A stretch of DNA of 64,000 nucleotides from Hypanus sabinus. Lineage: Eukaryota. This document shows, piece after piece, positions 1 to 64,000 of this stretch; within the stretch, counting starts at the first letter, position 1, and every line of letters begins with the position of its first letter. The notes beneath the pieces were generated by a model. It worked only from the letters and a program-made list of their open reading frames with translations, ran no database searches and was not told where the DNA came from. Location of the stretch: positions 32,984,001 to 33,048,000 of the forward strand of contig NC_082728.1 in NCBI RefSeq assembly GCF_030144855.1, read 5' to 3'. The translations under genes were made by a program, and so were the position numbers.

Positions 1-275
1 CATTGTTGATGCAAAGATCATCGCCTGAGGCTCAGCAATCTCCTCCCTCGCCACCCAAAGTAATCTGGAGTACATCTTGTCCAGTCCCAGCGACTTATCC
101 AACTTGATGCTTTCCAAAAGCTCCAGCACACCCTCTTTCTTAATATCTACATGCTCAGGCTTTTCAGTCTGCTGCAAGTCATCACTACAACCACTAAGAT
201 CCTTTTCCATAGTGAATACTGAAGTAAGGTATTCATTAGTATCCTCTGCTATTTCCTCCGGTTCCATACACACTT
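1..275 (-). mobile_element. CR1 LINE ORF2 fragment
   Basis: Minus strand reads aat gaa tac ctt act tca gta ttc act atg gaa (NEYLTSVFTME), the CR1 'NEYFxSVFT' linker motif. Confidence 0.75.
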
Positions 276-281
276 TCACAC

Positions 282-436
282 TTAATTTTTGTATTTGCAC
301 GGTTTGTTGTATTCTGCACATCAGCTGACTCTCAGTTGGTGCTGTCTTTCATTGATTCTATTATGGTTATTATTCTATTACGGAGTTATTGAGATTGCCC
401 TCAAAAGGGTTGTATGGGGACATATTTGTGGATAAT
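282..436 (+). mobile_element. 3' tail of a common LINE (Rex1/Babar-like)
   Basis: Related tail occurs in reverse at ~20340-20450 and ~56640-56720; family name from recall. Confidence 0.45.
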
Positions 437-459
437 CAGATTCCTCCAAACATCAACAG

Positions 460-1400
460 CTTTCCATTTTCCTCAATTTACAAAATGTTTCGCTTTCAAC
501 TTCTTGTTCTACCTGTGGATGCCACCCCACCGTTAATTTCTACCTCGCATTCCTCTTGTCCTTTCATTCCCAGTTCAGTGAGCACGTTTCTCCTTGAAGT
601 TCCTATGCCTTTCTTATTGCTCACACACAAACAATGTGGTGAAATTGGATAAGCGGCGTGAGAGAGGAGTCCCTTTAAATCACACACCCGGACTGAAAGT
701 ACACACAGCAGCCGGGATCTTGCCTGAAAAGGAAAGCTCGGCAGAGTAGCGATAAAGAATAGAAAGAAAGCGTCACTTTTCTGTTGCGCTCTCCGTTCCC
801 CTGAGCGCTGGGTCACCTGGAGAGGGGTCCCAAAAGCTGACGAAAGGGCTGATTTCAGAGAGGGCACCAAACGCCATCAGGTGTATTGCAGCTGCTACGC
901 GCTTCATTTAAGTTTGTTATGAATTCTGTCCCAAGTCCAACAAGTTAGTCTCGATCCGACACGTTGATAATTCCTTCCCCTCCGAACCGACCCCCGAAGT
1001 TCCTCCAGCAGTTCGCTTGTTGCTTAAGCGCCCAGCATTAACCCTTTCTTGTGCCTGAAACAAGCAGTTTATTTTGTCGAAGCGTTGCCGAGAGAGAAAT
1101 GACCACTAACCGTCAACAAGGAGATGGTGTGTCCCGTAGTCCTGCAGACTTCACGCTGTTAATGCTCGTAGACAATATCCATTCTGACTGATGCCGATGG
1201 GACTTCACATTCCCATTAAAACCGGGGCGGGGGAAGACCGCTTCAACTCTTCTGCACCACTCGCTAAACTAGCGTCCTGGTAGTTTCTCTTTCACTCCAG
1301 AGAATCCGGAACAGTTTGCAATTATAAACTCTTGCAAAGGAAAACAAATCACCCTCGGCGCAATCTAATCCGTCGCTCAGAGACTTGATAATCTATCTTG
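460..1400. promoter_or_regulatory. CpG-enriched promoter/enhancer-like region with ISRE/IRF motifs
   Basis: GTTTCGCTTTC 487-497, GAAAAGGAAA 726-735, AGTTTCTCTTTC 1282-1293, GC box ggggcggg near 1224; more CpG than flanks. Confidence 0.45.
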
Positions 1401-1729
1401 TCGAAAGTACAAGTTTTAACAAACCAAGTTATTGAAATAGTATTAAATGAGAATAATTTCAAAGATGCATACCTACATCTAACTTGTTAAATATGAAGTA
1501 ATCTAATCAAACACAAAGTTCTCAGCAGCCTATTAATCACATTGCATTAGGGCTCAGCAATCATTTATTGGGTTGGGGAGCTTGGGTAACCCCCGCTACG
1601 CCAGCTACTTCACACAGTGCGGACCAGCACAGCTCAGCAGTCCTAACGCCTGTAGTTAAACAGGAGAAAGATGTGTCTCTGCTCTCAGAAATAGCGCAAT
1701 ATTCCTTTCACATGAACTGCTCAGACAGA

Positions 1730-2375
1730 TGGTATGGCCACATTAATGGGACTTTATTATAGAACACTCAACAGTCCGCGGGATTTCGAGGAAGGAGTTT
1801 GTAGAGAGGTCGCAGACAGTTGCAAATAACAAGGTTGTGATAATAGGTAATTTAAACTTTCCACATATTTAATGGGTACATCAAAGTCCCAACTGTGCGT
1901 TACTACATCACCTATTAGGGAGTGAGCAGTGCAGGTGACAGAAATTTGTGCAGGGAGACACATATTTAGTGTTCATAGTGACATCAGTTTCAAGGTAATT
2001 AGTGGAAAAGGATCGGGCTGAGATTACAAACTGGAGAAAGGCCAATTTAGATGGTATCAGAAAGAATCTGGCAAGTGTGGATAGGGACAGGCTGTTTTCT
2101 GACAAATTGTATACTTGGTAAGTGAGTGGCCTTCAAAAGTGAAATTTTGAGAGTAGAGAGTTTGTATGTTCCTGTCAGAATAAAAGGCAAGGATAACAGT
2201 TTTAGTGAACCTTGATTTTCTTGAGATATTGAGCCCCTGGTAAAGAAAAACAAGGAGGTACATAACAGACATAGGCAGGCAGGAACAAGGGAGATACTTG
2301 AGGAATAAAAGAAATGTAGGAGAACACAAGGAGGAAATCGGAGGGCTAAAAAGGACATGAGATTGCTCTAACATA
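1730..2375 (+). mobile_element. CR1 LINE ORF2, 5' part (endonuclease), interrupted by Gypsy insertion
   Basis: Decayed LYYRxxNS...VVIIGNLNF endonuclease motifs; resumes at 18270 as ..KVKENPKG.YRYIKSKR. Confidence 0.8.
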
Positions 2376-2747
2376 TGTTACACGGGGTGACAGGAGAATC
2401 CAAGTGCAGGACACCGGCATGTCCACTCAGTTGGGGAGGCTGGCGTAGACCAGAACGTAGAGGAGGAAACCAGAGCGATCTTGACAAGGAGACGGGATTC
2501 ACAGGGACTATCTAGAAACTAGAGCAGAACTTGGAACTAACTGTTCTAAACGGAACAGGGAACAAAGTATCACACGAAAATTAACCAACGAACTGGCAAC
2601 CTGTGATAGAGTCGTCCTCGTATTTATTCCCAGTCTCTGATGAAAGCCAGGTGTACGATTATTGGGTAACTAGCAGCAATTGACTGAAATTGGGGCATGA
2701 TCAGGGAGAAGAGTGTTAAAGGGAAACGGCCAACGGGAACCATGACA
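2376..2747 (-). repeat. Gypsy 3' LTR
   Basis: tgttacacgggg...ccatgaca, homologous to 17906-18269; adjacent polypurine tract. Confidence 0.93.
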
Positions 2748-2750
2748 ATA

Positions 2751-2763
2751 CCCCCCTCCCCCC
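2751..2763 (-). other. Gypsy polypurine tract
   Basis: cccccctcccccc on + strand, 3 nt inside the 3' LTR. Confidence 0.85.
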
Positions 2764-2789
2764 ATTGGGAGCCTACCAGCATTCCTCCA

Positions 2790-4654
2790 GGCCTGTCCGG
2801 ATGGTCCTGATGAAAGTCCTGAATGAGGAAAGGGTCTAGGATAAAGGAGCGGGGGACCCAGGAACGTTCTTCAGGACCGTACCCCTCCCAGTCCACCAGG
2901 TATTGGAGGCCCCTGCCCTGACGGCACACATCTAACAGTCGTCGGACAGTGTATGCCGGATGGTTGGCGATGAGCCGGGCAGGGGGAGGAGTCTCAGCTG
3001 GGGGACACAAAGGGCTGACGAAGACTGGTTTTATCTGGGACACATGAAAGGTTGGGTAAATACGCATGGACTTGTGCAGCGTGAGGAGAACCGTTTCGAT
3101 CTTGAGTGGTCCCAGGAAGTGGGGGGCGGGTTTCCTAAGTACTAGGGCGTATTTGAGCGGGCTGTCCTTGGCGGAAAGCCACATCATCCACCCCGGTTGG
3201 TACTCTGGTGCTGCAGTCCGGTGTCGGTCGGCCGTTTTTGTCGATCTGAGTAGGGCCGTGCGGGTCTCCTCCCAAACCTTCCGGCACCGATCAACATGGT
3301 CCCGAACCGACGGTACCGCGATCTCTTCTTCCTGACCGGGGAACAGCAGCGGTTGATACCCAAGGGAGCACTCGAACGGGGACCTCCCAATGGTAGAGTT
3401 CACCAGGGAGTTGTGGGAGTACTCAATCCAGGGAGATGGTCGCTCCAGGTTGACGGGCGGTTTGCTGTTACGCAGCGTAACGTTGCCTCCAGGTCCTGGT
3501 TGACCCGTTCCGTCTGCCCGTTTGTCTGGGGGTGGAAGCCGGATGACAATCTGGCCGTTGCTCCTGGGGCTCGACAGAAGGCTCTCCATACCTGCGAGAT
3601 GAACTGGGGACCCCGATCGGAGAGGATGTCCGCGGGGATTCCGTGGAGGCGGGAGATGTGATGGACTAGAAGATCTGTCGTTTCTTGCAAGGGTGGGAGC
3701 TTAGGGAGGGCCACAAAATGCACCGCCTTGGAGAATCAGTCTACCACGGTGAGGACAGTTGTGTTTCCGCGGGAAGGGGATAGACCGGTGACGAAGTCTA
3801 GAGCGACGTGGGACCAGGGACGACCAGGTACAGGTAGGGAACGGAGTAATCCCGCAGGTAGCCGATGGGAGGCTTTTCCACGGGCGCAGACGGAACATGC
3901 GGAAACATAGGAACGGGTGTCAGGGTCCATGGAGGGCCACCAGAAATGCCTCTTCAGGAGGGTCAGGGTCCGATCAATTCCGGGATGGCAGGCGAAGCGA
4001 GAAGTGTGCCCCCACTGTAGGACCTGTGATCGAACAGCATGGGGTACAAAGAGGCGATTGCGAGGTCCGGTGCCTGGGTCGGGATGCGTCCTTTGGGCCC
4101 CTGACTTTGGACCCGATCTCCCAGGTGAGGGCAACCATTACACAGAAATCCGGAAGAATGGTTTCGGAGTTGGGAAGATCCTCCTCGGCAACGTATTGGC
4201 GGGAGAGGGCATCGGGCTTCCCGTTCTTGGACCCCGGACGATAGGTGAGGGAGAACCTGAACCGGCCAAAAAATAATGCCCAACGGGCCTGGCGGGAATT
4301 CAGGCGTTTGGCGGTCTGGATATATTCATGGTTCTTGTGGTCTGTCCAGACGATAAATGGGTGTTCTGCCCCCCTCCAACCAATGCCTCCACTCTTCCAA
4401 CGCCAGTTTGACCGCTAGTAGCTCCCGGTTCCCCACTTCGTAGTTTCGTTCGGGGAGAGAAGGCGGCACGGGGATGTAGTCTCTGATCCGGGCCCGAACG
4501 TTGGGACAGTACCGCTCCCACCCCGGAGTCAGAGGCGTCAAACTCCACAATGAACTGACAGGAGGGGTTCGGTTGAATCAGAACAGGGGCAGACGTGAAA
4601 CGCCTCTTCAGTTCGGCGAATGCGGAGTCCGCCCCGGAGTTCTAAAGGAAAGGG
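2790..4654 (-). pseudogene. Gypsy pol 3' part: RNase H, integrase, chromodomain (frameshifted)
   Basis: [75 protein letters not shown], chromodomain [23 protein letters not shown]. Confidence 0.93.
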
Positions 4655-4658
4655 GTGG

Positions 4659-5007
4659 TATTGGAGTTTAAAAATATTACGGAGTATAAAACTTGTATCA
4701 TTTGCTGTGTAACTAGTCAGTTTGCTATGTATGTACTCAATTTAGTAGAATGAAATCTTAGGAAGGTAAAAGACAAATGGTGTGTTAATGGAAGGTAGCT
4801 GAAGAGATGTAGATTAGAACTGTACATGTGGTAAGTGTGAAACTGGACCAGGATTTTGCTATAAAAAATGCCGTGTCCGAGGATCGGTGGGCAATCAGCG
4901 ACTAGCTCAATGACTGTCTCAGCTTTGATTTGCAAATTAAAGTTTAACCCTTCTTGAAGAATCTTCTGCGTCTCTTGGTCATTTGTGAGGCACGAAAAAC
5001 CACGACA
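4659..5007 (+). repeat. ERV 5' LTR (349 bp)
   Basis: TATAAAA 4860-4866, ATTAAA 4936-4941, ends ..cacgaca; matches 15209-15679. Confidence 0.9.
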
Positions 5008-5011
5008 TAAT

Positions 5012-5029
5012 TGGCGACCGCTGCAGGAC
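5012..5029 (+). other. ERV primer-binding site (TGGCGACC..., tRNA identity uncertain)
   Basis: TGG start 4 nt after LTR end; TGGCGACCGCTGCAGGAC. Confidence 0.7.
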
Positions 5030-5300
5030 CGGATAGAGACCCGCGGAAAGGAAACGGCAGACTGGGGGCACTTCCCAGTCCTCTAGGGACCCCCACAAGG
5101 CTAACAGAATTAAGGGTGCACCCAAACAAAAAGTAAGCGCTTTTTGCGACAATTTGGACTAAGAATTCTGTTGGCTTTCGGGAGGTCTTGGAGTCTCAGA
5201 AGTGTGGAACCACTGCCGAAGGGTCTCTCCGGTCCACAGAATCTGGCAGAATTGGGGGTTAACAGAGGAGGCTCAGAGGATTGATCAAGAACACTGCAGT

Positions 5301-5310
5301 GAAGGTAAGT
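5301..5310 (+). promoter_or_regulatory. Candidate ERV major splice donor
   Basis: GAAG|GTAAGT consensus in the leader upstream of gag. Confidence 0.5.
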
Positions 5311-5851
5311 ACAAAAAAGTTAATAAGAAGTTAAGAAAAAGTCCACGTGGTGTTGGTCAATCCCTGTGGGTACCGCTTCGTATGAAACGAAGGGCTGAAC
5401 GGGCAGGGAAAGTAGAATAGAAAATCCTCGTGGATACCGCCTTAAGAGATAAGGGTCTGAACGGCCGAGGTGTTTAGAGTAGAAAATCCTCGTGGATACC
5501 TCCTTAAGAGATAAGGGTCTGAACGGGCGAGGTGCAAAGAGCAAGTTCTGTAGGTACCGCTCTGATTAGAGGTCTGCACGGGCAGGACAGAATAGGAAAC
5601 AAGTTCAGTCCAATATATAGTTAAAAGCGCTGGTAGATAGACAATAGACTAGGCATAGAATTAGAGTAAGTTAAGAAAAAGTCCATGTGGTGTTAACCTA
5701 GGAAGAAAAAGTCCACATGGTGTGTAGAATTAGAGTGAATTTAGTGAAGAAAAAGTCCACGTGGTGTTAGACTAGGCGCAGAATTAGAGTAAGTAATATT
5801 ATCCAGTAAACAAACTGTGAATCTCTGAAATACCTTAAAAAGATAGAATAC

Positions 5852-7979
5852 ATGACAGGTAAAGGAACGGCAGTAGAGATTCTGAGCAAAAAAATTCCCG
5901 TTAATTAATAATGAGATCACAAAAACTTCAGAAAAATGGGGAAAAAAGAACCAATAACCTGGTCACAAAGTGGCCAAGAGAAGGAACGTTTGATGTAAGT
6001 TTGTGCGAAGAAATGGGGGGACTAATTAAAAATTACAAACCTAAAGATAAATCTAAGAAAAGAGAGCAAAAAAGAGAACGAGAAATGGAAGTGCTAAAAC
6101 TCTTCAGAACGGAGGGGGAAAGGCTGAGGAGGACAGGTAGAATATTGATTACAAGCGAGGAAGACACTAAGGTGCTGGAGAAACAGCCTGTTAAAGAGAG
6201 AGAAGGGTGCGGTGAGAAGCTGGCTTCGGCTCCGTACCCGGATGCGAAAGAAACAGAAAAACCCCCTCCCTATAATGAGGAAGGAACCCCTAAGCAGTGC
6301 CCCCTGCTGACAGTGACAGTAACCATGCAGGGAGAAGTCCAAGTTTGGGATAATGAGGAGGAGAAAAAACAATACGAGAAGGAAAAAGCGGCGATATGGA
6401 AGGAGATACAGGCAGAAAAGATGAAGATAGAACAGGTACAGAGAGAAATGGGAGAAGAGATTGAACGGATGAAATACTTAAAAGAGGAAAAGGAGTATGA
6501 GGAGTATTGGTTATACTATAGAAATAAACAGAGAAGGTAACTCATTGGAGGAACAAGAGTTAAGTGGAGAGAGAGAGGATGTGAGAATTTGTGGGGAAGA
6601 GATAGGAGGCAGTAGGGGAGCGACTTGTGGAAGTAGAGAGAGAGCCAGATAAGTTACTGAGAGTGGATTGCCAGATGTGAAAAATACTCCAGGGGCCAAC
6701 CAAGTATTGAATCAGGACAGAAAGGAAGGACTCCACAGGGAGACCGACGGAAGAAGAGAACCGCGGAGACATTTGTGTGGGAGGCAGTAAAGATATACCC
6801 TGAGACAGATGGGGAGTCAGGTGAGGAGGTGAGCCAGGGCAGTTGGGAAGAAGGAGGAAGAATGATGCCATTGTTAGTAAAAGGATCAGGACAAGTGCAG
6901 TACATCCCTTGGGGATCCCAGGACCTAGAAGGGCTGAAAAACACTCTGCCGATCTACATGAAGGAGCAGGGAAAATGGATTAGAGCCTTTGAAGAAGAAA
7001 CAGCGGGACGATTATTGGCTATGGGAGATTTGAAGGCACTGTTGATAAGGTTGATGGGAACCTCCAAATTTAACGAACTAATGGAAATGGCTGGCATAGT
7101 AAACTCAAACGACCCGAGCACCGATGGAGACGGGTTTGACAGAGTGAGGCAGAGGGTATGGCAGGCCCTCAGAAAGTTTTATCCACCCAAAGTGGACCCC
7201 AAAGCCTTAAAAGGGGATCCACTGGGAGACATTGAAAACCCAGCAGCCTACGTAGAAAACCAGTTGAAAAGGTGGAGACTGGAGACTGAGCAAGAGCTTA
7301 TTTATGACCTCACTGTTCCGACATAGCATTTTGGATGCAATGCCTTCACAAGTAAAATCCAAACTGGAGGAAGTGGTTGGGCTAACGTCAAAGACCCCAC
7401 AAGAATTTAGAGACCACGTAGTCCATGCGGTTGAGAAATACCAGAAAGACAAACGAAGGTTGGCTGAGCAGCAGGAAGAGGTGCAAAGAAAGTTAATACA
7501 AATGCAGCTTGAAGAACTCAAAAAGAAGGAAAAAGAGAAAAGCAAAAAGATGCTGCCAGCAACCACTGGTCCGAGTACAGCCATTGAACTGGACAAAGCA
7601 CTGCTATATGGGGGAACTGATCATACTGTAAGACAAGGGCTGGAAAACCCCATGCCAATAATCGTCTTTGGCGGAGCATTCCCACAAATGCCCTATCAGG
7701 AACAGACTAAATTCAAACAGCCCAGACAGGACTGGAAGTTCCAAGGAGGGGGACAGAGAAGCTATGGGGTAAAGGGGACCAGTGAGGAAACAGGGGGAAA
7801 GAGAAGTAGAGAGATTGTGCTGGGAATGTAATCAGCCAGGTCACATGAAAAGAGATTGTCCGTTTATACTATGGCCTGTCACACACCAGCAGGAACCGAT
7901 AAGAAGGGAACTAAAGTTTAGCCAAGGACCAGCCCCCACAGGCCCAAGCGGACCTGTGAACCCCTATGCGAGGTATTAG
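5852..7979 (+). pseudogene. gag: ERV gag (frameshifted)
   Basis: ORF pieces 5911-6540, 6775-7326, 7304-7831, 7782-7979; capsid-like YIPWGSQDL..KWIRAFEEET..GDLKALL; zinc knuckle CWECNQPGHMKRDC. Confidence 0.88.
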
Positions 7980-8330
7980 GGGTGCCCAGAGAACTTGAGT
8001 GGGAAGGGACATTACCCAATGATAACAAGGGAGGCAGATGAGGAACCCATTGTTCAGGTTATGTTAGAAGGACAACTGACACCAATGCTGATAGATACTG
8101 GAGCCATGTACACTTGTGTACAGCCACAGTATGCCCTTCACCTTCCCATGTCAAGAAAGTTTATTAAGACGGTATGGTCTCGGGGAAAACACAGTTGACA
8201 CAGTGCACGGCTCCACTGCGGTTGAGAATGGGAAATAAAATTGTTTTGCCGGTGCTAGTATTTAAAGGAACTCCAATTAATTTGTTAGGCAGAGATGCCT
8301 TATTGAATTGGAATTAAAATTAGAATGCAC
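7980..8330 (+). pseudogene. pro: ERV aspartic protease
   Basis: MLIDTGA and NLLGRD motifs; in frame after gag TAG; two frameshifts. Confidence 0.88.
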
Positions 8331-8400
8331 CAGAAATGGGCTGAGTGTGGGAAGAGCAGGGGCTCAATTGATAGTGCGAGAAGACAAGAAGGCTAATGTC

Positions 8401-8850
8401 TTTTGGATAGGAGACATCGCAGATCAGATTCAGGAATCCTGGGAAAAATGGAAAAAGGGCGTGCAGGCTATATTACCCCCGGCTGTAATGCCCAAATCTG
8501 AGCTACATTGTACAGTGATCGTTGACGAGACTCAGAACGGGGAGTTAGAGGAGAAATGGCACCTAGAGGCGTGTACCCAGCAGCGCCTGGAAGGGGAGGC
8601 TGTGATAATTGGAAAGCAAGGGGCAGCTTTACAAGTTAAGTGGAACACCTTTTTAGAAAAATGGTACAGGATACCGGAGGCTGCGCCCCACGTAACGTTG
8701 TTGGTAAACATGGGATATCAGTCTAAAGACTTAGGACCCTTAGTTAAGAGTGCTGAAACCGTAACAGTGTGGAGGAAAATCACGCCAGAGGTGTGGATAT
8801 CAGAAGACAACAATTGTATTAAAATAATGGTAAGTGTAGATATGGTAGGG
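8401..8850 (+). CDS. 2H phosphoesterase (CNPase-like) domain inserted in ERV pol between PR and RT
   Basis: Two HxT motifs ELHCTV (His 8506-8508) and APHVTL (His 8689-8691), 61 aa apart, inside uninterrupted ORF 8308-9192. Confidence 0.75.
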
Positions 8851-8929
8851 ACAGTGAGAGAGGTCGAAACAACTCCCCAACCACACCTGCCCTTGCTGGG
8901 AAAGGAAAGAGGCCAGCAGAAAGATAAAA

Positions 8930-11408
8930 GGTTAGATGAGTTGCCATCTATTCTGTGGCCACAGCATGACACGGACGTAGGGAAAATAAAAACAGCGAGT
9001 CCGGTGGAAGTAAGGCTGAAAAGGGGAGCAATTCCACCCCGGAGACCACAATACCCTCTAAGTCCAGAAGCAGAAGAGGGAATAGCATCGACAGTGCAGG
9101 GGTTGCTTGAAATAGGAGTGCTTAAAAGAAGCACTCCATGCAATAAAAAGTCCATGGAATACCCCGTTGCTGCTGGTTTTAAAAGCAGATAAATCTAAGT
9201 GGAGATTGGTGCATGATTTGCGAGCGGTAAATGATGTGGTAGAGGACTGGCCAGCGGTAGTCCCCAACCCACACACGCTTTTGACTAATGTTCCACCAGA
9301 AGCAAGTTACTTTTCAGTGATTGATTTGTGTTCGGCTTTCTTCAGCATTCCTGTAGCCCACCAGTGTCAGTATTTGTTTGCATTTACTTACAGAGGTGCT
9401 CAGTATACCTATACCAGAATGCCGCAAGGATTTAAACATTCACCACACGTTTTTAATCAGGTATTGAAGGCAGACCTGGAGGGTATGCCATTGGAAAGTA
9501 CATTGTTACAGTATGTTGATGACCTGTTGATTTGCTCCCACAGTAAGGAACAGTGTGAGCAGGACACTATAACTCTGTTAGAGAAGCTAGCGCACGGAGG
9601 ACATAAAGTATCCAGAAAGAAACTGCAATTTTGCACACAGCAAGTGGAATACTTAGGCAGGGTAATATCCAAGGGAGTGAAGGCGATAGCACCAGATCAG
9701 ATTGAGGCAATAACTAAGGCCGCCAAACCCCAGACTGTAGGGCAGATGATGACGTTTTTGGGAATGGCAGGGTACAGCTCAGATTGGATAGGAGAATATA
9801 CCGAGATTGTGGCACCTTTAAGAAAGATAATGAAAGAAGCAGGACATACAAATTTGAAGAATGGCTTACAGTGGAATGGAGAGGCAGAGACAGCTTTCAA
9901 TACTATTAAGCAGGAATTGCAGTCAGCACCAGCATTAGCTTTGCCTGACTACGAGAAGGTTTTTTATTTGTATGTATCCAACCGACAGGAGGGTTATGTT
10001 ACAGCAGTTCTAACACAAGAGACAGGCACAGGAAAAGCAAAGCAGCCGATAGCATACTACATACAGTACGATACTAGATGAGGTGGCTCAGGGGTATCCA
10101 CCCTTTTATCAGGGATTGGCGTCGCTGTACTATGCATATGAAAAGGCATCATCTGTAACCCTGGGCTAGCCTGTGACTCTGTACACACACCACAATGTAG
10201 CAGAATTACTAGAAAGAGGGAAATTTGTGTTAACGCCAGCTAGGATAGCAGTGTATCAGATGCTATTGACATTTCCAGATATAACTATACAGAGATGCAC
10301 TACCAGTAATATAGCCGATTTTGTCCCTTTAGACTATGAAGGAGAACCCCATGATTGTGTAGGGAAGACGATGGCATTTGCCAAATTAAGAGCAGATTTA
10401 CGATCAGAACCAGTAGAGGATGCAGATAAAAAGGTTCTTTTCGTAGATGGCTCTTGTTATAGGGATTATGATGGAAATCACGCAGGGTTCTCAGTCGTGC
10501 AGCAGGATCAGTCGAGCTATAAGATTATTAGGATGGAGTCCTGTCCCCAACCGTGTTCCGCCCAACTAGCGGAAATCAAAGCCCTGATAGCTGCGTGTGA
10601 AATGATGGAAGGTGAGAAAGTAGACACCTATACTGATTCGGCATATGCTCATAAAGTATGCCATTTGTTCGGGGCAGTGTGGAAGCAGAGAGGTTTTAAA
10701 AAAAAGAAGCGGAGATCCCATACAACATTGTCCGCAAATTCTAGACTTAATAAAAGCCATAATGAAACCTAAAGCATTGGCTATAGTAAAATGCCAGGCA
10801 CATTAAAAGGGAAACGATGTAATAACAAAGGGAAATCAAGCTGTGAAGCCTAACTCCAGAACCTGAGGTAGAGGACCTGATTGAAATACAAGGTAAGGCA
10901 ACTTTGGCAGAACAGACAATGTGGAGAAAAAGGGGGGCCAAGCAGAACCCGGAAGGCTTGTGGAGCACGGAAGATGGTTTGTTGGTAGCGCCCACCCCGC
11001 TCCTGACGATTCTGATTTCAGAGGCGCATGGGATGGACCATTGTGCAAGGGAGGGAAGTGATAAAGAAAATAAAGAAGGATGGTTTTTGGTCACCTTATT
11101 TACAGGCTTCAGTGGACTTTTTCTTGTCACAGTGTGAGGTATGCGCACAGAATAATGTTCGAAAGGGAATTACAACCCCAATAGGCCACATTCCTGTACC
11201 TGAAGGACCATTTAAACATCTAGTGGTCGATTACGTAGACATGATAAAGACAGTGAGAGGGAAAAGATACATGCTGGTAGTAATTGATTGATTTAGCAGA
11301 TGGGTGGAGGCGGTACCTTCAAAAGATCAAGGGGCAAAGACGGTGGTAAGATTTCTGACAAATGAAGTGATCCCAAGGTTTGGAATACCTACAGAAGTTA
11401 GCTTAAAC
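8930..11408 (+). pseudogene. pol: ERV RT, RNase H and integrase N-terminal half
   Basis: PQYPLS, LVHDLRAVN, VIDLCSAFFSIP, MPQGFKHSP, YVDD, FVDGS, YTDSAY, HGMDH..CEVC, GPFKHLVVDYVDM. Confidence 0.93.
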
Positions 11409-13945
11409 AAACTATAATGTGTTGCATTTATGAAATCGATGAACTCCTGCAGAGAAAACGAATTACATTTCTGCATGCAACAAAAACATTTTGAACTCCG
11501 AAAAAAAGACAGGTTGAAGTTTACTTTTAAGTAAAATAATCAATGTCTATTTGAGTCCTTCTTGTATTTATGAAAAACACTGAACCTACATTGTCCACCA
11601 GCAGCAAACCAAAAATAACGACAGCCAGCTGTCAACCTGAAAAATAAAAGGACTATTTCACTGAACAATGAAAAAATATGAATATATGTAAAATAATAGG
11701 CAATTAAAATATTTATCATACTTGGTTAATGGGATTTCTGCTCCTGGACCTCAGCACACAGTGTCTGCACATCAGGGCTGTATGACGTCACCTTCATCTT
11801 TACACAGGATCGCAAGCTGTCATCTGTGAGGCGTGCGCGATGTTTGTTTTTAATACAGTTCATGTTGGAGAACACCTGCTCATACACATATGTTGATCCA
11901 AAGATCGACAGGACGCCAAGCGCATACTTTTTAATGTTTACATAAATGTCGGGGATAGCATTCCATGTTTCGAACACAAGTTTGTCCGGTTTGGGGAGGT
12001 TTTCAATATCACTCCATTTGTGATTCTGAGCAAGAACGGCCTTCTGACGGGCAACATCTTCAAGGTCTGCTGTCAAGCGTCTAAACTTGGACACCCATAT
12101 GTCTTTGTCGGCTATGTCGGCCAGTTCCATCTCAAGATCAGGTTGACTCACACCTGCCAATGCAGTCGTATTCAGTGGGATGGATTGATGCTTAGGGGAG
12201 TGACCAGGAAGGATAATGTGTTTTTTACCTCTCTGAACTCACAGAAGCGTTTCCCAAACGATGTTTGCATTGCGATGATTGCAGAATGTAAATACCCCGA
12301 ATTTATCATGTCGTGAGCTTGTTTGAACTCTCTCAAATTGGGGAAGTGAGACAATGTGCCTTTCTGTAAATCTCTGGCAAGCACTGTCAACTTGTGCTGG
12401 AATGCCAAAACATCCTCCAACATGTGCAGGGCTGTGCATCCTTTCCCCTGAAGAGCTGTGTTCAGTGTGTTCAGGTGCGCTGTCATGTCTACCATGAAGT
12501 GTAGCTTTTACAGGCACTCTGGCTGTTCCAGCTCAGGAAAGGTGAGACCTTTACTGCCCAGGAAAGTTTTCACTTCTTCCAGACACACGACAAAGCGTTT
12601 CAGCACCTCCCCTCTTGACAGCCACCGGACTTTGTTGTGCAGCAGGAGATCAGAATATGCGCTTTCCAGCTCGTCCAGTAACAAACGGAATTAACGGTGA
12701 TTTAAACTTCTTGCCATTATTTTATTGACAATCTGAATGACAAGATCCATTACTTCCATGCATTCCGTAGGAAATGTTTGAGCGCACAGTGCCTCTTGGT
12801 GCAAGATGCAGTGAAAAGTCAGCAGCTTTCTGTCCAGTGACTTCTGCAGTAAAGCCACAAATCCCTTGTGCGCTCCTGTCATACTTGGTGCCCCATCAGT
12901 AGCTACTGACACCAGGTGGGTGGTCTTTATTACTTTGGCTCTTAAACAATTCAAGACAGCCTCACAGATGTCCTCCCCCCATGTCTGGCCTTTTAGAGGT
13001 ATCAACTCAATCATTTCTTCCTGTGGCCCGGCAGAGTTTACATACCGGTGGAACAGCGCTAATTGTTCAATATCACCTTTGTCTTTAGACTCGTTACAGG
13101 CAACCGAGTAGGCCACAGCTGAATTGATGTCTTTAATTTACTGTCTTCTGATGTCTTCTGCCATTTTTATGGTTCTGTCTTTGACAGTCTTTGCAGAGAG
13201 GGGCATATCCCTGATTTTCTGCACTATTTCACTCTTGTTTTTAAAGTCCGTGAATAGATGTTCTGAAATCTTAATGAAAGATTCTTTTATATATTCACCA
13301 TCTGTAAACTGCTTCCCGTGCCTGACTATTTCCTGAGCGGCAACAAAACTAGCATATGTCGTTGATTTTCCAGACATCATCCACTTCTTGAAATGATTTT
13401 TGCTGAGATCAACCTTCCGCATCAGTTCCGAAACGGCTTTTTTTCTCTCATCTCCATCCGGATATTTTTGAGCAAAGGCTGCGTGTTTATTCTGGAAATG
13501 TCTTGCGAATTTGACTTTTTGTTGTTTGCTAGTTTCTCATTGCATATTAAGCATACCGGTAAACCAGTCTCGTCAGCAGTGAAAGCAAATGAATCTGCCC
13601 ACGTATCATTAAATGTTCTGTTTTCTTCAGTCACTTTTCTTTTTTTTTAAGAATTCTCCATAGTTAGCCTACCTTGGATCAAAAAATTAAAGAAATCGCG
13701 CACTGGCGGGTGTCAGGCATTGGCCGTGGTGACGTATATTAATAGCGACAAACAACGCGTTTTATTTAGATTGTACAAGATCACCATAATCTTCAAATTT
13801 AGAATTACATTTCAAAAACTAACAAACTAACATAAAATACATTTTAATTAAATACTCATCATTTATTTTCCAAAGCCATAGGGAGCCGCAGCACAGAGAT
13901 GAAAGAATCGGATGCGGCTCTGGAGCCGCGGGTTGCCGACCCCTG
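11409..13945 (-). mobile_element. hAT DNA transposon (Buster/SPIN, GTF2IRD2-like); one end deleted
   Basis: TIR ggttgccgacccctg 13931-13945; transposase on minus strand. Confidence 0.88.
11726..13661 (-). pseudogene. hAT transposase (frameshifts and stops)
   Basis: PVCLICNEKL, VATDGAPSM, FHCILHQEALCA, LSIFGSTYVYEQVFSNM, RARLTDDSLRSC. Confidence 0.9.
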
Positions 13946-14096
13946 GTTTATACATAGCATAAAGGCAAAAAAAAAACGTTGTATGCAGTGTTATTTCATT
14001 TTAAATGTCAAACGGGTTTTGTGGCTCCCAGTGTTTTCTTTTCTGTGAGAGACGGGTCCAAATGGCTCTTTCAGTGGTAAAGGTTGCCGACCCCTG
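13946..14096. mobile_element. End of a second, non-autonomous hAT element
   Basis: Second TIR ggttgccgacccctg 14082-14096 followed by GCTTAGAC; left counterpart GCTTAAAC at 11401-11408. Confidence 0.7.
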
Positions 14097-14350
14097 GCTT
14101 AGACAATGGTTCAGCTTTTATCCAGAAAGTGGTCAAACTGGTACTACAGGCGCTGAGGACAAAGCAAAGATTTGGATGTGTATACCACCCTCAGTCGCAG
14201 GGCATGGTAGAGAGAATTAATGGAACCCTGAAAGCCAAACTAAACAAAATTTGTGCAGACACTAAACTTAATTGGGTCGATGCTTTACCGTTAGCATTGA
14301 TGAGTTACCACATGCAAACTAATCGAATGACATGCCTGACACCGCATGAG
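14097..14350 (+). pseudogene. ERV integrase core continuation
   Basis: LDNGSAF..YHPQSQGMVERINGTLK..WVDALPLAL..LTPHEI. Confidence 0.9.
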
Positions 14351-14944
14351 ATTGCTGCAGGCTGGGAAGCTGTCATACCTGTGATAGGGGTAAGCAAAAA
14401 TGTTTAATGGATAAACTACATATACTATAATCAACAGAGATTCATCAACTACACCGATGATGCACTGGAGGCCTTAGGGCAACAGCTAGATGCAACTAGC
14501 AGGATGGCGTGGCAAAACAGACAGGTACTGGATTGGCTTTTGGCAGGAAAAGGGGGTGTGTGTGTAATGTTTGGAGAACAATGCTGCACTTTCATACCGA
14601 ACAATACTAGCCCAGAAAGGTCTTTCACCAGAGCAATGAATAAATTAAAGAATCTGCGGACGGAGGTCAAACAGAATGCAGGGTTCGGACATCAGTTTTT
14701 TGATTGGTTAGAAAGTAGACTCAGAGGATGGGGAGCATGGCTGACTAAAATGGCAATAACTGTCAGTATTGTAATGTTGAGCTGTGCGTTTGTGCTGTGC
14801 TGTTTTCTTCCTTGTCTCAAATCTCTTATAGTGCGTGTTGCAACCAAACAATTTCCGATGCTCGTGGCAATTACCGAAGCAAGCTTAGTGAAGAAAAAAA
14901 CACCGAAAATGTTATCGTTACAGCCTAAAACACCTGCAGGATGA
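14351..14944 (+). pseudogene. env: ERV env TM subunit remnant (SU deleted)
   Basis: WINYIYYNQQRFINYT, immunosuppressive-domain-like WQNRQVLDWLLAGKGGV, CX6CC (CVMFGEQCC), hydrophobic anchor MAITVSIVMLSCAFVLCCFL. Confidence 0.9.
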
Positions 14945-15208
14945 ACAAGAGCAAAATGACAGTGTGGGAGTAGATTGTAAGGGCTTATGAGTCTTTTTCC
15001 CTGTCTCAGGTACAAAGGGACAGGTTTTTTTGGCTCAGCGGCCCAGGGTAACAGGGAGAGAATACTTTTGAGGACTTGGTGCAGAAAATTATAGTTTAAC
15101 CTGAGATTTGGGAATAAATGTTTGAGTTTATTGAGGCTTTTGTGCGCGGACTCTTAGTCTTCTTTCTCTGTGTGAGTACCTCTGGGTCTCAAAGGGCGTT
15201 TATATATA

Positions 15209-15679
15209 TTTTGGAGTATAAAAATATTATGGAGTATAAAACTTGTATCATTTGCTGTGTAACTAGTCAGTTTGCTATGTATGTACTCAATTTAGTAGAA
15301 TGAAATCTTAGGAATGTAGAAGACAAATGGTGTGTTAATATATGGTAATGAGAGGTAGCAGGGAGATGTAGTCAGCTTTGAAACTTGCTATTTGCTATGC
15401 ATGTACCCAATTTAGCAAGAGAACGAAATCTTAGGAATGTAAAAGACAATGGTGTGTTAATGGAAGTTAGCTAAAGAGATGTAGATTAGAACTGTACATG
15501 TGGTACATGTGAAACTAGACCAGGATTTTGCTATAAAAAATGCCGTGTCTGAGGATCGGTGGGCAATCAGCGACTAGTTCAATGACTGTCTCAGCTTTGA
15601 TTTGCAAATTAAAGTTCAACCCTTCTTGAAGAATCTGCTGCGTCTCCTGGTCATTTGTGAGGCACGAAAAACCATGACA
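15209..15679 (+). repeat. ERV 3' LTR (471 bp, extra U3 repeat unit)
   Basis: Matches 4659-5007 plus ~122-bp duplication; ends ..catgaca. Confidence 0.9.
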
Positions 15680-15683
15680 GTAG

Positions 15684-17889
15684 CAGGTGAGTTAAGTCGG
15701 GTAAGGGGGCCGCCACCTGACTGTAGTTTCTGATGAACCGGCGGTAGAAGTTCGGCGGTAGAACACCGTTGGTGTCGCTTGCGGTCCGTGGGTTTGGGCC
15801 ACCCTGCCACAGCCTGGATCTTCTCAGGATCAGCTCTCACCTGTCCACGCTCGATGATATACCCTAGGAAGCTGACCGAGGGGACGAGGAATTCGCATTT
15901 CTCTGCCTTTATGAATAATTTATTCTCCCCCAGCCTCTGCAGGACTTGATGGACGTGTTGGACGTGTTGCTGGGGACTGCTGGAAAAGATCGGGGTGTCA
16001 TCCAGGTAGACAAACACACAGCGGTTAAGGAAGTCTTTTAGACATCATTAATCAAGGCTTGAAAAACTGTGGGGGTATTGGTGAGGCCGAAAGGCATGAC
16101 TAATTACTTGAAGTGGCCTAACGGGGTATTGAAAGCCGTCTTCCACTCGTCCCCCTCCCTTATCCGGACCAAATGGTAGGCATTTCGGAGATCCAACTTC
16201 AAGAAGATGGTGGCTCCATGAAATGGCTCGAACGCAGAACATAAGAGGCAGTGGGTACTTGTTCTTAATGGTGATATGATTTAGGCCTCGGTAACCGATG
16301 CAGGGATGGAGAGAGCCGTCCTTCCCCACAAAGAATCCAGCACCCACCGAGGAGGATGAGGGTCGAATAATAGGGCCGCGAGAGACACACTAATGTATTT
16401 CTCCATGGCTTCTTTCTGAGGCCGGGACAAGTTATACAGGTGACTGGTGGGTAACGAGGACCCGGGAAGAAGGTGGATAACACAGTCATACGGGCGTTGT
16501 GGAGGCAGGGAAAGAGCATGTTGCTTGCTGAATACCTGTCCCAGGTCATGATATTCTGTGGGAACTCTGGACAAGTCGAGAGTTTCAAAGACGGGCGAGG
16601 TCACTGTATCCTCCCTAGGGGATAGGGTTGACTTCAGACGGGTGGCGTGGCAAAATGGGCTCCAGCTGGCTATCCTCCCGGTAGACCGATAAATGTCAGG
16701 GTTTTGGCGGCGTAGCCAGGGGTATCCAAGTACTATCGGGGCTTGAGGAGAGGAGATTAGGTTAAATTGTACCTGCTCCCGATGATTCCCAGAGAGGATC
16801 AAAGACAGTGGAGTAGTAGGGTGAGTGACTCGAGCCAGTACCCGCCCTTCCAGAGGGGTAGACAGCGGCTCCCGAGGAATTCCGGCCTGGACAGCTATGT
16901 CTTCATCCAACAGATTCCCCTCAGTACTGGAGTCTATCAAGGTAGACAAGGACAAGGACTGTCGATTGTAGGTTACAGAAGCTTGGATCTGCATCCAGGC
17001 TTGGGGAACCGAAGGGAGATTCACCAGAACAGTTGGAGTGGGGGCTACACTAGGAGCGGACGGGGAAGAGAGGCTGGCTGAAGATGTTAAGGTGGGCTGT
17101 AGGATGACCCGCGGAGCGGGGTGACTGGTCTTTTCTCTCAGATGTTCTCGAAGTCGATTATCTAGCCTGGTGGCTAGAGAGACCAGAGTCCAGGCTGTTC
17201 GCATCATCCCTGGCCGCTAATTCAATTTTTGTCAGAGAGACCCGGTCGAAACACTTCATGTAGTGCTTCGTCATTCCACCCAGAGTCAGCCGCTAATGTT
17301 CGGAACTCTACAGAGTATTTCGCTACGCTTCGCGAGCCCTGACCGAGAGTCAGAAGGCGCCTAGTGGCGCCCTTCCCGCGAATGGGATGTTCAAAAATCT
17401 TCCTCATCTCCGAGATGAAGGTGGAGAAGGAGGAACAGACCTCTGGCCGGTTGTCTCAGATCGCGGTGGCCCATGATAAGGCATCCCTTCCTAACAGCCC
17501 CATGATGTACGCAATTTTGATCTGTCCGAACTGTACGTACGTGGCTGTTGCTCAAAAACCAGAGAGCACTGCTGTAAGAAAGCCCAGCACCTTCCTAGGT
17601 CCCCAGTGTAGGGTTCTGGTTCAGGTACGTAAGGCTCTCGAGGTGATTGTGTTACCGAGCCCAGGGGTGTAGCCATCCCAGGCTGTGCGGTTTGGTCAGA
17701 CTGGGTTCTTGGAAAGGACAGAGTAAGGGGAGCGGATACCCGAACAACCTGCTCACTGACCTTCTTTACATCCTCAGGTAGGGCATGAAGATCTTTCATG
17801 ACTTCTCTGAGTAGTTGATCATGTATGCCCAGTAGGGAGCCCTGGCTAAGGAGGGCCTGTTGCACCAGGTCCATGTCCACTGGGTTCAT
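15684..17889 (-). pseudogene. Gypsy gag-protease-RT (frameshifted)
   Basis: PEPYTGDLGRC..FLQQCSLVFEQQP, QGSRSVAKYSVEFRTLAA..WNDEAL, LIDSS (degenerate DSG), KNKYPLP, VYLDD, KAEKCEF. Confidence 0.92.
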
Positions 17890-17893
17890 TCTG

Positions 17894-17904
17894 GCTAGTT
17901 CGTT
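17894..17904 (-). other. Gypsy non-tRNA PBS (self-priming type)
   Basis: AACGAACTAGC 1 nt from the 5' LTR, no TGG; complementary to LTR 18106-18116. Confidence 0.75.
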
Positions 17905-17905
17905 C

Positions 17906-18269
17906 TGTTACACGGGGGCAACAGAGGAGAACCCAAGTGCAGGACACTGGCACGTCAACTCATTTGGGGAGGCTGGTGTAGACCTGAACATAGAGCAGGA
18001 AACCAGAGGAATCTTGACAAGGAGACGGGATTCACATGGACTCTCTAGAAACTAGAGCAGAACTTAGAACTACTGGTTCTAATCAGAACCAGGAAGAAAG
18101 TATCCAACAAACTAGCAACCTGTGATAGAGTCATCCTTGTATTTATTTACCAGTCTCTGTTGAAAGCCAGGTGTACGATTATTGGGTAACTAGCAGCAAT
18201 TGACTGAAATTGGGGCATGATCAGGGAGAAAGAAGTGTTAAGAGGGAACTGCCAACCAGAACCATTACA
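17906..18269 (-). repeat. Gypsy 5' LTR
   Basis: tgttacacggggg...ccattaca; minus-strand ATAAATA at 18140-18146. Confidence 0.93.
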
Positions 18270-20085
18270 GCATATAAGGTGAAGGAGAATCCTAAGGGTG
18301 TCTATAGATATATTAAGAGCAAAAGGATCGCAAGGAACAACATTGGACTTCTGGAAGATCAGAGTGGTAATCTATGTATGGAGCTGAATGAGACGGGGGA
18401 GAATGTAAATGGAGTTTTTGCGTCTGTATTTACTCAGGAGAGGGTTACAAGGTCTATATAAGTTCATCAATGCAGCTGCGAGGCTATGCACTCTTTACAG
18501 ATAACAGAGGAGGAGGTGTCATGAGGCAAATTTAGGTGGATGAGTTCCCAGGGCCTGACAAGGGAGGCCAGTGCAGAAACTGCAAGGGCCCTAGCTGAGA
18601 CATTTAAACATCCTTAGTCTCAGGTGAGGGGCCATAGGATTGGATAATAGCTGATATTATTCTGTTGTTTAAGAAAATCTCTAAGAATAAGATAGGAAAT
18701 TGGAGGCTGGCGAACCTTATGTCAGTAGTAGGAAAGTTATTGGAAGGTATTCTGAGGGATACCCTCAATATAACTATTTGGATAGACAAGGACCAATTAG
18801 GGATAGTCAGCATGGCTTTGTGCATGGCAGGTCATGTCTAACCAATCTTACTTAAAGAGTTTTTTTGAGGAAGTTACCAGGAAAGTTGATGAAGGCAAAG
18901 CAGTGGATGTTGGCTGCATGGACTTTAGCAAACCCTTTGACAAGGTCCTACATGGGAGGTTGGTCAAGAAGCTTGAATCACTTGCCATTCAACATGAGGC
19001 AGTAAATTGGATTCAACATTGTCTTTGCAGGAGAAGTCAGAGAGAGGTGGTAGATGGTTGCCTCTCCGACTCGAGGCCTGTGACCAGTGGACTGCCTTTG
19101 GGACTGGTGCTGGGTCCTTTGTTTGTCATCTATATCAATGAACTGAATGATACTGTGGCAAATTGGATCATAAAATTTATGGTGGCACCAAAATTGCAGG
19201 TGTAGTGGAAAGCAAGGAATACTATCAAAGTTTGGAGTGGGACCAGGACCAGCTGGAAAAGTGAGTTGCAAAATGGCAGATGGAATTTAATGCAGACAAG
19301 TGTGAGGTGTTGCACTTTGGGAAGTTCAAGCAGTGTTGGTCTTACACAGTGAGTGGCAGGACAGTGAGGAGTATAATAAAGCAGTGAGATTTGGGAATAC
19401 AGTTTCATAATTCCTTGAATTCCTTTTCAAAGGTTGATAAGGTCATAAATAAACATTTTGGAATGTTGCCCTTCATAAATCAACATAGTAGTGCAGGAGT
19501 TGAGATGTAATGTTGAAATTGTATAAGATGTTGGTGACACCTAATTTGGTGTAATGTGTGTTGATTTGGTCACCTACCCAAAGGAAATCTGCAAACAAGA
19601 TTGAAAGAGTACAGAGAAGATTTACATAGATGTTGAGGGGACATGAGGACCTGAGTTATATGGAAAGGTTGAATAGGTTAGGATGATATTCCTTAGAACA
19701 CAGAAGGTTGAGAGGAGATTTGATAGAGGTGTACAAAATTATGAGGTGTATCGCTGGGGGAAATGCAAGCAGGCTTTTTCAGCTGAGGTTGGGTGAGATG
19801 GGAACTAAAGAACATGGGCTAAGGGTGAAAGGTGAAATGTTTAAACGGAACATGAGAGGGAGCTGCTTCACTCAGAGGGTGATGAGATTGTGGAGTGAGC
19901 TGCCAGTGCAAGTGATGGATGGGGAGTTGATTACACCATTTTACATAAATTTGGATAAGTACATGAATGAAAGGGGTATGGAGGACTGTTGGTCAACGGG
20001 ACTAGGGAGACTGATGCTTCAGCATGGACTAGATGGGCCGAAGGGCCTGTTTCTGTGCTGTAGTGTTTTTTGTCTCTATGCTCCA
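18270..20085 (+). mobile_element. CR1 LINE ORF2 3' part (RT) and 3' UTR
   Basis: SCLTNL..FFEEVT, DFSKPFDKV, LGLVLGPLF, FNADKCEV, LRGDLIEVYKIM. Confidence 0.9.
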
Positions 20086-20339
20086 TGTAGATCACAGGAA
20101 ATGAAATGCATCAGTCAAGGCTGTGTTGTGGAAGACGTTGGGATGTCATAAATTCATCTGTGATCTTACTGACTAAGGGCGCACACTGGAGGGACATCTG
20201 GCCAGTTATTTTCTGTAAGCTTTTCCCGTGTTCGCGCTAGTTCATGTGTTTGTTAGTGAGGACTCCTAAAAGGAGATCAAAAATTCATTTAAAAATAATT
20301 TTTAAAAAATAGTTCAAGTTTCAAAATAAATTTGTTATG

Positions 20340-20820
20340 AAATTACTTTATGTCACCATATACTGCCTTGAGATTCATTTTCTTGAAGGCATTTACTTTA
20401 AAACATAAACTGCTGTATAATAGAATCAATGAAAAACTACACATAAAGATTTACAAACAATGAATGTACAAAAGAAGACAAATGGCAAAAATAAAATCAG
20501 ATATAGTGAATAAATAATACTGAGAACAGGAATTGGAGAGTTCTTGAAAGTGTGCCCATAGGTTGAGAGAGGTCATCCACACAGATTCAGGAGCCTGATG
20601 GTTGTCGGGTAATCCCTATTCCTGAACCTGTTGCTGCTGGACCTATAGCTCTTGTACCTCCTTCCCATTGTCAACATAAAGAAGTGAGCAAAGGCTGGAC
20701 GGTGCAGATGATTAATGTTGATTGTGGCTTTTTTGTGGCAGTGCTACTTGTCGATGTGCTCAGTGGTGGGGAGAGCTTAGCCTGTGATGGATTAAGTTGT
20801 ATCCAACACTTTTTGCAGAC
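20340..20820 (-). mobile_element. Rex1/Babar-like LINE 3' fragment
   Basis: Minus strand caggttcaggaatagggattacccgacaaccatcaggctcctgaa (RFRNSxxPxxIRLLN-like). Confidence 0.6.
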
Positions 20821-23280
20821 ATCTCCATTCTTGTAAGTGATCTTGTCATCCTTGTTACTTCGTCAATAGGGTCTGAGTTAATATCAGCACCCAGGATGAA
20901 AAGCCAAATGTGACATTTACACCACATAACCTCCCGCAGAGATCCTTTCAATAATTCCAAGTGCTCTACTGTCAACACTGATCAGAACATCAGAGATTTA
21001 AGACATAGCAGATGTTGGAATCTTAAGCAAAAACAAACCTCTGGAGGAAGTCAGTGAGTGAAGCTGCTTGACCCCATGAGTTCATCGGCAGATTATATTC
21101 TGATCAGCACCTCGTCTGGATCAATCACTGGAGAGATGACGATCAAAGCAGGTCAAAGAACAGAGGGCTTATTATTTTCTGTAAAGTTGGTAAATTTTTG
21201 AGAGCAGTAATTGGGAACAGATGTACTCTGGGAAATTTATATTGGAAATATGGAGCTTGCTTAGGTAGTATTTGCATGGGGTTCTGGATTAGTTCTCTTG
21301 TTGAGACAGGGAAAGATTGGAAGGGAGAAGGAACTATAATTGACATGAGAGGTGGAGCACCTAGTCAAGAATTTTAGCAAGGAACAATCAGATTTGGACA
21401 CTCTTTATTTGGACAAGAGACTTGAGAGTTGCAAGGTAGCAAGAAAAAAAACATAATAAACATAAGAGAGTTAAAAAGGGATGTGATAAAGCTTTGATGA
21501 ATAGGATTAAGAAAAACCCCAAGGCTTCTACACATATATGAAGAACAGGAAGGTGAATACTTTGTTATAGGTCTTCAGAGATCTGTAGCTCCTCCCTGAT
21601 GTTCATGAGGAGAAAATGACATGCCATTATGGTGAATGATGGATGCCTAGTTCTTAAATAACCGCCTTTTGAAGATGTCCTTGATAGCTGGGAGGGTTGT
21701 GCCTCTATCTGGAAATTTATTCAAGAGGGAGCAGTGTACATGAGAACAGTTTCTGTGGTGCCACAGAGAACAAGTGGCAGCTGTGAAAAGAGAGAATGAA
21801 CAGCCGAAGTACCTAACCACAAACCACAGCTACCATTTATTTTTGCCCACATTGCACCAGAATATGTGGTTCCTTTATCAGCCTCTACAGCCATCTGAGG
21901 ACCCAACAATAGGCAACCCCTTAGAGAACATCATATTCAACTCAAGTGATTGCACTACTACTATGGCTATTGATGACAATAAACTCAACTTTGACTTGAC
22001 TTTAGTGTAGGTAACAGGAGACAAATGATTGGAAATAAATTAGATTTGGACCCCCTTTATCCATAGATTTAAAACAAATTGAGAATGTGTTACCTGTAGT
22101 TTTTGATGGGAATAAATGGAGAACTTATTGCTAAATTCTTTACCAGCATGTCAAATGTTTGACCTGTTTACTTGTTATACATTCTATGTTTTTTCTGTTT
22201 TTAGTGTTTGTAGATTTACTTTCAGATCAGTTTCATTCAACAATATCTGCCATTCCTTTCTGAAATTGTGAACATATATATGCTTAAGATACTACTGCTA
22301 AAAAAGTCTAGGCACTTAGCTTATGGAAATTCCATCCTTCTTTCCATAGATGTGATCTGATGTATCTCTTTTACACTCCTCTAATAAATTCATGTAATGC
22401 TGTTTACAAAATATTGCTATCATTCTCTGAGTGGGTATGAATATCAAAATGAATTTACTGATAGTCATTTCTATTGATCGTAAATACAGATTCCAAGTAC
22501 AAATTCAGTTTTGCCACATGGCAAATAAAAACGCTTATCGAAAAGGCATAACATTTTCGAGTTTTACTCCACTTCATGGAACAACAGAACTTCAGACAAA
22601 ATATGTTAAATTCTTTGAAATCCACTAATGTTAGGAAAATTATTATTTAACAATAGTCAATGCATACATAAGCAAACTATCACTACAGAAATGAACAGAT
22701 TAAATAACTTAAAAATGAGTTTTGTTTTCATGACATTTTGAACCAGATTGTTCATAGCCTTGCATCATATTGAATTCTGCATGTTGCAGATCAAATGTTA
22801 ACTGCATCATTACCTTCACCTCCTTTGCCATGCCTGCTTCTGGTCTGCTTAAACCACGTGTTGAAATTTCCAACTTTATTACTTTTACACTGAGTTTCTT
22901 GGTTGATATTCCTAATGCCACCTAATAGGCAAACATGTCTTTGTCTCAAATACTGCCAACATATTTTAAAATCTCTACTCAGTCTGGACTTAATTAAATT
23001 CTATAAATCCTTCAGTACAATGACCTTTTAAGATTCTCCAATTCCAGATTATTACACACACCACTTTTAATTGCCTCAGTAGTTCTTGAATTCCCTCCTT
23101 TAACATCTTTCCTTTTTTGTCTTCATGAAAAATCTGTTGCAAACCTGCATATTTGCAAAACATTTTAGTCTGCTGCTGTAAAATGTTTTTGTATGTAAGG
23201 GTGTTAATTTTTGTTGTGGGGGAAGTTAGAGTCACTTAAATATGTTAAAAGATGAAGATAGTTAAAAGTAACAGAGTCAA

Positions 23281-23451
23281 ATGCTGGACGAACTCAGCAA
23301 GTCAGGCAGCATCTATGGAGGGAAATAAACTGTTGATGTTTCAATTTAAAAGACACTTTATCAGGAGTCCTGATGAACGGTCTTTGCCCAAAACGTTGAC
23401 TATTTATGTCCCTCTATAGATGCTGCTTGACTTGCTGAGTTCCTCCAGCAT
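23281..23451. repeat. Inverted pair of Penelope-like element ends (171-bp hairpin)
   Basis: atgctggacgaactcagcaagtcaggcagcatctat... mirrored by ...atagatgctgcttgacttgctgagttcctccagcat. Confidence 0.75.
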
Positions 23452-23724
23452 ATTATGCATGTTGCTCAAAATTTCCACCATCTGAAGTATCTCTTGTGTC
23501 TATACTATACTGTGCATCTTATTGAATGGCGGAGCAGGCTCGATGGGCCAGATGGCCTACTCCTGCTCGTATTTCTTATGTTCCTATGTCCTTATGACAC
23601 AGTGGTCACTCCTGGACCATTTTGGGACTCTGTGGTTAGATTATTAATATTCTGTGTGTTATTTGCTTGTTTTTTTGCTGTTTGCGTAATTTGTTGTTTC
23701 TTTGGAAGTTAAGAATAGGGACTT

Positions 23725-24450
23725 CATACATAAGAGCATAAGAAATAGGAGCAGGAGTAGTCCATCTGGTCCAATGAGCCATGATTCAATGGCTCCACCA
23801 TTAAATCAGATGATGGCTGATCTGGCTGTGGACTCAGATTTCCCGCATAACCATTAATTCCCCTGCTATGCAAACATCTAGCTAACTCTGTCTTAAGTAT
23901 ATTTAATAAGGTAATTTCTGCTGCTTCCCTGGGCAGGGAATCCACAGAATCACAACTCTCAGGTAAAGCAGTTTTTCCTCATCTCTGTCCTAAGTCTATT
24001 CCCCTAAATCTTGAGCCTATGTCTCCTAGTTCTAGTCTCACTTACTTCTATCCTAACACTATCCATTTCATACCTACATGTTTCTATCAGGCCCTCTCTC
24101 ATTCTTCTGAATTCCAGCAAATGTAGTCCCAAACAACTCAATTTCTCCACACTGGCTAACCCCTTTATCTCCGGAACAAAGCTTGTGAAACTTCTCTTCA
24201 CCGGCTCCAAAGTCAGTACACCTTTCTTCATAGAAGGTCAGAACTGCACACAGTACTCCAAGTGCGGCCTCACCAGAACACTGTATGTTTGCAGCGTAAA
24301 CTCACTGCTCTTAAATTTAGTCCCTCTAGCACTGAATGCCAACATTCCATTTGACTTCTTGAAACCTGTTGCTCCTGCAAACAAACTTTTTGTGATTCAT
24401 TCACAAGCACACCCAAGTCCCTCTGCACAACAGAATTGGAAAACCTTTTA
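23725..24450 (-). mobile_element. CR1 LINE 3' fragment
   Basis: Minus-strand LEFRRMREGLIET, FTSFVPEIKGL; tail cataagagcataagaaatagg. Confidence 0.85.
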
Positions 24451-24479
24451 GCATTTAAATAATAATCTAATTATATTCA

Positions 24480-24720
24480 TGGATTCATAGAAAAGAACAC
24501 CTCAGAAACAGGCCCGTCAGCTCATCTAGTCCATGCTGAAACATTTAAACTGCCAACGCCCATTGACCGTCCAAACTCCTGATATTCCAGTTGAAATTGA
24601 GCTGGCATGCACCACGTCTCTGAGTGAAGAAGTTTCCCTTTATATTCCCCTTAAACTTTTCACCTTACACCCTTAACCCATGACCTCTGGGTGTAGTTCC
24701 ACCTAATCTCAGTGGAAGAA
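24480..24720 (-). mobile_element. CR1 3' UTR fragment
   Basis: Reverse CR1 tail (gggtcatgggttaagggtgtaaggtgaaaag). Confidence 0.6.
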
Positions 24721-24762
24721 GTTCCAGGAGTCTCCTGCATACCCACATATTGATAGCAGCTT

Positions 24763-26050
24763 TGTCATGTACCTCTAGGGTTTATTTTTTCTGAGGACTG
24801 TCACTTTGAAATGCTGAGAGAAAGAGACTGACTTTTGGACAGTCGGATTCCTACTGACTGCAGAGTTGCTTCGTTACTGTGGTGGAGAGAGGTGGAGTTA
24901 TTTGATGGACAATCAATGTTATGGTTTTTCTGCAGCTTGTTTACTTTTTACAAGGATAGTCACAGACACGTACAGTTAGAGTCAAGATGGATTCCATCAA
25001 TGGAAGACACCAGTGAGTCGGTCGCTGGTTTAATCTTTCAGTAGCCCAAAAAGGGATGAGTTGAGATCAATCCAGAGTATCAATAAATGACTCTCACAAT
25101 TTTGCTGCAACTAGAAGAAGTTTGCAGAGAGAGAGGAGTGGAGAGGAAGGTTTGAAACAGAAGATACTTAGTGACAAAGAGATCACTATTTGGACTCTCT
25201 CCAAGTAGACCGTGAGGGTGAGTTTTTTTCCATTCGGCTACCAAAGTGTTATTGTCACTCAGTTAATCCACAGGAATGGTTCTCTGGTGAGGGGAGAACC
25301 TTTGTGAATACTGCGTGTGTGTTTATCCTTTGTCTGGGCATGGTAGTTCACTGAAGATAGTTACCCCTGTGGCAAATCACTATTAGAGTTATTTCGTATG
25401 CCGTGCAACGGGATAAGTGACTATTATATTGTGTGTGATTGGGGTAACATTGTGGAATCTACCAGTGTGTGGACCCTTGCCTGAGTGGTGGTTCCCTTAA
25501 AGATGGTCCCTGTTGTGATAAGCTACTGTTGGTGATAACCCATATGTGGATTCGGTTTGAGTATCGTGTGGCCACCACTTTGATTGTCCCGTAGCTGAAC
25601 TCGGGTGTGATACCACTCGTGTTGAAAGGATATTCGTTGAAGATCACTGTCGGTGATACTTTGTGTGTGGAATGGAACAACTGCGGAGGTAAAACCTATG
25701 GCTGTTGTTGTTTTGTATTGCTGTTGTGGAATCTGTGGAATATCGATGTAATTGACTTCTCACAACAGTTGTCTTTGGATTACAAATTATCTCGCATTAA
25801 TTAACCTGCGCATTTGAACTGAACTTCTCTTATACACCATCATAAGACTGTATCACTTACCACCTACGCTTGAAGAAGTTTGGGGATTTATCTATTTACA
25901 CCTATATATGCATAACAACATGAACTCTTGATTTACCCAGTTTAAGCTACTAAATGATGTTGTTACTAATAAAGTAGTGTTTTGTTAACAGCAAAACCAG
26001 ACTCCAGGTGTGTTCTATCGCTGCTGATACTTCTACAGGGTTACGTAAAA
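24763..26050 (+). mobile_element. Probable solo LTR (~1.3 kb)
   Basis: tgtcatgtacc start, aataaag near end, ..gttacgtaaaa end; 25260-25400 is the reverse-complement homolog of 29690-29810; TSD unclear. Confidence 0.55.
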
Positions 26051-26059
26051 GTATAGATT

Positions 26060-26810
26060 ACAGGCTCCCTGACGCCCGCAAATATTATCCAATATCCTGG
26101 AAATCAATTTTTTTTGAGTGGGTGAGGGAGGGGGGAGGAGGAGCGAGAGCGAGAGGAAGCATCCTGATTGGTCTCTAAGTAGACCTATCAGTTTCCTGTG
26201 GGCGGGCTTTACAGTTGACCTCCCTCTCTCATTGCCCATCAGTTCAGTTTAATGTCCTGCTGCGCCATGGCAGAGTGTTCCAAAAAAAGAAAATATAAAA
26301 CGTAGTTCACCCCAGACACCACTAAAGTGCACTCCTGCTTAATCCGGGTCAAAAGTAATGACAGTGTTGCTCACTGCACTGTTTGCAACAGTGACCTCTC
26401 TATTGCCCATGGTGGTGTAAATGACTGTAAAAGACATGTTGAAGTGAGTTTATGAGATGTCACTCGTTCATTAGCATAGCTAACGTTATTTAAACTAGCT
26501 GGCTAGCGACTGAGGAGTTACTCTATTGACGTCCTACGTGATAAAGCTAAACTCCCTGTAGACTTGCTTATAGTTGTAATAGAACAAAAAAATGACTCCA
26601 TGATAATATAATACAAATACATATTTTAATGTCACATTTTCTGCATATACCCAACTTGGTTTACAGATTAGACAAAATCACTAAACAAAGTATTACATAC
26701 ACTCTTGGAGGTCGACTGGAGGTGGGGGGATATGGAGTTGTGGGGGGCTGGGGTGTTACCTCCATGAAATCAGTTTTTGCGGGATGGGATGTCTGCTTTC
26801 ATATCTCCCC
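26060..26810 (+). mobile_element. Non-autonomous hAT-like element with BED finger remnant
   Basis: From ~26286 MAECSKKRK...AHCTVCNSDLSIAHGGVNDCKRHVE. Confidence 0.55.
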
Positions 26811-26849
26811 TCAATCCTATATTCGAAGGAATAAAGTCTATCCTATTCA

Positions 26850-27030
26850 AGCAACACACATCAGATGTTGGAGGAAATCAGCATCGATGGAAAAAAGGAC
26901 AGTTGACGTTTCGGGCCGAGACCCTTCGGCAGAACATTCACCTTTTCCGACCTATTCAACCTTTCCTCAAACTCAGATCCTCCAGTCCCATCAACATCCT
27001 TGTGAATATTTTGGAACTCTTTCAACCTTA
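26850..27030. mobile_element. Penelope-like element end fragment
   Basis: gacgtttcgggccgagacccttc motif related to the 23281 unit. Confidence 0.55.
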
Positions 27031-27819
27031 TTTACGTCTTTCCAGTAGGTAGGTGATCAAATCTGCACATGACACTCAAGGTTCAAATTCATCCTCTTGA
27101 CAGAAGTCCACGAAACAAGGAAACCCCAGAGAACAACAGAAACATCGAAGCCCCCCTCCCTTCACACAAACAGCAGCAAAAGCACTGATCCCCTCACCCC
27201 TCCACCTGCGCAAGCAGAAATACCGACTCCCCCACCCCACCACCATGCGGACAGCAGCAGAAGTAGCAAGGAGCCCATTGATCCAGAGTCCATCAGGCTA
27301 CAGTTCACAAAGCTGCAATTCGGTATCTCTCTCTTCACCAAAGGAGCGAGAGATCTCTCTTGCAACAAGAGCGGAGAAGCGCGACTTGCTGTTCCGGTGT
27401 CACTTTCTTCTGCGTCGTTACCAAGGCTTCCGTCTTATGGACCAACAGGCTGTGTCTCCATCGAGAGACAGAAAGGGACGGATCACTCTAGTACAGGGGT
27501 TTCCTTCGACAGCAGCCAGCAGTTAGCAAACATGGCACCTGCTGTCTCGGTGTCCCAGTCTTGCTGTTTCCGTCTCCAATGATGCCTGGCCGGCAAAATC
27601 GGCGACCAGCTGGCTGCTCCCCGACTTCTGACCTCCCAGCCCCGAGGGCGCGAGAAAATGAACATATCTGGAGGTAATGAAGCTCTCGGACTAACAGTAG
27701 AGATAGCGGAGATATCGCGAGATAACGAAGCACTGGGACTCACAGTTCGTCTGAAAACCCACTGCTTCTGAAGAACTAGACTCCCTATCCTCGTTAGATG
27801 CATCTTCATACTATGCGGA

Positions 27820-28950
27820 TTCAGTTATGCGAGGAACCGGGTTCGACCACGTCTCATTATATGCGTCAAAAACTCTCAGTTATGCGAGGAGCCCCGCTTT
27901 CCCGTCAATATAAGTCAGCTGCGCGCGCCTCACAATCTCACTCCCGCCAGATGAGCATTGGTTTTGGCAAGCTATGGATGTGGGATCTTGTGCTCTTAAA
28001 CTTTTGTTGGGTTTACCTGTGGGGTAATGATTTTGTGCTTGAAATATTTAACCGTGCTTCCTAAGCGTCCAAAGTCATTTCCTTGGCCATCAGAACTGCT
28101 TTAACATTTTGAAAAAAAGTTGGAAATTATAAGCAGCGCGGCATCAGGTAAAGGTTACACGGCTCTAGGACGCTACTGCCGGGAACAGAACCTTGCCTGT
28201 AAAGTTCTTCTGTTGCTTGAGAATGCGCCAGCCCAGCCTAAACATTTGGGCAGCATTCATCGTAATATAACAGTGCGTTTCCTGCCGCCTAACACAACAT
28301 CGCTGATTCAACCACTCGACCAAGGTGTGATCCACATTCAAGTTTTTTTTTACGGCGAAATATCTCTCAGATGCTGCAAGCAACAGACGACTTTGAAAAT
28401 CCCGGGAGGTTACCAACGGTGAGGGAATGGTGGAAGTTGGAACATTTGGCACAAATGGCGATGACATGGACCCAAGTTTAGAACGGAGTCTCATTTCAGT
28501 TGTTCCCTGCCATCAACCCTTCTCCCCACAAGCAAATTTATGCTGAAAAACAAAATGCTGCCAAGCAAACAACCCACACTACATTCTTCAATCTGGTGTC
28601 GTCACCTGCCGTTCTGTGAGTCTCCTTCACTCGATGTCCACCTTCTCCATGTAATGCTGCCCGACACCACAACAACCACTCATCTCCCGGAGCGAACACA
28701 CCTGCCACTGTTGGTGAGTACTGTACACCCAAGTATGTTAACTTTCAATGATTTTTTACATTGAATATTACCTTAAATTGATGAAATATAATATAAATGT
28801 TGCCTTGTGATACTGATTTTGTGTCATATTGGTATGAAAATGTGAATAAATTACAGATTTATTAATAAATTTATAATAAATTACAGGAAGCCCTCTGGAA
28901 CGCATCCCTGTTTTCTCCATTTAAATAATTAGACTGCAATGAAGTCATCC
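27820..28950 (+). mobile_element. Tigger/pogo DDE transposon remnant
   Basis: LLLENAPAQP...FLPPNTTSLIQPLDQGVI (ORF 28120-28422). Confidence 0.8.
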
Positions 28951-29233
28951 CCCGCATATAACGACGATGGAAATTTTCACTACGCTATGGACAGAAGAAT
29001 ATGAATTCTGGTTTTACTTACAATGCCTATAGAAGATATTCACTCCCTTGGAAGTTTTCATATTTTATTGTTTTACAACATTGAATCACAAAGGTTTTAA
29101 TTTGACTTTTTTGACACTGATCAACAGAAAAATTCTGGTGTCAAAGAGAAAACTGATTTTTACAAAGTGATTTAAATTAATCACAAATATAAAATACTAA
29201 TATTTGAGTGCAGAAGTATTCACCCCTTTAATG

Positions 29234-30266
29234 TGATATGTGGAACCAGCAATAATAAATGTGGAACGGAGCCAGGATATTATCAGCATGCCACAGAATT
29301 TGTTATCACTGAAGTAGAAACATAGAAAATTAAAGTTCAGTCAAGAATGTCAGTTCAGAAAGTTTCAGGTATTCATAAGGGTCATTGAGAGGAGAGACTT
29401 TTAGATTTGAGGTGTAGCGAAGAGACTATCTTGAAGACTGAGATTCAAAATACAGTGAAGGAGCGAGTCTCACAGAGGTATGTCAGAAACAGCCACCGTA
29501 CCTTTCTGAAGGTGATTTGGCAGACACCCAGTAGACAAAAAGTGAGAATTTCACCACATAACTGACAGGAGAAGTCCCTTTCCCAGAACTGGTCACCACA
29601 CACCTGAGACTTTGCAGGGGTCACCAAAGTGAGGGCCAAAAATCCACATTTGGATTACCCAGTTCCACAGCATACGAAGTAACTCCAACAATGATTTGCC
29701 ACAGGGTTGCCTTCTTCAGTAAACTACCACACCAAGTCAAGGGTTAACACACACGTGGTATTCACAAAGGTTTTCCCTCACCAGAGAACCCACACCTGTG
29801 GATTAACTGTGTGACAACCACACTTTTGTATCCAAATAGAATTAGACTCTACCCTACAGGTTCTTGGAGAGAGTCCAAATAGTGATCTCTTTATCTCTAG
29901 GTTTCTTCTGTTTCAAACCTTTTCTCTCCCCTCTTCTCTGCAACTGCCTCCAGCTGCAGCAACTGTGAGAGTCATTTATCAATACTCTGGATTGATCTCA
30001 ACTCACCCCTTTGGGTCACTGTAAATTTAAACCAACGACCCACTCACTGGTGTCTTTCCTTGACAGAAACCACACTCGACACTGTGGAGCACCCTGTGCT
30101 GCTCCTTTTATACTTTTGGGGTAGGTCATCGCGTGACACTCACAGAAACAAAGTCACAGATTTCCACTACATCATGTACTGTCCCAAGAATTGAGACTGG
30201 GGTACATAACACACAGATTCCCAGTACATCACGTACCATCCTAGATGTTGAAACGGGTTCATAACA
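29234..30266 (-). mobile_element. Solo LTR inserted in Tc1
   Basis: TG..CA termini, perfect 4-bp TSD AATG (29230-29233 / 30267-30270). Confidence 0.8.
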
Positions 30267-32311
30267 AATGTGAAACACTAAATCATCTGTCGTGCAGTCA
30301 ATTGGTTTTAGAAGTCACATAATTGGCTGAATGGAGATCACCTGTGTGCAGTCAAGGTGTTTCAATCGATTGTAGTAAAAATACACCTGTATCTGGATGG
30401 TCCAAATGATGTTTGAGTTTTGAGGGACTGCAACCACTGGAGAGGGCTGGGTAGATAGTGGTACTGGCCATGAATGGTGTGGGGATGTTGGGAAATGGTG
30501 TAGCTTCAGGTGGAGGGGAGGATCTGGAAAAGGAACTGGAAATGAAGGGCTCGGGTGAGGGTGGGTTGGTGGGAGGAGGTTGGAAGGAAGTTGAATTCAG
30601 ATCTGGAAAACAGAAAGAGAAACATAATATTGGAATGAATTCAAGTGATGGAGAGGAAGGGATGGATATTTTGGAAAAAAAAAGGAAAGAAGACTTGAAG
30701 GTATTGTTTAAATTTCAACCAGGACAGCTGCTCTCCATCAATCCCATTAAATTAAGTAGAGAGCTAAAAGTGGCCATAGGGAAAATAGATTGTGCTGGTA
30801 CTTTAAGTGGAGGGAAGGTGTTAATTTTTTGTAAGGATAAAAAGCAGTCTGGGAAAGCATTATGATTGAAGACTTGGTAAAAAGATATTATTTATTTTGC
30901 CTGTGGAAAATAGAGATGTTAGGGATGTTGCAATAGGTGTTCCATTGGAGATTTTGACAGAAGAGGTTAAATCTCATTTATTGGGAGGCAAGTTTAAGGA
31001 GTTAAAGAGATTGCAAGTAGTCAGAAATGGGGAAAGGATAGATAGGTTGTCTATATCGATATGTATTGATGAAGTGAAGCTCCCTGATAAAGTTAGTTTG
31101 GGGCCTGTTAGTTATAATGTTTGAGCTTATATTACTCCCCTGCTTAGATGTTCCAAATCTCAGAGGTTTGGGCATGTTGCAGCAGTATGTCATGGGAAAC
31201 CAAGATGATGTAACATAAATATGAAAATTGTAAACATGTAAAATTTAATTGTTGTAATAGCAGAGGAGAACATTATGCAGCTTATAGAGGTTGTGAAATG
31301 CTTAAGGCAGCTGAAGTCAAAAGGTTAAAGTATAGTTTGGTGTGTCTTATGCAGAGGCTGTGCAAAAAGTAAAAGCAAACATTGATAAATTATTCCTGGT
31401 CAGAGAACAGACTGTGAAGTCAAAGGCTATATGTTGGCATCATGCTTCACCCACTAAAGATAATTTACTAGCTGATAAACTTAAGTTTGTGATGTTCATA
31501 ATGAGGGTGGTGAATTATACTGCGCAGACATCTACTCGTAGAGAAGGTTAAAATTATTGTAAAAGCAGCAAGAAAAATATCTGAATATAACAGGTGTTAT
31601 GTGGGAAGCTGTAAATGAAGCTCTAATGGGTGGGGTATCTGTATTTCAGTCTCCTTCTGAAATACCTAATGGTCATAATATTACAGTGGAATGCAAAAAC
31701 CTTGATTTCTAATTGTCAAGACTTTAAGAAGTTTGTTTCTGATTTATCAACTCCACCTGATATTATATGTATTCAGAAAACCTGGTTGTTACCACATTTA
31801 AGTTTTTCCTTGCAGGATTATATTATAATTGGGTGTGATAGATTATTTGGTAGACGGGGTGGTGTTGCAAGTTTTGTAAGGAAAGGGATAGGACATAGAG
31901 TTGTGGATGTAAATGAAGTATGTGAGGCACTTGTAATGGAAGTATTTGATCCAACAGGTAGTGATGTTAAAGTGGTAAATTTTTACAACTCCGGTGCAAT
32001 GTTCCCTCTAATTTTTAGCAGTCAGTGTGTGCAAAAATCTTATGTTGTGCAAATTTTTTTCCTGTAATAGAAGTATGTGCGCACTGAATGCTCATGTGGC
32101 ACAATTTATTTAGGTTTGCAAAATATTTGACATAAAACTGCACATGATAACAACAAAATAATATACAGATTTAAGTCACTTAGTTATTTTTTCTCTCTCC
32201 TCTCTTTGGCATTTACCCATTCTTTGTAAACTTTATCTAGACTAATGGAACTTCCATTCAATTGATTGTTTTTGATTCTCATTATCATATCCAAATGACA
32301 TTCACCTAAAC

Positions 32312-33506
32312 TAGTGGTCACCAACCTTTTTAAGGCCAAGATCCCCTACCTGGGCCTTAGTAAAAGGCAAGATTTACCCCAGAGCAATTAGTTACACGCA
32401 TGCGCACCGGGGCAGGAAAGACCGGAAGTAAAACCCTGCAACCCAGATGTAGAAATAATGTATAAACACCAGGGGTACCCACACTTCTTTTGCAATGCGG
32501 ACCAATTTAATATTGACGATATTCCTGCAGGCTGGCCGATGGGTGAGGGGGGTGTTAAACACGATGGGAATACAGCGATACTAAAAGCAGGTTCCTTATG
32601 TCCAGTCTATTCCGCAATTTAGTTTTCGCAGCTCTCGTCACTGAGTTTCTGTCCCATGCTGCTCACGTTTTTTTCCGCTGAATAATCTCAACGTGTTTGT
32701 CATTAAGTGCTGGGTGCTTAGACTCAGGGTACTGAAGCAGCCTTGAGGGCTTCATTGCCTCATTGGACAGCTCCCCGGGTCTGAGCTCCAGCCCCTCACC
32801 CGCCCGCTGCCAGATGCCTTGGCCATTTGCAGCTGGTTATGGATCGGGTGAGAGGACAAGGTTAGGGCTGGAGGTCCCCGTGCCAGGGCCATGCCACTCG
32901 CAGTCCGGGGAGAGCGTCCGACCGAGCGAGGAGTGCGACAGGACGCACGCCCGCCCCCCTTGTAGGATCTAACGGCCGATAAAAGTTTGCTTCAGTAGAG
33001 CGCAGCAAAGTAGTTGCACTGATACTTAAGAAACGATGAGCCTGAATTAGGTCATTTGCAAATATTTTCGCACCGGATTCCCCATGAACGTACGGTGTGG
33101 TAAACAGGTTCAGAGACAGTGCTCCAGGCCAGTAGCGATGGCACTTCCCGCCGGCCGGCCAAGGCCAGCCAGTGATCCCTGGTGCGAGGGTACCACTGTG
33201 TTTAGGCAACTGATGCCCTTGCGTCGATTCAACTTCAACAGTGGATGTTACAGGGAATGAGGTAAGGTGCAGCTGAATCCTATCACTTCCTCACGTCCCA
33301 CTGGTTGGGGAACACTGAAGTACACTGTGTAATGTGGAGGAGCTACACGCTTGCGCACTGGGCAGAAAGAACAGAACTAAAACCCCGCAACCCAGAAACA
33401 ATCTCTCAACAGTATTTGTGTGTGTATTTTTCATTTTTTTCGGGATCTACTCAGAAAGTCTCAAAGATAAACTAGTGGATCGCGATCAATGGCTTGGCGA
33501 ACACTA
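32312..33506. mobile_element. Non-autonomous hAT element with GC-rich interior
   Basis: TIR tagtggtcaccaa / ttggcgaacacta; perfect 8-bp TSD ACCTAAAC (32304-32311 / 33507-33514). Confidence 0.88.
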
Positions 33507-34344
33507 ACCTAAACAGTTTCTCAGCTTGCCTTTGTGTTGATTCATTAGGCTAGAACCTCGCTCACAGTCTGCACTAGATGCAAGAAAGGTTTCCCCATCA
33601 ACTGTGCAAGATTGCAAAACTCTTCATTTTGAAGTACAAATGCCAGCATTTGGGCAAAGTTTGAAATCATTTTGAATTTAATTTTTTCTTGCATGGAAAA
33701 TTTGATATCATTAAACTGTCTAACTATTACAGTATTTTCAGCTAGAAAATCATGATATTTTGGACATAAGGCATTAACTTGTTCATCGTCACGTGAAGGA
33801 ACAATCTGCAATTGCTCAGAAATCAGAAGCTGACCATTCTTGTACCTCAACTTCAGGAAACCTTTCTTCTAAATGAACACAAAGAATATTTATAAAGTCA
33901 ACAGCGAACTTGTATCTACTGTGACATTTTCTTCAAGTTGTTGGCTTAGCAAAGCTTTAACTTTGTCACTCCAGGAAACATTGTCTCCCAGGTACTGCTT
34001 TCTTACCTTGTTAATTTTGTCTGGTGCAAAATGAAGTGAATGAATCGGTGTCAGGCCACTCTTTTGCAGAATCTTGCACGGTGCAGCCAGTTCATCAAAG
34101 ACATCACTTAAAAGCTGTAAATCTACTTTGCATGTGATGTTTATCAATTTCTTGTGACAGTATTTAGCCACAGGTCATTTGACTGATCTTCTTCAAAGTA
34201 TGTGATCAGTGCCTCATAATTTTTTACTATTGCCTGCAATGCAAAGTTTCTAGATAACCATCTGACTTCATAAAGTGATCTGAAAGCAACAGCTTCATTT
34301 TCATAGGCCTCTGCAATTTCTTTAAATTTGCATCTTTTTTGTGT

Positions 34345-34870
34345 TCATCCATCGTCGGCGTCGATGAGACTAGCGTGTGATTTGGATTTAAGTGAGGGAG
34401 AGTTGCACAGCGTCAGCCTCACTCTCTCCTCCCAATTCCCATCTGGATCCAGTGGCAAGACAAGAGTCGAGACAGGCGGAGCTGGGTCTAGGCACAGTGG
34501 ATGACCAGGACGTCTTCTGTGTCTTGTTCTGCGCTACACAATCCATGATGCTTGCAGAGACCGCCATCTTGACCGTTGGACCTTCCAATGGTCTCATCTG
34601 TTCAATCTGCCAGAGTCTGTCTTCACATGCTGGGATAGACAACTCCCTATCTCACCGAGGGTTTGGGACCTGTCAGCTACCCTCACCTGGTTAGCCGGCT
34701 GGTCGAAGCTGTTGCCCGGGGTGTGGCCACTGTCACTTGCAAACAGCTACGGGGAGCCACAGGTGAGAGCTGAGTGCCAGGTGGGGACCAAAGGTGGACA
34801 AACCACCTTGAAAAGGACGTGACATGTTCCCCCACCAGAGGTGCTACCCCTCCCTGACACCCCATACACC
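34345..34870 (-). mobile_element. RTE-like LINE fragment interrupting the hAT transposase
   Basis: GC-richer block; hAT coding frames stop and resume on either side; family from recall. Confidence 0.5.
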
Positions 34871-37008
34871 TTTTAACTGCAGGTCGAGAAAGCACTGTAT
34901 AGACTGTTCTCATCAAGGTTTCAATGTCTCCAACTTGACTTCTTTCCAAGCATCACAAATCCCCAGATCTTCACGGTGTGCTAGACAGTGTTGCTCAACT
35001 AAATGTGGAATGTCCTGTTTAAGTCTTGCTGCAACATCATTAACTCTGCCCAACATTACTGATGCTCCATCAGACGTAAACATCACCATTTTATGGACGT
35101 CAAGTCTCTTCTCTTCATAAAACAGCTTGATCACTGAAACAAACGAAAAAGCATCACGCGCCTACAGCTGAACGATTCTGTCAAAAAACGTTTTATAAAC
35201 AGTACAATCTTTAGATCTGAATTTGAAGTACAGAATGAGACATTTGTTGAAAGAAAGGCCTGTGTTTTCATCAATTGCTAACGTGTGAAAATCTGCTGAT
35301 GCTATTTCTTCAAACATGTCTTTCTGAACAATGTAGTTGATAGTCTCCAGGAATTTGAATGCATAATTTTTGCTTCGCCAGCTGTCTGGGAGTTGAACAT
35401 ACTTTTCTATATGTTCATTAATGTGTTGAACTGAATGTAAAGAGTTATTCATTTTAACAGCTAACAACACACTGTCGATAAGAAATTTGATCTCTGGGTT
35501 TGATCATTTTTGCTCTTTGCTCATCTGCACTCAACCGTAACATGCGCAGCACTCCTGTGATGGGTGATAATGGGTTCTGTTGCCTGAGCTTTTGTACATC
35601 GTCCAAGTGTGATTTACTTGCCAAATGACGCTTGAAAAAGTCAAGTGTCCAAATATCATCCCGCCTCTTTCCACCAGCAAATTCTTCAGCAACTTTCACA
35701 TCATGACAATACAAACAGATAACTCCAGTTTCCGAATCATACGTAAAATTTCTCACAGCTGACGTTCATGACCACATGAGCTTTCAGTGTAGCAGTTTCT
35801 ACTATTAAGCCATTCAACTTTAAACAAATTTGCAGTTCTTTTGCACTTCAAGCCTTTTGTTTCTTTTGAATTCAACATAGTGAATCAATATTGTTTTCAA
35901 TTAAAACTTAGTAAGCTATCTACAGGATTTGAGACATATCTTTGTAAACTTTACGATATGAACACTGCCCACCAAAGGCGGCTGTCATCTGGATACATCT
36001 GTACAAACCGGAAGAGGAAAGGTGAGGTGACATAAATGCGTGACGTGCATTGTGGTATTTGAAAAACCGACTAACTAGTTAACAGAAACATTTAGCTATA
36101 AGATTCTTTTCAATAAGTATAATTATTAATTACTACATTATATTAGGAAACTAACCTTTTGTGCGCACATTGATTTCCTTTGTGTGCTGATTGAAAAACG
36201 TGCATGCGTGCATACACGAGCACAGATTAGAGGGAACATAGCCCTTGTGGAAAGCTCTTGATTCATTTGCTGGAGAGCATATGTAGCTCTAGCTCACTAA
36301 GAGTTGTATGGTGTAGGAATTTTAACACACATTGTTCTCTGTGGGGTTTTTCCACAGAATGATGGTAATGGTTTGATTGTAGAAGAATTTGTAGGTATTT
36401 CACATCTTCTGTGTCTTAATGATGGGAAGGGCAAAAGACTTCATGTTCATTATAGTTCTGAAACTGCTACAGATTTAACCTTAGTTTCGAACATTCTGGC
36501 TGGAGTGAGTGAGTGGGATGTCATGGGAGATGAAACATTGGGCAGTGATTATTTTCCGATATTTATAAGTTTGGGTGTGGATTTCTATAGGGGACAGGAG
36601 GTCACTTTTAGGAAGTGGAATTTTGGAAAAGCAAATTGGGAGAGGTTTAAGGTTTTATGTGATGAACATCTGTCAGGGCTGAATGTTGTAGGTGATGTGG
36701 ATTTCTGCAATGAAAGGTTTTGTCACATTATTCATCAATATGCTGTGGGAGTGATGCCTATTAAAAAGGGCATTAATAGTAGAAGAGCTGTACCATGATG
36801 GACTTGGGAATGTGCAGAGGCAATGAGGGAGAGAAATGAGGCATTTAGGAAAATTAAGTATCACTCTTTGAGTGATGTTATTAAATATAAAAGGGCACAG
36901 GCCGTGGTAAGCAAAGTAGTGAAGGTGCTAAAAAGGTTTACTGCAGGTCATACTGTGATAGTATTGGAAGGGATATTAAACTTGGAGATATTTGGAGAAT
37001 ATTTAAAA

Positions 37009-37781
37009 TGTTATGCCTGCAGCCCCCTCCTTTGTGAGAATCGCAAGATCACTGTTGGGTTGGGTCAGGGGGCCCAGGAGAATGAGAGAGAGACATGCGG
37101 AATGTCTCGTTCCCCCGGCGATGTAAAGCTACGGGACATGGCCATTGTCTCCGGAAGGTGAATTTTGTGGATTGGAGACTGTACTATGTGGACGCCCTCA
37201 GGCAAAGTGGGCTGGTTGAGGGAGAGATTGCATCACCCCCAACCTGATTGATATCTACGACCCTGCGAGTCAGGATTAAAGAGGGTCTGGGGGAACAGCC
37301 CCTTCGACACACCAGAAGAAACGCTAACACTCCTGTGATAACGGGAAGCCATTTGAAGGAGGCCACATGCGTACAGATCCGTTGCCTGGGACTGGTGGCT
37401 TGTAACACGGAAAACGGCTTTTAGCTAACAACTGGGAAACCAACTCCCCGACTCAAAGGATTGGCATCCTAAAAACCTGGGCAAGTTAAATTGTCTCTCT
37501 CTTAAACCCAAAACGCTGCAGCTTGAACGAACTAACAGTGACTTTTATATTTCCATCGGACAAAACATTAACCCCTAGACAACCATAGAGCTATTTCTTA
37601 TTGGTTATTATTATACCCGCGCTTTAGATTTCGTATTGACGATGCACATTATCTGTATGTTTGCATTAATCTTATTTTTGTGCCCCTTTATCAATAAATA
37701 CTGTTAAAAATAGTGCCATCAGACTTCAACGGACCTCTCTATCTTTGCTGGTAAGAGACCCAGTTATGGGGCTTCGTAAAA
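37009..37781 (+). mobile_element. Probable solo LTR in the Nimb LINE
   Basis: tgttatg start, aataaa near end, ..cttcgtaaaa end; LINE coding resumes afterwards. Confidence 0.6.
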
Positions 37782-37984
37782 AAAACAAATGTGGGGGTGC
37801 GGGGATTCATAGGTCTAATAACATTCCAGTATTGATTAAAGAAGGTAATATGGTTATTACTGAGACAGAGAAGGTTGAGTTACTGGCTTGGTCATTTATT
37901 GTAATTCATAATCAAAATAATTTGAATGAAGAGGCTAAACAATGTAGGAATAAGGCTCTAAGTGAATACCCTGATGTGTTTTAG

Positions 37985-39370
37985 ACCAGTGAGTCTTACT
38001 TCAGTGGTGGGCAAGTTGTTTGAGAAGATCCTGAGAGGCAGGATTTAAAAGCATTTGGAGAGACACTCTGACTAGGGATAAGCGGCATGGCTTTGTCAAG
38101 GGCAGGTCATGCCTCAGGAACCTGATTGAATTCTTTGAGGATGTAATAAAACACATTGATGAAGGTAGAGCAGTGGATGTAGTGAATATGGATTTCAATA
38201 AGGCATTTAATAATGTTCCCCATGTGATGCTCATTCAGAAAGTAATGAGGCATGGGATACAAGGAGACATTGCTTTCTGGATCCAGAGCTGGCTTGACCA
38301 CAGAAGGCAAAGGGTGGTCGTGGATGGTTCATGTTCTGCATGGAGGACGGTGACCAGTAGTGTTCTGCAGAGATCTGTTCTGGATTGACTCCTTTGATTT
38401 TTGTTTTATAAAAGATCTGGCTGAGGAAGTAGAAGGGTGGGTTAGTATGTTTCCTGATGATGCCAAAGTTGGAGGTGTTGTGAATAGTCTGGAGGGTTGT
38501 CAGAGATTACAGTTGGACATCGATAGGATGTAGAAATGGGCTGAGAAGTGGCAGATAGAGTTCAACCCAAATAAGTGTGAAGTGGTTCATTTTGTTAGGT
38601 CAAATTTGAGGACAGAATATAGTATTAATGGTAAGACTCTTGGCAGTGTGGAGGATCTGGGGGATTTTGAGCTCCATGTCTGTAGGACACTCAAAGCTGC
38701 TGCACAGTGCACAGATTGACAGTGTTGTTAAGAAGGCATATGGTGTGTTGGCTTTCATCAACCATCAGATTAAGTTCAAGAGCTGGGAGGTAACGTTACA
38801 ACTATGTAAGACCTTAGTTACTCCCCACTTGGGTTCTGTGTTCAGTTCTGGTCACCTCAGTACAGGAAGTATGTGGATACTATAGAGAGAGTGCAGAGGA
38901 GATTTACAAGGACGTTGCCTGGATTGGAGAGTATACCTTATGAAGATAGGTTGAGTGAACTTGGCCTTTTCTCCTTGGAGCAATGGAGGATGAGAGGTGA
39001 CCTGCTTGAGGTGTATAAGATGATGAGAGGCATTGATAGTGTGGAAAGCCAGAGGATTCTTCCCAGGGTCAAAATGGCTAACTAAAAGGGACGTAGTTTT
39101 AAGATGCTTGGGAGTTGGAACAAGGGAGATGTCAGAGGTAAGTTTTTCACACGTGGTGGGTGCATGGGATGCACTGCCGGCGATGATGGTAGAGGCAGAT
39201 ACAACAGGGTCTTTTAAGAGACCCAGGGACAGGTACATGGAACTTAGAAAAATAGAGGGCTATGTGGTAGGGAAATTCTGGGCCGCTTTTAGACTAGGTT
39301 ACATTGTCGGCACAACACTGTGGGCCAAAGGGCCTGTAATGTGCTATAGGTTTTCAATGTTCTATGTCTG
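37985..39370 (+). mobile_element. CR1 LINE RT and 3' end
   Basis: NLIEFFEDV, MDFNKAFNNVPH, ERVQRRFTRTLPGL, RMRGDLLEVYKMM. Confidence 0.9.
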
Positions 39371-41280
39371 TGTTGCAAGTTTGCTATAGCAATGATAGTA
39401 TTAGTGATGTAGAGTTTTCTTCATGTGGATTTATGAAAACTATTAATAGTACAGATCAGACAGCTCCAGGAAAGGATGTTATATTATGTTTTAAACATAT
39501 GGCTCACAACTCTTTTAAGATAATATTAATATTTATGAATTTTGGAATTTAGGCCAGCTTCCCTCCTTATGGAATGTTTCAGTAGTAGTGCCTATTCTGA
39601 AACTTGGAAATCCATACTATATGTTATGTAGGGAGGAAATTAGGAGTGGGAGGACGGCTATATAAATTTTTTTTCTGAGTTCCTAGTTTGGACGGTCAAT
39701 GCAGGTAAGGGTAGGTATGTATACTCAGGCTTCTATGAGCTAAAGAATGGGAATCCACAAGGCAGTATTTGCAGCTCTTTATTGTTTAATAGTAGGATTG
39801 ATATTATTTTCTCCGAGATGGGCACTGGGGTGGGTGAATTCCTCTTTGCAGATGATGGAGCTTTATGGATCAGAGGAAATAAATGCAATTATCAATTAAT
39901 AAGGCTGAACAATGGGCAATAAGCTTTCAGTAGCTAAAACACAAGTTATATGATCTACAAAGAAGATCAATAGATCTGCACTCAATTTGATACTGTATAG
40001 TCAAACTTTTGAAGAAGTCAGTGGCAAGATTTCTTGGCATGTGGTGGGACAATATGCTGACATGGAAGCACCATATCAGTAAGATAATTGACAAATGTAA
40101 AGAGGCATTAAATATCCCTGGGTGTCTGTGTGGGTCAGAATCCAGATCTCAATCCAATTGAAAATTTGTGGCTGGACTTGAAAAGGGCTGTTCATTCACG
40201 ATCCCCATGTAATCTGACCTAGCTTGAATAGTTTTGAAAAAAAGAATGGGGAGAAGTTGCAGTTCGCAGATGTGCAAAGGTGTTAGAGATCTATCCACAC
40301 AGACTGAAACAAGGCTGTAATTGCTGCCAAAGTTGCACTTACTCAATACCGTCTTGAAGGAAGTTGAATACTTATGCAACCAATTATTTTGTGTTTATTT
40401 GTAATTAATTTAGATCACTTTGTCGAAATCTGTTTGACACAAAAGAGTTTTTTTTCTGTTAATCAGTATCAAAAAAAGACAACTTAAACTCACTGTGATA
40501 CAATGTTGTAAAACAATAAAACATAAAAATGTCCAGTGGGCGGGTGGTGTATAGTTTTTATCACCACTGTACATAGAAATGAAAGGTGCATTTTTGATAA
40601 AGTATCATACTACACATATCAATAGAGCAGTTTCCAAAGAAAATCTCTTAAATGGCCTTCTGCTTTGAGCTGACAGCCTGAGATTGCTGCAGCAATATCA
40701 ATGGAAGGGACGGTCAAGTTAGTTTACAGAACAAATACTTTAAATGGCCTGTCATTGTTTATAAATATTTTGTAATCTGGAAATGTTTTTAGAAATCAGA
40801 GATCCTCTGTGTTTTAAAGGTGTTGATAACACATATCTAATTTTAAATGTATATCATTATAAATAAAATAAACAGTTTTAAACTCTATTGTCAGCAGGAA
40901 GTAACACTTCCTTCTTTAAGTGTCCTTGTGGTGTGAGCTCTAAGCCTGCAATTGCCCTTAGTAAACTAGTTCCATTCGCTGTATACATTGTGTGTTTATT
41001 TTTTACTTGCACATAAATTCCCTAAGAGTGAATTTTTATTCCACATTCCGCATCGCAGAATTTTTGATGATGATTTGTAAAATTTGTAAGGATGAACTTT
41101 CATTACCCCAACTGCTAAAATGCTGGGTACACGGTTCTTTTATAGACCAGAAATGTGAGCAATTAATTTCCCCCTCAGACACAAACTTGTAAGCTTTTTG
41201 ATTTGGCCTCAATTACGGCATTATAAAAAGAAAGTTAAGATCCTCTAAAAATCAAATGCTAAGTTGTTTTTCACTTAAAA

Positions 41281-44200
41281 CAATGTTTCCCAAACTGTTT
41301 TGGTTTTCCAACCCCTTGGTTCCCACACCACAGTGCCCCCTTCTCCTTTTCCTGACATTACTTAAAATCTATAAAGCATTTTGATTTATGATGCACAGCT
41401 AAAGAACTTAGGAACTGCAAATTCAAAGTAGTGACAAATCATTGGGAAAATATTTAAATCTATTTGAAGCTGCAAACAAAATTATTTCTTTACTTAGTTA
41501 TAGAGAAAACATTTTTCATCAACAATTTTGGAGTGTACACTAATAGTTCAAATATTCATTGCTCTTTCACCATTCAATGGGATGGATAAGCTTTGTGCAG
41601 TGATATCAGCTTTACAGGCTAAATGTCACTCAGCAGGAATCTCAGATCCCATGTTCAGTAACTTGGAGTCTGTTACATTACTTTGAAAGAATTTGGGTGA
41701 CTGCACTGAAACCATACTCCACAAAATATGATGTTGGAAAGGCATTAAAGAACAACTTGTCCTTTTTCCACAGTGCAGGATAAGATAGGGAAATTTCTTT
41801 CTGGAATCAAAAATCTTTATGATTTCTTTTTGAAACTTGGCTTCAGCTCAGTCATTTTGGAGTCAGATCAGTTCTTCCTCCATTCTTCCTGTTGATTTCA
41901 CATTAAAGTGTCCAGGAATGAATTTATTAACCAATCTGGAAATTGGATCGAGAGAAGATGTTAAAATTTCTGAGGCATGTCTTTATGTAGCTCATCCAAG
42001 AGGGTACAGTTTACTTGAAGGTCATCATCTGGTATTTTTTCTCACCCCTTGTTTTCGGCGGTGGAAAAAAGAGGTGCTTAATGTGTTTTTAACAGAAAAG
42101 CTAGCTGATAATTAGATATTGGTGAAATTGTAGGTTTAACATGGTGGGTCCAAAAGCCACTTTGTGGTATAGCTTACCAGCAGAAATAGCAAATTGATCA
42201 GGAACTCAAGTCCACGGAAGGTCCAAGCACACGTTAGGCATTTGGCATTATCTGGTACATAAGGAGCAAAGTAGGAATAATAGTATGAACATTTGTTTCC
42301 TTTTAAGAATTTACATAAACGCAATCACTTAATCTTCGCTGGTTCTCTCCCCCCCCCCCCCCCCCCCGAAAGATTACGAATGCAGCCTCTGCAATGTCAG
42401 TCTTGCTTTATGTTCAGATTCATGGAAACCTGCTCCCCCGGAGCATACACGTGCAAGAAATTTCAGCTAATCCAACACTTTGGGATAAAGTTAGCTGAAC
42501 TTGAGGAAAAGGTAGCTGACCTGCGATGTTGTACAGAATTGGCATTGTGCTCCAGCTGTCCTTCAGGAAGATGGTGTGCACCTCAAGATAGCCGCAGGTT
42601 GAGACTCCAGACCAGAAAGAAAAAGGCAGCGTTAGAAGCGTCCAACCATTTTGAACAATTAGCAATGCTCAATGACTACCATGAGGTGGTAGGAGGACAG
42701 AAGAGCCCCACAGGTCCTCCAATGCTAAACCTAAGCCCTGGAGAAAGGAAGTAGTTGTAGTAGGGAACTCAATTTAACGGGGGTGGCTGTTGAGAATCAG
42801 GTGTGTACTGACAAGGAGTCTTGTACAGTCTGTTCCCTACTAGGAACACAACTGGGAGACCTCCCTGGATGAGCAGATAGATTCTGGCCAGAGCTGGGCT
42901 GGATCCAGCAGTAATTGCCCACATTGCAATAAATAGCTTACTGTAGGTAAGGGCAGGCTGACAGTTCTGGAAGACAAATCTAAAGAGTTAGGTCGGAATG
43001 TTAGGGGCAGAACTGATTTGGTGGTCCTTTCAGAAATTCTGCCTGTGCCACGTGTCAGTCCAGGTAAGATGGAGGAGTTTATAGAATTTAATGTGTGACT
43101 TAAATCGTGGTGTGGGTTGGAGGGAATATGGTTGTGGGACATTGGGGTGCCATTTGGGGCAGATAGAACCTAAACCACTGTGATGGGTTGCATATGAACC
43201 GGAGGGGCACTAATGTACTGGGCAGGTGAATGCTTGAGTTAGCTGAGGACTGTTTAAACTAGGGAATGGGGAGCAGGGAACTTGGAACAGGCCAGGCTCA
43301 ACTGTTTAAACATCTTAGTGGATAATAACATATTAGGGCATAAACCAATTATAGGTTTCAAAAATATGAAAATGGGTCGGAATAGGATAAAAACAAAATC
43401 AATAATAGACCAAGGATGGCCTGTACAAATGCAAGAAATATTAAGAATAAAATAAGTGAGCTGGAATTGTGTGCAAGAGCCATTAAGTATGATATAATAG
43501 CAATAACTGAAACCTGGCTGACTTCAAAAAGATGGTGATGAATATAATATTAAAGAATATACTTAGGAAAGATAGGCAAGATCATAAAGGTGGAGAAGAA
43601 GCTATTTACATGGAACAGAAGTTAAACATGAGGCTGCTTATGATAAGAAATGAATCGAGACTTAGTGAAGGTATCTGGGTGAGAATTGAAAGCTGCAAGG
43701 ATACAAGAATAACATTGGGTCTATGGTTATGTATAGACCCCCTAATGCCGATAGTGATTTTAATAAAAAAAACTATCAGAATATTAAAAAAGAAAGTTCT
43801 GAGGGTGATGGTATAGTTATAGGTATAGACTTTAATTTGCCAAATATTGAATGGGAGAACCCAGTGTCAAATGTATTACAGAAAAGTGAATTCATTGAGT
43901 TATTCAATGATTTTTTTTAACCCAGTGTGTTAATGCTCCAGCAAGAGGAGAGATCTGCCTCGATTTGATATTCTGTAACAATCAGGATAGGATTTTGATT
44001 ACTAAGTTGATTTTTTAGGAACGACAGGTCATAACATTGTAGGTCTCAAAGTTTTTTGGGAGAGTATATCAGTACAAACCAAAGCCATTAAATTGAATTT
44101 CAGAAAGGCAAAGTTTATGCAGATGCACCAAAGACTTCAGACAGTAAACTGGAAGGAAATGCTTGACATTGAGTCAGTCGAGGAACAACACAATCGATTT

Positions 44201-47200
44201 TAGAGGTAATACACTCAGTGCAGGAAGTGTTCACAACCAAGGTTGGGAGAAACAATATAAACAATAGGTCAACGTCAAGGATGAATAAGGATATACATAA
44301 AATATTGAAGAAAGGACAGCTATATAAGGAATACCGAAAAATAGTTATGATGTTAACCAGAGGGCATATGAAAATATGAAAGCTATAGTCAAGAGGGAAA
44401 ATTGAATTACCAGAGGGCAGGTTGCAAAGTATATTGCTGATAATGCTAAGATTGATCCTAAGAGGTTTTTTCAATACTTGAGTAGTAAAAGGAATGTCAA
44501 GCATGAAATTAAGTGTATTAGGAATAATAAAGGTGTGTTAAGTTATGGAGGGAAGGATATAATGTATACTCTTAACTCATATTTTGCTGAAGTATTCACC
44601 TGTGAAGATGTTAGCAATATGCCAGTAAGTGCAGAGAAAAATAAGATTATTTTAAGTGACTTTGAGATCGTAGAAAGTGAAGCCCTGCTTCAGCTGAAAA
44701 GACTCGGTTGCTAAATCTCCAGGGCCAGACAACACATATCCCTGGGAATTTAAAGAGGTTGGTGATGAAATGTGCAAACATGTATTTTACAAAAGTTATT
44801 AAAGACTGGTGAAATTCCCATGGACTGGAATGGGCTAATGTTGTTCCAGTATATAAGATGGGTGACCACACTGACACTGGTCACTATAGTCCAGCAAGCT
44901 TGATGTTTATAGCAGGCAAGATAATGGAAACAATAATAACAAATGAGATGGAAAAGTAGCTGATTAGAACAGGTGTTCTATAGACCAGAATGCCAGCATG
45001 GGTTCAGAAAGGGAAACCATGTTTTACTAATATGCTGGAGTTCTATGAAGAGGCAACTAAAGTTTATGATAATAACAGAGAGGTTGATATCATTTGCATG
45101 GACTTTCAGAAGCCTTGACATGAGAGGTTAATAATCAAGTTTAAGAAGGTAGGGATTCAGAGTAAGGTGTTTGAATGGATGAGAATTGGCCGATGATACA
45201 AAATTAGCTGGGTGGGCTGTTAACATTCAGGCAACAGAATCAATACAGTTAGAGCTAAACAAAATCTAGATGTGGGCAGATGAGTGGCAGATGAATTTTA
45301 ATGTAAGTAAATGTAAAATATTACATAAGGGAGGTGGAAATATTAGATACAAGTATACAATGGGGGGATCTTGAGCTGGAAGGTACATGGTATGAGAAGG
45401 ATTTAGGTGCATTGGTAGACTCATCACTATCAACATCTAGACAATGAACAGAAGAGATTAGGAAGGTTACTAGAGCGTTGGTCTATATAATATGCTCAGT
45501 GGAGTTCAAGTCAAGATACATTCTCCTTAAGCTGTTTAATGCTCCTGTGAGGTCACACCTTGAATTCTGTGTACAATTTTGCTCTCCATTTTGTGTGAGG
45601 AATGTGAAGTCACTGAAGAGAGTTCAGAGAAGGGTGACTAGATTCATTCTAGGTCTGCAGGGTTTGAGCTCTGAAGAAAGATTGAAAGAATTAAATCTTT
45701 TTAGCCTAAGTAAATGTAGAATGAAAGGAGACATGATGTAGGTGTTCAAAATCATTAAGGGTTATTATTAAAATCAATAAAGTGGGTGCCAGCTATTAAT
45801 TCAAAATTAATCCATCATCAAGGACACGAGGCCATAAGTGTTGACTGGTTAAAGGGAGATTTCAGACTAACATCAGGAAGCATTTCTTTACACAGCAAGT
45901 GGATACATGGAACAAACTACCTAGTTGTGGAATTGAGAGTGGCACCTTAGAGACTTCTAAATCTAAGCTCGGTAGTTACTTCAACACACTATGAATAGGA
46001 ATTTATCAAGCATAATTGAACCGAATGGCCTGTTGTCAAAATTTTTTAAATGCTCTCATGCCCAACTGAGGGAGGCTTGGAAATTGGAAAAGGTTGCAAT
46101 GACCAATGTTGTACTTCAATAGAGATAACAGGGACAAAAATGTGGAGACCACTGATTTGACTTTGATAAGATTCATATTATTTCATTGCAATTGAAGATT
46201 TATTTCATAAAACTTTGCAAATAATTTTGTCAAATAAGCAATGTCATGCCTAATATTCTTATGTTTTTCACTGAATGAAGCATTCGAGTGTTCAAAGAGT
46301 TTTATCACAATTTCAAAAAGCCCATAAAAGTGTCTCTGGCAGGTTCCTTTTGAGAGCCACCTGACTTCTGTGTGCAACAGCAGGCATTCAAACTGTTCAT
46401 TATTCTTAATACAAAGCTCTCTAAATTTCTAGAACTAAAATATGGGACATTATTTTATTTACTGCCAAAATAACAGTATTTAATGATTTCTCTGGCTAGT
46501 CACTTAGATATTTTGTTACAAGATCTTGTCTATAAATTACACAGTGAATGGTAAATACGTTAGGTAAATATTCCTCAAGAAAGTAATAATTCCATGGTGT
46601 TGTCCTGTCAGTGATGCTTCCCCATCCGTTGCACAAGCAAGAATGTTGGTGAGCAGAATGTCCTTCTCTTTGAAAAGTGTTCAACACCCTGAAATATTGA
46701 CTCCTTCCTTTCTGTTTCTTATCCCCTTATAAATAACAACTCATGAACCAAGCTTTCACCTTCTTTGACACAAACAAAACCAAGAAGCAACGATTCATTG
46801 CCTGGTGAAGTTTACTCATCCAACTGCAGAGCAAATTCTAATACCATAAGCATATTGCCTAATATGTCTTCCACTTTCTCAGCCATTTCATGTATTTGTC
46901 TTTGAACAGTGTTGGCAAGTGGAATCGCTTTAATTATTTGATGCGGTGACTTATGTGAAACCACACTCAGAACTTCCCTTACTTCTGGCAAAATCAGTTA
47001 TTCTTCAATTATATGGGGGGGTGGGGTTCCAGAATATTATATGAAGTATGCAAACCATTGTTGTTTTGTTAAGAGCTGGCAAGCATGTTTTGAAGATGTT
47101 TCCATTTCTGAAAGTTTCCACAAAGTGACTGAAAATAAGGCAAGTTCTTGCTTGCTTTGTCAACCTTAAATTTCAGGGCAATATTTACTCATGTTTCAAC

Positions 47201-47300
47201 TTACAAGTTCACTCAGCTGTTGTTCTTTCAAAAGCACAACATGATTGAAAATGCATTGATAGGATCCAAGCAAGGCTGAGTTTATTCTTGCTTCTGATTG
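41281..47300 (-). mobile_element. hAT (Buster/SCAND3-like) transposon, interrupted by CR1
   Basis: TIR-like caatgtttcccaaact at 41281; HTEVRWLSKG, IHCVIYRQDL, FPDWLINSF..EEELI; right boundary approximate. Confidence 0.75.
42300..46060 (+). mobile_element. Near full-length degenerate CR1 LINE (ORF1 + ORF2)
   Basis: ORF1 CQSC finger and SGNH-like GNS..DGLH; ORF2 AITETWL, DFNLP, QHGFRKGK, MDFQK, ERVQRR. Confidence 0.85.
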
Positions 47301-48549
47301 TTCATGAAGAGCTGCTGCTGAGCTATTGTTTCCGAATTGCCAAGACCGTGCAGTAAAACTGTTGTCATAAAGCTGCTGAGTGAGAAATTGTGTATCCAGC
47401 AATGAGGAAGGCATAGCGATGCATTTTCAATTCAAGATAGAATGTGATTTGGAAGGGAAATTGAAAGGACGGCAGGTTACCATGTCACTTGCCACCCTCA
47501 TCCATCTAAGTCACGCTTATTGCACCCTTGGGAGCTGCCTTGAGGTAGCACAGAAACCTTTTTGTAATTCAGCAAAAGTAACAGAATTTTAAGACAATGG
47601 ATCCAGAATGGAACTGAGATCCATTGTGTTATAAATCTGCTTTGTTTCCTGAATTTCAGCAGTTTGATGTGTTGAAAGTATTGGATAATTCCCTGTGAAT
47701 ACCAGAGGCTCACTCCTATTTTTAAAAAGGTTCCAGTTTTTGCAGTTTGAGGGAGCTTGGTATGTCACCAAAGATGCCTTCTTGTCAAGGAGGAGGTACT
47801 CAAGCCCTAAAGGCACATACTAAATATTTCAAGAACAAGTTCTTTCTCTCTGCCCTCACTTTTTAATTTGTTTGCTCTCTTTTAGCACTATAATTTTATA
47901 ATACATATCCTTTAATGTGATTTATAGTTTTTCTTTTATTATTATTAAACATTGTAATGTACTGCTGCCAGAAACCAACAATATTAAATCTGATTCTCAC
48001 TTAAAGCAAACTTTACTTTGCCACCTTATTTTCATTAAACCATTCAATAATTGTTTGAATTTTAAATAATAACTTTGTAAGATTTAACCTCAAATGACAA
48101 ATCTCTTTACATAGACACACATAGTCCTTATAGAAGCTCATATCCATTGGCCTAAGTGTACAGTTGTTAAATATAGCTCTGAATTTGAACCCCATTTCCA
48201 TTTATTTTTCCTAATCAGACATAATAACCATATGAACACCTTACTCTGTTTGCTTCTGTGGCATAAATGTGTGTTCCAGGTTTCATGAGGGTATTAGGAT
48301 ATCAGCCTGTCAATCAGAAACCTGGCCTTCAAAGGGAAGGCCAATGTGGTTCTTTGGCCTTCAGTTGGCAGAATTGTGCCTATGATGTTAGCATTGATTT
48401 GGTTAAGTAACTTTGAGAGAAGGGCAGGAGACTAGCGGGCCTACTCTTCTTGGAAGTTTCATACCCACAGGAGAGAGCAAATGGGGCTTCAGTTAGTCAA
48501 CATAGCTGAAAGAAAGTACTTCAATTGTGTGTGTGTGGTTCGGAACTGT

Positions 48550-48950
48550 AGAGTCATAGAATCATACAGCTCTAAAATGGACTTTGTCCACCATGACTGT
48601 GGTGCCCATCAAAGCTAATCCTTTCTTGCCTGCATTAGACCCTTCTCCCTCAATGCCTTTACAATCCAAATACCCTTCTAAAGCCCTTTTAAACATTGTA
48701 TATTCCTCTGCCACTTCCTCCAGCAGATCAGTCCAGATAATCACCACACTCTGTGTGAAAGGTTACCCTTTCAAACTCATTTAAATTTCATCCGCTCTCA
48801 CCGAAAATATGTCCTCTAGTTCTCGAATCTCCTGCCTTGAGAAAAGGAAGAGACTTGACATTTCATCCCTGTTAATTTTGTAAATCGCCGTCCAGTCTCA
48901 TCATTGCTCTGCAACACTCTATTGCAAGCAACATCAAGGTGACTTTCTTC
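48550..48950 (-). mobile_element. CR1 3' fragment
   Basis: tagagtcatagaatcatac tail; FKRALEGYLDCKG. Confidence 0.7.
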
Positions 48951-49399
48951 TGCACTCTTTACAGCACACATCCTTCCTGTGCTCAAATGTGAGAGGAATT
49001 CTAATCTTCTTTCTACATAATTAATCTAAGTCAGTAATCTGAATGTGCTGTATCTGCAGAGTCTGTGTGTTTAACCCCGCAAATGGTATAATGATTAGAC
49101 CACTTTCCCAATGCTGGACCTGGAACTATGCCTACCTTTTCATCAGCTGCTTGCAACAGTCTATACTCCAAGCCTACACTGGTATTGCTTCCCAACACTT
49201 TCTGCACCACATTAACAACTTGGAGCTGCGTCATCAATTTCTTCAACTTTATCCCCAGCTTCAACTCTGCTCTTTAATTTACTTGGTGCATTACTGACGG
49301 CTGTCTCTCCTTTCTCAATCTCTCTGGAAGCACATTATCTGTTAATGTAACTTATAAAGCTATTGAGTCTCACAGCTATCTTGTGTATCCCTTTTTTCA

Positions 49400-50790
49400 A
49401 CCAGTCACTTGTAAAAATACTATTCCCTTTTCCAAATACCCTTAACCCTGCTCCCTCTTCTCAGGATAAGGCTTTCCATTTCAGAACATCTGAGATGTCC
49501 TCCTCTTTCAAAGAATGGGGTTTCATTTCCTCAACAATTGATGCTGCCTTTATCCGTATCTCCTCTATTTCCTGGACATACGCTCTCGCCTAATCCTTAC
49601 CTATAATCCCATGAGTCTCTGCATCCAGAACATCATTCTCTTTAACATCTGCCATCTTCACTAAGCATGTCTTTCTCTACCTGCCCCCATTCTGTTTTTG
49701 GTAGGGTGCAGATTTGGCTCACTAGGTGACTCCATTGTCCACTCATCCTTCTCCAGGCACTTATCCCTGCAAGTGGCAGAAGTTCTACACCTGCCCCTTC
49801 ACTTCCTCCGTCACCAACATTCAGGGCCCCAAACAGTCCGTCCAGGTGAGACAACACTTCATCATAATTGTCTGGATTCATCTGCTGTATCTGGTGTTCC
49901 TGGTGCCGCCTCTTCTACATCTATGAGGCCTGTGTAGATTGGTGCTCTGTTTAATTGAATACCCTTGCTTCACCCACCACAACAGGTGGGATTTCCCATT
50001 GGCCATATATCTAAATTCTACTTCCTATTCCCATTCCAACATATCAGTCCATGACCTCCTCTACATTGACAATGAGGCCACAGTCAGGTTGGAAGAGCAG
50101 CTCCTCATATTCCATCTGGGTAGCCTCCAACCTGATGATGAGAACACCATTTCTCTAACCTGCTAATTTCTTCCCCCTCCTCCTTCTCTCTTATTCTATT
50201 CCCATTCTGGCTCTCTCTTACCCCTTCTTTTCTCATCCCTTGCTTAACACCCCTCTCTTGTGCCCCTGCTTCTTCCCTTTCTCCCTTGGATCTCTCCTAT
50301 GAAATTCCTTCTTTTTCAGCCCTTTACTTTTTCTCCCTATCACCTGCCAGCTTCACATCTCATTCCCCTCACCTGGCTTCACCTATCACCTGTCAGCTTC
50401 ACACTTTAGTCCCCCTCACCTGGCTTCACCTATCACCTGGCAGCTTCACACTTTAGTCCCCCTCACCTGGCTTCACCTATCACCTGCCAGCTTCACACTT
50501 TAGTCCCCCTCACCTGGCTTCACCTATCACCTGGCAGCTTCACACCTCATTCCCCCTCATCTTTCTTCACCTATCACCTGGCAGCTTCACACCTCATCCC
50601 CCCCTCACCTGGCTTCACCTATCACCTGCCAGCTTCTGCTCCCTCTCCTCCACCTAATTCTGACCTCTTACCCTTTTCTTTCCAGTCCTGATAAAGAGTC
50701 TCAGTCCACAATTATGATGTTTATTCCCCTCCATTGATGCTGCCTGACCTATGGAGATCCTCTGGTAATTTTTGTGTTTTGCTCATAGAC
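49400..50790 (+). mobile_element. Penelope-like element 3' part (GIY-YIG remnant)
   Basis: QGPKQSVQVRQHF, EEQLLIFHLGSLQPD; pyrimidine-rich tail; terminal unit related to 23281. Confidence 0.8.
50338..50637. repeat. Minisatellite, ~47-bp unit x ~6.4
   Basis: tatcacctg(c/g/t)cagcttcacactttagtccccctcacctggcttcacc repeated. Confidence 0.9.
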
Positions 50791-51189
50791 TGGTCTGTAT
50801 CTTTGACTCGCAAGAAATAGTTTGGAAAAGGAGCCGTATTCACCACCAGGACAATATTGTATGTTTTGTGTTGTCTGTAATGGTGAACTTCTAACTCTGA
50901 ACCATGAATTAACAGCATTTGTGAATTTAATTCAGCACTTACTTTTAATTTCAGCAAAGGGATATTTCCTCATATTGACTGCAGTTCATCTAGTCCTGCA
51001 CACTAGGTGGAGTGAGAGACCAGTGCAGCCAAATAAACCAGTGGTGCAATGAACCCATGTCACAGCCAACCAACAAATTTCCCCCTGGCAGTGAGCAGAT
51101 TTACAGATTACAGATGAAGTCAGTATCTTAAAGGACTGAACTGCAGTCCAATCTGTGCACAATGCATGAATGGTGAGTAGCCAGAGAGT

Positions 51190-51720
51190 ATTTTTTAATG
51201 TCACAATTTTCATCAGCTTGTTTCTTACTTGAAAACAGAAAGAGAAATGTGATGTTCGAAGAGGAGGGGAAGCAAAGGGACTGTGTAGAAGAAAGGTCAA
51301 ATAATCCATGGCAGAGAAGAAGGGATGAGGGGAGTGGAGAAATGAGGAACTGGAATCAGAGGGAAGTGAATGAGAATTGGACTAGAGAGCGAAAGAATGA
51401 GAGGGGGAAGGAGAAGGGGTCAGATGAGAATAAAGAAGGAACTGGGAGGAGTGAAAAGGAGATTGATGGCAAGAGCACAGGAGATTAAAGCGGGGAGAGG
51501 ATTGGAGGGGTATTGCAAGTGGAAGGACAGAAGGAATCAAAGGTGAGGGGAAGGAGTGGACAGCAGAGAAGAAGGGATTCAAGGGTAGAAATGGGGAGTG
51601 GAGGACAAACAGAACCAATAGAAAGGAAGCGCTTGGGAGTAGAGATCAAAGAAAGCAAACATCAGGGAACGAAGCATAAGAATCAAAGGGTAATAGAGCC
51701 TAGTCGAATGAGAAATGTGA
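51190..51720 (-). mobile_element. Probable Penelope-like purine-rich tail
   Basis: GA-rich block resembling the reverse of 50170-50330. Confidence 0.35.
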
Positions 51721-53544
51721 TGATATTTAGTTCTATTTGTTCTATATCATGTCAAGATCTTAAATCTCACCTGTTTATTATCTAATGGCATGTCAATCAA
51801 GAGAGGTGACAGAATATTATATTTCAAAAGACTAGTTTGCTGAACTACTTTAGTTTCTTTTCTGAAAGGGTTATCGCTAATTATTACTACTCTGAACTGT
51901 GGGTCTCTTCTCCATACCAAAGAGAAATTATCTCCAGCTAACAATGCAACTCAAATACAATAATCAAAAACAAATAAAGGTTGTGTCTTCTCATTCACTC
52001 CTTACTATTTCTATCTTCAAAGTTGTTCTGTATTTATCTTTACTAATTGTCTTGATATGGCATTATTGACATGGACAGTTTCTGTATCTGTTGTCTAATT
52101 TTGAAGTATTATTATCCTTTATTACACAACTGCAGATGGACAAAGTTTGTTGATTTGAGCTCTACAGGGATTTCTTCTACATTTAGAAATTGAGGTTAGC
52201 AATATTCTTGCCAGAATAAGCATTTTGTTGATCTGTCCAGTGAATAGTTATCACAATGCATTAATGGAGTGTAGGATGTTTCTGAGAGTGGCTGAACAGT
52301 GATTCGGGGGAGGATGTGCTCACACTCCCACCTACCATCATGTTGTCAAGAAACAGAGTATTCTGCAGTAGCTATTAATGCCTATTTTTATACAGTAATT
52401 CTGAATCCCTATCAATATTGTAAAATCATACCACACACGCACACACATAACATAAACTGCTAAAAATAATGGTCTTATTGTACTCTACAGACAACCTGGT
52501 GTGTTGAAAGTTTTTTCCGGAAAGCATGTCACTTTTCTGCTGTGAAATATATCATCAGAAAGGTAATCAAAGGTAATGGAATATAATATGGTTGTAACAC
52601 TAAAGGAGTAATCCAAGGGTCTGGATTATTAATCTGGAGACACTAAATATAAATCCCATTGTGGATGTTTCAGTGTGGAAATTGCAGCAAGGCAAGGGTT
52701 AAAATGGGGCACTGATAGCACAGAATGTGGAAGTTCAGAAAGGTAAGAATTAATATGATAAACTGACACAAACTGCAGTCACCCAGACTGAAAATGGCCC
52801 TTGGAAGCCTGACTCTCCTTTGCACAGACTTTCTGTTCAAGCCTGGGGACCAAGGTGACCAACATGTGATGAAGATGCAAACGGAGGATTTTAGGACACA
52901 GTGAATATTGCACACTTATTTCACTAATATCTCACGTACTATTGGCCTTTAGCACATGTATTTAATTGGTTATTAATAACTGAAATATGTATTATGATTG
53001 GTACTTAAATATGCAAATGATAGAATTTAGAAGCACACTAAGTTTATATTGAATCAATATCTGCCACGAGTCATGAGTCAATTTGCGTATAAAAATGGCA
53101 TCTCCTTGTTCGAACTTCAGAACAGTTTAGTGACAGGAGCTGAACTGTTCTTCTTGTGCACAATTATATAAAGTGTGATTGAGGAATGAGAGTGAGTTGT
53201 CAGATTCCAGTTAGTCAGCGATGATACCGGGCTAATAATGCAAAAACCAAGATTATTAATCTAGAGTCACTGAATACAAATTCCACATAGGATGTTTGAG
53301 AACTGAATTCTATTGATTGTACAACTAGCACTTTACATTTAAGGCACAGGACCACAGATGAATGGGCTGAAAGCCTTTGGGCTGGGACTCATAGAAGATC
53401 ATGTGGTTCAATCTGTTGGCAAAGGAATCACACAATGGAGAAAAAGAAGTCAAAGGTTAAATTTATTTCCCAAATTAGGTCAGTAACATTGCTAATCACT
53501 TTACAAAACAATTTTTTAAAATCCCACAGCTTTTGGTCACCTAA

Positions 53545-54060
53545 TTACAGGAAGATATTAATAAGGTTGAAAGAGTGCAGAGAAGGTTTACAAGGATGTT
53601 GCCGGGTCTTGAGAAACAGAGTTACAGAGAAAAGTTGAATAGGTTAGGACTTTATTCCCTGGAGCATAGGAGAATGAGGGGAGATTTGATAGAGGTGTGT
53701 AAAATTATGATGGGTATAGATAGAGTGAATGCAAGCAGGCTTTTTCCACTGAGGCCAGGGGAGAAAAAAAATCCAGAGGCTATGGGTTAAGGGTGAAGGG
53801 GGAAAAGTTTAAAGGGAACATTGGGGGCGTTTCTTCACGCAGAGAGTAATGGGAGTGTGGAATGAGCTGCCAGATGAAGTAGTGAATACGGGCTCACTTT
53901 TGACATTTAAGAAAAACTTGGACAGGTATATGGATGAGAGGGGTTTGAAGGGATATTACCCAGGTGCAGGTCAGTGAGACTAGGCAGAAAAATGGTTCGG
54001 CACAGCCAAGAAGGGCCAAAAGGCCTGTTTCTGTGCGGTAATGTTCTATGGTTCTATGGT
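53545..54060 (+). mobile_element. CR1 3' end
   Basis: ERVQRRFTRMLPGL..RMRGDLIEV; ttctatggttctatgg tail. Confidence 0.9.
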
Positions 54061-55537
54061 TTTCACTCTTCTGACAATAAAAATAAAGCAAATGACACTT
54101 AATTTTCATTTTGTTTTAATTACTCACTTGAACTGAATAGTATTTTTATGAGGATCCGCTAGAGGACTGATGTACTTTAAAGTTGCTGTCACCAAATATT
54201 ACGGTTCGATTTTAAAACCTTACATTGTTACAGCCAGCTCACATTCATTGGCATGGCTCACATAAGCGATAGTGTAGGATAGTAAGACATTAGAAATGGT
54301 TAATGTATCTAAATACTTTTAGGAAGAAAAGAAGAACAATGTAAATTTTACAAAATAATTCGTATAAAATACATCTAAAAATATCAAATCAGCTTTGTAA
54401 CTGGGCTATGTACATAAAACAAATTAAAGTAGAAATACTTAGAAAATAAGCAGAAATTTTCAAAGTAAATTTAGATATTCTAATCCTTAAAAACATAGAA
54501 AAGACGACTGATCAAATTATAATCTATAATATTGCACATGGGTTCACTGCATTTGAATAAAAAGACAAAGTGCAAAAAACTATAACTTGCACAATTGATA
54601 TGTTATAATAATAGACAACCGTTGATCTCAGGAGATCATGGGTTTGCGCCTCTGGTGGGTTGTGTCCTTTCCAGGGTGCAAGCCTGGGTGGGAAGATTTG
54701 AAGAACCGGCTGTTGCCCATGCAGTGGGTTCCTCCTCTCCATGTCACTGATGTAACCCAAGGGAAGGGCAAGTGCCGATACAACTTGGCACCAGTGTCAT
54801 CGCAGAGTTGCCAGAGTGAAGCTGCAAACATCATCAAACTGCCTAAGGGACCCGGGCTCCGGATTTCTTCCTTGGGGTTTACTCGCGAAGACTTTCCCAT
54901 GAGTAAGTATGGCCACCAGACAGCGGAGGTTTAAAAGCAGTTTTCCTTCTCCATACATACATTACAAATGGCAAATATGTGTAGTATTCTACTTACATAA
55001 TGCTCCTTCTGCTTCTATTTTCGACTGAAGCTGACTACATATCACATTTCACTGTTTTAGTTCCTGAGAAGTACAGCTCAGTGGAAGAATGGCATAATGG
55101 ATTCATTCAACAGGAAGCAAACTTTCAAAGTGCAACTAAGCTTAAGAGCTTTTGCTCTTTTCATTGCCTTATAGTGATTTTGTACAGACTTAGTATTTCA
55201 GGTGTAAAACAGTGTCGCTCCTTGACACTCAAGACTGATCTCACTGATGAGATTTATCAAAGCACTAATAATCAATATGTGAAGCCATTAACTTCAGATA
55301 AAAGCAATGGTGAAGAGTTCAACAAAGTGCCCGAGTTAAAACTGTGTTCTTATTTTACCCAAGAACTGAGATTATTAAAAGCACAACTTGAAAGCAAAAA
55401 TTATTACAGAGGAATGTCATAGTTCTTTGTGAAGGATGTTGAAGTTTCACAGTTGCACAACAGAACATCAGACAGATCAGACATCATATCACAAATGATG
55501 ATTCCTCGATGTAAGTTCGAAGTTAGCGGGGCAGTCT

Positions 55538-55561
55538 TCAAACCTGAGTAAATTTTTTAAG
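55538..55561 (-). CDS. B7-family gene, predicted last coding exon (LKKFTQV*)
   Basis: Strong acceptor ttcttctttaacag; phase 0 after the 35-nt exon; 80-nt intron. Confidence 0.55.
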   Translation of the reverse strand, partial: LKKFTQV

Positions 55562-55641
55562 CTGTTAAAGAAGAACAAATAAATTTTGAAAATCATGATG
55601 AGTGTGGCTAAAAATAAGTCAACGTTTGAAATCAAACCTAC

Positions 55642-55676
55642 CATTTGATTTCCTGCTTCTTCAACGAACTGTCGAA
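55642..55676 (-). CDS. B7-family gene, predicted cytoplasmic exon ((V)RQFVEEAGNQM)
   Basis: Acceptor tttcttttgtatttag, donor GTAGGT, phase 1 matches TM exon. Confidence 0.6.
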
Positions 55677-56084
55677 CTAAATACAAAAGAAAATAAATTA
55701 TTGTTATTTATGTTACAGTAATTTGAAGTAAATTAATATTTCTTGATGTAAAAATAATCCAAATTATTTTCCTTATTTTTGTTAATCTCCTAATCATGCA
55801 TACTAAGAGTAGTAACAATGACAGTAATAATGAATTCTGACATTTTCTGTAATATTCAGGTATTTCCAACAACAACGTGATGCAAAATTGATACAATTTT
55901 GAGACTGGGACCAGTCTACAAATAATATGTCACTCCCTCTCAGTTGGAAATTATGTTACCAATCGATCAGTTTAATTGTCTCAAGTAATAAATAATCCAG
56001 GTGAAATTAATTTAAATCCTAGCCTTGCAATATGGGTAGTTGAGCGTAGTTTAATAAGTATGCCTGCTGCCAGTAACTGTAAGC

Positions 56085-56420
56085 ATTAAGATTTATCTCT
56101 ATCTACTCCCCATTCTGATCTTTCACTTCTTCCCACCTGCCTATTCTGGTTCCACTCCTCCTTCGCTTTCTCCAATGGTCCATTTTCCCCCTTCAGATTC
56201 TTTCTTCTCCAGCCTCGACCCTTCCCATCCACCTGGCTTCACCTATCACTTTCCTGCTAGCCTCTTTCACCTCCCCCCTCACCACATTTATTTTCTGGTG
56301 TCTTCCCCCCCTTCCTTCACAGCCCTAAAGAATGGTCTCAGTCACAAATGTCAACTGTTTACACTTTTCCACATATGCCGCCTAACTTACGGAGTTCTTC
56401 CAGCGTTCTGTGTGTTTGCT
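56085..56420 (+). mobile_element. Penelope-like 3' fragment
   Basis: cacctggcttcacctatcac and terminal unit as at 50.3-50.8 kb. Confidence 0.65.
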
Positions 56421-56639
56421 TAAGATTCAATCTCCTTTAGAATATTGTGGAAAAAAAACAACTTGCTTATTCATGTCCTTTAACAAAGAAAACACACTAC
56501 TCTTAATTAGTCTGGCTTTATTTCATCTGACAACTTTCCAATGTTGTTACCTTAACTATCCTAGTTACTGGCAAGTCACTCAATTAACTGCTAAAACACA
56601 CAGAAACACTTACTCAATGCAATGAAGGCCAGCAAGTCA

Positions 56640-56970
56640 AAGTTCAAAAGTTAAAACTTTATTATTAAAGTACGTACTGTCACCATATGTACTACTAGCA
56701 TGAGATTCATTTTCCTGTGGGGACTCACAGTCGACACAAGGAGATACGACAGAAGCAGTAAAAATCTACACAGAAAGGTGGTCAGACAACCAATGTGCAA
56801 AAGAAGGCAAACCTTGCAAATGCAAAAAAAGTAATAAATAATATTGAGAACATGAGCTGTAGAGTTGTGGAATCAGTTCAGTGTTGAGGTGTGCGAAGAT
56901 ATCCTCACTGCTCCGGAGTTTGATGGTTCAAGGGTAATAACTGTTCCTGAGCCTGGTAGTGTAGGACCAA
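56640..56970 (-). mobile_element. Rex1/Babar-like LINE 3' fragment
   Basis: Same tail as 20340-20820. Confidence 0.6.
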
Positions 56971-57063
56971 TGGCTCCATAATGTCACACATAAATTATGT
57001 TTTTAAAACCTTCTTTTCTTTTTTATAGAATGCTCTCTCCAGCACCATTTGCTTTACCCAATA

Positions 57064-57119
57064 CTACATCAATACTTGGTGCACTGTATATGTTGGTAGT
57101 TTGGTAACAGAATCAGACC
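57064..57119 (-). CDS. Possible alternative terminal exon of the B7 gene (GSDSVTKLPTYTVHQVLM*)
   Basis: Acceptor ctgatttaccttctgcag, phase-compatible, short open frame to TAG. Confidence 0.3.
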
Positions 57120-57515
57120 CTGCAGAAGGTAAATCAGAGCTTTCCAGGGTGACTCATCTGGTGAGTCTTTAGATGGAAGTGTGAATATGGTGAAAAGATC
57201 TGCACATTCTGAGGCCAGGATCTGGATTAATTGGTTAAATAATTTAACATGGTTTATATTGGTACTTTATCTACCTATCCCTGTAAACATCCACTGCAGA
57301 CAGGACTTCAAATCTGCTTGTGTTTGGAAGGCAAATGCACAAATACATACACAGCCCTGCTAACAATTTTGACCAGCCAGCTATAGATCATAACAATTGG
57401 CAATCATTAAAGTCTTAAGTATTTCAGATTAATCAATGGTTATCTATGCATAATTTTACACCAGTGATTAATACTTTGAATTACAAGGGTTGAGAAGTTG
57501 GCTGAAATTTTGTAC

Positions 57516-57662
57516 CTGGTTGGCGCCTTCTCCAGAGTTTCAAAAGACCCAGGAGGATTATTCCAGCTGCAAGACCTCCAACAACGATACCTACTGCTGT
57601 GAGGGATTTGCTCTTTTTTCCTTCAATGTGTTCATTATTAATTAATGGATTCACATTTGAAA
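57516..57662 (-). CDS. B7-family gene, stalk/transmembrane exon
   Basis: Acceptor ctgttttttttttag; LTAVGIVVGGLAAGIILLGLL then KLWRRR; 147 nt phase 1-1; donor CAG|GTACAA. Confidence 0.88.
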
Positions 57663-58119
57663 CTAAAAAAAAAACAGAAAAAGCCATAAATTTCATCATC
57701 AATCTTTATAAGAAAATTGATGTCATTTGCTTATACACACCACAATTTTTAAAAATCAGTCATGTTGTTCTCCAAGCAAAACTGTGAATCCCATAACCAC
57801 CCTGGAACAAACACCCTCAAGAGCTAAATAGAGCCTCTAATGCATAACAAATGTAAGAAAAAGAAAAATGATTGGGATATCCAAAAAATAATAACTTCCC
57901 TATCATTCAATGAGATTGTGGCTTATATCTCAGCTATATTTTCATACACTTTCCATATATCTCTAAATACCCAAACTTCTATTTATCTCAATCTTGACAA
58001 TATTTGGCGACTCAACTTCTGCATTCTCCATGGATAGATTAACTGGCTTTTGATGAAATCCTTCTTTTCATCTGGGTCATGGAAGGACAATACTGAATTT
58101 TGTTTCATTTTCATTTTTA

Positions 58120-60220
58120 GAATCTTTTTATTAATGTATAATCTTCAACAACTATAGAATAATATAAAACCAACAAATTAATATGTATACAATTAATAGA
58201 GCTGAAGAAAAAAATCTAATCGTAATATATAAAAATGAAAAAGAAATTATATATAGAAAAAAGGGAAAAAAGAACCCCTATTAAACTACAAAAAAAGCAC
58301 TATTAGGAATCAACCCCCAGAAGCAATACGATTAACCATCATCGAGATATGTAGAAAAAAGTCATCAACCGCCAATTCACATTTTTTTTTAAAGATAATA
58401 AAATTGGAAGGAAACCATGTAGAATAATTCAAATTAAATGATAATATTTGGCAAAAGTGTCCCATCTTCTCTCAAAATCAAATCGAAGTTCAAAAGTTCT
58501 ACTTCTAATTTTTTCCAAGCTGAGAGACAACCTTACTTGAGAAAACCATTCAATTAATGTATGGGAAGAGATATCTTTCCATTTTAATAAAATAGCCCTT
58601 CTTGCCAACAATGTAACAAATGCAATTACATGTTGATCTGAAGATGAAATACCCTGAATATGATATGCAACTATTCCAAATAGAACAGTTAGTCTATTAG
58701 GCTGTAAATTAATTTTCAAAGCTTTAGAGATTGTAGAAAATAAAGATTTCCAAAACAGTTTTAATGAAGAACATGACCAGAACATATGTGACAAAGTAGC
58801 TACTTCAGTTTTATACCTATCACAGTAACTATCTACAATAGGAAATATTTTAGTTAGTCTCTCCTTTGTTAAATAATCACGGACAATCATGGATAATTTT
58901 AAATCAAATTAAACAGTGATTGGCACATATAGAAAAATTTACATTTTTCAAAATTCGAACCCAATCTTCATTCACAAATATCATATTATGTTCCCTGTCC
59001 CAATCTTGTTTAATCTTTAGTGATAGGTTCTCTTTTTGTAACAAGAGTAAATAATAAATTCTGCTAATGGAACCTTTCACTAAGAGATTCAATTACAAAA
59101 TGGTATCCAACAAATCAGATTCTTGTAAATATGGGAACTTAGGTAAATATTGCTGTAAAAAATGTCTAACCTGAAAATATTGCAAAAATTGTGTATAAGC
59201 GAGAGAGTATTTGTTAATTAACTCTTCAAAAGTCATCAATCAACCATTACCAAATAAATCTGTAAAAGAACAGATCCCTTTATTTTTCCATTGGAGAAAA
59301 ATGGGGTCAGTTATTGAAGGTTTAAATGAAAAGTTTCGATATAAAAAAACTAGAACACTTAAATTGTTTAAACTTTTAAAAATTACGAAATTGAATCCAA
59401 ATCCGTAAAGATTGTTTAATAAGCGGGAAAAAATTTAAATTTGGAATTTTAGAGAGCTGTAAAGGTAATGAAGTTCTTAATATTGAAGTTAAATGAAATT
59501 GTTTAACAGCTTTTAATTCCAAATCAACCCAAAGTGGTTTTTGGCTCTTATCGAGATAACCAAAAACATAATTGTCTAATACTCACAGCCTAATAATACA
59601 GTCTTAAATTAGGAAGTGTAAGTCCACCATCTTTTTTGGGTTTTTGTAAATGGTATTTGTTAATTCTTGGTCTCTCATTGTTCCAATTAAAAGAAATAAG
59701 AGAGTCAATTTGATCATAAAAATGTATTTAAAAAGATAGGTAAATTATGGAAAATATATAAAAATCTAGATAAAATCATCATTTTCACAGCATGGATACG
59801 ACCTATTAAAAAAAGAGTAAGTGGATTCCATCTAGAAAATTGTAATTTCATGGAGTCTACTAGAGGAATTATATTAGCTTTATAAAGATCTTTATATTGT
59901 TTAGTAATTATAATACCGAAATATCTAAATGTATTAACAATTCAAAAAGGAATATCATTATATGTTCTAACAGGAGCATTTAATGGAAACAATTCACTTT
60001 CATTCAACTGAATTTTGAAACTGAAGCTGTGTCCAGACACTTCAACCAGGGAATATCAACAACATGTGAGGAACCGTGATAATCTTGTACCTTCCAATGA
60101 GATCAACACAGATTTTTTTTTATTTAAGGGAGCATAGGTCAAAACCCCTATTCTAGGAATTAACCTGGTTACCCATTGCTCCAGTCTCTCTATTGCAAAC
60201 CCATAGGCAAATAGTATTCC
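58120..60220 (-). mobile_element. L1-clade LINE ORF2 3' part in intron of B7 gene
   Basis: CDRYK..ATLSHMFWSC..FWK, LLARRAILLKWK, LSLEKI..RW C-terminal motifs. Confidence 0.88.
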
Positions 60221-61010
60221 AAATGTTGACTCACCAGGGCCCTCAATAATTGGAGCAAAATAGCCCCATTCTTGAAGTTAAATCATCATGCAATTAAAAC
60301 CTAATAAATAATCTGGCTTCCTACTTATTGCATCATATGGAAATTAAATTTCAGTGATTTGTGTTAATTGATGTGTACATTGCTCTAAACACCAACAGCT
60401 TTCAATTTAACATGAGTTAATGGTGGAGTAGGCCTGACAGGCCAGATGACATGATTATGTTTCTATTTTTTATGTTCATATATTCAATTGTTTCCCTTCC
60501 CCACCACTCCCAACTGCTCTCTGTACCTTCCCCCTTTGATTCCACATCTGCCTCTAAGTCAGCCTGACCTGAATTCACCTATCACCTGCTAGCTCTTGTT
60601 CCAGCCCTTCTGTTCACCTTGTAATGGTTTATATCTCTCCTCTTTCAGTCCAGATGGAGAGGCTAAACCTGAGATATCAATTGGCCATTTTTCTTACACA
60701 TGCTACTTCAACCATTAAGTCCTTCCAACTTTTTCTAGCTAAGACTGATCACTGCAGTATCCCATTTGTCATGCCTCCCAGACTGAAAATCACCAGCATA
60801 TTTCTAATTTTTTTGTCCATATCCCAATATTCAGACTAGGCCAGTATATTGCATCTTGTGACATATGGTATAATTTGCTTTGTTACACCCACTCAAAGTT
60901 CTTCTGGAAATCCAAATATACCAAGTTGGCAGCATTGAGAACCAGCAATATTGTAGCAATTAGTTAAACAATCACTTTCCTAATCATGAAACAGAAGATT
61001 ATGAACATAC

Positions 61011-61295
61011 TTGAGATATTGTTCCTGGCTTCATATTTACGCTCTGCCTCATTCCACACAGCACAAGTGTAGTTATGCTCCTGGTCAGTTTCTGACGTTA
61101 TAATTGGAAGTGTGCTGGTCATAGAGATCAGTCCTTGAGCAGTTTCTTTTCTTTTGGTTTCTGAGCTGAGTGTGAGGTTTTTCCCATTGACAGTCCAATG
61201 AATCTGAGCAGAAGGATATCCAGTTGTTTCACAAGTGACCACCTTGGTCATTTCTGCCAAATTAACTAAGGCCAGTTTTGGCAAACTGTAGGGAG
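61011..61295 (-). CDS. B7-family gene, IgC exon
   Basis: ttttag|(A)PYSLP..VTCETTGYPSAQIHW..GLISMTSTL..YTCAVWN; 285 nt phase 1-1; donor GTATGT. Confidence 0.93.
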
Positions 61296-61639
61296 CTAAA
61301 ACGAGAGCATTGTATTATTCGATAATATTAGTGAATCTTTCATTATTCCAAAATCTGCCATCGCTGCCATAGTATTCCAGCATGGCCCTTGAAAATCAAA
61401 GCTCTTAACACTTAATAATGGCTGAACGCAACCCAATTGCTGTTTCAGCACAGGTAGTCAGCAGTTCTCACAGAATAGATACAGCAACCAGTGAAACCCT
61501 GAGCTCTGCCTCAGAGGCTTTCACTTTCATAAACATTCATCAAGGTATAACTATTATTGTATTGAAAAACTGAACTTCATACCTATGCTAAACAACTAAT
61601 TAAGGAAAATATAACCATCCCAGGAGACATTTTTCATTC

Positions 61640-61920
61640 CTTTGAATGGATTCTGCTATGTTTACACCAGCTTTAAGCTGCAAAGCCCTGGGTACAGATT
61701 CCTCGAGGACACGCTTGGTGCAGCACAGGGGCAACCACTGCCTTTGGGGTATGCCACTACGATGGAGAGATATCGGTTAATTCTCAGCATTAATGCCAAG
61801 GGATCCTTGCCAGCATATGTTGATGCAACAACACCAAAAGTAGGTAATCTACTCAGTAGTACAGTCATCCACCATGAATGGATACTTTCACCCTACCAGT
61901 TACCTGGTGAGTTTACTAAT
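61640..61920 (+). mobile_element. Rex1/Babar-like endonuclease fragment
   Basis: SPYQLPGEFT resembles RPFYLPREF. Confidence 0.45.
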
Positions 61921-62214
61921 ATGGGGGGGGGGGGGGGGGATTGGCTTCAGTGAAAGTGATATGATTTGGGACATTCTGGAGATTTAAAACCTGTTATATG
62001 AATGCAAAGGTATTCTTTGTTTTTACAGATAAAACTCTCATACAATATTTATTTACCTACTGTAACCTTCTATCCTTTTTTTCATAAATGTCTATTTTTG
62101 TAATAATAAACGCAAAACAAAGGTGTTTTGGGGAAGTAAAACTGCATTTTACGTCAGTTAGAATTAACCAGTTTTTGAAATGGAAAAAACCAAGGAAAGT
62201 ATACTGTTACTCAC

Positions 62215-62541
62215 CTTTAACCACTAAAACGATGTTAACGTCCTTAAATCCCAGATTTGTTTCCAAATAATAATTATATTTCCCACTATCTGAAAGTTGT
62301 GTTTTTTGAAGTACCAACGATACATTTTGTTGATCCGGAGAAAGTAATTTAATTCGATCCTGAGCTTTCCTCGGATTATGACTTCCATCAAACTTAAAAA
62401 CTAGAGTATCATCTCCATCATCTTTTCTCAATTCAATGTCCAGGAGTTTACTTGGCTTTGCCGTTGTCAGGTTGCATGGCAATATCGTGTCCTCGTTCAA
62501 TATTCCCGTCACCGTCTCCTCGCACTTCAAAGTCACGAACT
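62215..62541 (-). CDS. B7-family gene, IgV exon
   Basis: ttttgcag|(E)FVTLKCEETVTGILNEDTILPC..RIKL..NVSLVLQKTQLSDSGKY..VK|gtgag; 327 nt phase 1-1. Confidence 0.93.
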
Positions 62542-62625
62542 CTGCAAAACAATACATCCCATCATCTTCCATTACTATCGTCAGTGTTGAATGAGCTAGT
62601 GACTGAAAAACGATTTACTACTTAC

Positions 62626-62689
62626 CTTTTACAGAGTAAACGTTTGCACACAGCACCAAGTAACAATATATTACTAGGTTTAAATCCAT
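62626..62689 (-). CDS. B7-family gene (CD274/CD276-like), signal-peptide exon MDLNLVIYCYLVLCANVYSVK
   Basis: gaaATGG start, hydrophobic core, AAG|GTAAGT donor, 84-nt intron to IgV; spliced product ~293 aa. Confidence 0.85.
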
Positions 62690-63189
62690 TTCCAGTATTC
62701 CCTTCATCTGCCTACCGATTTAAACACAATATACAATAAATGTTTAAAGATCAGAAATCGGATGTTTGCCAGGAATTTCATATAATGTAAAGTCCAAGTA
62801 GGTTACAAAAAGGTAAATTGCATCAACTACATTCGATTGCTATATATGTTTGATCAATCAGAAAACCTCGTATAAGTAACCCACTGGGTTTCTAGTTTGC
62901 TCTACGTTTAGCAGACTCTCCGCGACTGCGGACATTCGCTGCCTGGATCAAAGTGTTAATGCAAACACAGAAAACCAGTAGAGCTAAAGCAACAACCAAG
63001 TGTTGGAATCTACAGCGGGCAACCGGATTTGCCATTTCGATCCACTTGAGAAAGCTGCAAGAGTCTGCAATCACCTGTGGAGGGACCGCGGAGCCGAGTT
63101 TACCAACGCGCCTCACGCTGTCCCCCCGACAGCCTGCGAAATTCGTATCGATTCGGCGGTCTGGGGACTTGTGTTTCCTGGACTTTCAA

Positions 63190-63475
63190 CTTCCTTGCTT
63201 TCTGTTTCAATCTGAATGGCGAGGACGATGGTGGCGATACCGAGTTTCAATTCCAAAAATAACTACTGTACCGAAGATTTATGCCTGACATGCAACTTTT
63301 TAAAGTTGTACGGCTGTTAAACTTGCAGGTAACCCGCGGCCTCTTCACCAGCAGCTCACTCGGAAAAGTGTCTTACGAAATGGAGGTCAATGGTGTGCTG
63401 CGAAAACCGAAACTAATGCGGGAAATACCCGGGAATGTGATTTCAGCAAACCCAACCCTTTCTTGTAAGAAGTAT
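63190..63475. promoter_or_regulatory. Interferon/NF-kB-type motif cluster upstream of B7 gene
   Basis: TTTCTGTTTC 63199-63208, TTTCAATTCC (EICE) 63245-63254, GAAAACCGAAACT (IRF-E) 63402-63414, GGGAAATACCC 63420-63430, TTCTTGTAA 63460-63468; CpG-enriched. Confidence 0.6.
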
Positions 63476-63689
63476 ACTGTCCCCAGCCGGACTTGCTCCT
63501 TATTACACCGCTCCGGTGACATTCCAGGGACATTGTCTAAAGTCCATCTTCCAGTTTTTATTTTAGTTTTCTTCGTCAACGTCAATTAATATTGTGGACT
63601 GACATCGCAAATATTTGAATTCATAACGATCACAAAATCATCATTTCCACATTCTGAGCGTTGTTTTGGATTGCACCGATGATCTGTGC

Positions 63690-64000
63690 TGGCAAGGAAA
63701 CTTGTTTGAGAGGCCTGAAATAGGAAGATTGTGCAGCTAAATACGTGGCTAAGGAGTTGGTGCAGGAGGGAGGGCTTCATGTTGCTGGACAATTGGGCCT
63801 TATTCCAGGGAAGGTGGGACCTGTTCCGACAGGATGGGTTGCACCTGAACTGGAGGGGGACTAACAGCCTTACGGGAAGGTTTGCTAGTGCTGCTAGGGG
63901 GGTGGGGGGGTTAAACTAGATTTGCAGGGGGAGGGGAGCCAGAGTGTTAGAGCAGATAGTGAGGTGGAGGAGGATAAAGGTCATGCGAGATCTGCAAGTA
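63690..64000 (+). mobile_element. CR1 ORF1 (SGNH esterase) fragment
   Basis: LNTWLRSWCRREGF..DGLHLNWRGT. Confidence 0.85.

Follow-up and report, generated by a model that had tools for sequence, protein, structure and literature searches.

A predicted CNPase-like 2H phosphoesterase domain within the Pol polyprotein of an epsilon-like endogenous retrovirus family of Hypanus sabinus

Why would a retroviral Pol carry, between its protease (PR) and its reverse transcriptase (RT), an additional domain with the two HxT/S motifs of the 2H phosphoesterases, and what might such a domain act on? The question is raised by a provirus in the window analysed here, a stretch of 64,000 nucleotides of the Hypanus sabinus genome (contig NC_082728.1, positions 32,984,001 to 33,048,000), in which an initial annotation had noticed the peptides ELHCTVIV and APHVTLLV. 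Both are present, with their histidine codons exactly at 8506 and 8689, and the host, surmised from the letters to be a cartilaginous fish, is indeed one, since the annotation of Hypanus sabinus contains proteins with 88–89% identity.

Taken by itself, the locus is a dead provirus of an ordinary kind (Table 1). Its LTRs are identical at 332 of 347 aligned bases (95.7%), and 17 of 18 bases of the primer-binding site pair with a host tRNA-Arg(tcg) gene at its 3' end, with CCA added. The TAG that closes gag (7977–7979) is in frame with pro, suggesting a read-through type of expression; three gag pieces scanned against Pfam gave no match at a meaningful level. In the window copy, one-base deletions near 8177 and 8305–8308 disrupt the protease, a 13-base insertion near 9131–9145 shifts the frame of the RT, which is broken again near 10075, and the integrase is interrupted at about 11401–14097 by a DNA-transposon relic of ~2.7 kb on the opposite strand, which is hAT-like (PF05699, E=0.004, below that family's cut-off). 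No surface part of env was seen in this provirus. The layout LTR-PBS-gag-(TAG)-pro-pol-env-LTR, together with an MLV-like RT and a gamma-type transmembrane part, places the element among the epsilon-like (class I) endogenous retroviruses (ERVs). Contigs of four sequencing runs span the region (two presumed to be RNA, and two metatranscriptomes with sparse coverage), which demonstrates neither transcription nor an intact product.

Table 1. Features of the provirus, in window coordinates.
Feature	Position	Strand	Basis or remark
5' LTR	4661..5007	+	Ends in CA; direct repeat with 15211-15679
Primer-binding site, tRNA-Arg(TCG) complement	5012..5029	+	
gag, several broken frames	5905..7979	+	Assigned by position
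Retroviral aspartyl protease (DTG, LLGRD)	7980..8340	+	PF00077, E=4e-4 and 0.03, two pieces
2H phosphoesterase domain, predicted CNPase-like fold	8371..8877	+	Model and structural matches
First catalytic motif, HCTV	8506..8517	+	
Second catalytic motif, HVTL	8689..8700	+	
Helix 3' of second motif (model residues 118-129)	8722..8757	+	DSSP of model; likely CNPase alpha7 equivalent
Reverse transcriptase and tether (YVDD)	8900..10078	+	PF00078, E=4e-29; PF17919; MMLV RT matches
RNase H	10170..10769	+	PF00075, E=3e-13
Integrase, broken frames	10800..14345	+	Start approximate; 3' piece rve_3, E=0.0016
env remnant, transmembrane part alone	14345..14944	+	PF00429 TLV_coat, E=3e-11, profile 441-552 of 560
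3' LTR	15211..15679	+	Internally ~120 bases longer than 5' LTR

The two motifs had been described as lying in one uninterrupted open reading frame (ORF). They do share a frame, which runs stop to stop from 8281 to 9192 and includes the RT start (PQYPL at 9046), but it is not continuous with the protease: NLLGRD lies in a different frame that stops at 8315, the deletions near 8305–8308 also hit the PR/2H junction, and frameshifts thus separate the domain from PR in the window copy. A stand-alone gene at ORF 8308–9192 was considered and rejected, this ORF being a decay product of the frameshifts. Most copies of the family keep the junction in frame, namely 74 of the 89 picked by the 2H query and 50 of the 62 picked by RT, and the span from LLGRD to QYPL measures 256 aa (249–288 aa in 17 stored proteins). 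The extra domain is real, its folded part of ~165–170 aa lying at the low end of the 170–200 residues first estimated.

The motifs are conserved among the copies of the family. From 155 matches examined, 93 distant homologues that cover 120 aa or more of the domain were counted; no other columns are as well conserved as those of the two catalytic histidines (97% each), and 80 of the 93 retain both HxT/S motifs. Both are likewise retained in 75 of 89 copies of the family, which numbers at least 150 in this genome, and in 63 of 66 distant Pols. Conservation extends to neighbouring positions: the residue five after the first histidine (His1+5) is Phe in 74 of the 89 family copies (LHCTVIF), Tyr in 59 and Tyr or Phe in 61 of the 66 distant Pols, and Val in the window copy; Pro stands immediately before the second motif in all 66 distant Pols; and Gly occupies His2+15 in 61 of them, a spacing that the host CNPase also has.

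In a sample of 66 copies picked by RT, variants of the domain common to at least five copies showed a pN/pS of 0.32 (16 S, 20 N), whereas singletons gave 0.84 (61 S, 199 N; Fisher p=0.014), and the same comparison for RT outside the query gave 0.15 versus 0.98, showing that the 2H domain was under purifying selection while the family replicated. Copies picked by the 2H query, a set whose selection is biased and which overlaps the RT-picked one, gave 0.22 for variants in at least ten copies. The domain also co-descends with RT, as shown by the reappearance of 13 of 14 strong RT splits in the 2H tree of 66 Pols with zero strong conflicts (Mantel r 0.88), and it evolves at about twice the RT rate (tree length 35 versus 18.5). 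It lies upstream of RT in 65 of 66 homologous Pols. No family copy was seen to have lost the domain precisely: six of the 66 RT-picked copies hold less than 90% of it, all with larger deletions or rearrangements. A search of the genome with one distant query made no second, divergent 2H-bearing ERV family evident, most of the top places being copies already found. In this clade the domain is thus an old component of Pol, inherited vertically and under selection, and no occasional passenger.

A structural model of the 169-residue region (pLDDT 94.5, pTM 0.89) places the motifs on strands 47–52 and 107–112 of a two-lobed 2H fold. In a wide VIA-align search, CNPase scored Z 15.7 and the next of 48,161 chains 9.8; all 21 chains with Z≥5 are of 2H type by title, save a few untitled ones, which we take to be of this type as well. 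In a further comparison the CNPase match reached Z 17.0 (rmsd 2.8 over 161 of 169 residues), followed by the fungal tRNA ligase 6u05 (Z 12.8) and LigT (~9), and the top Foldseek matches were also CNPase. The wide search gave ns2 8.3, Acb1 7.8, VP3 and AKAP18 7.7 each and the penguinpox cGAMP phosphodiesterase (PDE) 6.8, an order that bears out the CNPase-like 2H identity first suggested by the motifs. The nearest Atlas clusters are those of tRNA-ligase CPDs, at 0.96 with a recognition score below threshold, which makes them a lead only. Sequence identity to CNPase is just 9–16%, and sequence searches were uninformative: no Pfam family matches the window domain, PF05881 (the vertebrate CNPase family) was reached by one of 44 family members at E=0.011, short of its cut-off, a PDB sequence search returned RT matches alone, and a domain-only profile search identified nothing. 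The profile comparison with exon 3 of host CNPase is weak (probability 1.8%, E=0.027) and was used for motif spacing only.

Vertebrate CNPase and its fish relative RICH (PF05881; 2xmi, 1woj, 2i3e) are thus the best solved-structure match (Z 15–17), and share with the viral domain HCT, H[VI]TL, the His1+5 aromatic, the His2+15 Gly and a helix after the second motif. In CNPase the aromatic residue, Phe235, serves base stacking (PMC4643303). The predicted helix (residues 118–129) spans His2+11 to +22, the histidine being at 107, and has a Gly at +15, like host CNPase; its secondary structure and spacing, together with the overall superposition, make it the likely equivalent of alpha7. The viral domain differs from CNPase in being ~45 residues shorter, in lacking the N-terminal kinase-like domain, in lacking an equivalent of Arg307 (His2-2 is mostly Ala, Val or Thr in the 66 distant Pols) and in carrying Lys or Arg at the position of Val321 (His2+12) in 60 of these 66; because of the last two differences, the pocket may accept another ligand. 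Recent capture from host CNP was examined and rejected, a genome search with PF05881 giving the host gene only (two exons, C87) and zero ERV copies.

The initial annotation had left two uses side by side, degradation of 2-5A or other immune nucleotides and processing of 2',3'-cyclic phosphate ends of RNA, of which the latter is the better supported. Our reading, to which we assign a probability of roughly 0.55, is that the Pol-embedded 2H domain of epsilon-like fish retroviruses is CNPase-like and probably a 2',3'-cyclic phosphodiesterase that opens RNA ends, rather than a 2-5A antagonist. A point against it is that the substrate of a 2H enzyme does not follow from its fold (bioRxiv 10.1101/2025.08.21.671373). 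The alternatives were weighed individually.

A 2',5'-phosphodiesterase degrading 2-5A and thereby blocking RNase L, in the manner of coronavirus (MHV) ns2 and rotavirus VP3-CTD, would have a target in this host, whose genome carries an OAS cluster (C31) of about eight OAS1_C exon sets; the single gene read has an NTase exon, motifs included. An RNase L gene (C29), whose top PDB match is RNase L (E=5e-90), is also present; it was found via weak matches only (E up to 10), and the two best PF06479 matches are presumably IRE1-type exons. The distribution of the domain points the other way. All 50 organism-named rows among the 71 matches of one search are teleosts, as are the organism-named rows of two further homologue searches, and the ancestor of ray-finned fish lost OAS–RNase L (PMC10400998); retention of the domain, motifs intact, in hosts lacking this pathway argues against the 2-5A reading. 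Although the domain belongs to the same superfamily as ns2, VP3 and AKAP18, its fold is much closer to CNPase, their Z scores, like those of Acb1 and the penguinpox enzyme (6.8–8.3 for these mostly virus-encoded proteins, all with the 2H fold and two HxT/S motifs), being about half that of CNPase. Furthermore, alpha7 has been described as peculiar to CNPase, where it admits only water and closes the side on which 2-5A enzymes bind their substrate (PMC5283653), and in the predicted model the alpha7-like helix would sit there in place of the open site of 2-5A-cleaving PDEs. Antagonism of OAS–RNase L is accordingly weakened, and we consider it quite unlikely.

The RT tree groups the ray RT with smelt and pipefish elements (100/99); it includes no WDSV, WEHV or SSSV references, has an extremely long gypsy outgroup and an unsettled bootstrap, and teleost monophyly survives the AU test (p=0.085; 66 rows, of which 28 are named as teleosts), so that a host switch from teleosts is not claimed.

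Host range is kinder to another immune target. Teleosts retain cGAS–STING, and a STING ligand-binding domain is present in the ray genome; a cyclic-dinucleotide nuclease delivered in the virion, degrading the cGAMP made when cGAS senses viral cDNA and so dampening STING, would fit both and would have precedent in Acb1 and the poxvirus PDE, viral 2H enzymes that do so. The basic residue in place of Val321 and the fast evolution of the domain, which could signal conflict, are consistent with this; the structural scores of Acb1 and the penguinpox enzyme, 7.8 and 6.8 against 15.7 for CNPase, speak against it, and the alpha7-like helix of the model would narrow the site. A terminal lid like that of the cGAMP-degrading enzymes could fall beyond the 169 modelled residues. 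We regard this as unlikely, if less so than 2-5A cleavage.

Membership in Gag-Pro-Pol would bring a CNPase-like phosphodiesterase into the virion at a dose equal to that of RT, where the viral protease would likely free it; the junctions in the family, GAQL/IVRE and PH[M/L]/PLL, look similar to retropepsin sites. By CNPase chemistry, water would convert a 2',3'-cyclic phosphate to a 2'-phosphate and a 3'-OH. Because RT priming and ligation need a 3'-OH end, the use that we tentatively place first is the healing, within virions or reverse-transcription complexes, of RNA ends left by nuclease nicks, whether in the tRNA primer or in the genome. Such repair, acting downstream of any host endoribonuclease, would be useful with or without OAS–RNase L. 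The second structural family, the cyclic phosphodiesterase domain of fungal tRNA ligase (Trl1; 6u05, PF08302), acts on RNA cyclic-phosphate ends, but the retrovirus has no ligase or kinase partner. Mammalian CNP can stand in for the Trl1 cyclic phosphodiesterase in yeast that lacks it. The 2'-phosphate may itself hinder extension, a point against end healing. Other retroviruses replicate without a 2H domain.

If the same chemistry were instead directed at small cyclic phosphates, namely ADP-ribose 1'',2''-cyclic phosphate or the 2',3'-cNMPs that RNA decay releases, the rapid hydrolysis of 2',3'-cNMPs by CNPase would be in keeping, as would the macro domains of some fish ERVs and the link of viral 2H domains to ADP-ribose systems (PMC4977317, PMC9503650). 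This is improbable, to about the degree of 2-5A cleavage: tying clearance to Pol dose brings no clear benefit, CNPase, in contrast to plant CPDases, is believed to be limited by alpha7 to substrates that are 2',3'-cyclic, and no macro domain was matched in the element pieces scanned against Pfam. Least probable is a non-catalytic domain, a scaffold or a decoy against host CNP; mammalian CNP is interferon-stimulated, binds the Gag of HIV-1 and inhibits particle formation, its activity being unnecessary for this (review PMC5758531), but nothing here indicates retrovirus restriction by fish CNP, and the viral family conserves few columns as strongly as the catalytic His and Thr.

The ray domain is a further example of a domain type known from fish retroviruses. 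Mazumder et al. are said to have noted the CNPase/2H domain of fish retroviruses in 2002, and Basta et al. in 2009 reportedly described teleost epsilon-like ERVs with it; Pfam still misses it. The initial annotation's remark that such domains occur in some fish retroviruses is confirmed by published reports (PMC4977317; PMC9503650), and no functional test was found in the literature searched. WDSV and WEHV-1 carry the same domain, with structural TM scores of 0.78 for WEHV-1 Q9WHI8 and 0.76 for WDSV A4GTG3; a further protein, Q2VF30, matches at 0.84 (Q9WHI8 and A4GTG3 are labelled 'envelope polyprotein' and were taken as pol polyproteins from their lengths). The ray family differs from the walleye viruses in its cartilaginous host with OAS and RNase L genes, in its high copy number and in its primer, tRNA-Arg rather than tRNA-His (PMC3185748).

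Taken together, the predicted fold points to CNPase-type chemistry. It is conceivable, although we put it forward with still less confidence than the end-healing use itself, that fish retroviruses from WDSV to the ray ERVs, as a whole clade, bring a fourth Pol enzyme into their particles, a phosphodiesterase of CNPase type that was once captured and that restores 3'-OH ends on nuclease-cut tRNA primers and genomic RNA. If true, this would be a built-in RNA-repair countermeasure undescribed for retroviruses; and if the domain heals RNA ends, it would represent a new retroviral Pol activity and a clue to the long-unknown RNA substrate of vertebrate CNPase.

The window ERV carries a CNPase-like two-histidine (2H) phosphoesterase domain in its Pol, between the protease (PR) and reverse transcriptase (RT), a well-supported identification in a dead, high-copy, epsilon-like element. 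Sequence and profile searches (Pfam, PDB sequences and a domain-only profile) did not identify the domain, and profile comparison of 44 family members gave weak 2H-clan matches in a few. A model built from a 71-sequence alignment (pLDDT 94.5, pTM 0.89) supported the CNPase-like identity proposed in the initial annotation: all Foldseek matches to the PDB listed among ranks 1–50 (E≤0.001, duplicates omitted) were CNPase or RICH, and comparison with 48,161 chains placed CNPase (Z 15.7) above the next match (9.8), ns2 (8.3), Acb1 (7.8), rotavirus VP3 (7.7), AKAP18 (7.7) and the penguinpox cGAMP phosphodiesterase (6.8). A second structural comparison gave Z up to 17.0 for CNPase (rmsd 2.8, 161 residues), 12.8 for fungal tRNA ligase and about 9 for LigT. 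Degradation of cGAMP by the domain may be envisaged, being consistent with the host range and with the presence of STING in the host, but it is at odds with this ranking, in which both cGAMP-related folds, Acb1 and the penguinpox enzyme, fall well below CNPase. The best viral-model matches were the polyproteins Q2VF30 (unnamed), WEHV-1 and WDSV (TM 0.84, 0.78 and 0.76).

The domain type has already been reported for fish retroviruses, in line with the initial annotation, and the stingray family is a further case. According to one review, a CNPase or macro domain is an occasional feature of epsilon-like fish ERVs (PMC4977317, citing Basta et al. 2009), and another review includes fish retroviruses and WDSV among the carriers of 2H domains (PMC9503650, citing Mazumder et al. 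2002). The first half of an elephant-shark ERV paper (PMC4422223) does not mention the domain, the terms CNPase, phosphoesterase and cyclic are absent from the text of a zebrafish ERV survey (PMC8672886), and the main text of a preprint about viral 2H enzymes, posted in 2025 (bioRxiv 10.1101/2025.08.21.671373) omits retroviruses, walleye and CNPase, although its supplements may list retroviral entries. No functional test of a retroviral 2H/CNPase domain appeared among the papers listed by literature searches, which covered few subscription journals.

The window provirus itself is incapable of activity (see table). Both motifs and both His codons lie in one open frame, as first described. In this copy that frame does not join the protease: NLLGRD is in a different frame, which ends at a stop at 8315. 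The damage to PR, the PR/2H junction and RT comes from single-base deletions near 8177 and 8305–8308 and from a 13-base insertion near 9131–9145. Copies on the window's contig at 32907843, 32992380 (window) and 33078852 are spaced by about 85 kb; of the other two, one has an identical protein match, while the second carries the same frameshifts as the window copy. This suggests that the region underwent a segmental duplication in tandem once the provirus had inserted.

Features of the window provirus, its surroundings and two host loci (window positions unless a contig is named)
Feature	Position	Strand	Description
Provirus	4661–15679		95.7% identity between the LTRs across 347 aligned bases
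Primer-binding site (PBS)			Matches host tRNA-Arg(TCG) at 17/18 bases
62-base direct repeats	5381–5504		Leader between PBS and gag; could belong to packaging signal
gag			Broken; terminal TAG in frame with pro
2H frame	8281–9192		Holds ELHCTVIV and APHVTLLV (His codons 8506, 8689); extends into RT start
Other provirus parts			PR, RT, RNase H; integrase, which is split by ~2.7-kb hAT-like relic
hAT-like DNA transposon relic	11401–14097	Opposite to provirus	Inside integrase; 8-base near-repeat at borders; left terminal repeat not seen
env			TM part only
Gypsy-like LTR retrotransposon (identity from motifs)	2624–4641, 15616–17907	Minus	Surrounds provirus, whose insertion breaks up its RT reading
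OAS genes	C31:79654985–79853208		Tandem cluster of ~8, mostly ~25 kb apart; apparent expansion in cartilaginous fish
RNase L gene	C29:96062390–96085689		Ankyrin-kinase exon; RNase domain on two distal exons, weakly found by Pfam profile

Proteins annotated in the stingray H. sabinus were 86–89% identical to the window element's products, in keeping with a cartilaginous-fish host, and the domain query gave at least 150 scored matches at 90–100% identity among 962 candidates in the host genome. After retrieval of 90 of the 150 and removal of one identical protein match, the remaining 89 copies showed a mean pairwise identity of 95.8%; PR and domain were in frame in 74, and 9 of the 71 spanning the region retained an open DTG-to-YVDD reading. 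The HxT/S pair on which the initial annotation had built its reading was kept in 75 of these 89 copies and in 80 of 93 distant homologues. To avoid selection through the domain, a second set was picked by RT (70 of 150 copies, four near-identical ones removed; n=66): at least 90% of the domain was present in 60, of which 45 kept both motifs, and the other six lacked part of it through larger deletions or rearrangements. In this set, domain pN/pS was 0.32 for variants in at least five copies (16 synonymous, 20 non-synonymous) versus 0.84 for singletons (61 and 199; Fisher P=0.014), compared with 0.15 versus 0.98 for RT outside the query and 0.27 versus 0.72 for PR (P=0.08). The contrast indicates that the domain was under selection during family replication, slightly weaker than that on RT, and has since decayed about neutrally. 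Sequence near-identical to window 8320–8900 occurred in sequencing runs of seven organisms (41–55% of sampled words), and the family may therefore be common to related species.

A full HMMER scan with the domain returned 166 clusters (E≤0.001), of which the 93 with at least 120 domain residues, three Hypanus proteins included, formed the conservation set; the two His were its most conserved columns (97%). Relatives with a name were ERV proteins of teleosts, namely 7 of the 10 checked individually, the named clusters of another listing and all 50 that bore an organism name among 71 listed; annotation is probably biased toward teleosts. Among the 66 Pols that contain both domains, 2H lay upstream of RT in 65 and kept both motifs in 63; the 2H tree recovered 13 of 14 strong RT splits and showed no strong disagreement, and the distances were correlated (Mantel r=0.88). 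These findings indicate a single old acquisition, inherited with pol. A host switch from teleosts is not claimed (AU P=0.085), despite clustering of the ray RT with smelt and pipefish elements. Four pro-2H-pol products (P0003, P0180, P0181 and P0214) are publicly named Siah1, Fc receptor-like, BAP31 and TRAPPC9, likely through mis-annotation or chimeric gene models.

The active site resembles that of CNPase in its aromatic residue at first His+5 (61/66 distant Pols), where, according to PMC4643303, CNPase Phe235 stacks the base; the window copy has Val there, as do 2 of 89 family copies. Also CNPase-like are a modelled helix beginning 11 residues past the second His and a Gly at second His+15 (61/66), with the same spacing as in the CNPase exon of the host. 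The helix is predicted to be equivalent to alpha7, which, according to PMC5283653 (Myllykoski-type analyses), occurs in CNPase alone, lets in water only and closes the side where 2-5A-cleaving enzymes bind substrate. Unlike CNPase, the viral domain lacks Arg307 and has Lys/Arg at the Val321 position (60/66). Destruction of 2-5A to antagonize OAS–RNase L, the function first proposed, has genuine support in this host, whose genome contains an OAS cluster, where the single gene read has an NTase exon with its motifs, together with an RNase L gene (598-codon ankyrin-kinase exon; best PDB match RNase L, E=5e-90). It is nevertheless unlikely: according to PMC10400998, ray-finned fishes have lost OAS–RNase L, yet both motifs persist in their retroviruses, which means that 2-5A cannot in general account for the domain. 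A non-catalytic decoy against CNP restriction, as described in PMC5758531, may also be considered, but leaves the conserved catalytic residues unexplained.

We therefore favour, at a probability of roughly 0.55, a CNPase-like Pol domain that likely acts as a cyclic-phosphate RNA-end phosphodiesterase rather than as a 2-5A antagonist. Judging from the model, it probably shares the CNPase chemistry that converts cyclic ends to 2′-phosphate and 3′-OH. As part of Gag-Pro-Pol, it would enter virions together with RT, and its release by PR appears likely from the family's junction sequences: P2 of GAQL/IVRE is Gln, which PMC2790309 gives as the residue preferred there by WDSV protease, and PH[M/L]/PLL resembles M/PLL in gag, the putative capsid start. 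CNPase chemistry and the ability of CNP to substitute for the yeast tRNA-ligase CPD favour, by analogy and tentatively, a role in which the domain would heal the ends of nicked RNA, either the primer tRNA or the viral genome.
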